Shown here one piece after another: positions 1 to 64,000 of a stretch of DNA of 64,000 nt. Location of the stretch: NCBI GenBank assembly GCA_022072125.1, contig JAJVIH010000018.1, forward strand, positions 27,868 to 91,867, in the 5' to 3' direction. Below the pieces are notes generated by a model, which searched no databases, was not told where the DNA came from, and was given only the letters and a program-made list of their open reading frames with translations. Every line of letters starts with the position of its first letter. The first letter of the stretch is position 1. The stretch is from Myxococcota bacterium. Its GTDB lineage: Bacteria; Myxococcota; JAJVIH01. Both the position numbers and the translations under genes were made by a program.

Positions 1-1
1 G

Positions 2-1243
2 CGCCGCCGCACCCCCGGTTTCCTCAAAACCATCGGCATGGTGGTTCCCCGGGAAACGCCCCAGCAGCCCATGTTCCCGGGACAGATGCCGCCGCAGCCG
101 CGCGAGGGCTTCCAGACCCTGCGCCGCGCCCTGTCGGAAAACTACACCGTCGAGACCGTTGATCTCTCGAAGGGCGTGGTCCCGCCGCATATTGACGTGC
201 TGCTGTTGATGCAGCCGGAAAAGGCGGGCGACAAGGAGCGTTTCGCGGTGGACCAGTTCCTGATGCGCGGCGGCAATCTGGTGGCCGTCACCAGCGGTTA
301 CAAGCTGGACATGTCCAGCATGGGCAAGCTGGCGGTCGTCAAGGTGGAGAGCGGTCTGGAGGATTTGCTCAAGCACTACGGCGTCATCGCCGGCAAGGAT
401 CTCGTTCTGGACACCCAGAACCATCCGCTGCCGGTGCCGGTGGAGCGCTCGGTGGGCGGTTTCCGCGTGCAGGAGATCAAGCTGTTCAAATACCCCTATT
501 TCGTGGATATCCGCTCCGACGGCTTCGACAAGGACAATCCCATCCTGAGCGGGCTGCCCGGCGTGGCCATGCATTTCGCCTCGGCGTTGCGCCTGGAAGA
601 CAAGCCGAAGCTGGGCGATCGCAAGGTCTCCGAACTAATCCGTTCATCGGAAAACTCATGGACCACCTCCAGTTCCGAAGTGCAGCCGGACTTTGAGAAA
701 TACCCCGAGACCGGCTTCGCTGATCCGCCCGCCGACCGGGCGCGGCAGTTGCTGGGCGTGGCCATGACCGGCTCCTTCGACAGCTACTTCGCCGACAAAC
801 CGTCGCCGCTGTTCGGAACCGGCGCCGACAAGGAGAAGGACGGCAAGGCCGCCGACCGCACCGGCCGGACCCTCAAGAAATCGCCGGACACCGCGAAGCT
901 GGTGGTGCTGTCGAGCACGGAATTCGTGAACGACACCATCCTGATGATGTCGCGGCAAATGGGATCGGATCAGGGCATGCTGGGCGTGAAGCTGATTGAA
1001 AACATCATTGACTGGAGCCTGGAGGACGCCACCATGCTGGGCATCCGTTCGCGGGGAACCGTCGCCCGCACGCTGCGGCCCATGGAGAAGTCCGCCCAGG
1101 AAAAATACGAGTGGATCAACTACCTGACGGCCCTGATTGGCTTGGCGGTGGTGTTTGGCATGGGCGTCCAGCAGCGCCGCGCCCGCCGCATGGACTTGCT
1201 CCCGCGGGAGGAGGCCCTGGGCGGCAAGGGAGGTGAAGCATGA
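2..1243 (+). CDS. GldG / ABC-type uncharacterised transport auxiliary protein (5'-truncated by window)
   Basis: Frame open from position 2; motifs 'L..NYTV..VDL', 'AVDQFLMRGG', 'NIIDWSLED..MLGIRSR...RTL' and C-terminal TM helix typical of GldG-like proteins. Confidence 0.8.
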   Translation, partial: RRRTPGFLKTIGMVVPRETPQQPMFPGQMPPQPREGFQTLRRALSENYTVETVDLSKGVVPPHIDVLLLMQPEKAGDKERFAVDQFLMRGGNLVAVTSGYKLDMSSMGKLAVVKVESGLEDLLKHYGVIAGKDLVLDTQNHPLPVPVERSVGGFRVQEIKLFKYPYFVDIRSDGFDKDNPILSGLPGVAMHFASALRLEDKPKLGDRKVSELIRSSENSWTTSSSEVQPDFEKYPETGFADPPADRARQLLGVAMTGSFDSYFADKPSPLFGTGADKEKDGKAADRTGRTLKKSPDTAKLVVLSSTEFVNDTILMMSRQMGSDQGMLGVKLIENIIDWSLEDATMLGIRSRGTVARTLRPMEKSAQEKYEWINYLTALIGLAVVFGMGVQQRRARRMDLLPREEALGGKGGEA

Positions 1244-2301
1244 AACTGAATACGGGAATGCTGATTGGCCTGGCGGCGGCCCAACTCGCCTTGGCGTATG
1301 GCGTCTGGGAGATGAGCAAACCGCCAGCGGCCCTGGCCGCGCGTCCGCTGATCAGCGTATTGCAGGGCGGCGGCGCCGCCAACGTAGCCGAACTGGAAAT
1401 CAGCGGCGGCGGCGAAATGCTCAAGCTGGTCAACCAGCAGAATACGTGGGTGGCCGCCAGCGCGTCCAACTACCCGGCCAGGGATGACAAGGTGAAGGAG
1501 GCGCTGGAAAAGCTCCAGAAATTGCAGGTGCGCGAGCCGGTCGCGGCCTCGGTGGGCAGCCAGGCCTCGCTCAAGGTCTCGGCGAAGGACGCGGAACGGG
1601 TGCTCAAACTGACCGTCTCCGGCCAGGCCCCGGTAACCCTGTACCTGGGCAAATCCGGCTCCGGCGGCAAGAATTTCGTCCGTCTGGAAGGCAGCGACGA
1701 TGTCTACGAGGTGAAAGGCGTCGCCTCGTGGAATTATCCCACCACCGTATCCTCGTGGGTGGACACCACCCTGGTGAAGCTTGATTTCGACACGGTGAAG
1801 GAAGTCCGGATCGAAAACGAGAAGAATCCGCTTCACCTGCTCAAGGACGCCTCCGGCTGGACCCTGGCCGGCGTGTCCGCCGGCGAGACCGTGAAAAAAT
1901 CCGAAGTGGAATCGCTGGCCCGCAAGGCGGCGGATATCTCGTTCGCAGATGTATTGGGTGGAGCAGATGTGAAACCGCAAACGCCGTTCCCGCGTCCGAT
2001 CACCGCCGTGGTGACCGGCAAGCCGCCGAAGAAGGAAGAAAAGAAGGAAGAGGCGGTCAAGCTGGGTGAAGACAAGAAGGAAGAGCCGAAAGAAGAGCCC
2101 GAGAAGACCTACAGCCTGAAAATCCTCGGCAAGAACGACGCCAAAAACCAGTATGTGGTCCAGGTGGAAGGAATCCCCTATACCTTTGGCGTGTCGGACT
2201 GGCTGCTCAAACCGCTGGTGGAGCGTGAGCGCAAGGAACTGCTTGAGGCCCCGAAGGATGCCTCCGCCACGCCCGCCGGATCCAGCGCACCCGCTCCCTG
2301 A
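1240..2301 (+). CDS. DUF4340 domain-containing protein
   Basis: ATGA overlap with upstream gene, GGAGG RBS, N-terminal TM, 'TLYLGK...FVR..GSDDVYEV' motif; usual partner of GldG-like genes. Confidence 0.75.
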   Translation: MKLNTGMLIGLAAAQLALAYGVWEMSKPPAALAARPLISVLQGGGAANVAELEISGGGEMLKLVNQQNTWVAASASNYPARDDKVKEALEKLQKLQVREPVAASVGSQASLKVSAKDAERVLKLTVSGQAPVTLYLGKSGSGGKNFVRLEGSDDVYEVKGVASWNYPTTVSSWVDTTLVKLDFDTVKEVRIENEKNPLHLLKDASGWTLAGVSAGETVKKSEVESLARKAADISFADVLGGADVKPQTPFPRPITAVVTGKPPKKEEKKEEAVKLGEDKKEEPKEEPEKTYSLKILGKNDAKNQYVVQVEGIPYTFGVSDWLLKPLVERERKELLEAPKDASATPAGSSAPAP

Positions 2302-2335
2302 TCGCGGACAACGGTTCATCGTTGACCGGGACACG

Positions 2336-2372
2336 GCCCGCCGGAGATGGTTTTCCACCGGCGGGCTTTTTT
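2336..2372 (+). terminator. Rho-independent terminator
   Basis: gcccgccgg/ccggcgggc stem followed by T6 just downstream of the DUF4340 gene. Confidence 0.7.
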
Positions 2373-2653
2373 CCGGCAACCGTTTTTACCCACGATCATG
2401 CAGGGCATGGGCCGGCGAACCGGGCGGCTTTCGCGGGGTGATTCCTTCGTTTCGCCCGCCTTGGCCATTCTCCCGATCGCATCCGCCGCGCAACCGGCGG
2501 GGCATTTCACGGAACCCGGGTTTGTGAGGAACCTCCTCTGCCAGCCATCCTGGCTTTCCTACGCTCCCCGGGCGCTCTGGAAACCTGCGCCGCCGCCGGA
2601 GCGGGAAGCAACCAGTCCCTGGACGATCAAGCAAGGCGCGCGGGAGGCGGACC

Positions 2654-4021
2654 ATGAAAACCATCATCGAACCATTCCGCATCAAGTCCGTCGAACCCTT
2701 GCGGATCACCACCCGCGCCCAGCGGGAAGCCGCGCTGAAAGCGGCGGGCCACAACCTGTTCCGCCTGCGCTCCGATGATGTCCTGATTGATCTGCTCACC
2801 GACAGCGGCACGGGCGCGATGTCCAGCCTTCAGTGGGCCGCCGTCATGCGCGGCGACGAGTCCTACGCCGGCAGTCCTTCCTACTACCGGTTCGAGGAGG
2901 CCGTTCAATCCATCTTCGGCCACGAATTCGTCATTCCCACGCACCAGGGCCGCGCCGCCGAGCGTATTCTCTTCGCCGGACTGAAGCCCGGCCAGATCAT
3001 CCCCAGCAACGCCCATTTCGACACCACCCGCGCCAATATCGAGGCGCAGGGGGCGTCCGCCTTGGATATCGGCATTCCGGAAAGCCGGATTCCCTCCCGG
3101 GTTCACCCCTTCAAGGGAAATATGGATACCACGGCGCTGGAGCGGCTCATTCACGAACACGGGCGCGACGCGATCCCCATGGTCATGGTGACCGTCACTT
3201 GCAACACCGCCGGCGGCCAACCGGTCTCCATGGCGAACCTGCGCGCGGTCCGCGCGGTCTGCGATCGCCATGGCGTTCCCTTTTATATTGACGCCTGCCG
3301 CTTCGCCGAAAATTCGTTTTTCATCCGGAAGCGAGAGGAAGGATACGCCGCGCGCACGCCCCTGGAAATCGCCCGCGAGATGTTCTCGCTGGCCGATGGC
3401 GCGACCATGAGCGCCAAGAAGGATGGCCTCGCCAATATCGGAGGATTCATCACCACCAACGACGCGGCGCGGGCGGCGGAGATGCGCAACCTCCTGATCC
3501 TCACCGAGGGGTTTTCCACCTACGGAGGCATGGCGGGGCGCGATCTGGAGGCCATCGCCCAGGGGCTCGCGGAAGTGCTGGACGAGGATTACCTCACCTA
3601 CCGCATCCGCAGCGTGCAATACGTCGGCGAACACCTCGCGGCCGGCGGCGTGCCGATTGTGCAGCCGCCGGGTGGACACGCCATTTACCTTGACGCCCGG
3701 GCGATGCTGCCGCATATCCCGCCGCACCAATTGCCGGGGCAGGCGCTGGCCTGCGAGTTGTACCTGCACGGCGGCATCCGGAGTTGCGAAATTGGCAGCC
3801 TGATGTTCGGCAAGCCGGACGGACGCGGCGGAGAAATTCCCGCCGCCATGGAACTGGTGCGCCTGGCCATCCCGCGCCGGGTCTACACCCAAAGCCATAT
3901 GGACTATGTATGCGAGGTGATCGCGGAGACCGCCGCCAGGGCCGCGGAAATCCGGGGTCTGCGCATCACGGCGCAACCGCCGTCCCTCCGCCACTTCACC
4001 GCGGCGCTCGCCCCTGTTTGA
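2654..4021 (+). CDS. tnaA: Tryptophanase (beta-eliminating lyase family, PLP)
   Basis: 'EPFRIKSVE', 'IDLLTDSGT', 'GDESYAG', 'THQGRAAE', PLP-Lys motif 'MSAKKDG', 'RLAIPRRVYT'; GGAGG RBS. Tyrosine phenol-lyase not fully excluded. Confidence 0.85.
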   Translation: MKTIIEPFRIKSVEPLRITTRAQREAALKAAGHNLFRLRSDDVLIDLLTDSGTGAMSSLQWAAVMRGDESYAGSPSYYRFEEAVQSIFGHEFVIPTHQGRAAERILFAGLKPGQIIPSNAHFDTTRANIEAQGASALDIGIPESRIPSRVHPFKGNMDTTALERLIHEHGRDAIPMVMVTVTCNTAGGQPVSMANLRAVRAVCDRHGVPFYIDACRFAENSFFIRKREEGYAARTPLEIAREMFSLADGATMSAKKDGLANIGGFITTNDAARAAEMRNLLILTEGFSTYGGMAGRDLEAIAQGLAEVLDEDYLTYRIRSVQYVGEHLAAGGVPIVQPPGGHAIYLDARAMLPHIPPHQLPGQALACELYLHGGIRSCEIGSLMFGKPDGRGGEIPAAMELVRLAIPRRVYTQSHMDYVCEVIAETAARAAEIRGLRITAQPPSLRHFTAALAPV

Positions 4022-4122
4022 CGGCGTCAGAAACCGCCATCATGCCGAAGGAGCGGGGCCCATGAGTGAAAAATCTTCTTCCCGCTTTCCATCGGCGGGC
4101 GCTTGTGTATGATATCGCCCCC

Positions 4123-5325
4123 ATGGCGCGGAAGAAGGACAACATACACCCTGCGGCGGAACCGGCCGCCGCCTCGCGGAACAACCCGCGCGGCCGGCGC
4201 GCCGTGAAATCCGCCGCGGCGGACAGGCCGCCGGCGAAACGCCCCCCCCCCTCCGCCGCCCGGTCCGGGGACGCCGCACACGAAGATGTGGAAGACCAGG
4301 ATCTGGACGCGGACGGATTGGTTTCCGGAGCCGGGAGCGAGGAACCAGACGGCGGCGATCCGCTGGATGCGGACGAACCGCCGCCCGGATTCACCGGGGA
4401 GGATATCGAGGTTTCTCCCGATGAAATCCTGCCCGCGCCGCTTGCACGCCACGGGCAGAAAATCGCCCTCGCCAAAACCGACCCCCTGACGGTCTACCTG
4501 CAGGAGATATCCCAGTATCCTCTGCTCAGCCTGGAAGAAGAACAGCGCCTGACCCAGCGATATTTTGAAAACCAGGACCCCGCCCTCGCCTACCGGCTGG
4601 TCACCGCCAATCTTCGCCTGGTGGTCAAAATCGCCATGGAGTACAGCCGCGCCAAACACCAGATCATGGACCTGATCCAGGAAGGCAACGTGGGACTGAT
4701 GCAGGCCGTCCGCAAATTTGACCCCTTCCGGGGAAACCGGCTGCCTTCCTACGCCCAATGGTGGATCCGGGCGTACATTCTGCGTTACCTGCTGTCGAAT
4801 TTCCGGCTGGTGAAGCTGGGCACCACCGAGGCCCAGCGCAAGCTCTTCTTCAACCTGAACAAGGAGCGCGAGCGGCTGATCGCGGAGGGATTTGATCCCT
4901 CGCCCAAACTGCTGGCCGAGCGCCTGCAGGTGGAAGAGCGCGACGTGGTGGAGATGCGCCAGCGCATGGGCGAAGGCGAGGTATCCATGAGCACGCCGCT
5001 GAATCCCAACTCCCGCACCTCGGTCGGCGACACGCTGGAAAGCTCCGGCGTCTCGCCGGAGGACAAGGCGGCGCGCGATGATCTGCAGGAACTGTTGCAG
5101 CGGAAGATGAGCGCCTTCGGGGCCACCCTGAAAGGCCGTGACGCCATCATCTGGCGCGAACGGCTGATGACCGACGAGCCCAAGACCCTCAAGGATCTCG
5201 GCGAGGAATTCGGCATCACCCGCGAGCGCGCCCGGCAACTGGAGGCGCGCATCAAGGCGCGCCTGCGCGCCTACCTGGAAAAAGAAATCGGCTCCGGCGT
5301 GGAGTTGTCCACGCTGGTGGAATGA
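4123..5325 (+). CDS. rpoH: RNA polymerase sigma-32 family factor
   Basis: 'ANLRLVVKIA', 'DLIQEGNVGLMQAV', RpoH box 'QRKLFFNL', region 4 'ITRERARQLE'; long low-complexity N-terminus; start chosen at ATG 4123. Confidence 0.88.
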   Translation: MARKKDNIHPAAEPAAASRNNPRGRRAVKSAAADRPPAKRPPPSAARSGDAAHEDVEDQDLDADGLVSGAGSEEPDGGDPLDADEPPPGFTGEDIEVSPDEILPAPLARHGQKIALAKTDPLTVYLQEISQYPLLSLEEEQRLTQRYFENQDPALAYRLVTANLRLVVKIAMEYSRAKHQIMDLIQEGNVGLMQAVRKFDPFRGNRLPSYAQWWIRAYILRYLLSNFRLVKLGTTEAQRKLFFNLNKERERLIAEGFDPSPKLLAERLQVEERDVVEMRQRMGEGEVSMSTPLNPNSRTSVGDTLESSGVSPEDKAARDDLQELLQRKMSAFGATLKGRDAIIWRERLMTDEPKTLKDLGEEFGITRERARQLEARIKARLRAYLEKEIGSGVELSTLVE

Positions 5326-5350
5326 TCCCCCTTTCCCCACAGGAATACCC

Positions 5351-6121
5351 ATGAAGCCCGTTGCAATCACCCTGTTCGCGCTGGCCTGCGTTTTCGCGGG
5401 ATGCAAGCGCGCCGAAGCCCCCACCGCCGCCAGCGACGGCGTCATCAAGGTGGCGGCGCCCGCCAGTTCCGCTTCCGCCATGACCCCCGGCGAAGCGGAG
5501 GAAAAACATCCCGCGCCAGCCACTTTCACCTCGGCCGGCAGACCGGAAGACCTGCTGGTGGACGCCAAGGATTTGCCCACCGTCAAGGATGTGGATTTTT
5601 CCGGCCTGACCGGCCCCGCCGAACCCTTCGCGCGCATGATGCGCTCGCTGGGCGAAGGCGACGTGCGGGCGGTGGTGGAATCCTACGCGAAGGCGCGGCG
5701 GGCGACCGTGCCCACCGAGAGGCTGGCGAGGCAACTGGGCGATCCAATGAACCTGCGGCTGCTGAATTTCGTGCTGGGCATGGCCCGCATCGAGGCCCGC
5801 AACGTCAACGTCAATGGCGACAAGGCGGAATGGACGCTGGTGGCGCGCGTGCCCGATTTGCAGAAGCTGCAACAGAACCGGGAACTGATCCGCAAATACG
5901 GCGTGGACCTGGATCAGAAACCTCCCGAAGACGGCGACGATCAGGCCAAAATGGCGTTCGCCCTGAAAAGGGAAGTGGAACTGGTGCGCGTGACCGGCAA
6001 GATCGTCAAGGAAAATCCGGACGCCATCCCGTGGGAGCAGAAAGAAGTGCCCGTGCGGAGCATCAGGGAGGATGGACACTGGCTGCTTGATCTGGATTAC
6101 AACGAGTCCCGGATCAAATAG
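5351..6121 (+). CDS. Hypothetical lipoprotein
   Basis: Lipobox 'VFAGC', AGGA RBS, typical codon usage. Confidence 0.65.
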   Translation: MKPVAITLFALACVFAGCKRAEAPTAASDGVIKVAAPASSASAMTPGEAEEKHPAPATFTSAGRPEDLLVDAKDLPTVKDVDFSGLTGPAEPFARMMRSLGEGDVRAVVESYAKARRATVPTERLARQLGDPMNLRLLNFVLGMARIEARNVNVNGDKAEWTLVARVPDLQKLQQNRELIRKYGVDLDQKPPEDGDDQAKMAFALKREVELVRVTGKIVKENPDAIPWEQKEVPVRSIREDGHWLLDLDYNESRIK

Positions 6122-6163
6122 TCCGGGCAGGCCGATCTTCCACGCGCCCCAACACTTTCCCGG

Positions 6164-6195
6164 AAAAAAGCGGCCGGCCCGTGGGCCGCCGCTTT
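6164..6195. terminator. Probable bidirectional terminator between convergent genes
   Basis: A6-gcggc..ggccc/gggcc-gccgc-ttt hairpin; T6 on the minus strand. Confidence 0.6.
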
Positions 6196-6216
6196 GACTG
6201 GGCTCCAGCAGGGGGG

Positions 6217-9200
6217 TTACTTCGTGAACACCCACTTCTGCTTTGAGTTGCGGATGACATCCGTCTCCTCAAAGTAGATTTTGTGGTATTTGTTCAGACG
6301 CCACAGCTTGCGGATCTGGTCATCATAGTGGGGGGCGCCCAGCTTGCCATCCTGCCCGCCGGGAATCGCCATATGGCCTTTCGGACCCTTGTCAGTCAGC
6401 TCCACCACCACGCGGGTGGCTGGTCCGGATGAATAGGTCCAGTTTTTGCTGAACGAAGTGCGCGACACGCCGTAGTTGCAGGCGTCCACGTTGTTGTTGT
6501 CGCCATGGCGCGGGAATCCGTTGGGAAACCCGGCGTCCCCGCCCGGCGGCACCGCCAGGAAGTCGAGACCCGCCAGGTGCTTGAGCGTCAGCGTATGCTT
6601 GGCTCCCCAGCGCCACTGGGTCATGTCCTTCGTACCAAAACCTTCCTTGAAGGCAGGGCCGCTTTCGAGAAAATCGAGCGCCTGCTTCAGGCTCTTCATG
6701 AGGATGAAGTCGCGGCTTTCCACATCGGGCGTGCGCAGGTCGTCGAAATAGATGGAATGGCCATCGGCGCCGGATTTGCTGATGAGTTCGCCTTCCCGGA
6801 ATGTGATGTGGTGCAGGGCCTTGAACACCTGGAAGCTGATCAGATTGCGCCCCATCTTTTCCTGTTCGTCGCCCAGGGTGTTGACCGCGATCCACTGGTA
6901 CCAGGCGTTGAAAATCGAGGTGGCGATGGAATCATCCACTTCTTCCGCCGGAACATCCTTGCCCACGCCAGAAGCCGCCCACAGCCGCCACTTCTTCAGG
7001 TATTCCATGGCCTTGCCGGCGCGCTCGTCGTAGAACTCCGCCAGTTTGGGGTCCATGGTCTTGTCGCCTTCCCTGGCCTTCCTGGCCTTTTCCAGCACCT
7101 CCGTGAGCAGGGGCAGCCAGTCCTTGCCCATGTTGGAGTAATGATCGGCCTGCACCGACATCATGTCCTCGACGGTGATCTTCTTGCCCTGCTTGATGTA
7201 TTCCTCGATGCGATCCTGGATGCGGCCGCCGCGATACCCCTCGGCGTAGAAATATCCGTAGTAGGGCTTGCCGTCTTTCAGGGTTTCGTTCAGCGGATCC
7301 CCATCCAGGGTGTTGCCCACCGGATCGTTGTTGGCGGTCACCACGTAGCCTTTTGCGGGGTTGAGCGCGTGGGGAAGCTGGGTGTCATCAAGGAATTTGC
7401 CGGTCCATTCGTATCCGCCGTCGCCAGGCAGCGGCAGCCAGGGCGGAGTGGCGGGGTCGAGCTTTTCGCGGATGGGCGTCAGCGCGGTTCCCGTCATGAA
7501 GATATCGCCTTTGGTGTCGCCATAGACAAATCCCTGGGCGCCGACGCCGAAGTTGTCGAGGGCGTCCTCGAATTCCTGCTGATTTTTTGAATTGAACGCC
7601 AGCCACATGGCCTTGCTTTCGTTGGTCGGCTGGAAACCGGTCCAGCGCACGCTGAGCGCGGTGGTCTTGTCATCGGAAACCGAGTTGATGGGACCATGGT
7701 GGGGAACCTCCAGGTATTCGATGGTCACCACGCAGTTGGGGCCGTCCTCCCGGGATTTGACGGGGTAGATTTTTTTCGCCCAGCCCGGCACGCGCTTGCC
7801 GGCGGTTTGCTCGCAGGTTTCCTTCTCTTCCTTCTTGAAGCGGAACTCCTCGGGGCGGCGGACGACATCCACCTGCTGTCCCTTGAACAGCACCGATTTC
7901 ACGAAACCATCGGGGCCCATGGCCACCTTCTCCACATAGTAGTCGGTGACATCGGTGAAGAAGGTGGTCACGCTGGAAGCCATGGCGTCGTTATGGCCGA
8001 TCACCACGGCGGCGATGCCGGGGAAGGTCACGCCCGCCGCGTTGTATGTTCCGCCGGCGCGTTTGGTGTTGAGGTGCATTTCCATGAAGATGGCGGGGTT
8101 GTTGAGGCCCAGGTGTGGGTCGCCGGAGACAATCGGCTTGCCGCTGGCGGTGTGCTTGCCGGAGACGACCCAGTTGTTCGAGCCGCGATCCCGTTCCGTG
8201 TACAGCCCGAAGATATTGTAGGGGGATCCGGCGAGGCTCTTGCGGAAGCTGGCGTGGCCTTCCAGCAGGCCGGGGCGGAATCGCGGATTGGGAAAGTGTT
8301 TGCGGAAATGCTCCAGCCGCAGTTCATGGGGCTTTGGCCCCACCTGGGCGCGGGTGTCGCCCTTGGGGTATCCATCCAGAATGGTGGCGGCGCGCGCGGG
8401 TTTGAGGGTCAGCAAATCCGCCGCCGCGCCTTCCCGGGCGTCGCCCTTGGGAAAGGCCTTGCGCGCGGCTTCAATCTGCGCGGCGAAATCCCCTTCATCA
8501 ATATATCCCTCCGACAGGTTGAGCACCTGATAGCGGGCGAAGGCCAGCGAGTCCGCGGGCGTCCACGGCGCCACGTTTTCCGGGCGGATTCCCAGGCCGA
8601 TGAACTCGGGGCCGATCTCCTCCCACTGGGCCTGTTTCAGGAAGGCGTTCACTCCGGCGGCATAGCTGTCCATGTAAAGCTTCAGTTCGTCATCCGCCGG
8701 CAGGGAATCGTAGACCTGCTGGGCGATGCGGCGCAACTTCCAGAAGCGCTGATCCACGTCGGTTCCCAGCGCCCCCGCTCCCTGAAATTCCGTCAGCGTG
8801 CCGGAGGACAGGCGCCGGACGCCCTCCATGGCGAACATGCGCAGGGAGGCCTGCACCCACCCGCCGGCGAACCCCAGATCGGAAAGGTTTTTCGCGTAGA
8901 TATGCGGAATGCCCCAGTCATCCATCACCACGATGACATCGTCCTTGAGGCCCGGCGCCTTCAGGGTCTTGTCCGTGCGCAGTTCCTCGATGTTATTGGC
9001 TTCGCCGGGTCCCTTGCCTGGCGGCGCGGTATCCGGCGCCGGCGCGTCTGCGGGACCTGCTTCCGGCGGTTGAGGACCGGAGTCTGGCGAGGAGGAATCC
9101 GGGGCGGAGTCTCCGGGCGCCGCATCGGCGGGGGCTGTATCCGCGGAAGCGGTGTCTCCCGCGCCATCACCCGGTTTGTCTCCGGTTTTGTCATCGCCGC

Positions 9201-9291
9201 CGCAGGCGGCCGTGGTCAGCGCCAGCATCAATATCCACGGGGCGGCGAACGCAACGCGCGGCCCGGCGAAAACAGGGGAGAGAGCCTTCAT
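6217..9291 (-). CDS. Penicillin acylase family (Ntn-hydrolase, peptidase S45) lipoprotein
   Basis: 'DDWGIPHIYA', nucleophile motif 'GSNNWVV', 'DPHL', 'TANN', 'PGGQDG...HYDDQ'; lipoprotein-like signal ending 'TAAC'. Confidence 0.9.
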   Translation of the reverse strand: MKALSPVFAGPRVAFAAPWILMLALTTAACGGDDKTGDKPGDGAGDTASADTAPADAAPGDSAPDSSSPDSGPQPPEAGPADAPAPDTAPPGKGPGEANNIEELRTDKTLKAPGLKDDVIVVMDDWGIPHIYAKNLSDLGFAGGWVQASLRMFAMEGVRRLSSGTLTEFQGAGALGTDVDQRFWKLRRIAQQVYDSLPADDELKLYMDSYAAGVNAFLKQAQWEEIGPEFIGLGIRPENVAPWTPADSLAFARYQVLNLSEGYIDEGDFAAQIEAARKAFPKGDAREGAAADLLTLKPARAATILDGYPKGDTRAQVGPKPHELRLEHFRKHFPNPRFRPGLLEGHASFRKSLAGSPYNIFGLYTERDRGSNNWVVSGKHTASGKPIVSGDPHLGLNNPAIFMEMHLNTKRAGGTYNAAGVTFPGIAAVVIGHNDAMASSVTTFFTDVTDYYVEKVAMGPDGFVKSVLFKGQQVDVVRRPEEFRFKKEEKETCEQTAGKRVPGWAKKIYPVKSREDGPNCVVTIEYLEVPHHGPINSVSDDKTTALSVRWTGFQPTNESKAMWLAFNSKNQQEFEDALDNFGVGAQGFVYGDTKGDIFMTGTALTPIREKLDPATPPWLPLPGDGGYEWTGKFLDDTQLPHALNPAKGYVVTANNDPVGNTLDGDPLNETLKDGKPYYGYFYAEGYRGGRIQDRIEEYIKQGKKITVEDMMSVQADHYSNMGKDWLPLLTEVLEKARKAREGDKTMDPKLAEFYDERAGKAMEYLKKWRLWAASGVGKDVPAEEVDDSIATSIFNAWYQWIAVNTLGDEQEKMGRNLISFQVFKALHHITFREGELISKSGADGHSIYFDDLRTPDVESRDFILMKSLKQALDFLESGPAFKEGFGTKDMTQWRWGAKHTLTLKHLAGLDFLAVPPGGDAGFPNGFPRHGDNNNVDACNYGVSRTSFSKNWTYSSGPATRVVVELTDKGPKGHMAIPGGQDGKLGAPHYDDQIRKLWRLNKYHKIYFEETDVIRNSKQKWVFTK

Positions 9292-9505
9292 TCGATCCTC
9301 CAGTCAGGGGGCTTGAAATTACCGGCGGCCAATTGACAGGTGGCGATCATATAACTCTATCCATGGAATTTGTCAGCCAGAAGTGCCAAAATGGCGCGCG
9401 GGCGAATGTGAACACATTTTTTCGTCCCCCGGGTTGTGGTAGCAGAGCATGGGCGGCGTGCTGGCAAATGGCCACAACACTTGATCCAGAGACAAATCAG
9501 GGACC

Positions 9506-11725
9506 ATGGCTTCCGATACCGGACTCTATACGGTTCTTTGGGAATGCGCGGCGGATGGCTCATCATTCCGGCTGATCGCCGCCTCCGCGGTTTTGAAGCA
9601 ACTGCCCGGATTCCTGACCGCCGCCAAAACCATCGGCGAACTGCACGATGCGCTGCCCCCTCATGAGCGCGCCCTGGCGCTGGACGCCCTGGCGCAACTG
9701 CGCGGAGGCGCGGGGACGGTCTGCCTGCAAATTCACCCCGGAGAGGGCGGGGAGCGGCTCACCCTGGATGTTCAGGCGCGGTTGATGCGGAGTCCGGATG
9801 GCGCGGTGACGGGATATTCCGGTTGCGGCGTGATCCGGCCGGGCGGGGCGCGGGTCCATGAGCCGCCGGCCCGCACCGCCGCCGTGGTTCCCGCAACCGG
9901 AACCCCGTGGAGCAACGCCGATACCGCCGCCTGCGGCGATCTGATCGCACGCCTGCTGGGCGAACAGGGCGCCTATATCTGGTCCTATGATTTCGCCAGC
10001 GGCGTGCTGGATATCGCGCCACACAATTCCATCGTGGCGGGGTACTCCCTGAAAACCCAGGCCACGCAGGATCGCCAGTGGTGGTCGTCGAAAATCCACC
10101 CCGACGATCTGGAAGAGCACTACCGGCTGCTGAGTCATTACATCTACGAGCCGGGCGCCGTCTTCCAGCAGATATTCCGGATTTCCGGAGCGGATGGCGG
10201 GTGGCGGTGGATTCATTCACGCGGGCGGATCATCGAACGCGACGCGCAGGGCGAGCCGGTGCGCAGCGTGGGAATCGGATTGGAATGTCCCCCCACCGGC
10301 GCGTTCGCCAACCAGGGGGCGGGGATACGAAGCATGGTCGATCTCGCGCTCGACGGCGAGAACAACTACCTGTGGATTTCCGACATGAGGGGGGAAACCC
10401 TTTCCTTCGAGCCGCGGAACGCGCCCATCCTCGGATACTCGCCGGAAGAGCATCCCATCTGGCAGCAATGGTTCTGGAACGCGCGCATTCACCCGGAAGA
10501 CCTGATGCTCCTGCCCGGAATTTTCGCAAACGCGGAGGATGGCGAGTGGACGGAGTTTGGCCACCGCGTCATGGATATTCACGGGGTCTGGCGGATGATC
10601 ACGGTGCGCATCCGCGTGCTGGAGCGCGATGAACAGGGGGCGCCCGTCCGCGCCGTGGGAATCTGCCGGGACGACACCGCGCGCTGGCAGGCGGAGGAGG
10701 CGCTCAAAACCGCGGAGTCGGTGCAGCGGCTGGCGCTCAAGGCGAGCAACTATTTTGTCTGGGTTTACAATGTTCCCGCCGATGAGATGCGCATCGTCCC
10801 GGATGATCTGGGCGTGGGCGGCTACACCCCCCGGCTGGACGGGATGAGAACCTTTCACTGGTGGCTGGATCGCATTCATCCGGATGACTCCGGGCGGTTC
10901 GTCACCATATTCCAGGATGTCGTCTCGGGCCGTCTGCGGGAGTTCAAATACGAAGTGCGCCTGCGATCCAAAACCGGAGGATGGATCTGGCTCCAGGCCG
11001 CGGGCGAAGTGCTGGAGCGGGACAAACACGGCCTGCCCATCACCGTGATCGGCGGCGGCGGCGACATCACCGCCATCAAGCAGATGCAGATGCAACTCGC
11101 CGACAGCGAACTGCGCTACCGGAATATCCTTGAAAATGTCTCGGCGGGCGTGGTGGTGGTGGATTCGCATATGCGCATCGTGGAAGCCAATCCGTGGTTC
11201 ACCAAAACCGCTGGCTGGACCGTGCAGGAACTGCTGGGGCGCCGGGTGACCGATTTCATCGCCCCCGAGGAGCGCGGCGAAGCCATGGAGCGCATCCAGG
11301 TGCTTTTGCGGGGAGACCGGGGATTCCGCGGGGTGCGGCGCCGGCAAATCCGCAAGGACGGCTCCATCATCACCACGCGGGTGACCACCACCCCGCTGCG
11401 CCTGCCCAATGGAGAAAACGGCTACGTGGCGCTCATTGACGACCTGCCGGAAGAGAAAAACCAGGAACTGGAGGAGGAACTCGGGCGCATACGCAAGGCG
11501 CTGGAGGCCGTTGCGCGGGATCGGGATCGCCTTGGCAGGCTGATGCACGATTTCGCCAACCTGATGACCCCGGTGACGATGAACAGCGAACTGCTGGCCG
11601 GTCATTCCGTGGTGGCGCAATCGGAACTGAAGCCCATCGCCGATGACCTCGCGCGCGCGGCCGCCCGGGCCTGCGATTTGATTCAACAGTATCTCGGGGA
11701 AAAGGACCGGGAGACCGGCGCGTAA
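9506..11725 (+). CDS. Multi-PAS sensor protein with C-terminal HisKA domain, no HATPase domain
   Basis: Three 'IHP[DE]D' PAS_3/PAC repeats, a further PAS ('EANP...GW...ELLGR', 'RKDGS'), H-box 'HDFANL', stop right after the DHp helices. Confidence 0.8.
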   Translation: MASDTGLYTVLWECAADGSSFRLIAASAVLKQLPGFLTAAKTIGELHDALPPHERALALDALAQLRGGAGTVCLQIHPGEGGERLTLDVQARLMRSPDGAVTGYSGCGVIRPGGARVHEPPARTAAVVPATGTPWSNADTAACGDLIARLLGEQGAYIWSYDFASGVLDIAPHNSIVAGYSLKTQATQDRQWWSSKIHPDDLEEHYRLLSHYIYEPGAVFQQIFRISGADGGWRWIHSRGRIIERDAQGEPVRSVGIGLECPPTGAFANQGAGIRSMVDLALDGENNYLWISDMRGETLSFEPRNAPILGYSPEEHPIWQQWFWNARIHPEDLMLLPGIFANAEDGEWTEFGHRVMDIHGVWRMITVRIRVLERDEQGAPVRAVGICRDDTARWQAEEALKTAESVQRLALKASNYFVWVYNVPADEMRIVPDDLGVGGYTPRLDGMRTFHWWLDRIHPDDSGRFVTIFQDVVSGRLREFKYEVRLRSKTGGWIWLQAAGEVLERDKHGLPITVIGGGGDITAIKQMQMQLADSELRYRNILENVSAGVVVVDSHMRIVEANPWFTKTAGWTVQELLGRRVTDFIAPEERGEAMERIQVLLRGDRGFRGVRRRQIRKDGSIITTRVTTTPLRLPNGENGYVALIDDLPEEKNQELEEELGRIRKALEAVARDRDRLGRLMHDFANLMTPVTMNSELLAGHSVVAQSELKPIADDLARAAARACDLIQQYLGEKDRETGA

Positions 11726-11854
11726 CCCACCTTCATCCCAGGGGTTCGCCTGGTTCTTGCAAACCCGTCCCGGGCGCGGGAACGGCTTTTGCCCGCTTGA
11801 CCGTCACCTCCCTCCCGGCGCCCCGGCGTGGGGAGGGGGACAAGAACACGCCGC

Positions 11855-14800
11855 TTATTCCGGCACGGGGGGAGGCGGAACCGCCGGCGGCGGCGGCGGC
11901 GAACGCGGCGCCGCCGGGGGACGGATCACCAGCCCGCCGTCCACGAATCCCTGAAAGCCCCAGCGCGCCCAGTCAATCACCGAACGCGCCAGCCACAGCG
12001 CCCACAACAGCATGAGGGCGCGGTACAACCAGAGCGGGGCGCTGATCAGCACCGCCGAAGGCAATGCGCTGGCCATGCGATCCTGGTACCAGTTCAGGTG
12101 TGTGTCGTAGGAACCATTGCCCTGGATGTGCATGTCGGGAAATCCCAGCAAGCCCTCCTTGATGGCGAAGAGCAGCACGCCCGCCGCCGCGAAGGTGAGA
12201 CAGCCGATCAGAATCTGGACCAGCGGGTACGCGCCATCCGGAATGCGCGCGGCGAATTTCCGCTTGGCCCCCAGCACGAGAAACCAGCCCGCCAGCACCA
12301 GCGCGCCCGCCGACGCCGACTGGGAAAGCCCCACGCCAAGCAGAAACCAGTGGCGCGCCCGCATGGGAATCCACGGAATCCGCCCCAGCAGGAGGGAGAT
12401 GATCGCCAACACCAGCAGGAAGCTCCAGTACAGGATGGCTGGTCCCAACCGCGGACCGCTCAGCCACAACGGCCAGCGGTTGCGCGGCGTGGCGAAGCCG
12501 ATGCTGCCGTTCACGCTGGGGGTTTCCAGGGAAATGCGCGGGGTTTCGTAGCGGAACGAAATGGCGTTGGGGACTTCCAGCTTCGCCACCACCTCCTGTT
12601 GTCCTGGAGAAACCGGAATGGTCAGCTTCACGCCATCCTGATGCACCGGCAGCACCTTGCCGCTGACGCTCATGGAGAGCGCCCGGGCGCCTTCCGGCAA
12701 GGCGATGATGTGCTGGCCGCCCAGGCTCGCGCGCATGGACAACGTGAGGACCACTTCGGTGACCCGATCCCCCGGCGTGACATTCTGGTGGCTCTTGAGA
12801 ATGGTTAGCGTTTGTCCTGGCACGCCCTCCGGACGGGTGATGGCGAGTTTCACCTTTTCGCCGGGCCAGGGCTGCCACACATACTCGCCGCCCTGGTTGT
12901 TGATGGCCTCGGGAATGCCCTCGGCGCCCACATGCCACACGGGGCCCGCGGAAACGCGCCACACCTCGCTCCAGCCCACATCCCGCGGAGCGATCAGTTC
13001 CATGACTTCCTTGCGCTCCAGCACCGAGGTCCAGGTGACGCTCGACTGCTGCGGCGTCAGGTTGACCCGCACCTTGCGGTCCTGAATCTGCAGGTCCGCC
13101 GTGGTGACCGATTCGCCAGGCAACAGCGGAACCGCCAGCACGGCGGAGACGCTGGAATCGTTGAGGCGCTCCACCGTGGTCTCGACCTGCCATTGCAGGT
13201 CAAGGGATATCTCCCGGGTGACGCGCACGAATGGCGGCACGTCGCTGGACTCCATCGGCGCGGCGGAATCCATTTTCTTTTCCCGCACCCGCTGGAGCTG
13301 GAGTTCGCCATCGGGCCGCCCGTTTTCCCGGATGCCGGCGACGAGCCAGCCCTGCGCCTGCGCGGTGACGCGGGCGGGCGGCAACGGCAGGGGCAATTGC
13401 ACGGCGTCCTTGCCAGGCAGGCGGCCTTCCATCACTACGGCATGGCTGCCCTGGGGGAGCCACAGCAGCAAATGGCCCCGGCCATCGCGCATCATCGCCG
13501 GATTGTGCTCGCCGTTGATCGTCACGCTGTCGGGAGTCCAGTGTCCCGCGCCGCCGGGGAGGGCGATCGCCGCGCCCGCCGCCATGTGAACCCGCAGGTT
13601 CAGACGCAGGCTGTCCGCCTGGGCGTTGAGTTCCATGCTTTCGATGGAGGCGCAGTTGGGGCTGCAGGCCTCCGGCCGCAACAGGCGCTCGCGCAACTGG
13701 TCGAGGGTGGCGGAATCGGGCATCTGCGCGCGGGCGCCGCCGGCGGAGAAGGTGAAAACGATCAACATCGCCGCGGCGGCTGCGCTGACGGCGGGGGCCG
13801 GCGCTGGCGCGGAAGGTCCGGTTTTCCGCGTCAGGGAGCGGGCGAGCGCGATCAACAGTCCCAGCAACAGCGCCAGCCGCGCCCAGCTCAGCAGGGAATT
13901 GAGCCAGGGCGGCGCCAGCCACAACCGGAGCTGTTCGGTTTTCTCCACCGGGCCGTTCCATTGGATGGCGATGCTCTGCCAACTCCAGGCGGGAAGTCCG
14001 GGACCGGTCTGCACATTGGCGTTGGGGTCGTTCTGGTACATGCGGTTCTTCCGCTGCACGCCCTTGTACAGGTTGGAGGAGCGCTGCGGCGCGGCCTTGC
14101 CGCGCCCTCCCATATCGCTCAAATCAGAGCGGAACGAGTTGATGCCGGCGTCCTTGCCGTCAATCATGCCCTGCACCGCATCCTGGGCCGGAGATGGCGG
14201 AGGAGCGGCCGGCGCGGCGTTTTGCTGGAAGTTTTCTTCTTCCATGGGCGCGGCGGCTTTGTCCTGCATGGCCGCCATCCCCCCCAGCGGGACATGAAAA
14301 CTCCAGCCATCGCCATACCCACTGCTGGATCCCAGGGCTGGATACATGGCCTGCCGCCCCTGCCGCACCACGAATGGCAGCGCCAGGGCCAGCAACACCA
14401 GCCAGCAACCGGCGCGCGCCAGGTTGCCCGCCACGCGCAATCCGCCCGCGGGCAGATAGCGGGCCAGCGCCTCGGTGATGATCAGGGCGATCCAGATCCA
14501 TTGCGGAGCGCCTGGCTCCTGAAAGGTCAGCACCAGCACCGCCAGGGCGAGAGCGCCCCTGGCCTTGCCCCAGAGCCTGGTCATGGCGAGCGCGGCGACC
14601 AGCACCAGAAACAGATCGAGCAGGGTCCAGGAGCGCATCCAGGTGCGGGGAACATCATCGGCGCCGCTGATATGCAACGCCGACCACCCTGGCGGCAGGT
14701 GCAGGGTGGCGGACACGCGCTGGAAATCATGATCCCAGCCGGTGGAAGGGATGGCCGAAGTTTCGCCCTCGATGCGGCTTTCCGCCTGTACATTGAAGGA

Positions 14801-16042
14801 GGGATGGCGGATTTCCACCCCCATGCGTCCCTTCTGATCCCGGGTGATGACCTGATCCGCGCCGTTGACGTTGGCGCGTCCCAGCAGCAGGCCCGGCGCG
14901 CCGGAGAGCCGCCACTCGGTGTGCATGCTGCCGGAGATGGCGTCGCGCGCGGTGAAGCCGCCGCCCTCGAAATCCAGCCAGAGTTCGCGGGTCAGGTTGA
15001 ACTGGTTGGGCGCGGGATCGGAATTGCCCCGGCGCAATACGTCCAGGGTCATTTTTTCGCCGGGGGCCAGGCGGTAGGCGGGAAATCCGCGCCACTCCGC
15101 AGGCAGCCGGGTCTGGTTGGCGTCAACCGGCGCCGGACTGGTGATATTGACCACGCGATTTTCGGGAACGGTCTGAAAGGCCCAGATTTCTTCCGGGGCC
15201 CAGTCGCCCTGCCCGGGAGGAAAACTGATGGACCGGGTTTCCGCGCCGTAACGGGTGACGAGGGTGATCGTCCAGGTTCCCGGCCGCACCTGCAGGCGCA
15301 GGCGTCCGTCGGTTTCAATGCGCGCAGGCACGGGCGAGTTCAGGCTGACCGGCACATGAGACTTGTCCACCGGCGGCGCCAGCAATATCTCCCGCGCCTC
15401 GCCGGCGGCCCGCAGTTCGATGCGCGTGGTCACCTGCAGCGGATTGTCGTCAAGCACATGGCGGAAGACATCAATCTCCAGGGTGTTTTCCACCGCGACG
15501 GGGGTCTCCTCGCGGGAGAGCCACAGGAATCCCTCGGGATCGCGGTGTGGAAAGGGAGCGGGTCTGCCGTTGATCTCCAACGCCAGCAATCCCACTGACA
15601 GCGGCGCGAAGAGTTTTTCCGGGGCTCGCTCCCACGCAAAACGCCCGCTGATGACATAAGCGCCGGGCGGCAGCCAGATGACCGGAGTATCGCCGTTGTC
15701 CACCACCGCGCCCTGCGCGCCATTGACCTTCACGTCCAGCGGCCAGTGGTCGCGATCACCAGGCAGGCGCACCGGCGATCGTGCATAAACGGACACCGGA
15801 TATTCAAACACCGCTCCCTTGCCGGAGGTCTTGATCTCCAGCCGGGCCGGCCACACACATTCGCGGACAGCGGCGTCTTCCCCCGGCAATGACGGGCAAC
15901 GCATGGCCTCGTGGCCATCCAGCACCCAGGGAATCCAGCTTTTCAGCGGGTCCGGAACCTGTTCCCGCGGAAGCGGTCCCGCGGCGGCCGTGGCGGCCGA
16001 CAACATCAATACCGCCGCCGCGGCGAATGGTTTTACGGTCAT
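11855..16042 (-). CDS. Large uncharacterised membrane protein with internal two-fold repeat
   Basis: 1395-aa ORF, signal peptide, two Cys-pair/beta-rich modules each followed by TM helices. Confidence 0.75.
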   Translation of the reverse strand: MTVKPFAAAAVLMLSAATAAAGPLPREQVPDPLKSWIPWVLDGHEAMRCPSLPGEDAAVRECVWPARLEIKTSGKGAVFEYPVSVYARSPVRLPGDRDHWPLDVKVNGAQGAVVDNGDTPVIWLPPGAYVISGRFAWERAPEKLFAPLSVGLLALEINGRPAPFPHRDPEGFLWLSREETPVAVENTLEIDVFRHVLDDNPLQVTTRIELRAAGEAREILLAPPVDKSHVPVSLNSPVPARIETDGRLRLQVRPGTWTITLVTRYGAETRSISFPPGQGDWAPEEIWAFQTVPENRVVNITSPAPVDANQTRLPAEWRGFPAYRLAPGEKMTLDVLRRGNSDPAPNQFNLTRELWLDFEGGGFTARDAISGSMHTEWRLSGAPGLLLGRANVNGADQVITRDQKGRMGVEIRHPSFNVQAESRIEGETSAIPSTGWDHDFQRVSATLHLPPGWSALHISGADDVPRTWMRSWTLLDLFLVLVAALAMTRLWGKARGALALAVLVLTFQEPGAPQWIWIALIITEALARYLPAGGLRVAGNLARAGCWLVLLALALPFVVRQGRQAMYPALGSSSGYGDGWSFHVPLGGMAAMQDKAAAPMEEENFQQNAAPAAPPPSPAQDAVQGMIDGKDAGINSFRSDLSDMGGRGKAAPQRSSNLYKGVQRKNRMYQNDPNANVQTGPGLPAWSWQSIAIQWNGPVEKTEQLRLWLAPPWLNSLLSWARLALLLGLLIALARSLTRKTGPSAPAPAPAVSAAAAAMLIVFTFSAGGARAQMPDSATLDQLRERLLRPEACSPNCASIESMELNAQADSLRLNLRVHMAAGAAIALPGGAGHWTPDSVTINGEHNPAMMRDGRGHLLLWLPQGSHAVVMEGRLPGKDAVQLPLPLPPARVTAQAQGWLVAGIRENGRPDGELQLQRVREKKMDSAAPMESSDVPPFVRVTREISLDLQWQVETTVERLNDSSVSAVLAVPLLPGESVTTADLQIQDRKVRVNLTPQQSSVTWTSVLERKEVMELIAPRDVGWSEVWRVSAGPVWHVGAEGIPEAINNQGGEYVWQPWPGEKVKLAITRPEGVPGQTLTILKSHQNVTPGDRVTEVVLTLSMRASLGGQHIIALPEGARALSMSVSGKVLPVHQDGVKLTIPVSPGQQEVVAKLEVPNAISFRYETPRISLETPSVNGSIGFATPRNRWPLWLSGPRLGPAILYWSFLLVLAIISLLLGRIPWIPMRARHWFLLGVGLSQSASAGALVLAGWFLVLGAKRKFAARIPDGAYPLVQILIGCLTFAAAGVLLFAIKEGLLGFPDMHIQGNGSYDTHLNWYQDRMASALPSAVLISAPLWLYRALMLLWALWLARSVIDWARWGFQGFVDGGLVIRPPAAPRSPPPPPAVPPPPVPE

Positions 16043-16172
16043 GCGCGCGCCTTTCCAGAGAGATGTTCCTCAGCTTACCGGGAAGCTTGTCTCCTGCAAA
16101 GACGGACGGCGGCGCGAAAAGTTTTCCGGGGCGGTTGATCCGCTTCCGGCGGACTGCCATGCTGAACGGGAC

Positions 16173-16724
16173 ATGGTGTTTCTCCGTCCAGCCGCCGCTC
16201 TCGCGGCCCTGCTTTTGCTTTCCTGTTCATCCGGCGGGGAGACCGGCGCGCGCGACTTTTATTCCGGCATGCCCATTCTCGAAACCCTGGCGGTGCTCAA
16301 CGCCCGTACCGCCGGATTCATCGTGCGCAGCGGACTGGGGCTGACTGCTTCGTCGCCATCGCTGAAACAGGAAGAGTTTGAATGGATCCTCATCCATGTC
16401 CATGAAGAGCGGAACGATGATTCCGGCCTGGAGCGTTACTCGGATCGCCTGACCTTTCACGACGGCGTATTGACGGAATGGCAATGGCGGCGCGGCGCCG
16501 GATCCGATCGGGAGTTTGACCAGATCACCTCCTCCGGCAAGCGCGTGGAGAGGGACGCATTTGTCCTTGTTTACCTGGATGACCGCCGGATCGTGGGATG
16601 GCGCAACCGCGACAACGGGGAGATGTGGCTGCGCGACTATGATCTCATGATCCGCCTGGGCGTGGCCACGGACGAGGACTACCGCGCCTGGGTGGAACGG
16701 GAGATTCTGGCCCATGCGCGCTAG
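16173..16724 (+). CDS. Hypothetical lipoprotein
   Basis: ATG 16173 gives signal with lipobox 'LLLSC'; overlaps the next gene. Confidence 0.55.
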   Translation: MVFLRPAAALAALLLLSCSSGGETGARDFYSGMPILETLAVLNARTAGFIVRSGLGLTASSPSLKQEEFEWILIHVHEERNDDSGLERYSDRLTFHDGVLTEWQWRRGAGSDREFDQITSSGKRVERDAFVLVYLDDRRIVGWRNRDNGEMWLRDYDLMIRLGVATDEDYRAWVEREILAHAR

Positions 16725-17193
16725 GCGGATCCTTGGGTTTCTCCTGTTTCTGCCGTTGATATCCTGCGGCGGCGGCGTGGACGCGATGATGGATGGTTTC
16801 CCGCTGGGCGGCTCCCTGGCCAGTTGCCAGCGGCGTCTGCTGGAATGGCGCTACAACTTCACGCAGGCCAGCCGTGACGCCGGAGAAGGCGGCGAATCCA
16901 TGCGCTGGATCACGGCTGACGGAGGCCCGCGCGGCAAGCCCTCCCGCCTGGGCCTGGTCTTTGAAAACGGGCGCCTGGTGCTGGCGCAGGCGTTTTACCA
17001 CGACCCCGCGCCGGTGCTCGATCGGCTGAAAACGCTGGGAGAACCGGCGTCCGCCTCCAGGGGGGTGCGCCGGTGGAAACCCGGCGGCGATGTGGAAGTG
17101 GAATGGGATGAAGCGCGCGGCCGCCTGATCGTCCACAAATCCCACGTCAACTGGCGTCTGTGGGCCAATCCCTCTGGCGGAACCATGAACTAG
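16714..17193 (+). CDS. Hypothetical lipoprotein
   Basis: Basic N-terminus, hydrophobic core, lipobox 'LISC'; GGAG upstream. Confidence 0.55.
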   Translation: MRARRILGFLLFLPLISCGGGVDAMMDGFPLGGSLASCQRRLLEWRYNFTQASRDAGEGGESMRWITADGGPRGKPSRLGLVFENGRLVLAQAFYHDPAPVLDRLKTLGEPASASRGVRRWKPGGDVEVEWDEARGRLIVHKSHVNWRLWANPSGGTMN

Positions 17194-17308
17194 CCACGCC
17201 ATTTGCTCCCACATGCGGATATTCCGCCTGTCCGGGGCGCTGGAGCGGGGGCGTTGAAAATGACAGGAAGAACCCACGCGGATATATCCTTCGCCGGGGA
17301 ACAGACGG

Positions 17309-17884
17309 ATGAACAACGGAAAGACTGCGCCATCCATTCCTTCCGCCGCTGGCGGCGAAGGGCGCATCACCCTGCGGGACGCTGTCATGGACGATCTGCC
17401 CCTGCTGCGGCGGTGGGATGAACAACCGCACAACATCGAAGCCGATCCCAACGATGACTGGGGATGGGAAAACGAACTCGGCCGCAAACCTGACTGGCGG
17501 GAACAACTCATCGCCATGGCGGATGGCAGGCCGATCGGATTTATCCAGATCATCGATCCCGCACGTGAGGAAAGCCATTACTGGGGTGATTGTCCGCCCA
17601 ACCTGCGGGCGGTTGACATCTGGATTGGCGAGGCGAACGACCTGGGGCGCGGTTACGGAACACAGATGATGGCGCTGGCCCTCGAACGCTGTTTCGCTCC
17701 GCCTGAAGTGGAGGCCGTGATCATCGATCCGCTGGCCGGCAACACGCGGGCCATCCGTTTTTACCAGCGGTTGGGTTTCCAGTTCACGGAGTTCCGGGAC
17801 TTTGGCCGCGATCATTGCGCAGTCCACCGCCTCACCCGCGCAGCTTGGGAATCCCTGCGCGCCGCGCAAAACCGGAAGGAATGA
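17309..17884 (+). CDS. GNAT N-acetyltransferase (AAC(6')-like / Acetyltransf_8)
   Basis: 'DGRPIGFIQ', 'VDIWIGE...LGRGYGT', 'IDP...NTRAIRFYQRLGF'. Confidence 0.85.
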   Translation: MNNGKTAPSIPSAAGGEGRITLRDAVMDDLPLLRRWDEQPHNIEADPNDDWGWENELGRKPDWREQLIAMADGRPIGFIQIIDPAREESHYWGDCPPNLRAVDIWIGEANDLGRGYGTQMMALALERCFAPPEVEAVIIDPLAGNTRAIRFYQRLGFQFTEFRDFGRDHCAVHRLTRAAWESLRAAQNRKE

Positions 17885-18017
17885 TTTCCGCCCATCGAAT
17901 CCATCAGACGGGCGGAAGGGAGCCGGTAAAATCGTCAGGGGGAAGAGACTCGGCGGTAGCGGCCGCCGCTCCATTCACCCAACTCCCTGTTTCCGCTGGA
18001 TTGACGCAGAGCGTTAA

Positions 18018-18045
18018 TTGCGGTAGAGGGCCGCTCTGCTACACT
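18018..18045 (+). promoter_or_regulatory. Candidate sigma-70 promoter
   Basis: TTGCGG-N16-TACACT with extended -10 TG, upstream of RBS and ATG 18089. Confidence 0.35.
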
Positions 18046-18088
18046 GGAGCACTTGTATCTCCGGGGCAGGTTGCCGGGAGGGTTTTTC

Positions 18089-21000
18089 ATGATCGTCCGA
18101 ATGAATCGCACTGTTTTCCCCCGGGCCGCGCTGGCGCTTTTCACCAGCGCGCTCGCCTTGTTGACCGCTTGCGGCGAAGACGCCCTGCCCGAGGGCGCCA
18201 TCACCCGAAAACCCGACGCCGCGACTCCCTTCGATTCCAACCCCTTCCTGTGCACCACCAACCTGGAATGCACTCCCGGGCAGGAATGCATCAATGGCCA
18301 GTGTGTGCTGCAGGAAATCCCCCCTCACGACGCCGGTGAAACCGATGCAGGCAAGACCGACGCTGCGCCAGCCGATGGCGGCGGCGGTGATTCCGGCGGC
18401 GCGGAGTCCTGCACGAAACGCGATGATTGCCCGGGCGGCCATATCTGCTTCGGCGGCAAATGCATTCCCGATCCCAACGCCCCCGACAGCGGACCTGGCG
18501 ACTCCGGCGGCGATGCGGGCGACACAGGAGACGCCCAAAGCTCCTCCGATCCGGATATTGACCTGGACCTGACGCCGTCGGGTGGAAAATACGTCATTGA
18601 TTTTGGTCCGGTCGTGGTGGGCGCGCCGGTTTCCCGCACCTTCACGGTGACCAACAAGGGCCTGGGCGAACTGAAAATCCTGTCGCTGGTGATCAGCAAG
18701 GGCATTGCGGCGGGCTTCGCCTTCAAGACCAACCCGGTCGTTCCCAAGAGCATCCAGGCAGGCAATTCGTGGACCTATGAAGTGGTGTTCTCCGCCGCCA
18801 ATGCCGATCCGGCGGAAGGCGCCATCACCCTGGCCAGCAATGACCCGGACGAAGGAACGCTGGAGATACAGCTCACCACCACGGTGAAAGGGAAAGCCAA
18901 GGCGCAGGCCGAGCCCGCCGAACTGGACTTCGGTGAAATCCGCGTGGGCGTGACCGCGGAACGCACGGTCAAAATCAAAAACGCGACCGATGGCGACGCG
19001 GTCCTGCGCATTGACGGCCTGGCGGCCAAATCCGCCGGGGTTTTCGCCTGGGTTCCGGACGCCAGCCGCAAATTCCCGATCTTCCTGAATCCCAATGAAC
19101 AACGCGAGTTCAAGGTATCGTACGCGCCCAAGACCGCGGGCCAGAGCACGGACAGCATCCAGGTCAACACCAACGGCGAACCGGCGGCGCTGGATATCCC
19201 CGTCAAGGGCAACGCGGTTTCCAGCGCGCTGAAGATTGATCCTTCCCCGGTGGACCTGGGCGAAGTGGCTGTCGGTGCGGCGGCGGAGAAGGAAGTCACG
19301 CTGAGCAACGACGGCGCCGCTGAACTGCGGGTGACCGCGCTGGCTATCGCCAAAAGCACGGAGTTCAAGCTGGTGTCGCCGCCCGCGCTGCCGCTCAAGC
19401 TGACCGCGAAGGGAACCAAGGACGCGGAGGCCAGGCTGCGCATCAGCTTCACGCCCGCCAAAGCCGGCTCGTTCGAGGCGGAGTTACGCATCGAAAACGA
19501 CGGCCCCACCTCGCCCAACACCGTCAAGGTGATCGGCAAGGCCATCAGCCCGCCGAAGATGGAACTGTCGAGCAACGCCCTGCAGTTCGGCAACGTGGCC
19601 ATCGGAAGCAAGAAACTGGTGGAATTCCGGGTGTCCAACAAGGGCGGCAGCCCGCTGGAGGTTGCTTCCGTCAAGGGCAAGGTCAACGCGGCCGACCAGC
19701 CCTTCTCGTGGACGCCGCGCGGACCGTTCACCGTCGCACCCGCCGCGTCCGTGACCATTCAGGCCGCGTTTGAGCCGAAATCGAAGGGCGCGGTGACGGA
19801 AATCCTGGAGTTCGAGGCCAACGACCCGCAGTCGGCCAGTCTCACGGTCACCATGATCGGCGCGGGCGCCGAGCCGGATATCCGCGTATCGCCGTCGAGC
19901 GTGGACCTGGTGAGCGGCGTGGGTTCCAGCAAGACCGGCGAGATCACCATCCGCAATGTGGGCGACGCCCCCTTGACCATCCGCTCGGTGAAACTGACCG
20001 GAGCCGACTGCGCCGAGTTCAGCTTCGCCGAGAAGCCCACCGACGGCAGCGTGCTGGCGGCGGGCGCCTCGTTCTCCGTCAAGGTGACCTACCGGCCCAC
20101 GAACACCCAGGACGATTCCTGCAACGTGGATATCGAAAGCAACGACACGGACGCCTCCACGGTCCGGGTGGCGCTCTCCGGCAAGGGGGCGGCCCCGGAA
20201 ATCGAGGTGAAACCGGCGGAGTTGAAATTCGGCAATGTCAATGTGGGAACCACCAGCGCGCCGCAGGACATCACCATCAACAACCTGGGCAACGCCACGC
20301 TGAGCCTGCAAACGGTCACCACCACGGGAAGTTGCGCCAACTTCACCCGCACCAGCCCGGGAACCAGCGTGAACGCGGGGGCCAGCGCGAAAATCACGGT
20401 GACCTACAAGCCCGTCTCGGCGATTACCGAGACATGCTTCCTCAATATCCGCAGCAACGACGCCGACGAACCGCAGGTGATTGTCCAGGTCAATGGCGCG
20501 GGCGTCACTTCCGGCGTCAACGTCAATCCGGCGAGCATTGATTTCGGCACCGTGCCGCTGACCACCACGCGGGAGATCGCGTTTGAAATCCAGAACACCG
20601 GCGGAGCCACGCTGACGGTCAGTTCCATCACCAGTTCCTGCACGGAAGTGACAGTGGCCGAGCCGCCCACGGCTCCCATTCCGCCAGCGGGCAAACACTC
20701 CTCCAAGGCCGTATTTGATCCGGCGGGCAAGGCCGTGGACCTGACCGCCAAGGCCTGCAAACTGACCATCAACAACGACTCCGCGGTCAGCAAGAAAGAT
20801 GTGCCCGTGCGCGGGCGCTCCAGCGACAACAAGCCGGAGGCGCGCATCCAGGTGGGAACCACCCTGCTGGATCCGAATTTCGTATACATCGTGCCGTTCA
20901 ACGACACGCTGAAGATTGACGGGTCGAGAAGCATCGCCCAGGGCGGGGCCTCCATCGCATCCTACGCCTGGAAAATCCTCGAACAACCGGCGGGCGGGAC

Positions 21001-21718
21001 CAAAACCCCTGGAACCGGCGCAAGCTGGGACCTGAAATTCGATCTGTACGGAACGTACCGCGTCGAACTGGTGGTCACCGACAGCAACGGGCAGGCCAGC
21101 GCGCCCACGGTGGTCTCTTTCTTTGTGCAGTCCACGGTGCTGCTGGACCTGACCTACGAAAACATCGCCTCCAACGACGCCGACAAGCGGGATGTGCAAA
21201 TGGCCTTCTACCATCCTGGCATCGCCGGCAACGCCAGCAGCAGCAGCCGCTGCCATTACGGCAACCAGAAGCCCAACTGGGGCGACTACGGCTGGTCGCA
21301 GGGAACAACCACCTGGCCGTTCTACGCCATTCCCGCCAACGGAGCGGAGCGGATTGAATATAAATCCGTTCCGGCCAGCGGGGCCCAGACCTTCAAGATC
21401 CGTTCGCGGTACATGGAAGACTGCAAGGACTACTACGAAAGCGTGATCTTTGGCCCCACCTGCTTTGATCATGAGCCGTCGAAAACCACCACGGTCATCA
21501 AGATCAACGGGGTGGAAAAGGGCGTGTGCTGCCGGAAGTTTGATCAACTCACCGGCGACGACAATCTTGATCTCGCTCCCGCGGGTCCGTATGTGGATAT
21601 CGCGGACGTTGTGATCGAAAATGGCGTATTCAAATCGGTGACCTGCGCGGCCGGTTCCGTGCAGTTCGCCACCACCACCGCGGCGAAAAACTCTGGAAAT
21701 GCTGCCTGCAAATTCTAA
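18089..21718 (+). CDS. Surface lipoprotein with Cys-rich repeats, seven choice-of-anchor D / ASH-like Ig repeats and a PKD-like domain
   Basis: Lipobox 'LTAC'; two C-x5-C-x5-C-x4-C repeats; seven 'DFG.V..G...N.G...L...SND' repeats; 'DGSRS...YAW...[11 protein letters not shown]'. Confidence 0.85.
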
Positions 21719-22139
21719 TCCCCCGGTCAAGGTCCTGACTGACTATCTCTGGTTCAACACGCGCCGGCGGCGTGAGTTGATCAACATCACCGAGATGGTC
21801 AGCGAACTGGTGGAGCGCAGCGGCATCCAGGAGGGTTTCGTGCTGGTGTCGGCGATGCACATCACCGCGGGGGTGTACATCAACGACCACGAGCCGGGTC
21901 TGTGGGAGGATATCGAGGAATGGCTGGAAAAACTGGCCCCTTCGGGCATCGCCTACAAGCATCACCAGACCGGCGAGGACAACGGCGACGCCCACCTGAA
22001 GAACCTGCTGATTGGCCACGAGGTCACCGTACCCATCACCAAGGGCGTGCTTGACCTGGGGCCCTGGCAGCAGATTTTCTACGCCGAGTTTGACGGCTGC
22101 CGGAAGAAGCGCGTCATCATCAAGGCGATGGGAATCTGA
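21699..22139 (+). CDS. yjbQ: YjbQ (UPF0047) family, secondary thiamine-phosphate synthase
   Basis: 'HITAG...IND.E', 'NGDAHLK', '[16 protein letters not shown]'. Confidence 0.88.
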
Positions 22140-23323
22140 TGCCGCTCGCCCAGCTTCTCACCTGGACCTGGGCGGTTTACGCCCTGTCGCTGATCCTGGC
22201 CTTCCTGATTACTTATTACACAACGCCGATTTTCCGCAGCGCCGCCATCAAATTCGGCATCGTGGACCGCCCGAGCACGCCGCTGAAAACCCAGCGCGAG
22301 CCGGTTCCCTACCTGGGGGGGCTGGCGATTTACGCCGGGGTGCTGACCACCGCGGCGGTCACTTACGAACTGAACCAGGAGGTGCTGGGGATATTCCTCT
22401 CCGGCACCATGATCCTGCTGCTGGGTTTGGTGGATGACTTCGGCGTGCTGACGCCCAAGGTCAAGCTTGCGGGCCAAATCATCGCCACCGCGTTCATGGT
22501 GCGGTCCGGCGTGTTCATCAAGCTGGAGATGCTGCCGCAATGGGCCGCCATCGCGCTGACCTTTCTCTGGGTGGTGGGTCTGACCAACGCCATCAACCTG
22601 ATTGATATCATGGACGGTCTATCCAGTTCGGTGGCGGCGGCGGCCTCGCTGGCGCTGTTCAGCTTCGCGCTGTACTGCAACCGGCAGATGGTGGCCGTGC
22701 TGGCGTTGGCGGTCGCCGGGGCCGCGCTGGGCTTCTTCATGCACAACAAGCAGCCGGCGCGCATCTACATGGGAGACACCGGCAGCCTGTTTCTCGGCTT
22801 CATGCTGGCGGCGCTGGCCATGAACAATTCCTATACCCGCAACAACGTGGCGGCGGCCATCGCGCCTGCGCTGGTGCTGGCGGTTCCGATCTTCGACACC
22901 ACGCTGGTCAGCGTCATCCGCTTTCTCAAGGGCAAGCCGATCATGCACGGCAGCCCCGATCATTATGCGCTGCGCCTGAAAAAGCTGGGACTGACTCCTC
23001 CCCAGGTGGGGCTGGTCAGCGTGCTCGCCACCCTGATCACCTCGGCGATGGCATGGTGGATGGTGATCACCCCATCCCTGATGGCCGCATGGCTGATCGG
23101 CGGCGGAACCCTGGCGGCGCTGCTTGCCGTGGGGGTGCTCATCGCCCGGGTGGAGATGCCCGGGCCGCCGCCGGCGAAAACCCAGGATCACAACCTCGCC
23201 GATGTGGAACGCCGCGAACAGGCCCTGGGGAAATCCACGGCGGCGGCCGGCCAGGAATCCGCTTCTCCGCCCGCCGCGGAAGAATCCGCCGCCTCCCATA
23301 CCCCCCACGCTCCAGGGCAGTAG
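22139..23323 (+). CDS. MraY/WecA/TagO-family polyprenyl-phosphate sugar-1-phosphate transferase
   Basis: 'PYLGGLAI', 'GLVDD', 'NAINLIDIMDGL', 'YMGDTGS', 'PIFDT', many TM helices. Confidence 0.88.
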   Translation: MPLAQLLTWTWAVYALSLILAFLITYYTTPIFRSAAIKFGIVDRPSTPLKTQREPVPYLGGLAIYAGVLTTAAVTYELNQEVLGIFLSGTMILLLGLVDDFGVLTPKVKLAGQIIATAFMVRSGVFIKLEMLPQWAAIALTFLWVVGLTNAINLIDIMDGLSSSVAAAASLALFSFALYCNRQMVAVLALAVAGAALGFFMHNKQPARIYMGDTGSLFLGFMLAALAMNNSYTRNNVAAAIAPALVLAVPIFDTTLVSVIRFLKGKPIMHGSPDHYALRLKKLGLTPPQVGLVSVLATLITSAMAWWMVITPSLMAAWLIGGGTLAALLAVGVLIARVEMPGPPPAKTQDHNLADVERREQALGKSTAAAGQESASPPAAEESAASHTPHAPGQ

Positions 23324-23418
23324 AAACAGCGGCTGTTTTCCTGACAAGGACAACAGGCCGGAACCTTCGCCCAGACCGGCGGAAGCCGTTCGCGTGAAAT
23401 GCCGGGCCAGGGGGATGA

Positions 23419-23829
23419 TCAGAAATTCTTGGGCCCCTGGCGCAGGCATTCGTCAATCGCCACGCGCACTTCCGGCGTGATATTCATCAACTCCACCCCC
23501 ATGCCGGATTGATCCAGTTCCGCGCCTGATCGCACCCAGCGGACAACGCCGCTGATCTGAATCGGCGTCTCCAGATTGGGAAAATGCATCGCCAGATCCA
23601 GTTCGCTGCCCACCGGCAGGGGCTTGCCGGTCTTGATGAACACGCCGCCCGTGGACAGGTTCAACACCGAAGCGGAGGCGTACACGTAGGTCGTGCGCAG
23701 TTCGACCTTCATATGCACTTCCACCCGTGAAAATTTGCGTTTGTCCGGTTCCTGCGGCGTGAAGCTGGAGGAGCGTTTCTTCTTTGGTTCCTGCTGATCC
23801 GTTTTCTGGTCTTGTTGGTCGGAACTCAT
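23419..23829 (-). CDS. PilZ domain protein (myxobacterial stand-alone type)
   Basis: 'KRKFSR' (RxxxR) and 'NLSTGG' (N/DxSxxG), 'GVVRWVR', 'GMGVE'; start at ATG 23829. Confidence 0.85.
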   Translation of the reverse strand: MSSDQQDQKTDQQEPKKKRSSSFTPQEPDKRKFSRVEVHMKVELRTTYVYASASVLNLSTGGVFIKTGKPLPVGSELDLAMHFPNLETPIQISGVVRWVRSGAELDQSGMGVELMNITPEVRVAIDECLRQGPKNF

Positions 23830-24079
23830 GGGACCCCCCTTTTCACGTGGAACCCGCTGGCTGCTGAAACCATGATTATCCCGGCCAGCGCGGTTTTTCA
23901 AACCCCTGCCCCGCACGCGGCTTTCGCCGGTGGACGGATGACGCTGGAACAGCGCCTGGAACGGGCGCTTCCACGGCGGAAGCAGGGATGGGAAGATCGC
24001 GGAAGCTCCAGGGATTGAAGTCAAGCGGGCCGCGAAATTCACCGGCTGGAAAATGGATCGGCCGCGGTTGCGGCGGGAA

Positions 24080-24631
24080 TTACGCCTGGCGCCATTTGAT
24101 GGTGCAACCGACCGGCGTGGTCTGACGCACGCCGGGAGCATGGCCCGCCAACACCGCATCCAGGGCGTTGCGCAGATCGGGGCTCTTCACCGAGCCGGGC
24201 TCGTAGGTCGAGTCGTCAATCCGGCCGTGGTAGACGAGCTTGCGCTTGCGGTCGAAGACAAACACTTCCGGCGTGAAGCGTGCGCCGTAGGCGTGGGCGG
24301 TCTCCTGGCTGGCGTCGTGGACATAGGGGAAATTGAAGCCGCGCTCCTTCGCACGCCGTTTCATGTTGTCAAACGAATCTTCCGGATAGCGGCTGTCATC
24401 GTTGGCGTTGATGGCGATCAGGCGCACGCCCTTGTCCTGATAATCCGCCTGGATTTGCACCATGCGCTCTTCGTAGGCTTTCACATAGGGGCAATGGTTG
24501 CAGGAGAAAATGACCACCAGCACAGGCGCGCCGGCGAAGCTGTCGAGGGAGTAGCGGGCGCCGTCCACGCCGGGCAGGTCGAACGGCGGCGCTTCCGCGC
24601 CGGGAATCAGGACGGGATTTTTCGGATTCAC
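24080..24631 (-). CDS. Thioredoxin-family (AhpC/TSA-like) protein
   Basis: 'CNHCPYV', 'DSF..MK', 'TPEVF', 'YHGRIDD', 'GCTIKW'; GTG start after GGAGG. Confidence 0.88.
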   Translation of the reverse strand: MNPKNPVLIPGAEAPPFDLPGVDGARYSLDSFAGAPVLVVIFSCNHCPYVKAYEERMVQIQADYQDKGVRLIAINANDDSRYPEDSFDNMKRRAKERGFNFPYVHDASQETAHAYGARFTPEVFVFDRKRKLVYHGRIDDSTYEPGSVKSPDLRNALDAVLAGHAPGVRQTTPVGCTIKWRQA

Positions 24632-24654
24632 AGGCGTGCTCCTCCGTCGAATGG

Positions 24655-26001
24655 TCAGGCGGACAGGATATTCCATTTTTCCAGATGCCGTCCGATCAGG
24701 TTGCGAATTTCGCCGCTGTCCGCGGAACAGTTCACGGGAAGGTTGGCGTGACGCGCCTCCACCCCCGCGATTTGTCCCTGATGATACGCCAGTTTCGAGT
24801 CGGAGAATTTCAACCCGCTCGCGGTGCTGACGACCACCACGCGGTGCTCCGGACGGATGGTCTTCGCGGCGGCCAGTTTCTCCAGCGCGGCCAGGGCCAC
24901 GCCCGTGTGCGGACAGTTGAACATGCCTGTGCGGTCCGCGCGCGCCGCCGCGTTCGCCAGTTCGGATTCGCTGGCCTGTTCGACCACGCCGTCAAACTCG
25001 CGCAACACCTTGATGGCGCGGTGAACGCTCACTGGGTTGCCGATCTGGATGGCGCTCGCCAGCGTGGTCTGGGCGGGAACCGCCTCAAAACGCTCAAAGC
25101 CGCCGAGAAACGCCCGGTAAAGCGGATTGGCGCGCTCCGCCTGCGCCACGCAGATGCGCGGCAGCCGCGTGATGAGCCCGAGATCGCGCATCAGCAGAAA
25201 CCCCGCGCCCAGCGCCGAGACATTGCCCAGGTTGCCGCCGGGGATGATCACCCAATCGGGAACCTGCCAGTCGAATTGCTGCGCGATCTCGACGCTGATG
25301 GTCTTCTGTCCCTCCAGGCGCAGGGAGTTCATGGAATTGGCGAGGTAGATGCTCTCGTCGCGGGTCAGTTCCTGCACCACCTTCATGCAGCCGTCGAAGT
25401 CGGTGTCCAGGCTGATCACCAAGGCGCCGTTGGCCAGCGGCTGCAACAACTGGGCGTTGGAGACCTTGTTGCGCGGCAGCAGCACGATCGCCGGAATGCC
25501 CGCGGCGGCGCAGTAGGAGGCGAGGCTGGCGGAAGTATCGCCGGTCGAGGCGCAGGCCACCGCGCGGATGGGAATCCCGTTGTTTCGCATCTGTTTGACC
25601 GCGCTGACCAGAACGGTCATGCCCAGGTCCTTGAACGAGCCGGTATGGGAAAGCCCGCTCTGCTTGATCCAGAGATCTTCAATCCCGATGGTGCGGCCGT
25701 GGCGTTCCGCCCAGTACAGGTTGGTGTTGCCCTCGAAGGTGGAGACGATGTTGTCGTCGTTGATCTGCGGCAGCACCCATTCCTTCTTGCTCCAAACCCC
25801 CGATCCATAGGGCCAGGCGGTGCGTCCGGCCCGCCCGTCGAACAGGTTCATCCAGGCGGCCGCGCTGCGATCGCGCAGGGCGGAAGGATCATGTTTGACT
25901 TCCAGTAACGAACTGCAGGTTGGACAGCGGTAAATGACCTCAAACGGGGAGTACTGCCCGGAGCACCCGTTCACACACTGGAACCACGCATGGTAGGCCA
26001 A
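24655..26001 (-). CDS. thrC: Threonine synthase
   Basis: '[10 protein letters not shown]', '[10 protein letters not shown]', '[13 protein letters not shown]', 'PGGNLGN', 'CPHTGVA'; TTG start after AGGAG. Confidence 0.92.
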
Positions 26002-26193
26002 AACTGATTCTCCTGTGGGTCCGCCCGCGAAACGCGAACCGGCGAAAGGAATATCCCCACGCCGCACGGCAGGTCAATGGCGGGACAATACCCCCGGTTT
26101 TCCAGCGGGATGCGTCCCGCCAGGCGCGGGCCTCCCACGCGATCAATTCCATCCGCGGCGGGTGGGGAAACGGCCGGCTCCCTTCAACGCGGA

Positions 26194-26832
26194 TTAGTGC
26201 TTGCCCTTGCGCGGATCGGGTTTGGCCTGCTTCGCGGGCCCGTCTTCCTCTTCGTCATCATTGTCCGCATCGTCATCGCCGTCATCATTGTCCGAGTCAT
26301 CATCGTCGAAATCGTCCTCGTCCTCGCCATCCAAATCATCATCCTCGTCATCATCGGAATCGTCGTCCCACTCGTCGCCGTCTTCCGTATCGTCATTGTC
26401 CCCGGCGTCCTGCAAGCCCAACTCTTTCATGGCCTCCTGCACGTACTCGTCAAATTCGCCGTACATGTCCTCGACGCCTTCAATGAAGGTCGCGCCATCC
26501 AGGTCCGATGGTTCGAGAGAGACCACTTCGAGCATGTCGAAGCCCTCCTCGAAGCTGTCCTTGTCAACGCGGTGCTGATGCAGGACAAAGCAGTGGCCCG
26601 CGTACTCGCCGGACGCCATCACGTCCATGGTCATCATGTCCTCCGGCTCTTCGCCTTCCTCTGCCAGAAAAGCCTCGATGCTTTGCACCAAGTAGTCCGG
26701 TTTGCCGGAAGGATCATCCCCTTCCGCCACGCCGACAATCACGCCCTTCATCACCAGGGGGCCGGAGCCTTCCTCCGGAATTTTGGCGGTGAGTTCCACA
26801 ATCGTTCCCAGCTCCATATCCTGAGTCGCCAT
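26194..26832 (-). CDS. Highly acidic hypothetical protein with D/E-rich tail
   Basis: 212-aa ORF with typical codon usage; ~55-residue D/E tract; short basic C-terminus. Confidence 0.7.
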   Translation of the reverse strand: MATQDMELGTIVELTAKIPEEGSGPLVMKGVIVGVAEGDDPSGKPDYLVQSIEAFLAEEGEEPEDMMTMDVMASGEYAGHCFVLHQHRVDKDSFEEGFDMLEVVSLEPSDLDGATFIEGVEDMYGEFDEYVQEAMKELGLQDAGDNDDTEDGDEWDDDSDDDEDDDLDGEDEDDFDDDDSDNDDGDDDADNDDEEEDGPAKQAKPDPRKGKH

Positions 26833-26907
26833 GACGGACCTTTCCTGTAATGGGTGGAGAAACCGGCGGCATCATGGCACAACCCGGCCGCAAAGGACAG
26901 GGAAAAA

Positions 26908-26957
26908 CAGGTGAAACTCCCTGCTTCCCTGTTTGGGGAGCAGATGGAGTTCACCTG
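26908..26957. other. Long imperfect inverted repeat in divergent intergenic region
   Basis: caggtgaa(a)ctcc-ctgcttccc / ggggagcag-(at)-ggagttcacctg with tgttt loop. Confidence 0.6.
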
Positions 26958-27109
26958 AATTGGGTAGCGGGAACGGGCTTCGCGCCCCCCCGCCTGCGGC
27001 GGCGTTCTCTTCCCGATCGCCGCGGACCCACTCCCGGCCCCTCTCCATTGCCCGCCCAACAGGGGGGGATCGATTCGCTCCCGCTCACCCGGCCGCGATT
27101 CGCCACTCC

Positions 27110-27139
27110 CCTCTCCCGCGCCGCAAGGCGCGGGAGAGG
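27110..27139. repeat. REP-like perfect hairpin with GCAA tetraloop
   Basis: cctctcccgcgcc-gcaa-ggcgcgggagagg, 13-bp stem, no U tract. Confidence 0.6.
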
Positions 27140-27160
27140 ATCCAGACCAACCAGGAGCTT

Positions 27161-27189
27161 TTGACTCGCATCCGGCGGGCCGATAGTGT
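27161..27189 (+). promoter_or_regulatory. Candidate sigma-70 promoter of ilvA
   Basis: TTGACT-N17-TAGTGT about 50 nt upstream of ATG 27240. Confidence 0.45.
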
Positions 27190-27239
27190 GCGCCCGCCTT
27201 GGCGGCAGGTCCATAACCACCGCCGGAAAGTCCAGGTTC

Positions 27240-28505
27240 ATGAGCACCGGAATTCAGGTCACCATCCACGATATCGAGCAGGCCCGCGAGCGCATCAAGG
27301 ACGCCATTTTCGTCACACCATGCGCCTTTTCGCAGTCACTCTCCAACCTCACGGGATGCAAGGTCTACTGCAAGCTGGAAAACCTGCAGATGACCGGTTC
27401 ATTCAAGGAACGCGGGGCGCTCAACAAACTGCTGCGCCTGACGCAGGAGGAAAAAGCCGCGGGCGTCATCGCCTCCAGCGCCGGCAACCATGCGCAGGGG
27501 CTGGCCTACCACGCCACGCGCCTGGGCATCGCCGCCACCATCGTCATGCCGGAGGCCACCCCCATCGTGAAGGTGACCGCCACCCGCGGCTACGGCGGCA
27601 ATGTGGTGCTCAAGGGCAACAGCTACGACGAGGCCTTCGCCCATGCCTGCCTGCTGCAGAAGGAGCACGGATACACCTTCGTGCATCCGTTCAATGACCC
27701 GTTGATTGTCGCGGGACAAGGCACCATGGGGCTGGAACTGCTGGAACAGAATCCCTACCTGGATTCCGTGGTGGTCCCCATTGGCGGCGGCGGGATGATT
27801 TCCGGCGTCGCCATCGCGCTGAAGGAGACCAACCCGAAAATCCGCATCATCGGCGTCGAGACCGAATCCGTGCCCTCCATGAAGGAAGCGATGAAAAAGG
27901 GCGAGCCCGTCGAGGTGCCCGCCGCGCGCAGCATCGCCGATGGCATCGCGGTGCGCCGCGCCGGGGATGTGACGCTGCCGATTGTCCGCAAGTACGTGGA
28001 CGATATCGTCACCGTTTCGGAAGAAGAAACCGCGAACGCGGTCATGGTGCTGCTGGAACGGGAGAAGACCCTGGTGGAAGGAGCGGGAGCCGTGCCGCTG
28101 GCGGCGCTGCTCAACAACAAGGTCAACCTGAAGGGCCGCAAGGTCGCGCTGGTGTTGTCCGGCGGCAATATTGACGTGAACGTGCTCTCGCGCATCATCG
28201 AGCGCGGTCTGGTCAAGGACGGCCGCCTCGCCAAATTGAGCGTGACTATCTCCGACACGCCCGGATCGCTGGCCAGCCTGACCGCCGTGATCGGCACGCT
28301 GCGGGCCAACATCATGGAGATTTACCACAACCGGGCGTTTTCCGAAGCCAACCTGGGCGAAACGATTGTGGACCTGACCATCGAGACCCGCGGCCACGAA
28401 CATGTATCGGAAATCATCACGGCGCTGGAAGGGCGCGGCCTGAAAGTCACCATCGAAACGCCGCATCCGCGGCCGCTCCACCATACCCCGCATCATCCAT
28501 CGTGA
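27240..28505 (+). CDS. ilvA: Threonine ammonia-lyase (dehydratase) with C-terminal ACT domain
   Basis: 'KLENLQMTGSFKERGA', 'SAGNHAQG', 'PIGGGG', 'LSGGNID', ACT 'DTPGSLA'. Confidence 0.92.
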   Translation: MSTGIQVTIHDIEQARERIKDAIFVTPCAFSQSLSNLTGCKVYCKLENLQMTGSFKERGALNKLLRLTQEEKAAGVIASSAGNHAQGLAYHATRLGIAATIVMPEATPIVKVTATRGYGGNVVLKGNSYDEAFAHACLLQKEHGYTFVHPFNDPLIVAGQGTMGLELLEQNPYLDSVVVPIGGGGMISGVAIALKETNPKIRIIGVETESVPSMKEAMKKGEPVEVPAARSIADGIAVRRAGDVTLPIVRKYVDDIVTVSEEETANAVMVLLEREKTLVEGAGAVPLAALLNNKVNLKGRKVALVLSGGNIDVNVLSRIIERGLVKDGRLAKLSVTISDTPGSLASLTAVIGTLRANIMEIYHNRAFSEANLGETIVDLTIETRGHEHVSEIITALEGRGLKVTIETPHPRPLHHTPHHPS

Positions 28506-28599
28506 GGGTTCCACGGCGCCAGGGCGCGGCGGCGGTGTCTCCGCCCCGCTTCGCTATCCCTCGCGCGTGATCCGGCATCCCTCATGTTGGGGGATGAAA

Positions 28600-29301
28600 C
28601 TATTTCAGCCGGTCCGCGGCCTCTTTGAGTCTGGCGGAACAGCCGCTGGTGACCGGTTCCCCGTGGGCCACGATGACGGCTTTCCAGTCCTCGCGCCTTG
28701 ACTGATCCTCCAGCCACTGGCGGTAGCGGGCGCGATCCTGCAACAGAAACATTTTCCCAATCGGCGTCATGCCGAAGTATCCCACCACGCGCATGATATT
28801 GCGCTGGAACCAGTTGCCTTCCTTCAGGTGAAACAGGCAGTCGCACACCACCAGGGCCTTGCCGCCGTCCACATCCAGTTCGTAGGCCAGTTCGATGGGT
28901 TTGACGCCATCAATGGCGATGGCGCGCACGCCCATGCCGCCGTTCTTGAAAACATCCTCGCAATGACCATCCACCTGAACCACCTCGCGCACGAATTTGT
29001 CCGACCCCTTCGGGCACAGCACCCGGATATCCGGGTAGCGTTTCTTGTAGCGCGGCGCATCGAGCCGATGATAGCGGGTGGGAACAATCATGATGCTGGG
29101 CTTGCCCAGCTTTTCCATGGCCGCCATGGCTTCATCCGTCATGGCGATGGCGCTGTGGATGAGCAACCCGCCATCGCGCATGCGGTAGATCACCATATTG
29201 CGGGGCAGCGGCATGTTTTTCAGCGCGCCCGTCACCACCCACAGGTTGGATGCGAGGGGGGCGATGCCGCCATGCGGCGAAATTCCATCGGTCCAGGCCA
29301 T
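28600..29301 (-). CDS. DUF4336-family protein (MBL-like fold)
   Basis: 'RNMVIYRM.DGGLLIHSA', 'IVP...H', 'IVAHGEP'; GGAG RBS. Confidence 0.7.
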   Translation of the reverse strand: MAWTDGISPHGGIAPLASNLWVVTGALKNMPLPRNMVIYRMRDGGLLIHSAIAMTDEAMAAMEKLGKPSIMIVPTRYHRLDAPRYKKRYPDIRVLCPKGSDKFVREVVQVDGHCEDVFKNGGMGVRAIAIDGVKPIELAYELDVDGGKALVVCDCLFHLKEGNWFQRNIMRVVGYFGMTPIGKMFLLQDRARYRQWLEDQSRREDWKAVIVAHGEPVTSGCSARLKEAADRLK

Positions 29302-29449
29302 GATATTCTCCGGAAAATCGTCCCGTAGTCCGGAGCGGACCTATCACCGGGCGGCGGCATGTTCAACCGGAGCATCCGGAACCTGCGTCCGCATCACTTC
29401 CAGGTTATCACCGTAATGAAGCCGGTTCATGGATTTCAGCCGGAGAACA

Positions 29450-29539
29450 TGGCGGAGAGGGTGGGATTCGAACCCACGTTACCGTTGCCGGTAAACCTGA
29501 TTTCGAGTCAGGCGCCTTCAACCGCTCGGCCACCTCTCC
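29450..29539 (-). tRNA. tRNA-Ser (anticodon CGA)
   Basis: Minus strand GGAGAGGTGGCCGAGCGG...CCTGA-CT-CGA-AA-TCAGG, long variable arm, GGTTCGAATCC T-loop, encoded CCA. Confidence 0.97.
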
Positions 29540-29552
29540 TCAGGGGAAACGC

Positions 29553-29581
29553 CTTATATCCAAGGCCCTCCAGCGGCGCAA
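29553..29581 (-). promoter_or_regulatory. Candidate sigma-70 promoter of tRNA-Ser
   Basis: Minus strand TTGCGC-N17-TATAAG 13 nt upstream of the tRNA 5' end. Confidence 0.55.
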
Positions 29582-29742
29582 GCGCATGGAATTTCCGTGG
29601 TTTCCCGCGCAACCGTTCATGGGACGCGCTCTCCGCGCCCGCCGCGATCTTCGCGCCGTTGTCACCATCCCCCACCCCCCACCAGGCCGCTGTCACCCAA
29701 CTGTTGCTTGACCACCGGACCCCGGCGCCCGATGAAATTTCC

Positions 29743-30186
29743 ATGGAAAAAAGGAAGCCCCGCGTTCTTTTCCTGTGTGTCGCCAACTCCGCCCGCAGCC
29801 AGATGGCCGAAGGTTTGGCGCGCGCGCTCTTCCCCGGCCTGGATGTTCAAAGCGCCGGGTCCAGCCCCACGCGGGTCAATCCTTTCGCCGTCGAGGTGAT
29901 GGACGAATCCGGCGTGGATATCCGCCATCAATACTCCAAATCCGTATCGGAAATTGATCCCGCCAGCCTGGACTTGGTGATCACCCTGTGCGCCGAAGAG
30001 GTTTGTCCCGTATTTCTGTCAAACGCCCGGCGTTTCCACTGGCCAACGCCAGACCCGGCGAGCAACGATCCTTCCCTTTTCCGCGAGGTCATGCTGGAGC
30101 GTTTCCGCTCCGCCCGGGACGCCATCCGCGCCCGCCTGCTGGAACATCGCACCCTGTTTGAAGACGGCCCGGCCGGGCGCGGTTGA
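29743..30186 (+). CDS. arsC: Arsenate reductase ArsC, LMW-PTP family
   Basis: '[17 protein letters not shown]', 'VITLC....CP', 'HW..PDP'. Confidence 0.88.
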
Positions 30187-30334
30187 TCGCCATTCCCGCA
30201 ATCCCGGCGGCGCCGCGGTAAAATCGCTTCTCATTCATATGGCGGAGCGGCCCGCGCGGGAAGACTGTTCTTCCGGCTTGCGGGATTGGGCGTCCCTCGA
30301 CAAACAAGGGCGGATTCCGTTATCAAGGAGCGAT

Positions 30335-31768
30335 ATGTCGCATTACGATTTGATCGTCATCGGTTCGGGCCCCGCGGGGGAAAAGGGCGCCGCCCAGGCG
30401 GCGTATTTTGGCAAGCGGGTGGCCATTATCGAAGCCCAGGCCCGTCCCGGCGGGGCCTGCGTCAACACCGGCACCATCCCCAGCAAGACGCTGCGCGAAT
30501 CCTCGCTTTACCTGTCGGGGGTGCGTTCGCGCGGGCTGTTCGGCGTGAATTACCTGATCAAACGCGACATCTCCGTCCAGGATTTCATGTACCGCAAACA
30601 CTATGTGGTGGGACGGGAGATCGAGCGCATCAACCGGAATATTGATCGCCACCGCATTGATCTCATCGAAGGCTGGGCGCAATTCGCCGGCCCCCGCGAA
30701 ATCCTGGTGGATGGCCCCAAGGGCCGGCAGCGTCTCACCGCGGATATTTTCCTGATCGCCACGGGCAGCACGCCGCACCATCCCGCCGGATTTCCGTTCG
30801 ACCTCCCAGGCGTCTACGACAGCGACACCATCCTCGATATCAAGGATTTGCCGCGCTCGATGGCGATCATCGGGGCGGGGGTGATTGGCTGTGAATACGC
30901 CACCATCTTCGCCGCGCTGGGCGCCCGCGTGATCCTGGTGGATGGCCGGGAGCAGATGCTGCCCTTCCTTGATCGCGAACTGTCGCAGAAGCTGCACGAA
31001 CAGATGATGCGGTTGGGCATCCAGGTGCTGTTCCGCGAATCAGTCACCGGCGTGGAGCGCATGGACGGCGTGCTGCGCGTGCGCCTCAAATCCGGCGACG
31101 ATTTCGACGTGGCCGCCGTACTGAACACCAGCGGACGCAACGGCAATATCGCCAAGCTGGCCCTGGACAAGGCCGGCGTGCAGACGGGAGAACGCGGCCG
31201 CGTGGTGGTCAATGATCACTTCCAGACCAGCGTTCCTCATATCTACGCCGCGGGCGATGTGGTGGGCTTTCCAGCCTTGGCCAGCGTCTCCATGGAGCAG
31301 GGGCGCGTGGCCATGTGTCACGCCTTCGGCATCAAGTACAAGGATCGCGTGTCCAACCTGCTGCCCATGGGCGTATACACCATTCCCGAGGTGTCCGCGG
31401 TGGGCGAAACCGAGGAAAGCTGCCAGGAAAAAGGCATTCCGCATGAGGTTGGCAGGGCCGGGTACGCGGGCAACGCGCGCGGCCAGATCATCGGCGACGA
31501 GGACGGCTTCGTGAAGCTGGTCTTCCACCGGGAGAACCTGCGCCTGCTGGGCGTCCACGTGATCGGCGAAAAGGCCAGCGAACTGGTTCATATCGGCCAG
31601 GCGGTCATGAGCTTCAACGGCCAGATCGATTATTTCATCCAGACGGTGTTCAACTACCCGACGCTCTCCGAACTCTACAAATACGCCGCCTACGACGGGC
31701 TTGGACGCCTGTCGCGCCGCGTGCAGATGGAAGGCGTCAACGCGCTGAAAAAAGACGCCGCGGAATGA
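30335..31768 (+). CDS. sthA: Soluble pyridine nucleotide transhydrogenase
   Basis: 'IGSGPAG', 'GACVNTGTIPSKTLRE' (CxxxxT), 'GAGVIGCEYA', 'FNYPTLSE.YK.AA'; AAGGAG RBS. Confidence 0.92.
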   Translation: MSHYDLIVIGSGPAGEKGAAQAAYFGKRVAIIEAQARPGGACVNTGTIPSKTLRESSLYLSGVRSRGLFGVNYLIKRDISVQDFMYRKHYVVGREIERINRNIDRHRIDLIEGWAQFAGPREILVDGPKGRQRLTADIFLIATGSTPHHPAGFPFDLPGVYDSDTILDIKDLPRSMAIIGAGVIGCEYATIFAALGARVILVDGREQMLPFLDRELSQKLHEQMMRLGIQVLFRESVTGVERMDGVLRVRLKSGDDFDVAAVLNTSGRNGNIAKLALDKAGVQTGERGRVVVNDHFQTSVPHIYAAGDVVGFPALASVSMEQGRVAMCHAFGIKYKDRVSNLLPMGVYTIPEVSAVGETEESCQEKGIPHEVGRAGYAGNARGQIIGDEDGFVKLVFHRENLRLLGVHVIGEKASELVHIGQAVMSFNGQIDYFIQTVFNYPTLSELYKYAAYDGLGRLSRRVQMEGVNALKKDAAE

Positions 31769-32547
31769 CCGCCCGCTTCGACACCGCCGCTTTCCGGCTT
31801 GACGCCGGCCCGGGCGCTCCCCGGGCGTTCCTGATTCACGGATTCACCGCCACGCCCTGGGATATGCGCATGATCGGCGAGGAACTGCGCCGGCGCGGCT
31901 TCACGGTCGTGGCTCCCCTGCTCGCGGGACACGGCGGGCGCTGGCAGGACCTGGAGCCCCTGAGCTGGCAGGATGTCTACCACCCGGTGTCCCGTCAATT
32001 CCTGGAGTTCGCGGCGGGGGGCAAGGCCAGCGTCATCGGCCATTCCTATGGCGCGCTGCTGGCGCTGCATCTCGCCGCCCAGCATCCGCACGATGTCGCA
32101 TCGGTCAGCGCGCTGGGCGCCGCCATGCATTTTGATCGCCTGACCCGGGCGCTGATTCCGGTCATCCACCGCACCAGGCTGTGGCGCTTTTACCGCGTGC
32201 AACACAAAACCCGCGGCGTGGACAGCCGTGATGATTTCATGCGCTGGAACAAACCTGGCTACATGGACATGCCCATCCGCCATGTCACGGAGATATGGAA
32301 GCTGCGCAACCTCGTGCGCCGCGAACTGGAGCGCGTCACCTGCCCGGCGCTGATCGTCCACAGCCGCAATGATCACACAGCCCCGCATACGGGGGCGCTG
32401 GAATTGACCCGTAAGCTGCGTGCCCGCCCGCTGGAACTGTACCTGACGGAAGAAAGCTTTCACGTGTTGACGGTGGATGTGGAGAAAGAGTTGATCACCC
32501 GGCGCGTCGCCAGCTTCACCCAGCGCGTTCACGCGGGGGACGGATAA
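31765..32547 (+). CDS. Alpha/beta hydrolase, carboxylesterase-like
   Basis: 'IHGFT', 'LAGHG', nucleophile 'GHSYG', 'HSRNDH', 'SFHVLT'; ATGA-coupled to sthA. Confidence 0.85.
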   Translation: MTARFDTAAFRLDAGPGAPRAFLIHGFTATPWDMRMIGEELRRRGFTVVAPLLAGHGGRWQDLEPLSWQDVYHPVSRQFLEFAAGGKASVIGHSYGALLALHLAAQHPHDVASVSALGAAMHFDRLTRALIPVIHRTRLWRFYRVQHKTRGVDSRDDFMRWNKPGYMDMPIRHVTEIWKLRNLVRRELERVTCPALIVHSRNDHTAPHTGALELTRKLRARPLELYLTEESFHVLTVDVEKELITRRVASFTQRVHAGDG

Positions 32548-32671
32548 AGGACGGCGTTCCGGTTCTCGCACGGCGTTCTCAATCCGGCGCTGGCGCGCCA
32601 TCCGCCATTCGAGATGCGGGAAAGCAATATCATCCCGCTCAAGCAGCCCCCGGATTCCAGCCCTTCGCGGC

Positions 32672-33106
32672 CTATTTCGCCTCGGTGGCGATGGAGATGG
32701 TGCGGATGCCGGACAGCTTGGCCAGGTCCATCACCTTGACCACGCGGCCGTGAGGGACCTTTTCATCCGATTGCACCACCAGCGGCGCGCCCGGCTTGTC
32801 CTTGGCGAGGCGCTTCAGATCTTCCTCCAGCGCGCTCAGCGAGGTGAGCTGGTTGCGGTAGATCAGCGAACCATCCTCGTGCAACACCACCACCGCCGCA
32901 TCGGATGGCATGGCGGCGCCCCGGGCGCTGGCGCGCGGCAATTCCACGTCAATCGTGGACACCTGCTGCGAGGGATTGCTGACCGCATTGGAAAAACTCG
33001 ATGTCACCATGAAAAAGATCAGCAACTGGAAGACGATATCAATCATCGGCGTCAGGTTGATTTCGTCGTCTCCGGAATCACTGGTGATCTGCTTGCGGAA
33101 ATTCAT
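32672..33106 (-). CDS. exbD: ExbD/TolR family protein
   Basis: 'INLTPMIDIVFQLLIFFMV', 'VELPRA', 'D..VPHGRVVKVMD'. Confidence 0.9.
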   Translation of the reverse strand: MNFRKQITSDSGDDEINLTPMIDIVFQLLIFFMVTSSFSNAVSNPSQQVSTIDVELPRASARGAAMPSDAAVVVLHEDGSLIYRNQLTSLSALEEDLKRLAKDKPGAPLVVQSDEKVPHGRVVKVMDLAKLSGIRTISIATEAK

Positions 33107-33804
33107 GGGCGCGCCTCCTCCGCCGGAGCGGCGGGAACGCTGACCGGTCCTGAACTGGAAAGGTTCTGCGGCGGCAGGGGATATTTCTGCCGGAACTCCA
33201 GCAACTCCACAATCTCGAAGGCGTGTTCTTCCATTTCGAGCACGATCACGTTGATGCGTCCGCGCAGGGTTTTGTGCATGATGTAGGCGGGAATCGCCGC
33301 GAACAGGCCCGCCGCGGTGGTCAGCAGCGCTTCCCACACGCCCCGGGCGACAACCGTGGGGTCGCCCATCACGCCGGCTTTTTCAATGGACTGGAAAGCG
33401 GTGATGAGTCCCAGCACCGTGCCCAGCAGACCCAAAAGCGGCTCCAGGTTGGCGACAATGCTGACCACGCTGACGAAGCGCTCCAGCATCGCCACCTCGA
33501 CGCGGCCGGAAAGCTCCACCGCCTCGCGCATTTTCTCGCGGCCCTGTTCGCGGTTGCGGATCGCCGCGGCGATGATGCGCGCCAGCGCCGAATCGTTTTC
33601 CTCGCAGGCGGCCAGCGCCTCCGAGCATTGCCCGCGCTCCAGCAACGAGCGCAGCCGTTTGAGAAACGCCTGGGGGATGGTGCGCGACTGGCGGAGGCTC
33701 CAGATGCGCTCCAGAAAAATCGCCGCCGCCAGGATGGAGGCGATCAGGATGGGCCACATCACCCATCCGCCGCGGTTCATCAGTTGTTCAAACTGTCCAA
33801 ACAC
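33103..33804 (-). CDS. exbB: MotA/TolQ/ExbB proton channel protein
   Basis: 'GGWVMWPI', 'PLLGLLGTV', 'EALLTTAAGL..AIP'. Confidence 0.9.
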   Translation of the reverse strand: MFGQFEQLMNRGGWVMWPILIASILAAAIFLERIWSLRQSRTIPQAFLKRLRSLLERGQCSEALAACEENDSALARIIAAAIRNREQGREKMREAVELSGRVEVAMLERFVSVVSIVANLEPLLGLLGTVLGLITAFQSIEKAGVMGDPTVVARGVWEALLTTAAGLFAAIPAYIMHKTLRGRINVIVLEMEEHAFEIVELLEFRQKYPLPPQNLSSSGPVSVPAAPAEEARP

Positions 33805-34005
33805 AGGCTGCCTTTGTCTTGTCCATGGTCAGGCTGGCCTGACCGCGGATTCGCGGCCCCCAACGCCTTGTTCCGGTTCGCGCCGGGTCAGGCGCCGGTT
33901 TGCCTTTTTCTCTCCGGACAACGTGGAAAACCGGGCTGAAGCGGTCCATCCCGGCAGTCATGCTCATACAACGGAGCGGCGGAACCGGCCAAGCGGGCGC
34001 AATCG

Positions 34006-35412
34006 TCATGGACGCCAGGTTCCGATGGCGTCGCTCAGCTTGAACAAGGCCAGTTCGGCGCCGATTTTCATGATGTTCAGGCCCATCTCGGCCTGAAGCT
34101 GGCGATCGGTCGCGTCCACCACCTCCAGGCTGGTGATGACCCCCGCCTCGTACTGGGCGCGGGCGGCTTCCACGGTTTCGGTGGCGATCTTCACCTGCTC
34201 CTCCACCACGCGGATCTGGTTGCGCATGGCGATCCAGTTGAGCCATGCGGTGGTGACCTCGCGCTCGATTTCGATGCGCTGGTTGCGGACGGCCTCGTTG
34301 GCCTCGACAATGCGCGATTCGGCGTCCTTGAGGTCGGCGTAGCGGGTTCCGCCGTCGTAAAGGGGAATCGTCAGGGTGAATACAAGCTGGTACACAAAAT
34401 TGTCGCCCTGGAAGCCGGGGGTGTCGGTGCCGCGCAGCAGGCCGGTGAAATCGAGCGATGGGACGAATTTCATCCACGCCACGTCATCGAGCCGGTTGGC
34501 CATGCTTTTGGCGAAGTCCAACGACTTCAGTTCGTCGCGGTTGGCGATGGCGGACTGCACCAACGTGGGTAATTCGCTGTTGACGGGGGGAACCGGGTTG
34601 GGGTCTTTGGTGGAAAATTCCGCCGGCCCGCCGATGAGGTTGGCCAGCACCGCGCGCGCCTGGTCAATGCCGGCCCTGGTGCGCGTGATCTCCAGTTCCA
34701 CTGCGGAAATCGCCGCCCGCGCCTGAATGACATCGAGTTTGGCGCCAATGCCGCCCGCCAGCCGGGCCTCGGCCACCCGCAAATGTTCCTTGCGCACAAT
34801 CAGCGAGGATTCCTGGATTTTCAGTTGCCGTTCGGCGGTGACCAACTGGTAGTAGGTCTCGACCACGCCGCGCAACAGCTTGCGCTCCTGCACGGTGTTG
34901 GTCAGCTTCTGCATTTCCAGGTTGTCGTATTCGTTCTTGATCAGGGGGATGGACAGGCCGTTGAACAATGGCTGCCGCAGCACCAGGTTCATGCCGAAGC
35001 TGTTGCGGCGGACAATCTCGATGGGCTGGCTGTTGGATCGAATCAGGGCGCGCTGTTCATCGAATTTGCTGGCGGGGATCAGGCCGCTGTCGCCCACCAG
35101 ATTCTGGATGGTGTCAATGGTGGCGATGGCGGACTGGGCGGGATCCAGCGCGCCGCCCGCCGAAGTATGGGTGAAGGTGCCCTGCCAGGTCAGGTTGGGT
35201 TTGATGAAGGCCCAGGCCTTGTCAATGCGGGCGTTGGCCTGGGTGACTTTCTGTTCCAGCAGCGGAAAGGCCGGATTGTTCTTGCGCGCCAGAACCAGCG
35301 CTTCCTCGATGGTCAGAACAGGCGGCGATTTCTGGGCGAAAGCGGAAACAGCCGCCAACAGGCAGGTCAGACCAACAACGGAAGCCAGCATACGGCGCTG
35401 GTAACGGACCAT
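34006..35412 (-). CDS. TolC-family outer membrane efflux protein
   Basis: Signal peptide, 'LTIEEAL..A...NP', 'QPLFNG', 'IPLYDGG', 'YEAG..TSLEV.DA'. Confidence 0.88.
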   Translation of the reverse strand: MVRYQRRMLASVVGLTCLLAAVSAFAQKSPPVLTIEEALVLARKNNPAFPLLEQKVTQANARIDKAWAFIKPNLTWQGTFTHTSAGGALDPAQSAIATIDTIQNLVGDSGLIPASKFDEQRALIRSNSQPIEIVRRNSFGMNLVLRQPLFNGLSIPLIKNEYDNLEMQKLTNTVQERKLLRGVVETYYQLVTAERQLKIQESSLIVRKEHLRVAEARLAGGIGAKLDVIQARAAISAVELEITRTRAGIDQARAVLANLIGGPAEFSTKDPNPVPPVNSELPTLVQSAIANRDELKSLDFAKSMANRLDDVAWMKFVPSLDFTGLLRGTDTPGFQGDNFVYQLVFTLTIPLYDGGTRYADLKDAESRIVEANEAVRNQRIEIEREVTTAWLNWIAMRNQIRVVEEQVKIATETVEAARAQYEAGVITSLEVVDATDRQLQAEMGLNIMKIGAELALFKLSDAIGTWRP

Positions 35413-35470
35413 GAAGCATCCTTTCGCGGCTGGCGTCCGGGCACGCCAAGACTCCCCCCCGCACGGGTGC

Positions 35471-35752
35471 TCATGTGTAATTCTTTTTCTGGGCGATGGC
35501 CACCAGCGCGTTCATGTTTTTGGTCACAAATTTCCTGAATTCATCCGGATCGATATCCGTGCCTTCAATCACCTTCTGGATGATCTCCTCCAGGCCCGCA
35601 TAACGGTTCCGGGATATCTCCATGGAGACCTTGAGCAGGGCGGCCGGATAATAGGGATGATGAACCAGTTCCTCGGGGGGGAGGGCCTGGTCCGGATCAT
35701 TGCCGCCGTTGGGGGGCGAGGCGGGGGGATTCTGGCGATTGGAATTGTCCAT
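35471..35752 (-). CDS. Small hypothetical protein
   Basis: 93-aa ORF with typical codon usage, downstream of a good sigma-70-like promoter; start uncertain. Confidence 0.55.
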   Translation of the reverse strand: MDNSNRQNPPASPPNGGNDPDQALPPEELVHHPYYPAALLKVSMEISRNRYAGLEEIIQKVIEGTDIDPDEFRKFVTKNMNALVAIAQKKNYT

Positions 35753-35779
35753 GGGATTCGGTGGTGCGTTTGAACCATT

Positions 35780-35808
35780 ACCATATATCACCATACATGT
35801 GCGGTCAA
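35780..35808 (-). promoter_or_regulatory. Candidate sigma-70 promoter
   Basis: Minus strand TTGACC-N17-TATGGT in an AT-richer patch. Confidence 0.5.
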
Positions 35809-36094
35809 ATATGTTGTTCCGCCTCCAGCCACCCCACCCCCATGGTTTGCGGCTGATCCACGGCGCAATCGCCTGTCCAGCGGCGCGCCCGGACGCCGGG
35901 CCTTCGGCTCGCCGGGGGCAAGTCAACCGCGCACCAAGGATATAACGCCGTGGCCGCCGCCGGCCAGAGCATCTCCGCTGGTGTGAGAAGACTCCTCACC
36001 GGACCGCCGGATGTGACCGAACATTCCCCACAAACGCCCGCCGCACGCCGGAAAGAAGTCCATCCAGCGGGGCCGGCCATGCAAGGAGATTGCC

Positions 36095-38401
36095 ATGCAC
36101 CCGAGACACTGGTGGAAATACCTGTTGGCGGTTCTGGTCATTGGCGCGGCGGGCGTCATGTACATGGGCGCAAAGACTTACAGCGACGCGCCGCCAGTTC
36201 CGGATTTCGCCGGTCCGGACGGAACGGTGCTTATCACCAGCAGTCAGGTGCTGGACGGCCAGGAGGTCTTTCTCAAGCGCGCCCTGATGAACTACGGTTC
36301 CATGTTCGGAGACGGCGCCGGGCGCGGGCCGGATTTCACCGCCGAGGCGCTGAATACCGGCGCGCGCGCCATGCAGCAATGGTACGAAGCCGCGGCGGAG
36401 CGCGATCCCGTCCTCGCCGATCAACTCATGCGCGAGGGCGTGGCGGGCCGCGTGCAACACGACATCCGCCACAATGCCTGGAATGCGGAGACCAACACCG
36501 TGCGGCTGACCGCGGCGCAGGCCGCGGCGTGGAAGGCGGTGCAGGATCATTATACCGCTAAATTCGCCTCGCGGTCCGCCGGCGCGTTCCAGCCCGCCGG
36601 ACTGATTTCGGACCCCGGCGAGATACATCTCTTGAGCGCGTTTTTCTTCTGGGGAGCATGGGTCTGCGGCGCGGAACGGCCAGGAACCGGCGCCAGTTAC
36701 ACGCACAACTGGCCCTACGACGAACTGGCCGGCAACCGTCCCACGCCGGGGACTTCATTCTGGAGCGTGATGGGATCGCTGGCCCTGATCCTGGCGCTGG
36801 GGGGCGTGCTGTATCTCCATGGACGTTATTCAGACGCCGAAACGCGCCAGCCGGAAGACATCAGCCCGCCAGCCACCATCGCGCGGGTGAGCGCGGCGAG
36901 CGCCTCCGGCCTGCAGCGGCTGACCTACGCATTTTTCGTCACCGCCATGGCGCTCTTCCTGCTCCAGGTCATCGCCGGCGTGTTCACGGTGCATGATTTT
37001 CTGGGCTTCACCACCTTCTTCGGAATCAACTTTTCGGAATATCTCCCGGTGACAGTGACCCGGAGTTGGCATGTCCAGTTCGCGGTGCAGTGGATCGCCG
37101 CCTGCTGGATCGCCGGTTCGCTGTTTGTATTGCCGCGCATCGCGCCACAGCCGCCCTCCCAGGTGACGCTGGCGAAAATTCTTTTTGGCATGCTGGTCAT
37201 CGTGGTGGCGGGCACGCTGGTGGGAGGCGTTCTGGGCCCTCATGGATTGCTGGGCGAATACTGGCGCGCACTGGGAAACCAGGGCTGGGAATTTGTCGAA
37301 CTGGGCAGGGTCTTTCAGTGGATATTGTTCGGGGTGTTCATCCTGTGGGCGATCATCCTGATTCGCGGGGTCTGGCCCGCGCTGGGAAAAGCATCGCCCT
37401 TCTCGATTCCCAACTGGATGCTCTACACCACGGCGGGAATCACCCTGTTGTTCGCGTCGGGATTCGTTTCGGGACCGCGCGCCAATTTTGTCATCGCCGA
37501 TTTCTGGCGCTGGTGCGTCATCCACATGTGGGCGGAATGTTTCTTCGAGGTGTTCACCACTGTGATCGCCTCGTGGTTCCTGGTGACAATGGGGGTGCTG
37601 GGCAGGCAGCGCGCCGAACGCATCGTGTTTCTGGCGGTCCTGCTTTTCCTGGGGTCGGGCCTGCTGGGCATCAGCCACAATTTTTACTGGAACGCCAAGC
37701 CTGAACCCATGCTGGCGATTGGCAGCGTCTTCTCCACCATGCAGGTGATTCCGCTGATCATGGTGACGGCGGAGGCCTGGCGTTTCCGCCGTTTGCCGCG
37801 CCAAGCCATGCGCAACGAAGGCGGCGTCAGCCAGTTCGGACTTACCGAACCCTTCCTGTTTTTGCTGGGAGTGAACTTCTGGAATTTCCTGGGCGCGGGG
37901 GTGTTTGGATTCATCATCAACCTGCCCATCGTCAATTATTTCGAGCATGGCACCTACCTGACAGTGAACCATGGCCACGCAGCGCTGTTTGGCGTGTACG
38001 GCAACCTGTCCATCGCGGCGGCCCTGTTCTGCGCCCGTTATCTCCTGCGCGCGGAGGCCTGGAGTCCGCGCATCCTCCGGATTTCCTTCTGGAGCCTGAA
38101 CGGGGGCTTGCTGCTGATGGTGCTGATGCACACCCTGCCGCTGGGGGTGGCGCAGTTCATGCTGGTGCTGCGCGAGGGATACGCCGCCGCACGCTCCCAT
38201 ACCTTCGTCGAAGGCCCGCTGTTCCAGACGCTGACCTGGATGCGCGCCATCGGCGGGGTGACGTTTTTCCTGGGAGGCGTGGTTCCGCTGGTGTGGTTCT
38301 TCCTGTCCCGGGCCAACAGCCTGAAACCCCCGGCGCCAGAGGCCGCGATGGAGAAGAAAGAATCCGGCATGGAGGCCGGAGCCGCCGCCGCCCCGTCCTG
38401 A
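36095..38401 (+). CDS. qNOR-superfamily heme-copper oxidoreductase with nitric oxide dismutase (Nod)-type active site
   Basis: qNOR architecture ('YTHNWPYD', 'RSWH', 'QGWEFVELG', 'HGHAA'); Nod-type motifs 'GDGA.RGPDF', 'HMWAE', 'GISHNFYW', 'STMQV'; AAGGAG RBS. Confidence 0.88.
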   Translation: MHPRHWWKYLLAVLVIGAAGVMYMGAKTYSDAPPVPDFAGPDGTVLITSSQVLDGQEVFLKRALMNYGSMFGDGAGRGPDFTAEALNTGARAMQQWYEAAAERDPVLADQLMREGVAGRVQHDIRHNAWNAETNTVRLTAAQAAAWKAVQDHYTAKFASRSAGAFQPAGLISDPGEIHLLSAFFFWGAWVCGAERPGTGASYTHNWPYDELAGNRPTPGTSFWSVMGSLALILALGGVLYLHGRYSDAETRQPEDISPPATIARVSAASASGLQRLTYAFFVTAMALFLLQVIAGVFTVHDFLGFTTFFGINFSEYLPVTVTRSWHVQFAVQWIAACWIAGSLFVLPRIAPQPPSQVTLAKILFGMLVIVVAGTLVGGVLGPHGLLGEYWRALGNQGWEFVELGRVFQWILFGVFILWAIILIRGVWPALGKASPFSIPNWMLYTTAGITLLFASGFVSGPRANFVIADFWRWCVIHMWAECFFEVFTTVIASWFLVTMGVLGRQRAERIVFLAVLLFLGSGLLGISHNFYWNAKPEPMLAIGSVFSTMQVIPLIMVTAEAWRFRRLPRQAMRNEGGVSQFGLTEPFLFLLGVNFWNFLGAGVFGFIINLPIVNYFEHGTYLTVNHGHAALFGVYGNLSIAAALFCARYLLRAEAWSPRILRISFWSLNGGLLLMVLMHTLPLGVAQFMLVLREGYAAARSHTFVEGPLFQTLTWMRAIGGVTFFLGGVVPLVWFFLSRANSLKPPAPEAAMEKKESGMEAGAAAAPS

Positions 38402-38595
38402 TCCGGATCGCATGGACTGGCTGAATGGGCTGCATGGCCGGAGCAGGCCGCCGCGGGCGTGAAACGCCCCTCGCCGCCGCGCGCTACTTTCTCCCGCCAT
38501 GGCCCTTTTCGACAGGCTTCCTCTCCGCATGCTGGACGAAAACCACGGAGCGGGTATGCTGGCGATCCAACACGCAAGCGATGGAGTGAGCGGCC

Positions 38596-40416
38596 ATGCC
38601 TGCCAGCCCGGTGGTCAATTACAATACGGAATTTCTCTGTGAGCTTCTGATCCGCCAGCGGTTATTGACGGAGCAGCAACGCAAGGAAGTCTTCACCCAC
38701 GAAGCGCAGATGCGCGCCAAAATCATGCGAGCCCGCCAAGGGACCAGCCGCGGCAGGCGCTCCGCCGCCCCCATGATCAACATCAGCCCGGTGGAGATCA
38801 TCGCCGCGTTCAATTTCCCGATGCCCGATAACCCCAACCGCACCATCACCGAAGATCGCATCATGGAGGCGATCGCCCGCGAGGAGCGCATCCCCTACCA
38901 GAAGCTGGACTCGTTGCGGCTCGACAACAAGGCGGTGACCGGGGCGCTGTCCGGCAAGTTCTGCCGCCGCCATACCCTGATACCGGTCGCGGTGACCGAT
39001 CAGGAACTGACGCTGGCGGTCAGCAACCCTTTCGATACCGCCGCGCTGGAGGAAGTCCGCCGGTCGTCTGGAAAGGCCATCCGCTACATCCTCTCCTCGC
39101 CCACGGACATCAACCGGATCATCAACGACTTCTTTGGATTCCAGCGCAGCGTGAAGGGCGCCGAACTGCGCATGAAGGAGGGTCCGGACCTCGGCAATCT
39201 GGAGCAGTACATCAAAATCAAGGGCGTCGAGGAGATTGACCCGACCGAAAAGCCCATCGTCAGTCTGGTGGAGTATATGTTCCACTTCGCCTTTGATCAG
39301 GGCGCCAGCGACATCCATATCGAGCCCAAGCGCGAACACAGCGAATTGCGCATGCGCATTGACGGCATTCTGCACACGGTCAACAAATTCAACCGCGTCA
39401 TTCATCCCGCCGTGGTCGGGCGCATCAAGACCATGGCGCGTCTGGACATCGCGGAAAAACGCAAGCCGCAGGATGGCCGCATCAAGGTCGCGCGGGGCGA
39501 CCGCGAGGTCGAGTTGCGTATTTCCACGCTGCCGGTGGCCTTTGGCGAAAAGGTGGTCATCCGCGTGTTTGATCCGGAGATTCTGATCCAGGATTTCGAC
39601 AAGCTGGGATTCTTCCCGCGCGAACGGGAGATTTACGAAACCTGGCTGAACCAGCCCAACGGCCTGATCCTGGTCACCGGCCCCACCGGATCGGGTAAAA
39701 CCACCACGCTGTATTCCTCGTTGCGGCTGGTGGCCACGCCGGATGTCAACGTCACCACCATCGAAGACCCCATCGAAATGGTGTGCGAGGAGTTCAACCA
39801 GACCGCCGTCAACCCCAAGATCGGTCTGACCTTTTCCGCCGCCCTGCGCAATATCCTGCGTCAGGATCCGGATATCATCATGGTGGGCGAAGTGCGCGAC
39901 CCCGAAACCGCCGAGAACGCCGTGCAGTCGGCGTTGACCGGCCACCTGGTGCTGGCCACCCTGCACACCAACGACACCCCCAGCGCCATCTCGCGCATGA
40001 CCGAACTGGGGGTGAAGCCCTTTCTTCTCGCCTCGGTGTTGCGCGGGGTGATGGCCCAGCGCCTGGTTCGCCGCATCTGCATGGAATGCATCACCGACGG
40101 CGTGTTGACGGAAGAGCAGATCACCTCGCTGGACATCCAGATTCCGGAAGGCATGCCGCGCGAATTGCCGGTGAAATTCGGCGAGGGCTGCCCGGAGTGC
40201 CGGTTCACGGGTTACCGGGGCCGTACGGCGATTGTCGAGGTCATGCCGATCAGCCACAAGGTCCGGAAAATGATCAACGACAATATTGACGCCAAGGAAA
40301 TCATGAAGGTGGCGCGCGCCGACGGCATGATGACGCTGCGCGAATGCGCCATCAAGAAGCTGGCGCATGGCGTGACCACTTTCGAGGAGGTGTTCCGCGT
40401 CACCGCGGATTCATAG
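38596..40416 (+). CDS. GspE/PulE/PilB-family secretion ATPase
   Basis: 'ASDIHIEP', Walker A 'GPTGSGKTTT', 'EDPIE', 'LRQDPDIIMVGEVRD', His box 'TGHLV..TLH', CxxC...CxxC. Confidence 0.92.
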   Translation: MPASPVVNYNTEFLCELLIRQRLLTEQQRKEVFTHEAQMRAKIMRARQGTSRGRRSAAPMINISPVEIIAAFNFPMPDNPNRTITEDRIMEAIAREERIPYQKLDSLRLDNKAVTGALSGKFCRRHTLIPVAVTDQELTLAVSNPFDTAALEEVRRSSGKAIRYILSSPTDINRIINDFFGFQRSVKGAELRMKEGPDLGNLEQYIKIKGVEEIDPTEKPIVSLVEYMFHFAFDQGASDIHIEPKREHSELRMRIDGILHTVNKFNRVIHPAVVGRIKTMARLDIAEKRKPQDGRIKVARGDREVELRISTLPVAFGEKVVIRVFDPEILIQDFDKLGFFPREREIYETWLNQPNGLILVTGPTGSGKTTTLYSSLRLVATPDVNVTTIEDPIEMVCEEFNQTAVNPKIGLTFSAALRNILRQDPDIIMVGEVRDPETAENAVQSALTGHLVLATLHTNDTPSAISRMTELGVKPFLLASVLRGVMAQRLVRRICMECITDGVLTEEQITSLDIQIPEGMPRELPVKFGEGCPECRFTGYRGRTAIVEVMPISHKVRKMINDNIDAKEIMKVARADGMMTLRECAIKKLAHGVTTFEEVFRVTADS

Positions 40417-40434
40417 GCCGGTTGCGGGCGGCCG

Positions 40435-41460
40435 TTAACCCAGCATCTTGTGCTGGACCATGTATTCGGCGATCTGCACCGCGTTCAGCGCCGCGCCCTT
40501 GAGCAGGTTGTCAGCGACGATCCACAGGTTCAGGCCGCTGTGGACGGTTTTGTCCTGGCGGATGCGGCCCACCAGCACCTCCCATTTCCCGGCGCTTTCG
40601 GTGGCCAGGGGATAGGCCTTGGACGGCGGATCATCCATCAATTTCACGCCCGGCGCGGCGGAGAGAATGTCGCGCGCCTCCTCGGCGCTCACCGGATATT
40701 CAAACTCCACGTTCACCGATTCGGAATGCCCGTAGAATACGGGAATGCGCACGCAGGTGGCGCTGACCTTGATATGCTCATCCCCCATGATCTTGCGGGT
40801 CTCGTTCATCATCTTGTGTTCCTCGCCGGTGTAACCGTCGTCCTTGAACACATCAATGTGGGGGATGGCGTTGAAGGCGATGGGATGCGGCATGTGGCGC
40901 GGCGTGGGGGCCTTGCCCTTGACGATCTCGTCAATCTGTCCGCTCAGTTCGTCAATGCCTTTCTGTCCGGCGCCCGACACGGACTGGTAGGTGGAAACCA
41001 CCACGCGCCTGATCTTGCCGTGCTTGTGGAGCGGCTGCAACACCACCACCATCTGGATGGTCGAGCAGTTGGGGTTCGCGATGACGCCGGTTTTACGGAA
41101 CTGGGCGATTTTGTCCGGATTGACCTCGGGCACGACCAGCGGAACATCCGGGTCCATGCGGAACGCCGACGAGTTGTCAATGGACGGACAACCGTGCTTC
41201 CATGCCAGTGGGCAAAACTCCTTCGACACGGACGAGCCGGCGGAGAACAGCGCCACGTCCACGCCCTTGAAGGCGTCCCCGGTGAGTTTCTGGACGGGAA
41301 TGTCCTCCCCGCGAAACCGCACGCTCTTGCCCACGGATTTTTCCGACGCGAGCGGAACCAGCCTGCCCACGGGAAACTCCCGGCGTTCGAGGGTTTCAAT
41401 CATCCGGCGCCCGACCGCGCCGGTGGCGCCCGCGACAGCAACGACAAAACGCTTGCTCAT
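40435..41460 (-). CDS. asd: Aspartate-semialdehyde dehydrogenase
   Basis: 'GATGAVG', 'IDNSSAFRM', 'ANPNCST', 'STYQSVSGAG', 'DNLLKGAA'. Confidence 0.95.
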   Translation of the reverse strand: MSKRFVVAVAGATGAVGRRMIETLERREFPVGRLVPLASEKSVGKSVRFRGEDIPVQKLTGDAFKGVDVALFSAGSSVSKEFCPLAWKHGCPSIDNSSAFRMDPDVPLVVPEVNPDKIAQFRKTGVIANPNCSTIQMVVVLQPLHKHGKIRRVVVSTYQSVSGAGQKGIDELSGQIDEIVKGKAPTPRHMPHPIAFNAIPHIDVFKDDGYTGEEHKMMNETRKIMGDEHIKVSATCVRIPVFYGHSESVNVEFEYPVSAEEARDILSAAPGVKLMDDPPSKAYPLATESAGKWEVLVGRIRQDKTVHSGLNLWIVADNLLKGAALNAVQIAEYMVQHKMLG

Positions 41461-41501
41461 GGTGATTCTCCCGCCCCGCCGTGGGGCTCAAACCGGCGGG
41501 A

Positions 41502-41530
41502 GACATAGGACCATCGGGCGGTCCGGTCAA
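41502..41530 (-). promoter_or_regulatory. Candidate sigma-70 promoter of asd
   Basis: Minus strand TTGACC-N17-TATGTC. Confidence 0.35.
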
Positions 41531-41633
41531 GCGGAAATCATGGCGGGGGGGACTTCAATCCCTCCGTGGATATCTCCATTGCTCTTGATGGGGTTCTGTG
41601 CCATCACTCCATCCATCAACCGGATGGGAAACC

Positions 41634-42683
41634 ATGGCTGAAATGCTGAATCCGCTGGCGGATGCGGTGCGCGCCCACCTGAAACGGGAAACCGGCGGGG
41701 CCGTGACCATTCACGCCCTGGGTAAACTGCCCGGCGGCGCCTGCCAGGACAACTGGAAACTCGACGCGGAATTCAGCGCGGGCGAACTGCAAGGCCGCCG
41801 CCGGCTGGTGTTGCGCGCGGACGCCCGCCAGTCCCTGCCCGGCAGCATCTCCCGCGCGGACGAATTTCAGGTCATCCGCGCGGCGCGGGCCGCCGGCGTC
41901 GCCACTCCCGCAGCCCGCTTTCCAGCCCAGGACCTGACCCGTCCCGGCGCAACCTCGTATTTTCTCGACTGGGTGGAAGGTGAAGCCATTGGGCGCCGGG
42001 TGGTCCGCAACCCGGAACTGGAGAACGCCCGCGCCAGGCTGCCCGTTCAACTCGCGGAAAATCTGGCGCGCCTGCATTCGATCACGCCCGCTTCCGCGCC
42101 AGAAGTGGGTTTCGCCAGCCGGGGCGGAGAACGCGCGCCCCCCGATCCGGTTGCGGACATCATGGAGTTTCTGCGCCGCATGCTCGACGAGATGAAGGAA
42201 GTCCACCCCGGGCTCGAACTGGCCGCGCGCTGGCTGGAGGATCACCCGCCGGAGAACCGCGAGGTCACGCTGGTCCACGGAGATTTCCGCACCGGCAATT
42301 TCATGGTCACGCCAGACGGTTTGTCAGCCATTCTCGACTGGGAATTTTCCCGCTTTGGCAACCCCTGCGAGGACTTGGCGTGGATCTGCGTGCGCGACTG
42401 GCGCTTCAACCGGCTCAACCTGCCGGTGGGCGGATTCAGCCGCCGTGAGCCCTTTCTGGAAGCCTACGCCCGGGCCAGCGGCCGCCATCCTTCCACCCAT
42501 GATCTCTTGTGGTGGGAGGTGCTGGGCAATGTGCGCTGGGCGGCTGGCAGCGTGTACCAGGGCGAGCGGTTCCTTTCGGGCGAGGAGAACGACATCGAAT
42601 ATATCGCCATCGCCCGCCGCGCGGTCGAGATGGAATGGGAAGCGTTGCGCCTGATTGAAAACGCCCAGGGCGCCGGAGGTTGA
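41634..42683 (+). CDS. APH/choline-kinase-like phosphotransferase (ACAD10/11 N-terminal type)
   Basis: 'LVLR', 'LARLH', 'LVHGDFRTGN', 'ILDWE', 'G.P.EDLAW'. Confidence 0.88.
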   Translation: MAEMLNPLADAVRAHLKRETGGAVTIHALGKLPGGACQDNWKLDAEFSAGELQGRRRLVLRADARQSLPGSISRADEFQVIRAARAAGVATPAARFPAQDLTRPGATSYFLDWVEGEAIGRRVVRNPELENARARLPVQLAENLARLHSITPASAPEVGFASRGGERAPPDPVADIMEFLRRMLDEMKEVHPGLELAARWLEDHPPENREVTLVHGDFRTGNFMVTPDGLSAILDWEFSRFGNPCEDLAWICVRDWRFNRLNLPVGGFSRREPFLEAYARASGRHPSTHDLLWWEVLGNVRWAAGSVYQGERFLSGEENDIEYIAIARRAVEMEWEALRLIENAQGAGG

Positions 42684-42684
42684 T

Positions 42685-43092
42685 ATGCAGGATCGTCCCT
42701 CACCCGATGTATTGCTGGAAGCGGTCGCGGGTTTTCTCGCGGGCGATGTTCAGGCGGCGATCACGGACAAGGGCCTCCAGTTCCGCGTGCTGATCGCCGC
42801 CAACCTGGCGGGCGTCGTCGCGCGGGAAATCCGCGAGATGGAGCCGCAGAGCCAGGCGGAAGCCGCGCGCCTGATGAAGCTGTTGGGCCGCGAGGGCGGA
42901 CCGCCCGCGGAACTGGGCGAACGCATCGGGGCCATCCGCGAGATGAACGGCGAACTGGCGCGGCTGATTCGCGGGCGCGGCCTGAACGCGGACCAACTGC
43001 GCGAAGCCATGGCGCACTGCAAGCAAACCTTGCAGGAGAAGTTGGAAGTGGCCAACCCGCGCTTTGACCTCAACCAACAGATTGAGCAGTAA
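42685..43092 (+). CDS. DUF6285-like protein
   Basis: 'MQDRP...LLEAV..FL', 'RV..AANL...V.RE', 'KLEVANP'; GGAGG RBS; usual partner of the upstream phosphotransferase. Confidence 0.7.
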   Translation: MQDRPSPDVLLEAVAGFLAGDVQAAITDKGLQFRVLIAANLAGVVAREIREMEPQSQAEAARLMKLLGREGGPPAELGERIGAIREMNGELARLIRGRGLNADQLREAMAHCKQTLQEKLEVANPRFDLNQQIEQ

Positions 43093-45289
43093 CCAGGCCT
43101 GACAGCGCCTCGCGTTGCCAGTTCTTGAGTTCATCCATGCTCAGGGCCTCGTAGGCTTCCTCCAGCGAGATGTCCCCATTCATGGCCTTGCCCAGGGCGT
43201 CCGCCACCAGCGAACGGTTGGGGCTGGTTTCGATGGCGTCGAAGGCCTCAAGCTGTTTGGCCTGCCTGGCCTGTTCGCGGCGGCGATCATAAGCGGGAGC
43301 CCACAGCTCGAAGAGGCTGATGCGCCCGCGCGAGCCCCGGAAATTGCAGCGTTCGCATCCCGCGCCGCGCCAGAACCGCGCCTCCGGCGGAGCGCCGCGC
43401 GGAAAGAACTCCTTCACCATGGCGGGATCGGGCGAGATCTGCGTTTTGCACCCGGGACACAACCTTCGCACCAGCCGCTGGCTGATCACGAACAGCAGGG
43501 AATCGGCGATCAGGCTGCGCATGCCGCCCATGTCTTCAAGCCGGTTGACCACGCCGCGCGCGTTGTTGACATGCAGCGAACTCAACACCAGGTGACCGGT
43601 CATGGCGGCTCGAAGAGCGGTTTGCGTGGTGGGTTCGTCGCGGATCTCGCCGACCAGGATGACATCTGGATCCTGCCGCAGGAAGGCGCGCAGGAACACA
43701 TCGAAGCTATTGCCAATGGCGGGATTCACCATGCTCTGCTGGATGCCGTCCACGTAGCGTTCAATCGGGTCCTCCGCGGTCATGATTTTCATTTCACGGG
43801 CCAGCAGATGCTGGAGCAGGGAATAAAGCGTGGTGGTTTTTCCGGAGCCGGTGGGTCCGGTGACCAGGATCAGGCCGTGGGGACTGTCGAGCAGGCGCAA
43901 CAGGTACGCCAGGCCGGCCGGGTCAATGCCCAAATCGCCCACCTGCAGCATCGCCGCCGCTGGATCCTGGATGCGCAGCGCCGCGTTTTCCCCCCATGCG
44001 GTGGGCTGGATGGAGACGCGGATTTCCCGTTCCCGCCCCATCAGTTTCTCGCGCATGCCGCCATCCTGCGGACGCCGCCGCTCGCTGATGTCCAGGTCCG
44101 ACTGAATCTTGATGGCGTTCATGAGCGGCCGCACCGTCGCCGGATTGAGCCGCGACGTGTTGAAGCGCGTCATGCGGCCATCCACCCGGAAGCGCAGGTC
44201 CACGTGGTGCTGAAAACTTTCGATGTGGATATCGCTGGCGCGCTGTTCGACCGCGGCGGACAGGATGGAGCGGAACATCGCGGGACCGCTGATGGCGTCA
44301 TCGCCCAAACGCTCGGCCAATGCATCGGGGAGCGGCAGTCCCGCGGAAATGGCGGCGCGGCATTCGGGGGCCAGGGGGCCGTACAGCGCCTCGGTAAGCA
44401 GACGGATATTGTACGGCGTGGTGATCACTGGAATGGCGAGACGCGCCCCGGCCATCTGTTTGACAAAATCCAGCGACTGGATATCCGGCATGCGTGAAAA
44501 AGCCGTGAACAACAGATCGCCGGTGAGACGCAGGGGAATGAAACCGTCAAACTGCCCGCTTCGCCGTTCAAACACCGGGCATAAGGACGTATCCGCCAGC
44601 GCCAGCAACTCGCTCAGCCAGACGTGAGGGGAGTTGGTCCAGGCGCAGGCCCACTCCATGACGGCCTGATCCTGCAGAAAGCGCCGGGTGGCGAAATCAA
44701 TCCACAGGTTGAGGTTCTGCAGGTTGTCATGGGTGATGGGCTCGCCAATCGCCCGCATGATTTCGGAACGCTGGGCGGCGGTCAGGGCGCCCCGGCGCAC
44801 CAGATAATCGGACAGCGCGGCGTTGCGCGGATGAACCTGCGCGCGCAGTTCTTCCAGACGCCTGACCGCTTCGGTGAAACGGCTGATGGTTTGCAACACC
44901 ACCGGCTGGGTGCGGACGCCATCGCCGGATTCGATGGGGCCGCCGGAAAATCCGGGTTTCGCCACGCCGAAAACCTGGTGTTCAAAAACCGAAACCGGCA
45001 AAAAGCCCCCGGCGGTCCAGGATTCCAGACCGCCGGGCGGCGCGGGATCGATCTCCACGAACAAATCGTTCCATGATAGCCCGAATACTCCCTTGGCGAT
45101 GCATACCGCGCGGCTCAGCTTGCCGGGCGTGACCGCGGGCAGTTGTTGCGCGGCCAGCGGCAGGTTGACCCCCGCCTGCCGGAGCGTCAGCAGATTTTCC
45201 CGTTCGTCCGGGGTGATGGCGCCCTGCGCAAGCAGAAACTCCACAAAGACCCAATCAAATTCATCATGAGACCGCTCTGGGATCAGCAT
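43070..45289 (-). CDS. GspE/PulE-family ATPase, second paralog with long N-terminus
   Basis: 'ASDIHIE', 'GPTGSGKTTT', 'EDPIE', 'LRQDPDVILVGEIRD', 'TGHLVLSSLH', CxxC...CxxC. Confidence 0.88.
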   Translation of the reverse strand: MLIPERSHDEFDWVFVEFLLAQGAITPDERENLLTLRQAGVNLPLAAQQLPAVTPGKLSRAVCIAKGVFGLSWNDLFVEIDPAPPGGLESWTAGGFLPVSVFEHQVFGVAKPGFSGGPIESGDGVRTQPVVLQTISRFTEAVRRLEELRAQVHPRNAALSDYLVRRGALTAAQRSEIMRAIGEPITHDNLQNLNLWIDFATRRFLQDQAVMEWACAWTNSPHVWLSELLALADTSLCPVFERRSGQFDGFIPLRLTGDLLFTAFSRMPDIQSLDFVKQMAGARLAIPVITTPYNIRLLTEALYGPLAPECRAAISAGLPLPDALAERLGDDAISGPAMFRSILSAAVEQRASDIHIESFQHHVDLRFRVDGRMTRFNTSRLNPATVRPLMNAIKIQSDLDISERRRPQDGGMREKLMGREREIRVSIQPTAWGENAALRIQDPAAAMLQVGDLGIDPAGLAYLLRLLDSPHGLILVTGPTGSGKTTTLYSLLQHLLAREMKIMTAEDPIERYVDGIQQSMVNPAIGNSFDVFLRAFLRQDPDVILVGEIRDEPTTQTALRAAMTGHLVLSSLHVNNARGVVNRLEDMGGMRSLIADSLLFVISQRLVRRLCPGCKTQISPDPAMVKEFFPRGAPPEARFWRGAGCERCNFRGSRGRISLFELWAPAYDRRREQARQAKQLEAFDAIETSPNRSLVADALGKAMNGDISLEEAYEALSMDELKNWQREALSGLVTAQSVG

Positions 45290-45324
45290 GGACGCCTCTG
45301 TGGTGCGGGGGGCCGTATCGCGGT

Positions 45325-46065
45325 TCAGTAAGGTTTTTCGCCCACGTAATTGCCGGGAGGAGCGTAGTTGCAGACGGCGTACCAGCGCCCGCTGCGAAAG
45401 CCTTCCAGGCCATTGGGGCATTCGACCATCACACAGCCCACTTCCGTGGTGTCACGCCACACCACCTGCGTATAATGGCCGCATTGCGCTCCCGCGCGGC
45501 ATTTGAGGGCATGATAATCGTAGTCCTTCACCTCTTCCGCCCACAGGGTCACCACGCGGGTGGGAGTCACCCTTTGGGTTCCGGCATACAGATTTTCGCC
45601 CGACTGCACCCCTGCCGGAGACATGGTGTTGGGGTTGTGTTTCCATTTGCACTCCCTTCCCCACGCCAGCGCCTTGGCTTCCATGTCCTTCGACCAGCGC
45701 AGCGGCCCGAGGGGGGGATTGGCGGGAGGATTGGGGCGATCCCGCCGCGCGGCGTTGTGGGCGTCAATCCATTCCTGCTGCTCCGGCGTCAGGCCCGGCG
45801 TGGGCGGATTTCCGGAGTCCGGGGCCGCCGTATCTGGAACACCGGTGTCCGGGCTCCCCGCATCGGCTGGCGGAACACCGGAATCCCTTCCTCCCGGATT
45901 GACCGGCGGCCCCGCCAAATCCGTCAGGCCGCTGTCGCCTGCTCCGCCATCCGCGCCGGTTGAACCGGCGCCGGTGAATCCGCCTTTGGCGGGCGTGTCT
46001 TCTCCGCCGCACGCCACGAATACGGGAACGGAAACGGCGAATAACAACAGGGAGATGCGGCGCAT
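45325..46065 (-). CDS. CAP (SCP/PR-1) domain lipoprotein
   Basis: Lipobox 'FVAC', 'HNAAR', 'GENLY', 'GHYTQVVW', 'VGC', 'CNY.PPGN'; GGAGG RBS. Confidence 0.9.
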   Translation of the reverse strand: MRRISLLLFAVSVPVFVACGGEDTPAKGGFTGAGSTGADGGAGDSGLTDLAGPPVNPGGRDSGVPPADAGSPDTGVPDTAAPDSGNPPTPGLTPEQQEWIDAHNAARRDRPNPPANPPLGPLRWSKDMEAKALAWGRECKWKHNPNTMSPAGVQSGENLYAGTQRVTPTRVVTLWAEEVKDYDYHALKCRAGAQCGHYTQVVWRDTTEVGCVMVECPNGLEGFRSGRWYAVCNYAPPGNYVGEKPY

Positions 46066-46304
46066 GAAAACCTCCGTCAGCACAGTCGCCCGGGCATGTC
46101 TGGAGCCCGCATTCAACCAGTCTGGCGAATTTCCGCAAGTGGAATTGAAGCAGGACGCTTCCGGACCTGCCTCATGGGCCTGCAAGGCGAGCACCATGCA
46201 AATCAATCCCACCCTCGCCTCCGCCGCCCGCGGCGCGGAGAAACCATCGCGCGCCGGGAGAGAAGCCGGCGGCGACAACATCACCAACCCGGCTGGAAAT
46301 ATGT

Positions 46305-47306
46305 CTACCCGGACGGGCGCACGGCGTTGACGAGGGGACGCTGTTCCTCGAACGCGGTCAGGTTATCCAGCGTGACGGATGCGATATTGTGCAACGCTTC
46401 GCGCGTCAGGAACGCCTGATGGGCCGTGACAATCACATTGGGAAAGGTGAGCAACCGCGCCAGCACGTCATCCTGCAACACGGTATTGGAAAGGTCCTCG
46501 AAGAACACCCCTTCCTCTTCCTCATAGACATCGAGACCAGCCGCGCCGATGCGCCGGGTTTTGAGGGCGCGAATCAGCGCCATGCTGTCAATCAGCGCGC
46601 CGCGTCCCGTGTTGATGATGTACACGCCGGGCTTCATGCGGGAGATCGCGGCGTCGTCAATCATATGGCGGGTGGACGGCGTCAGCGGCACGTGCAGGCT
46701 GATGATATCCGACTCCGCATATACCTCATGCAACCCGGCCTGCCGGAATCCGGGCGCGCCAGCCAGTCCGGTGTGGGGGACCAGATCGTATCCCAGCACG
46801 CGGCAGCCGAACCCCAGAAAGATGCGCGCCGCCGCCTGGCCTATGCGTCCCAGTCCGATCACCCCCGCGGTTTTGCCATGCAGATCAAACCCAGCCAGTC
46901 CGTCCAGCGAGAAATTGCCCTCGCGCACCCGCGCGTGGGCGCGGTGAATATGCCGGTTCAGCGCCAGCACCAGCGCCACCGCGTGTTCCGCCACGGCGTA
47001 AGGGGAATATTCGGGTACGCGCAGAACGGGAACAGCCAGGCGGGCGGCCGCCCGGAGGTCCACATGGTTGAAACCGGCGGAGCGCAACAGCAATACCCGC
47101 GTGCCGCCTGCGTGCAGCTCTTCGAGCACCCGGTCGTCCACCCGGTCGCTGACGAAGGAGCAAACCGCCGGGTATCCCCCGGCAAGGGCCGCGGTTTCGG
47201 GCGTCAACCGCGGCTCCAGGTAGGTAATTTCATGCCGCCCGCTGGCGTTCGCCGCATCAAACGCTTCCCGGTCATACCGCCGGGAATCAAACATCACCAT
47301 GCGCAT
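46305..47306 (-). CDS. ldhA: D-lactate dehydrogenase (D-2-hydroxyacid dehydrogenase)
   Basis: 'LRSAGFNHVD', 'RVPEYSPYAVAEH', 'GLGRIG', 'INTGRG', 'DVYEEE', 'TAHQAFLT'. Confidence 0.9.
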   Translation of the reverse strand: MRMVMFDSRRYDREAFDAANASGRHEITYLEPRLTPETAALAGGYPAVCSFVSDRVDDRVLEELHAGGTRVLLLRSAGFNHVDLRAAARLAVPVLRVPEYSPYAVAEHAVALVLALNRHIHRAHARVREGNFSLDGLAGFDLHGKTAGVIGLGRIGQAAARIFLGFGCRVLGYDLVPHTGLAGAPGFRQAGLHEVYAESDIISLHVPLTPSTRHMIDDAAISRMKPGVYIINTGRGALIDSMALIRALKTRRIGAAGLDVYEEEEGVFFEDLSNTVLQDDVLARLLTFPNVIVTAHQAFLTREALHNIASVTLDNLTAFEEQRPLVNAVRPSG

Positions 47307-47365
47307 GACGTTGGACCTTTGTGTGGATCAGGATCGGGGCGCGGCAAACCGTATCCGTTTCTTGC

Positions 47366-47396
47366 AAAAAAAATCAGCCGGCCTGACACGGCCGGC
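47366..47396 (-). terminator. Probable terminator after the cobA/hemD-SirB1 operon
   Basis: gccggcc/ggccggc stem followed by T8 on the minus strand. Confidence 0.5.
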
Positions 47397-47450
47397 GGCC
47401 ATCCCGCGGCGCGGGCGGGTTTCATGTCATCAACAGGCATCAAGCCGTCC

Positions 47451-48305
47451 TCAGTTCACGCCGCCGAATCCTTCCGTGGGGGCCAGCAAGGCCAGCACCT
47501 CCCGGGTCTCCTCTTCATCATCGTGACGGGCGGCCCAGGCCATCAGGTCCTCGCGGGCCCTGGTCATCCGGCCCATGCGCAGGTTAAGCAGGCCCCGGGT
47601 CTTGCGCTCGCAGAGATCATCCGGGTTGAGCAGCAACAGGCGATCCAGCACATCCATCATGCGCGGGTAATCCGAACGGCTGAAGTAGATGGTCTTCAGG
47701 TTGTTGAGCATGCGCGCCACGGTCGCCTGGTTCGAGGCGCGCCGCCGCCAGACATTCAGTTGTCCGGGTTCCTGACCGGCGTATTCCCGGATCATCTCCC
47801 GGCAGTCCCTGTCGGTAACCAGTTTGCCGCCGTTGAAGACATCCACGTATAGCGGATCGGTCTCGCCCACCGCCGCGAGAAAATGCGAGGGGAAATTGAT
47901 CCCGTGCACCGGAAAACCCGCCCTGCGGGCCACTTCGGCGTAGATCACCGTCAGCGAAATCGGAATGCCCGTCCGGTTGTCAATGACCCGGTTCAGAAAA
48001 CTGTTCCCGGGGTTGTAATAATCCTCGTCATTTCCATGAAAGCCCCATTCCGTGAAAAACATGGGGTGATAAATCGAAACAAAATCCTCCGGATCATCCA
48101 CGCCATCGGACAGGGCCTCCTTCAGTTGATCCGCGAAGACATCCAGCAATTCGCTGTAGGGTTCGGCGTCGGCATTGGGAAATTCGATTTCGGCGACGGC
48201 GAACGCTGCTTCCCACAGGCAGGGCACGTCGCGGCGCATTCCGGCGTAGCGGCGGAAACGTTCGATGGGTGTTTCATTGGGCGTTGGCAGAGAGGCGTAT
48301 CCCAT
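47451..48305 (-). CDS. SirB1-family (transglutaminase-like + TPR) protein
   Basis: 'GF.GN..DYY.P.NSFL..V', 'GIPISL', 'FPSHFL', 'RMLNNLK'; start uncertain. Confidence 0.85.
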   Translation of the reverse strand: MGYASLPTPNETPIERFRRYAGMRRDVPCLWEAAFAVAEIEFPNADAEPYSELLDVFADQLKEALSDGVDDPEDFVSIYHPMFFTEWGFHGNDEDYYNPGNSFLNRVIDNRTGIPISLTVIYAEVARRAGFPVHGINFPSHFLAAVGETDPLYVDVFNGGKLVTDRDCREMIREYAGQEPGQLNVWRRRASNQATVARMLNNLKTIYFSRSDYPRMMDVLDRLLLLNPDDLCERKTRGLLNLRMGRMTRAREDLMAWAARHDDEEETREVLALLAPTEGFGGVN

Positions 48306-48326
48306 GACCGTTCCATTCAAGCGCGC

Positions 48327-48545
48327 TCAGGAAACCTTGTAAACCTCCCCCGAAGGATCATCCGGAGCGCCTTCCGGAATATCCCGGGTGAAAGTGACGA
48401 ACGCCATGGCCGGACGCTTGGAGGTGTCCCGCATGGCGAAGTGGATCCCCTCAAAATTCCAGCCCTGGGAGACAAATTCGTTGACGATCTGCTCCAGGGT
48501 TTCATCGGTGACGGTGCTGGTTTCGACAAATTTGAATTTCAGCAT
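48327..48545 (-). CDS. DUF4177-like small protein
   Basis: 'KFVE.S.V...LE...NE....GW'; AAGGAG RBS before ATG 48545. Confidence 0.7.
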   Translation of the reverse strand: MLKFKFVETSTVTDETLEQIVNEFVSQGWNFEGIHFAMRDTSKRPAMAFVTFTRDIPEGAPDDPSGEVYKVS

Positions 48546-48547
48546 GG

Positions 48548-50095
48548 TCACTCCTTGCGCCGCTGCACGGCGCGAACCAGGGCCTCGACCAATCCCTGGA
48601 GGGTGCTTGGATGGGCTTCGGCCGCCGGCTCAACCCCCAGTTCACGAAGGGTCTCGCTGGTGACCGGACCAATGGACACCGCCCGGATCGGCGCATCCTC
48701 GGGGTCATGACCCCGGCGCACAAGCAGGTCCATGAAATTGCGGGCCGTCGAGGAGGAGGTGAACAGCGCCCATGTGTGGGGATCATCCGCCGCCTGCTCA
48801 AAGGCGTCCAGATCAAACTCCGGCTCCACGTTCTGGTACAGCACCAGTTCGTGGACGTGATGGCCCGCCGCCTTCAGTCCTTCCGGAAGGGTGCGGCTCG
48901 CTTCCCGGGCCTGAAACAACCACAGATTGGCGGGGGATTGCAGCCGCCCGATCAATGCTTTCAACACCCCTTCGCCGCGGAAGTCCTCGCCGGGCAACAG
49001 GTCGGCGATCAGTCCCGTGTGTTCCTTGAGCGCGCGCGCGGTGGAGGGTCCCACCGCCGCGGTCAGGCAGCCCGCGAAGGCGCGAATATCCCTGCCCATG
49101 GCTTCCAGCAGTTCGGCGGTGCGGCGCGCGCCGTTGGGACTGGTCCACACCAGCACATCGCCGGGGCGGATGGCGTTCAGGGCCTGCTCCATGGCCTCGC
49201 GCGCGGGGATGGGCTGAATCTCGATGGCGGGCATGCGCAACACCTGGGCGCCCAGTTCCTCCACCATCCCCGCCAATTCGCTGGCCTGACCCGCCGCGCG
49301 GGTGATGATCACCCGCTGTCCAAACAATGGTTTGCCCGTGAACCAGTTCTCGAAACCCTCCACAGCCGCCACCGCGCCAATCACAATCATGGCGGGCGAG
49401 TCTATTCCGGCGCTTTCCATGCGCGCGGGAAGATCAGCGGCGGCGCACCGGAGTTGGCGTTGTCCGGGCTGGGTTCCCCGTTCCACGCAGGCCGCCGGAG
49501 TGGCGGGGTCCAGGCCGCCATCAATCAGTTCGCGCACGATATCGCCGCAGCGGGACACCCCCATGTACACGCACAATGTCGCCCGCAGCCGGGCCAACAG
49601 CCGCCAGTCCACCGCGCTGTCCTGCTTGGCGGGGTCTTCATGTCCGGTGACAAAGACCACCATCGAAGTCAGGTTGCGGTGGGTCACCGGAATGCCCGCG
49701 TACGCCGGGGCGGCCGCTCCGGAGGTGACCCCGGGAACCACCTCGCAATGCAGGCCCGCCGCGGTCAGGGCGATCATCTCCTCGCCGCCGCGCCCGAAGA
49801 CGAAAGGATCGCCGCCCTTGAGCCGCACCACGATCCGGTTGGTGCGCCCGTACTCGATCAACATGTCCGTGATGTCGTCCTGACCGGTTTTGAAGCGGCC
49901 CGCCGACTTGCCGGCGAAAACGCGGTCGCATTCCGGGGGCAGCAAATCCAGCAGCGCGGGGTGGACCAGGTGATCGTAGATGCAGACTTCCGCCGCGCCC
50001 AGCAGTTGCGCGCCGCGCAGGGTGATGAGGCCGGGATCGCCGGGCCCGGCCCCGACCAGGTATACCCCCGGAACAAATTTGCGGCGTTCGTTCAT
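48548..50095 (-). CDS. cobA: Uroporphyrinogen-III C-methyltransferase / uroporphyrinogen-III synthase fusion (CobA-HemD)
   Basis: '[15 protein letters not shown]', '[17 protein letters not shown]', then HemD 'ITR..GQA', 'TSPNG', 'FTSSSTA', 'IGPVT'. Confidence 0.92.
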
Positions 50096-50216
50096 CTTCC
50101 GCGCACTATGCCGGAGCGGGGGCTTCTTGCAAGCGGACGCGCGGCGCGTTAATCGGCGGGGCGGGCAAGCCCTTGGGCGTGAACCGCCAGGAACAGCCCG
50201 TTCACAGGAAACCAGC

Positions 50217-51506
50217 ATGTCATTTCCCCCCGTCGAAGAACAGATGGAGTTGCTGCTGCGCGGAACCACCCATGTGCAGGTGGAGCAGGAACTGTGCGAG
50301 CGCCTGAAGGAAAGCCGCGAACAGAACCGTCCCCTGCGCGTCAAGGCCGGGTTTGATCCGACCGCGCCGGATTTGCACGTGGGCCATGTGGTCCTGCTCC
50401 AGAAGATGCGCCAGTTCCAGGACCTGGGTCATCAGGTGATTTTCCTGATCGGCGATTTCACCGGGCGTATCGGCGACCCGACCGGCCGCTCGGAAACCCG
50501 CCGCCAGCTTACGGAAGAGGAGGTCGCCGCCAACGCCGAAACCTACCGCCAGCAGGTGTTCAAGGTGCTGGACCCCGCCCGCACCACCGTGGATTTCAAC
50601 TCCCGGTGGATGAACGCCATGAAGCCGCCGGAAATGGTGCGGCTGGCCGCCTGTTACAGCGTGGCGCGCATGCTGGAGCGCGACGATTTCAAGAAACGCT
50701 TCCGGGATGGGCAGTCCATCAGCATCCATGAGTTTCTCTATCCGCTGGTGCAGGCCTACGATTCGGTGGCGCTTCAGGCGGACGTGGAATTGGGCGGCAA
50801 TGACCAGCTTTTCAACCTGCTGATGGGCCGGACCGTGCAGAAGGAATACGGACAGCGCCCGCAGATTGTCCTCACCACGCCGCTGCTCATCGGCACCGGC
50901 GGGCGGATGGCGGATGGAGTGATCACCGGCGACAAGATGAGCAAATCGCTCGGCAATTACATCGGAATCAACGAAGAACCCGATCAGATCTTCGGCAAGA
51001 CCATGTCCATCTCCGATGAACTGATGTGGGAGTATTTTGTCCTGCTGTCCCGCCGCTCGCTGGCGGAGATCGAAGAGATGAAGCAGTCGGTTGCACGGGG
51101 GGCCAATCCGCGCGACTTCAAGGCGGCGCTGGCCGGGGAGTTGGTCTCCCGCTTCCATGGGGAAGCGGCGGGCAAGGCCGCCCGGGAACGGTTCGACAAT
51201 CTGTTCCGCCAGAAACAGGCGCCCAGCGACATGCCCGTGGTGCGCGCCGCCGCCACGCCGGACGGCGTGCTGCTGGCCCGCCTGCTCAAGGACGCCGGAC
51301 TGACGGAATCCGCCGGGGAGGCGCGCCGCATGTTCCAGCAGGGCGCCGTGCGCATCAATGGCGAGAAGGCGGCGAATGAAAACCTGCGGCTGGCGCCGGG
51401 CGAATACGTGGTGCAGGTGGGCAAGCGCCGGTGGGCCAAAATCGTGGTGGAGCAGGATCCACCAGAGTCCCGCGCCGCGCCGGGAAGAGAGCCGCCGGAT
51501 GGTTGA
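50217..51506 (+). CDS. tyrS: Tyrosine--tRNA ligase
   Basis: '[13 protein letters not shown]', 'YPLVQAYDS', 'GGNDQ', 'KMSKS', C-terminal S4 domain. Confidence 0.96.
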
Positions 51507-51626
51507 GCCTTCGCGCCGTTTACATTGAACCGGGGGACCGATGTTGATACGATCCGGCCCTTGCCTGGCGGCGGGAGATCATTCCCGCGATCCGGGCCCC
51601 GCTGGCGCTTTAAGGAGATCATTTAT

Positions 51627-53567
51627 ATGAAGTTGACCGGTAAAATCCTGTATTTGACCGATGACCCGGCGTTGATCCAGCGGCAGTTGGAACCCGGAGC
51701 GCCCCAATTCCGTTATCGGGGCGAGCCCCTCGCCTTTGGCGTCAACACCGATGCGATGATCTCCGGACAGGCCTGCACCCTAGGCTATACTGGTGAAATT
51801 CTCGGACCTCATTTTTTAAGAAATTTCAAGGGCGTGGTGGATCTTGAAGCCATCAGAAAAGGCGGATTTGAAGTGATTGTGGGCGGCGACGCCTATGGCA
51901 CCGGCTCCAGCCGGGAAGTGGCGGTGGTCGCACACCAGGGGGCGGGGATCAAACTGGTGGCGGCGAAGAGCTTCCAACGCATTTTCCAGGAAAACATGGT
52001 TTATGGCGGCATGCCGTTCACCACGGATCTGTCCGTGCTCGATCGCCTGCTGGCCGGCGAGGACGTGGACCTGTCCGCCTTCACCCGCGAACTGCCGCCG
52101 TTTTTCCGTGCGGTGTCGCAATCCGGCGGGTTGCTGCCCTACGCCAACCGGCTGATCAGCGGAGAGGCGCGCCCGCCCGAATCGGCGCGTGCGGCCAGGC
52201 GTCCGCTCAACATCACGGAGAAAATCGTGGCGCGAAACGCGCTGGCGGGATCGCTGCCAGAGAACGCCTTTGGCCTCGACTCCGTTCGCCCGGGCGATCA
52301 GGTGCTGGCGCGTACGGATTTCCGCGGCGTCCACGAATATACGGGCGGCATGGTGGTCGCGCTCTATGAAGAGGCCTTCGGCAAGGCGCCGGTGAGCAAT
52401 CCGTCCAGCGTGGCGGCGTTTGAAGACCATTTCGTCCTGCTGGACCACGGAGCGGTGCCGGAGGATGTCCGCGCCTCCCGCCTGAAACCGGCCATGGATC
52501 TGACGAAGGAGATGCTGGAAGGCTGCGCGCGCATGGGCGTGAAGGTTCATGGCCCGCACCGCGATCTGCCTCCGGGGGTTTGCCACCGCCTGGTGGTCGA
52601 ACGCTACGCCCTGCCCGGAACGATCAACGTGCTGACCGACAGCCATACCCCGACAGCGGGCGTGCTCAACTGCCTGGCGTTCGGCGTGGGCTCGACCGCC
52701 ATGGCCTTCGCCATGCGCACCGGACTGATTCCGGTGACCGTGCCGAAAACCGTGCGCATCAACGTCACCGGGCGCGCGGGCAGCGTGGTGTCGCCCAAGG
52801 ATTTGATCCTGCACATCATCGGCGACCCCTACTTCCGCGAGGAACACTGGCGGGAGTCGCCCACCGATACCTGCGTGATCGAACTGGGCGGCCCGGGCTT
52901 GGAGCAATGGAACGTGGACGAGTTGTCGGTGCTGACCAACATGACGGTGGAAGGCGGGCTGATGACCGGCGTGGTCGAACCCTGCGCCCCCATCATCAGT
53001 TTCCTCAAGACCCAGCGCGGCCTGAGCGAGGAGCGGCTGGCGCCCCTGCTGGTCCGCCCGGACCCCGGCGCGGAATACGCCAGGGTCTGGAACCTGGACC
53101 TGGGCGAGGTGCCGGTGACCGTGGCCAGCCCCGGCGACTCCCGCAACCGGGTGGCGCTCGACAAGGCAGGAGACACGCCGGTGCATAATGTCGTGATCGC
53201 CTCCTGCACGGGGGGCTCGCTCGCCGACCTGCGCGCGGCCTTCCAGGTGCTGCGCGGACGAAAAATGGCTCCCACGGTGCGCATGACGGTGACGCCCTCC
53301 AGCCACGACGTGGCGATGGCGGCCGAGAAGGAAGGCATTCTGGAGTTTTTCCGCACGCTGGGCGCGGTGGTCACCGAACCGGGCTGCGGTTCGTGCATTG
53401 GCAACGGGCCGGGCATTCCCCGTCCTGGCGAGATCACCGCCAGCACCACCAACCGGAATTTTGACCGGCGCATGGGCGCTCCGGGCGATGTCTGGCTGGT
53501 CAGTCCGGCCGTGGCCGCCGCCAGCGCCATCACCGGACGGCTCACCGACCCGCGCTCGCTGGACTGA
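51627..53567 (+). CDS. Aconitase-family dehydratase, small-subunit domain fused N-terminal to large subunit (LeuD-LeuC order)
   Basis: N-term 'NTD', 'YGTGSSRE.A', 'AKSFQRIF.EN'; C-term 'EDH', 'GVCH', 'DSHT', 'SCTGG', 'CGSC', 'TTNRNF'; AAGGAG RBS. Confidence 0.88.
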   Translation: MKLTGKILYLTDDPALIQRQLEPGAPQFRYRGEPLAFGVNTDAMISGQACTLGYTGEILGPHFLRNFKGVVDLEAIRKGGFEVIVGGDAYGTGSSREVAVVAHQGAGIKLVAAKSFQRIFQENMVYGGMPFTTDLSVLDRLLAGEDVDLSAFTRELPPFFRAVSQSGGLLPYANRLISGEARPPESARAARRPLNITEKIVARNALAGSLPENAFGLDSVRPGDQVLARTDFRGVHEYTGGMVVALYEEAFGKAPVSNPSSVAAFEDHFVLLDHGAVPEDVRASRLKPAMDLTKEMLEGCARMGVKVHGPHRDLPPGVCHRLVVERYALPGTINVLTDSHTPTAGVLNCLAFGVGSTAMAFAMRTGLIPVTVPKTVRINVTGRAGSVVSPKDLILHIIGDPYFREEHWRESPTDTCVIELGGPGLEQWNVDELSVLTNMTVEGGLMTGVVEPCAPIISFLKTQRGLSEERLAPLLVRPDPGAEYARVWNLDLGEVPVTVASPGDSRNRVALDKAGDTPVHNVVIASCTGGSLADLRAAFQVLRGRKMAPTVRMTVTPSSHDVAMAAEKEGILEFFRTLGAVVTEPGCGSCIGNGPGIPRPGEITASTTNRNFDRRMGAPGDVWLVSPAVAAASAITGRLTDPRSLD

Positions 53568-53608
53568 AAGCCGCACGCGGGAATTTCTTTCAACCCGGAT
53601 CGTGTTCA

Positions 53609-54076
53609 GTGACCTTGTATCCGCCAATCCAGCCATCCGCTTTCCGGCGCCGCGCTGCCGCCATCGGGGTTGCGATGGCCGTGGCGGTGCTGTCTGGCTG
53701 CGTGGACACGGAATCGCCGGTCATTGTGGAAACCACCCGGCTCACCGACACCTCCGACACGGTGGGTCCCTATGAGGTGCTGGCCAGCGTCCGGGACGAT
53801 CGCGGAATCCTGGAAGTCAACCTGTGGTGGGGGCCGGCCAGCGCGCCCCAGACCGGACAAGCCTTCACGAAAACCCCAATGTCCCAGGTGGCGGAAGGAA
53901 AATACCGGGGGTTAATCCCTTCGTCCGCGGACGGCGCCGCCGGTTTTCCGCCCGGCAGCACCATCCGCTATTTCGTGGAAGCGGTGGACAACGACAACAA
54001 CCGCACCCGCGATCCGCCAGAAGGCGCGTTCGCCTTCCGGGTATTGCCACCTCCCAACAAAGCTGTTAATCCGTGA
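53609..54076 (+). CDS. Hypothetical lipoprotein with Ig-like domain
   Basis: Lipobox 'LSGC'; 'YRGLIP', 'YFVEAVD'; start uncertain. Confidence 0.6.
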   Translation: MTLYPPIQPSAFRRRAAAIGVAMAVAVLSGCVDTESPVIVETTRLTDTSDTVGPYEVLASVRDDRGILEVNLWWGPASAPQTGQAFTKTPMSQVAEGKYRGLIPSSADGAAGFPPGSTIRYFVEAVDNDNNRTRDPPEGAFAFRVLPPPNKAVNP

Positions 54077-54115
54077 CGCTTTTCACGCGGCCGCGGGGGC
54101 CGGGAACAGACTGAC

Positions 54116-55183
54116 ATGGCGCAGAACAATGACGGCGCTCCACTGACCTACCGGTCGGCGGGGGTGGATATCCACAAGGGCGACGAGGTGGCGGACGCCG
54201 CCGGACGCCTGGCCCGATCCACGCTCACGCCCTGGGTGGTGTCTGGCGTGGGCGGATTCGCGGGTCTGTTCCGCTTTGATCCCGCCCGGTATCCCGAACC
54301 GGTGATGGCCGCCTGCACCGATGGCGTGGGCACCAAGCTGCTGGTGGCGCTGGCGGCGGGCCGGCACGACACCATTGGCGTTGATCTCGTGGCCATGAAT
54401 GTCAACGACCTGATCGTGTGCGGCGCCGAGCCTCTGGCCTTTCTCGATTATTTCGCCACCGGCGGCCTGGACGCCGCGCAGGCGGAGGCGGTGCTGACCG
54501 GTATCGCCGGGGGTTGCCGCCAGGCGGGCTGCGCGCTGATCGGCGGGGAAACAGCGGAAATGCCGGGCATGTATCCGCCGGGAAAATATGATCTGGCGGG
54601 TTTCGCGGTGGGGGTGGTCAACCGGCCGGACATCATCAATGGGTCCAGGGTTTCCGCCGGAGACACCATCATCGGGCTGCCCTCCAGCGGCCTGCATTCC
54701 AACGGTTATTCACTGGCGCGCAAAATCGTGTTTGAACGCCTGGGCCTGCAGGCCGGCTCCATTTGGTTTGACGGCAAGACCGCTGGCGAACTGCTGCTTG
54801 CCCCCACCCGCATTTACGTGCGCACGGTGCTGGAGCTGATCCGCAAGGTCCCCGTCCACGCCATGGCCCATATCACTGGCGGCGGATTGCCGGGCAACCT
54901 GATCCGCGCCTTTCCCCAAGGCTTGTCCGCAAGGGTTCGCCGCGGCGCCTGGCGTCCGCCGGAGATATTCCTTCGCCTGCAAGAGGCGGGATCGGTCCCT
55001 GCACCGGACCTGTGGGATACCTTCAACATGGGCATCGGATACTGCTTCGTGGTTCCCGCCGCCGCCGCGGACGCCGCAATCTCCGCCCTGTCCGGGCTGG
55101 GCGAGCAACCCATTCTGATTGGCGAGGTATTCGCCAGCCCGGGCGAGCCCCGGGTGGAGTTTGATCCGCCGCTGGGTCCATGA
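54116..55183 (+). CDS. purM: Phosphoribosylformylglycinamidine cyclo-ligase
   Basis: 'Y..AGVD', 'TDGVGTK', 'GGETAEMPG', 'SSGLHSNG', 'HITGGG', 'TFNMG.G'. Confidence 0.96.
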   Translation: MAQNNDGAPLTYRSAGVDIHKGDEVADAAGRLARSTLTPWVVSGVGGFAGLFRFDPARYPEPVMAACTDGVGTKLLVALAAGRHDTIGVDLVAMNVNDLIVCGAEPLAFLDYFATGGLDAAQAEAVLTGIAGGCRQAGCALIGGETAEMPGMYPPGKYDLAGFAVGVVNRPDIINGSRVSAGDTIIGLPSSGLHSNGYSLARKIVFERLGLQAGSIWFDGKTAGELLLAPTRIYVRTVLELIRKVPVHAMAHITGGGLPGNLIRAFPQGLSARVRRGAWRPPEIFLRLQEAGSVPAPDLWDTFNMGIGYCFVVPAAAADAAISALSGLGEQPILIGEVFASPGEPRVEFDPPLGP

Positions 55184-56103
55184 ATCCGTCGCGGTCCAGC
55201 AGATCAGGGGAACGGGGATGGGGCGGTCTGATGCGCCTGTGGCCGTGGCCCATTGGGCTGGTCCTTCTGTATTATACGATTCTCTACCGCCCCGGTTCGC
55301 TGGAATGGGAGCGCGTGCTGAACGATCTGGCGCCGGAAGTGCAGGCCGGAGACCTGGTGATTACCGCGCCGGTGCAATCCTTCCGCTCGATTGTCAATGT
55401 GCCCGATCTGCCGCTGATGGCCCCCATCCATGGCCAGTATTTCGACACCCGCGGCCTGCGGAAAATCTGGCAGGTGTCGGACCGCGGGGTCACTCCGGGG
55501 ATGATCCCCAATTCCATCAACCCGGCGGGACATGGGGGGTGGATGGTGACCGCGCATCCCTACGAAGGCAGGCGGGTCCGCGAACAGGGAAATCTGGTCA
55601 TCACGGAATTTGAGCCGCCCAAACACCGCCTGGGTGAACACCTGCGGGAACTCGTGGTGGAGGTGGAACAGTCCCCCGGCGGGCCCTGGAGCCAATGTCT
55701 GGAGTACAACGGCAAATACCATTGCGGGACGGCGCCCTGGCATTATGTGGGCGAGACGTTCATCCCCGTGCATGAACAGCAGACCCAATGCATCTGGGCG
55801 CATCCCTACGCGGGCCGGAACCTGCGGATCCGCCATCCGGAATGGCCCCTGAGCAAGCGGTTTTTCCTGTATACGATGTTCGGCGATCCGGCGACGCGCG
55901 GCGATATCGCCGCGCCGGTCCGCCTCACCATCCGGGTGGGGAATTACATCCGGCGGGAAATCCTGCATCACCCTTTTCCGGGAACCCGCGTCCATGTGCT
56001 GGAGATGCCGGAAGAAGAAACCCCGGCGTCCGCTCCGCTGATCATTGACGTATTCAGCGAGCGCGAAGGCAAGGCGCATTTCTGCTTCGCGCTGGAGAAC
56101 TGA
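55180..56103 (+). CDS. Hypothetical membrane-anchored extracytoplasmic protein
   Basis: ATGA-coupled to purM; N-terminal hydrophobic segment; C-terminal Cys-containing beta domain ('CIWAHP', 'HFCF'). Confidence 0.65.
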   Translation: MNPSRSSRSGERGWGGLMRLWPWPIGLVLLYYTILYRPGSLEWERVLNDLAPEVQAGDLVITAPVQSFRSIVNVPDLPLMAPIHGQYFDTRGLRKIWQVSDRGVTPGMIPNSINPAGHGGWMVTAHPYEGRRVREQGNLVITEFEPPKHRLGEHLRELVVEVEQSPGGPWSQCLEYNGKYHCGTAPWHYVGETFIPVHEQQTQCIWAHPYAGRNLRIRHPEWPLSKRFFLYTMFGDPATRGDIAAPVRLTIRVGNYIRREILHHPFPGTRVHVLEMPEEETPASAPLIIDVFSEREGKAHFCFALEN

Positions 56104-57901
56104 ATTGCGCGCGCGCGGACTGGAAATCCTGCTGATCAGCGGACTGATATTCGCCTACGGGTGGTTTCATCCGTTTTTCCCCATATCCGCCAATCCCAAC
56201 GAGATCACCCGCTTTTACATGACCCGCGCCCTGGTCCAGCGCGGCGAACTGAAGATTGACGAGGAATTCGCCCGTTATGGCGTGTCGCTGGATCGCTCCC
56301 GCTACAACGGCCATTACTACAGTGACAAGGCGCCCGGGCTATCCCTGCTGTCGGTTCCGTTTTACTGGGCCTACGAACAGTGGCGCGGCAAGCCGGAAAC
56401 CTGGTCCATCCCCCCCTGGGAAGACGATGAACGCCTGGAGTTTTCCGCCCGCGCCTCGCTGAAGGAAGTGTCGCCCGCCATCCGCTTTCTCAAGTGGCCG
56501 GTGATTATCGTTCCTTCCATCCTGCTTTCGCTGATGGTGTTCGCCGCCCTCGCCGGACTGATTCAGTCGCGCGTGCTGGCGCTGTCCCTGACGCTGGCCT
56601 ACGGGCTGGGCACGGTGGCTTATTCCAACAGCCTCATCCTGTTCAGCCACCAACTCACGGCTGCGCTGCTGTTTGGCGCCTACCTGTGCCTGAGGCGGGG
56701 TCTGGATCGCGACAACCCCTGGTGGTTCGTCCCGGCGGGCGCCTGCGCGGGCATGACCCTGATGGTCGAATTTCCACCCGCGATTCCCATTTTCCTGATG
56801 GGCGTTTACGCCATCGCGGTGTTGAAGAAACGCTTCCTCCGCCTTCTGCCCTATCCGCTGTTCGCGGCGCCCTTCATCGCCGGGCTGCTCTATTACCACT
56901 ACCTGGCGTTCGATAACCCGTTCTCCACAGGCTACTCCCACTTGGAGGAGGAAACCTTCACCCAGGTCCACAATCAGGGACTGTTGGGCATCACCCTTCC
57001 AGATCACATCGCCTTCTTTGGCATGTTCTTCGCTCCCCAACGCGGCATCCTGGTGTTCAGCCCCATGCTGCTCTTCGCCATTCCGGGATTCGTGGAAATG
57101 AAACGGCGCCGGTCTGTTCATTTCTGGCCGGTGACGCTGGTGTCGCTGGCTTTCTTCTACATCGTCAGTTCCTACCCGGTCTGGCATGGCGGCGGATGTG
57201 TCGGCATGCGGCACCTGACTCCGCTGATGCCCTTCCTGATGATCCCCACGGCGCTGGGCGTCCAGCGCCTGGCGGGAAGATCCACCCCCTGGTGGGGACG
57301 CGCCGCCGGCGGATTCATGCTGGCCGGGTGCCTGCTGACCATTGTTTCCACCGTGCCATTCCCCCACGCGGCCCTGTTGTACCGGATTCCCTTCCGCGAT
57401 CTGGGCGGCGAACTCTGGAGGTTGGGCTTTTTGCCGCCCAGCGCCGTCTCCGCCATGGGCATGGATGGTTATTCATCCGGCCTCTGGTATCTGGCGGGCG
57501 CCGCTCTGTTGTGCCTGGCGATGTTGATCGCACTCACGCGCTGGATGAGCAGCCGGGAAACGGCGGGAAGCGTTCCTGAAAACGCCGGATGGATGGTCCT
57601 GATTGGTTCGCTGATCCTGCTGATCTGGTTTGTCTCCTTCCCGGATTTCCGCGCATATGATCGCTTCAACGACAGCCGGTTGATCATGCGGCAGTACCAT
57701 CCGCAGCACCGCAATGTGTACAGCCGCTTCAACTGGCCCCCCACGGATGCGGATCTGAAACAACCCGCGTACTGGAGGGCGCGCGGACGCGAACGCACCG
57801 CCGTGCTCGATAACGGCGGCGCGCTGGATTTTTTCACCCACGCCCGTCAACTCGTGGAAAGCCCCGCCACCGGAACACCCGCCTTCGCGCCCTCTCCGTA
57901 A
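56045..57901 (+). CDS. Polytopic membrane protein, GT-C (ArnT/PMT-like) glycosyltransferase candidate
   Basis: Many TM helices; loop 'NPNE..R', 'YYSDKAPGLS', 'RGILVFSP', 'GMRHL.P..PFL'; start codon uncertain. Confidence 0.6.
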   Translation: MTYSASAKARRISASRWRTELRARGLEILLISGLIFAYGWFHPFFPISANPNEITRFYMTRALVQRGELKIDEEFARYGVSLDRSRYNGHYYSDKAPGLSLLSVPFYWAYEQWRGKPETWSIPPWEDDERLEFSARASLKEVSPAIRFLKWPVIIVPSILLSLMVFAALAGLIQSRVLALSLTLAYGLGTVAYSNSLILFSHQLTAALLFGAYLCLRRGLDRDNPWWFVPAGACAGMTLMVEFPPAIPIFLMGVYAIAVLKKRFLRLLPYPLFAAPFIAGLLYYHYLAFDNPFSTGYSHLEEETFTQVHNQGLLGITLPDHIAFFGMFFAPQRGILVFSPMLLFAIPGFVEMKRRRSVHFWPVTLVSLAFFYIVSSYPVWHGGGCVGMRHLTPLMPFLMIPTALGVQRLAGRSTPWWGRAAGGFMLAGCLLTIVSTVPFPHAALLYRIPFRDLGGELWRLGFLPPSAVSAMGMDGYSSGLWYLAGAALLCLAMLIALTRWMSSRETAGSVPENAGWMVLIGSLILLIWFVSFPDFRAYDRFNDSRLIMRQYHPQHRNVYSRFNWPPTDADLKQPAYWRARGRERTAVLDNGGALDFFTHARQLVESPATGTPAFAPSP

Positions 57902-57978
57902 ACATCACGGTTCTCACGACGCCCTGATTGAACGCCCCGCTCTTGCCACCCGGCGCGCCGCTCTGGCATGGTGATCCC

Positions 57979-59898
57979 ATGCTCCGGCTGACGTTGCATT
58001 TTGGCCTCTCCAACCAGCATTCCGTGGAATTTCAATCCGGCGAGGTGATGATCGGGCGCAAGCCCCATTGTTCCATCGCCATTGTGGACCCCCGTATCTC
58101 CGGCCAGCACGCCCGGCTGTACCTGCAAGGGTCTGACTGGATTTTTGAAGACCTGTTTTCCACCAATGGTTCGATGATCCACCGGTCGGGGCAGCGCACG
58201 GTGGTGGCTCCAGGGGCGCCTGGGCGGCAGAAAATCCTGACCGGCGACGAACTGCTGCTCGGCGATGCGGACACGCCCATCGTCATCCGGGTGGACGAAG
58301 CCGCCGCCGGCGAAACCCCGTCTCCGGCGCGTGAAACCGTGGTGGCGGTGCGCGCTCTCAAGCCTACGTTTGAACTGCCCCCCCGGGTTCGCGAGGACGG
58401 GGCCGCGCTGCGCGACCTGTGCCAGTTCATGGGCGAACAGGCGCGCACCTCCGAACTCGCCGATCAGTTCGTGGGGCTCTTTCGCTTTTTCCAGAAACGC
58501 TTCAGCGGGGATATCTGGTTTTACGCTGCGCTCCGCGATTTCCCCCAGGGCGAGTTCCGCAAGGCGTTCAGCCGGTCCTCCTCGGGCAAGGAGCCGGCGG
58601 ACGGCGCGCCGCCGTCCCTGCGCGAGCGGCTGCTGTCGGAGAAACAGGCCATCCTGCTCAAGGAGACCCGCGGCGCCCAGCAGTCCGAGCCGGCCGCCGC
58701 CAGCGGGGTGGACTCCATCATGGCCGCCCCATTGATGGACCACGCGGGGAAGGTATTCGGGCTGTTCCTGCTCAGCCGCCGCGGCAGGGAATTCGACGAG
58801 GCCGATCTTGCCCTGTTCGCCGCCGCCGCCGCCCATGCGGGATCGACCTTTGAAACCATCCGCCTGGTGGATGAATTGAAGGCCGCCCGCGAACAACTCT
58901 CCGCCAGCAACAAGACCCTTCTGCAGGATATCGCCAAATCCCGGAGCGCTCCCCTGCTGATTGGCGAGAGCCCCGCCATCCGCAAGGTGCTGAAGGCGTC
59001 GGACGCCGTGGCTGGGTCCGATTCCACCGTGCTCATCCAGGGGGAAACCGGCGTGGGCAAGGAGGTGCTGGCCCGGCATATTCATGGCCGGTCCGCCCGC
59101 GCCGATCGCTACTTCGCCGCGGTCAACTGCGGCGCGCTGACCGCCACCCTGCTGGAAAGCGAACTCTTCGGCCATGTCAAGGGCGCCTTCACCGGCGCCA
59201 CCAGCAACAAGAAGGGGTATTTCTCCATCGCCAATCACGGCACGCTGTTCCTGGATGAAATCGGCGAAATTCCCCTGCAGCTTCAGGTCAAGCTGCTGCG
59301 CGTGCTCCAGGAAGGCGAGTTCTGGCCGGTCGGCGCCGACAAGCCCGAGACCTGCGACGTGCGCATCCTCGCCGCCACCAATCGCGTGCTGGAAACCGAA
59401 GTCAAGGAAGGGCGCTTCCGCGAGGACCTGTATTTCCGCCTCAATGTCTTTCCGATTCGCGTACCGCCGCTGCGGGAAAGACAGGAGGACATTCCTTTGC
59501 TGGTCAACCACCTGCTGGAGCGCCTGCGCGAACGCCATCCCAACGCACCGCAAAAACTGACCGAGCGCGCCATGGCCTGTCTGTGCGCCTTCCCCTGGCC
59601 GGGAAATATCCGCCAGCTTTCCAACGAACTGGAACGCGCCTGCCTGCTCAGCGGCCACTCCACCCATATTGACGTGGACGCGCTGTCTCCCGAAATCGCC
59701 GGCGAAGACGACCCCGATGTGGTCACCGTGGACGGCACCGGGCGCGAAACCCTCAAGGAAACCATGCGCCGCCTGGAAAAGGGCGTCATCAAGCGGGCTC
59801 TCGACGAGCACCACAACAACAAGACCGCCACCGCCCGGGCGCTGGGCATTTCCCGGCAGGCCCTGCTGCTCAAGATCAACATGCTTGGCGTGGATTGA
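57979..59898 (+). CDS. Sigma-54 enhancer-binding protein with FHA and GAF-like domains and Fis HTH
   Basis: FHA 'GR...S..H...NG', 'GETGVGKE', 'GAFTGA', 'FLDEIGE', 'WPGNIRQL', C-terminal HTH. Confidence 0.92.
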   Translation: MLRLTLHFGLSNQHSVEFQSGEVMIGRKPHCSIAIVDPRISGQHARLYLQGSDWIFEDLFSTNGSMIHRSGQRTVVAPGAPGRQKILTGDELLLGDADTPIVIRVDEAAAGETPSPARETVVAVRALKPTFELPPRVREDGAALRDLCQFMGEQARTSELADQFVGLFRFFQKRFSGDIWFYAALRDFPQGEFRKAFSRSSSGKEPADGAPPSLRERLLSEKQAILLKETRGAQQSEPAAASGVDSIMAAPLMDHAGKVFGLFLLSRRGREFDEADLALFAAAAAHAGSTFETIRLVDELKAAREQLSASNKTLLQDIAKSRSAPLLIGESPAIRKVLKASDAVAGSDSTVLIQGETGVGKEVLARHIHGRSARADRYFAAVNCGALTATLLESELFGHVKGAFTGATSNKKGYFSIANHGTLFLDEIGEIPLQLQVKLLRVLQEGEFWPVGADKPETCDVRILAATNRVLETEVKEGRFREDLYFRLNVFPIRVPPLRERQEDIPLLVNHLLERLRERHPNAPQKLTERAMACLCAFPWPGNIRQLSNELERACLLSGHSTHIDVDALSPEIAGEDDPDVVTVDGTGRETLKETMRRLEKGVIKRALDEHHNNKTATARALGISRQALLLKINMLGVD

Positions 59899-60084
59899 TC
59901 GCCATCCCCTGGCGGCTTGCTTTCCGCCAGCGCATCCCGCGCCGCCCGCCTGGCGGCCCTCACCCCGTTTTGAGTCTCTTTCTCCGCCCGCTCGCGCGCC
60001 TTCCCTGGCCATGGCGGCGGATTCGACAGCGGGAGCGCGGATCGGTAACCTTGCCGCAATTTGCATGGCGCCGGGAGGTGAACA

Positions 60085-61482
<1,398 letters not shown>

Positions 61483-61684
61483 CCAGCGATTGATGCATGT
61501 TCCGGCGATCCCCGCGCGCGGAATGGCGGCATCCCGCGCCGGGAGCCCTCGACGGCGTTGAACTTGCCCGCAGAGCATAACAGGCTCCGGTCTTGATCCG
61601 CCGGGCCGCCTGGACACCGCCCAGCAAGGGAGGAAGCCCCACGGAAAACCGGTGTGAACAGCAAACTTCGCTAGCGCCATTGAA

Positions 61685-61701
61685 CCTGAACAAGTGAACT
61701 G
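61685..61701. promoter_or_regulatory. Candidate Myxococcus-type LexA (SOS) box
   Basis: cctgaacaagtgaactg matches 15/17 positions of the reverse complement of CTRHAMRYBYGTTCAGS (consensus recalled, not computed); ~60 nt upstream of a DNA-damage gene. Confidence 0.45.
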
Positions 61702-61762
61702 GCAAAATGCTGGTCTCACGCCGGAGTTCAACTTCAAAATTCCCGGCGTCTGACTGGCATCC

Positions 61763-62746
61763 ATGGACCTCGTGATTCCCCACCCGCGCGGACTGTACTG
61801 CCCGCCGGGAGATTTTTTCATTGACCCGCGCCGCGGCGTGCAGACCGCCGTGATCACCCACGCCCACTCCGACCATGTGGCGCCCGGAAGCGGCGGTTAT
61901 ATCTGTTCATCGCGTTGCGCCCCCCTGGTGCGCCAGCGCATTGGCGCCCGTTTCAACATCCGGCCCGTGGAATACGGAGAAAAATTCCGGCTGGGCGGAT
62001 GCTGGGTGTCGCTGCATCCCGCTGGACATATCCTGGGTTCGGCGCAGGTGCGCATCGAATGGCGGGACGAGGTCTGGGTGGTGTCGGGAGATTACAAACG
62101 CGATCCCGACCCATCCTGCGAGCCCTTTGAAGTGGTCGCCTGTGATGTCTTCATCACCGAAACCACCTTTGGTTCGCCGCTCTACCAATGGCGTCCTGGC
62201 GAGGAGATCGCCAGGGAAGTGCTGGCTTGGCGCGGGCAGGCGCGGGAGTGCGGGCGGAACTGCATTCTCTATTGTTATTCCCTGGGCAAGGCCCAGCGCC
62301 TGCTGGCCGAACTGGGGCGGCTGGACGCCGGCGTTGTGTATCTCCATGGCGCCCATCTGGCCCCCACCATCGCCTACCATGAGATGGGGATTCCCATGGC
62401 GAAATTCCAACTCGCCGGCGACGCCTCGAAACGTGAACTGATTCAGGGCGAACTGGTGCTGGCGCCGCCCAACGCGCGCGGAACCAAATGGGAGGCCAGC
62501 CTGGGCGAATGTGAAACCGCGTTCGCCTCCGGGTGGATGGCCCTCGCCAACGCCCGCCGCAACAAGGGCTACGACCGCGGCTTTGTCATCTCCGACCATG
62601 CAGACTGGAACTCGCTGCTGCGCACCATCCGCGAAACCGGCGCCCGGCGCGTCATCGCCATGCATGGCGACGCGGCGGCCCTGGTGCAAACCCTGCGCGA
62701 ACAGGGGTTGCAGGCGGAAGAACTGGCGGAAGCCCGCGCGGTCTGA
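61763..62746 (+). CDS. Ligase-associated DNA damage response exonuclease (MBL/beta-CASP)
   Basis: 'GLYCPPGDFFIDP', 'THAHSDH', 'AGHILGSAQ', 'SGDYK', 'YSLGKAQR', 'ASGWM', 'SDHADW'. Confidence 0.92.
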   Translation: MDLVIPHPRGLYCPPGDFFIDPRRGVQTAVITHAHSDHVAPGSGGYICSSRCAPLVRQRIGARFNIRPVEYGEKFRLGGCWVSLHPAGHILGSAQVRIEWRDEVWVVSGDYKRDPDPSCEPFEVVACDVFITETTFGSPLYQWRPGEEIAREVLAWRGQARECGRNCILYCYSLGKAQRLLAELGRLDAGVVYLHGAHLAPTIAYHEMGIPMAKFQLAGDASKRELIQGELVLAPPNARGTKWEASLGECETAFASGWMALANARRNKGYDRGFVISDHADWNSLLRTIRETGARRVIAMHGDAAALVQTLREQGLQAEELAEARAV

Positions 62747-62751
62747 AAGCC

Positions 62752-64000
62752 ATGGATGCGCTGGTTCAATTGGTTCGCGCGCTCGAAGGCCTTGGCGATC
62801 CCGCGCGCAGAATCGAGGCGCTGGCGCGCGCATGGAGGGCGTCCGCTCCTGCCTGCTCCGCATGGATGCTGTCGCTGCTGACAGGACGGCGACCGCGCCG
62901 TCTCGTGAACCCGGAAGACCTGCTCCCGGAAAGCGCCCGCGCCGCGGGCATGGCCCCATGGCTGTTTGAAGATTGCATCCGCCGCTCCGGAGATATCGCC
63001 GAGGTGATCGCGCTGACCTGCCGTCAGGAAGCGGGCGTCACCGGGGAAATCCCGCTGGAGCGCTGGATGGAGAACGAGTTTCCGATCATGCGGGCCCTGC
63101 CGCCCGGGGAGCGCGCCTCCAGGCTGATGGAATGGCGCCGGCGCGCGCCCCGGGAACATCTGCTCATTCTCAACCAGTTGGCGTGCGGAACCTTCCGGCT
63201 TGCCGCCGCACGGAATGAACTGGCGGCGGCGCTGCGCCAGGTTCTGGGAGTTCCCGCCCCGCTGCTGGCCTGGCGCCTGATGCAGGACTGGACGCCATCG
63301 GCGGATTTCTGGCGTGCGCTTGGCGATCCCGCTGGTGGTGATGTGGAGTTGACCCGTATTCCGGAGACCAGCGTCCCAATGGAAATCCGGTTGAACGATC
63401 TGGCGGAAGAGAATGCGGACAACTGGCAGGCCTTCTGGGTTCCCCGTGGCGAATCAGCGCAACTCATCCGGCGCCGCGGCGGTACGCTGCTGTGGCGGAT
63501 GGAGGAACAGGACTGGATGATCTGCCCGGATGAACTGGAAGCGGCGGCGCGGAACCTCCCTGACCGGACCGTGCTGCTGGGCGTCGTCGAAAACGGCGAG
63601 GCGGCCAAGCCGGCCAGGAAGAACACTTCCCGCAAGCCCGCGGACGAGACGGATATCCGCTTCATCGCGATGGATATCCTGGAATGGAAGGGTGAAGACA
63701 CCCGGCTATCGCCATTCGCCGATCGCCGCATGCAACTGGACCAGTCGCTTGGCGGCGCTGGCGCCCTGACGCCGCAAGCAGCCATTCCCGCCAGCGGGTG
63801 GAACGAACTGACCATGGCGCACCGCCAGTCACGGGCGCGGGGCTATCGCGGTCTCGACTTGCGGCGGCGGCAGGATGGCGGCGAATGGTTCCGTTGTCTG
63901 GCGGACCCGCTGGTGTTTCACTGCGTGCTGACCTCGTACCGGCAGGAGTCCTGGAGCGAGGAAGCGGAATTGACCTTCGCGGTTTGGGACGGCAGGGGTC
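62752..64000 (+). CDS. ATP-dependent DNA ligase homolog lacking catalytic motifs (3'-truncated by window; absent from ORF track)
   Basis: Manual translation open from ATG 62752 to window end; 'G.RPRR', 'PWLFEDC....GDIAE.IAL', 'RLM.DWTP', 'DP....VL', 'TFAVWD' match the damage-response ligase; motif I reads 'FWVPRG'. Confidence 0.8.
   Translation, partial: MDALVQLVRALEGLGDPARRIEALARAWRASAPACSAWMLSLLTGRRPRRLVNPEDLLPESARAAGMAPWLFEDCIRRSGDIAEVIALTCRQEAGVTGEIPLERWMENEFPIMRALPPGERASRLMEWRRRAPREHLLILNQLACGTFRLAAARNELAAALRQVLGVPAPLLAWRLMQDWTPSADFWRALGDPAGGDVELTRIPETSVPMEIRLNDLAEENADNWQAFWVPRGESAQLIRRRGGTLLWRMEEQDWMICPDELEAAARNLPDRTVLLGVVENGEAAKPARKNTSRKPADETDIRFIAMDILEWKGEDTRLSPFADRRMQLDQSLGGAGALTPQAAIPASGWNELTMAHRQSRARGYRGLDLRRRQDGGEWFRCLADPLVFHCVLTSYRQESWSEEAELTFAVWDGRG

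Follow-up and report, generated by a model that had tools for sequence, protein, structure and literature searches.

A putative NO scavenger of the nitric oxide dismutase (NOD) family in a probable Myxococcota genome

A stand-alone NOD-family gene with a remodelled metal site

The stretch of DNA analysed here (the window, 64,000 nucleotides; all positions refer to it unless a contig is named) carries on its forward strand, at 36095..38401, an uninterrupted open reading frame for a protein of 768 amino acids. We refer to this intact gene as nod, as its product almost certainly belongs to the NOD family, a qNOR-derived part of the haem-copper oxidase superfamily. A Shine-Dalgarno-like AAGGAG (36083..36088, +) is located 6 nt 5' of the ATG. 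According to Pfam the protein consists of a NorB cytochrome-c-like domain (aa 40-208) and a COX1 domain (aa 276-722). It has 13 hydrophobic segments and CxxCH is absent, also from the cytochrome-c-like domain. NCBIfam offered no matching NOD model, and homologues carry the names norB or cbb3 subunit I, in line with the expectation that automated annotation hides such genes.

The gene is located in the middle of a 106 kb contig, where it stands alone with TolC/ExbBD genes on one side and PilB/Asd genes on the other. The locus showed no insertion scar. A small ORF of about 107 aa with a Pro/Asn-rich start and without a Pfam match is encoded divergently from nod (35471-35797, -). Downstream, two PilB/GspE-type ATPases with MshEN-like domains (38596-40416 and 43070-45286) are encoded within 5 kb and flank asd and an APH-family/DUF6285 pair. 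Upstream of nod we found no FNR/DNR, CRP or NsrR boxes, the consensus patterns showing at least three mismatches. A sigma70 scan gave no plus-strand site near the nod start, and no terminator was found after the stop codon.

We mapped the residues of the protein on the Geobacillus qNOR structure 3AYF, its best solved relative (E 2.5e-140; no sequence among the 13 PDB matches is named NOD), reading the equivalences by hand from the pairwise alignment. The qNOR numbers are given in brackets. The low-spin haem ligand position is occupied by His326 (His355; 37070..37072, +), and the other haem ligand positions by His626 and His628 (His651/653; 37970..37978, +). In the motif HMWAEC (37523..37540, +) His477 (His508) and Glu481 (Glu512) of the non-haem metal site are kept and are followed by Cys482 (Gly513). 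The motif HNFYWNAK (37676..37699, +) retains His528 (His559) and includes the NOD-wide Lys535, but His560 is replaced by Asn529 (codon at 37679). Catalytic Glu581 is replaced by Gln550 (37742..37744, +), and Glu429 corresponds to Glu399. The quinol site is affected as well: Gly721 (38255..38257, +) stands in place of the quinol-binding Asp746, and a remodelled segment (36992..37018, +) keeps His300 (His328) and Phe308 (Phe336), has lost Glu332 (Gly304) and carries the NOD-wide Asp301. Near the N-terminus the motif GDGAGRGPDF (aa 72-81; 36308..36337, +) contains the NOD-wide Asp73 (His90) and Arg77 (Met94), with Gly76 at the position of Tyr93, which we take to be a Ca2+ ligand in qNOR. Hence, the non-haem site is altered to His, His, Asn and Glu, with Gln for Glu581, while the haem ligands are intact.

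The original prediction had called most of these residues, from His300 and His326 to Gly721, as well as the N-terminal motif, and all of them were found where it had placed them. It had likened the H560N, E581Q and D746 changes to those of Methylomirabilis Nod, and all three are present; the available part of the paper that defined these substitutions calls dismutation itself speculation (PMC3413370). The losses of Glu332 and Tyr93 had been missed.

Positions 37540-37834, which span the codons of both Asn529 and Gln550, were identical in two contigs from RNA libraries. Shares in the nine RNA runs were 0.00-0.12, and four of the runs were compared with the window; as all their sequences are contigs picked by presence of the nod gene and DNA carry-over is possible, we claim neither an expression level nor a habitat. 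The Asn529/Gln550 signature is fixed in homologues, absent from qNOR and identical in the RNA contigs, and is thus neither chance nor an assembly error.

Placement within the NOD family

The homologue search gave 1584 matches among 8000 scored candidates, and the best 120 were analysed. Identities to the 119 homologues were 53-67% (52-66% by BLASTP for the best 120), and the named sources among these best 120 were mostly Planctomycetota (including Scalindua japonica), Bacteroidota and Betaproteobacteria, with Flavihumibacter and Asinibacterium as named cultured strains. A search of 50%-cluster representatives yielded qNORs and one His328-lacking NOD (P0121). Used as a query, P0121 gave 120 further NODs, and JGI names two of these ‘nitric oxide dismutase’. 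These 120 are our canonical-type NODs, and in all trees they act as stand-ins for Nod of M. oxyfera and HdN1. After removal of three shorter canonical-type rows, 253 rows, each 700 aa or longer, were left in the alignment: 120 near rows (query included), 117 canonical-type rows and 16 qNORs.

Asn529, Gln550, Lys535, Asp73 and Arg77 were present in 120/120 near and 117/117 canonical-type rows, and Asp301 is also common to both branches. None of the 16 qNORs had Asn529 and Gln550, and all 16 kept His560, Glu581 and Asp746. His328 was kept in 117/120 near rows versus 0/117 canonical-type rows. The query had a median identity of 56% to near, 44% to canonical-type and 33% to qNOR rows. In IQ-TREE analyses of 22 rows the split between NOD and qNOR received a support of 100/100 and that between the near and the canonical-type branch 100/99 and 100/100. 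Joining the query to the His328-lacking branch was rejected (AU p=4.6e-57; seven stand-in rows, groups named before the tree was made). The trees thus place the protein outside the canonical qNORs, in the NOD family, and within its His328-keeping ‘intermediate’ group, as the original prediction had proposed. In a FastTree phylogeny with named loci the query nests among Planctomycetota, beside six genomes at 62-66% identity and Scalindua.

Comparison with known enzymes leads to the same placement. The protein shares with qNOR (Geobacillus 3AYF/3AYG; 6QQ5, 6FWF) the single-subunit architecture, the haem ligands, His508/Glu512/His559, Glu429, Arg742, His328 and Phe336. It differs by the replacement of His560, Glu581, Asp746, Glu332 and Tyr93 and is only 29-39% identical to the 16 representatives. 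A canonical qNOR has a three-His FeB site with Glu512 and Glu581 and a quinol site with His328 and Asp746; the losses of His560, Glu581 and Asp746 together with the tree position rule out this identity. With Nod of M. oxyfera (DAMO_2434/2437) and HdN1 it has in common the His to Asn and Glu to Gln exchanges, the loss of Asp746 and a haem-less cytochrome c domain, and with the 117 stand-ins Asp73, Arg77, Asp301 and Lys535. However, it shows only 38-48% identity to the stand-ins, falls into a separate sister clade and, unlike the stand-ins, keeps His328, and the host has no nitrite reductase that we could find and no methane or alkane context that was apparent. In NC10/HdN1-type enzymes loss of the quinol site covers His328, Glu332 and Phe336 (PMC10286720, available part). 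Here Glu332 and Asp746 are missing while His328 and Phe336 remain, which together with the AU test against the stand-ins rules out a strict NC10/HdN1-type Nod, although the Glu581 to Gln exchange of that type is present.

NOD has also been defined more broadly, by exchange of one metal-site His for Asn with the haem His and two metal His retained (PMC11549561, available part). The protein agrees with this definition (Asn529; His326, 626, 628, 477 and 528), and groups with NODs apart from qNOR in a clade that includes S. japonica, which is entered as NOD in a supplement table of the same paper. It is closest to the Planctomycetia-type Nod or ‘unknown qNor-related’ branch (S. japonica, P0056), with which it shares the clade, the Asn, Gln and Gly substitutions and, with Scalindua, Cys482. 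What differs is the host: it is not a planctomycete, and NirS, present in the six nearest Planctomycetota genomes, was not detected in it. Planctomycetia-type Nod is described as about 40% identical to the alpha type, with the product left open (bioRxiv 10.1101/2023.11.21.568154, available part), and our equation with that named clade rests on S. japonica and this identity figure. Caution has been urged for ‘unknown qNor-related’ sequences (PMC10286720; PMC7338807). The available parts of PMC11549561 list NOD in 16 phyla and four subclades and, in the supplement, in 16 Myxococcota or Myxococcota_A genomes. The branch has therefore been published before, and existing catalogues include Myxococcota NODs; the gene is a further member.

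To judge the stability of the signature we used 80 genome loci, 79 of which gave a protein by filter; with G071 left out 78 remained. The metal and haem residues (including Glu481/Glu485), Asn529, Lys535 and Gln550 were invariant in 78/78, partly by design since one search pattern contained the Asn and Lys, and Asp at position 721 occurred in none. His300 was kept in 46/78 loci, the remainder having Asn, Ala, Ser or Gly, and according to FastTree His328 disappeared separately in Saprospiraceae, in one group of marine planctomycetes and in the canonical-type branch. Repeated loss inside the ‘intermediate’ branch makes His328 a poor classifier of function and its retention weak evidence for quinol use. 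The Cys after HMWAE that the original prediction had pointed out is present but is not special to this gene: it marks the subclade of Scalindua and the nearest Planctomycetota (23/78 loci). Ala takes its place in 55/78, ruling out Cys482 as a unique catalytic residue.

The host and the context of nod

The host assembly comprises 3.97 Mb (95.8% complete, 0.01% contaminated). The best named matches of its Asd are Thermodesulfobacteriota/Deltaproteobacteria (59-64%), which points to a host of deltaproteobacterial grade, probably a member of the Myxococcota, in agreement with the original prediction. MYXO-CTERM gave 17 matches in the host and occurred in 18/23 same-phylum genomes. We rejected it as a specific taxon marker because it also occurs in 2/3 Planctomycetota tested (in Planctomycetota-titled genomes, six matches in G041 and ten in G044).

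Six of 40 same-phylum genomes had a match at 33-40% identity. Nine of the ten matching loci were read and all nine were canonical qNOR; no NOD-type gene was found in these 40 genomes. The gene seems to have been acquired horizontally, a direction that we infer, with Planctomycetota as the probable source. Among 1170 long host genes its GC3 (0.81) ranks at the 63rd percentile and its codon adaptation (0.68) at the 40th, and this host-like composition and the lone position fit an old horizontal gain. That nod nests among planctomycete sequences, has no conserved neighbours and lacks counterparts in the 40 same-phylum genomes could also mean that it is a relic without function or a planctomycete gene binned in error. 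We regard this as very improbable, as the reading frame is intact with all NOD-invariant residues, lies mid-contig next to an Asd gene with best matches of deltaproteobacterial grade, has host-like codon use and is represented by exact pieces in RNA libraries.

Three COX1-family genes were found in the host: an A-type oxidase, a cbb3 oxidase and nod, which is the only NOR-family match among them. The absence of a nitrite reductase, originally noted for the window, holds for the whole assembly: NirS and also Hcp had no match, and NirK, NosZ and NrfA gave only sub-cut-off matches to multicopper oxidases, CoxII and a penta-haem protein. A genome search for nirK/nirS, nosZ and oxygenases had been proposed along with the original prediction. 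It retrieved none of the former, and no Rieske ring-hydroxylase was found (search control positive in 4/14). Three desaturase-family genes are present. Searches of the host for pMMO and di-iron monooxygenases were blank but uninformative, as their controls gave no signal either. MenB scored above the cut-off; MqnA was not found. As no Nir was found, NO probably comes from outside the cell.

The host further encodes two periplasmic DMSO-reductase type II operons that resemble anammox-type Nxr/Nar. One (C40:5565-11915) comprises alpha, beta, haem-b gamma and chaperone genes with host-like codon use, is flanked by molybdenum-cofactor-like genes, contains a short run of N in the alpha gene and is 41% identical to the second copy. 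In the second (C49:13865-23384) the alpha subunit shows 56-57% identity to Scalindua matches and 68% to a Planctomycetales match. This operon goes with a di-haem c/haem-b subunit, an Rrf2 regulator and genes of transposase-like type. Its 58.6% GC, atypical codon use and these neighbours suggest an island or a contig binned in error. A general co-occurrence of nod with periplasmic Nxr/Nar was rejected (15/49 related genomes, 0/6 closest). Unlinked to nod, a protein that is presumably of the RIC/YtfE type is encoded near a di-haem peroxidase-like gene (C13:44477-45307 and 47256-48341); it is 33% identical to a nod-neighbour in Saprospiraceae.

The survey of related genomes used the first 50 of the 80 loci and, without G071, comprised 49 genomes. 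Because of their kinship and incompleteness we use the counts for description only. Nir only was found in 17, NosZ only in 15, neither in 13 and both in four. The 28 genomes without a Nir match suggest that NO often comes from outside. An Rrf2-type regulator was encoded within 6 kb of nod at 23/80 loci, all Bacteroidota, and a protein we take to be RIC-like was found near nod at 9/80; no neighbours were conserved across the relatives' loci. In 6/19 nosZ-positive genomes, from three phyla, nod was less than 16 kb from nosZ on one contig (G066, G073, G079, G083, G089 and G090), four of the six copies lacking His328. One of these genomes, a Rhodocyclales (G073:C14), carries a His328-keeping NOD on each side of nosZ, all within the same contig. 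The six closest genomes, all Planctomycetota, have NirS and no NosZ that we could find, and four of them have a second, His328-lacking NOD and no canonical qNOR match. In these four (G041-G044; L102-L105), which have one NOD per branch, the second copy shows Asn at 328 and HMWVEAT.

NO reduction weighed against NO dismutation

The substrate of the enzyme is very probably NO. With about even confidence we propose that it is a putative NO scavenger at the membrane, a stand-alone NOD-family member and the only NOR-family enzyme of its host. N2O has about even odds of being the product and is more likely than N2 + O2. The host would be an aerobic or microaerobic heterotroph which may reduce nitrate to nitrite by a periplasmic Nar/Nxr-type enzyme. 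NO would be supplied by neighbouring denitrifiers or formed chemically from nitrite. Haem b3 and the remodelled metal site would together bind two NO, which would be reduced to N2O. Electrons might come from menaquinol at the altered site (speculatively His300, Asp301 and Phe308) or from another donor, and one idea is that Asp301 substitutes for Asp746. As NosZ was not found, N2O would be released from the host.

The position in the tree, outside qNOR and in the near branch, and MenB in a host with no other NOR-family COX1 gene are consistent with this scavenging by reduction. So are the contexts of NO stress around nod in relatives (Rrf2-type and RIC-like neighbours), the many related genomes without Nir, the proximity of nod to nosZ and the finding that NOD is the only qNOR/cNOR-type match in 3/4 Nir+NosZ genomes. 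Linkage of nod to a nos cluster is described for Cecembia rubra (PMC11828985), and nitrite reductase was reported in only 4/32 nod MAGs (bioRxiv 10.1101/2023.11.21.568154). In the available parts of further sources, a gNOR mimic shows that replacement of an active-site His is compatible with NO reduction (PMC11214002), Nod-like genes and N2O go together in an oxygen-deficient zone (PMC5723336), and foraminifera whose Nor is a neighbour of Nod produce N2O (PMC6783311). Yet the enzyme has lost the quinol-site residues Asp746 and Glu332 and the catalytic Glu581. Members of the branch can do without His300, which argues against an essential quinol ligand, and a search upstream of nod gave no FNR, NsrR or CRP-like box. 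Moreover, the core changes Asn529, Gln550, Lys535, Asp73, Arg77 and Asp301 are common to the His328-lacking branch, so that both branches may perform the same non-reductive chemistry.

A true dismutase, which the original prediction had brought up as a source of O2, would convert 2 NO to N2 + O2 without external electrons. NO from neighbours would then be used under anoxia, sparing reductant and feeding O2 to the cbb3 or A-type oxidase or to O2-dependent enzymes. The common core, the published His to Asn mark of the family (PMC11549561) and the lost quinol-site Asp and Glu fit this chemistry, as do the high-affinity-type cbb3 oxidase, the A-type oxidase and the three desaturase-family genes of the host. 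The 17 related genomes with Nir and without NosZ, among them the six closest, and the second NOD without canonical qNOR in four of these six form a pattern expected of dismutation; truncated denitrification explains the pattern of the closest six equally well. We consider dismutation possible but doubtful, since joining to the His328-lacking branch was rejected, His328 and Phe336 are kept, neither Nir nor a Rieske ring-hydroxylase was found in the host, and nod is linked to nosZ in relatives. O2 generation, as raised in the prediction, is thus not supported. None of the PDB matches is a NOD, and a 2026 paper, in its available part, states that NOD is still not isolated or characterised and proposes NO detoxification (PMC13386854). 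We likewise found no purified or expressed NOD in the literature searched, which left out most subscription journals.

It is unlikely that the enzyme performs another or a mixed chemistry, such as reductant-dependent N2O formation with some O2, reduction of O2 or peroxide, or binding of NO with little turnover. The non-haem site is unlike that of all characterised NORs, Tyr93 is replaced with Asp73 and Arg77 fixed nearby, and O2 release with N2O is described for other microbes without nod (PMC11549561), but the conserved Glu481/Glu485 and haem ligands and the NO-stress neighbours point to NO. Similarly improbable is a cross-fed oxygenic NO sink in which the planctomycete-derived NOD would split the NO of neighbours into N2 + O2, cbb3 would respire the O2 in anoxia and Nar/Nxr would supply nitrite back. 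If true, this would bypass N2O.

Whether the NOD family produces the greenhouse gas N2O or N2 + O2 is a long-standing question. The gene offers no easier test of it than the cultured carriers of the same branch (Flavihumibacter, Asinibacterium). Its use is that of a clean genomic case, in which NOD is the sole NOR-family enzyme and neither Nir nor NosZ was found. Two comparative points stand beside it, namely the repeated loss of His328 and the location of nod near nosZ even in copies without His328. The two-NOD Planctomycetota are good candidates for comparing the function of both branches. In a Scalindua genome (G059:C5), too, there is a second NOD without His328; it lies some 7 kb away from the Nxr alpha gene of that genome. 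Finally, one close NOD homologue (P0057, 930 aa) has a C-terminal thioredoxin domain (PF00085).
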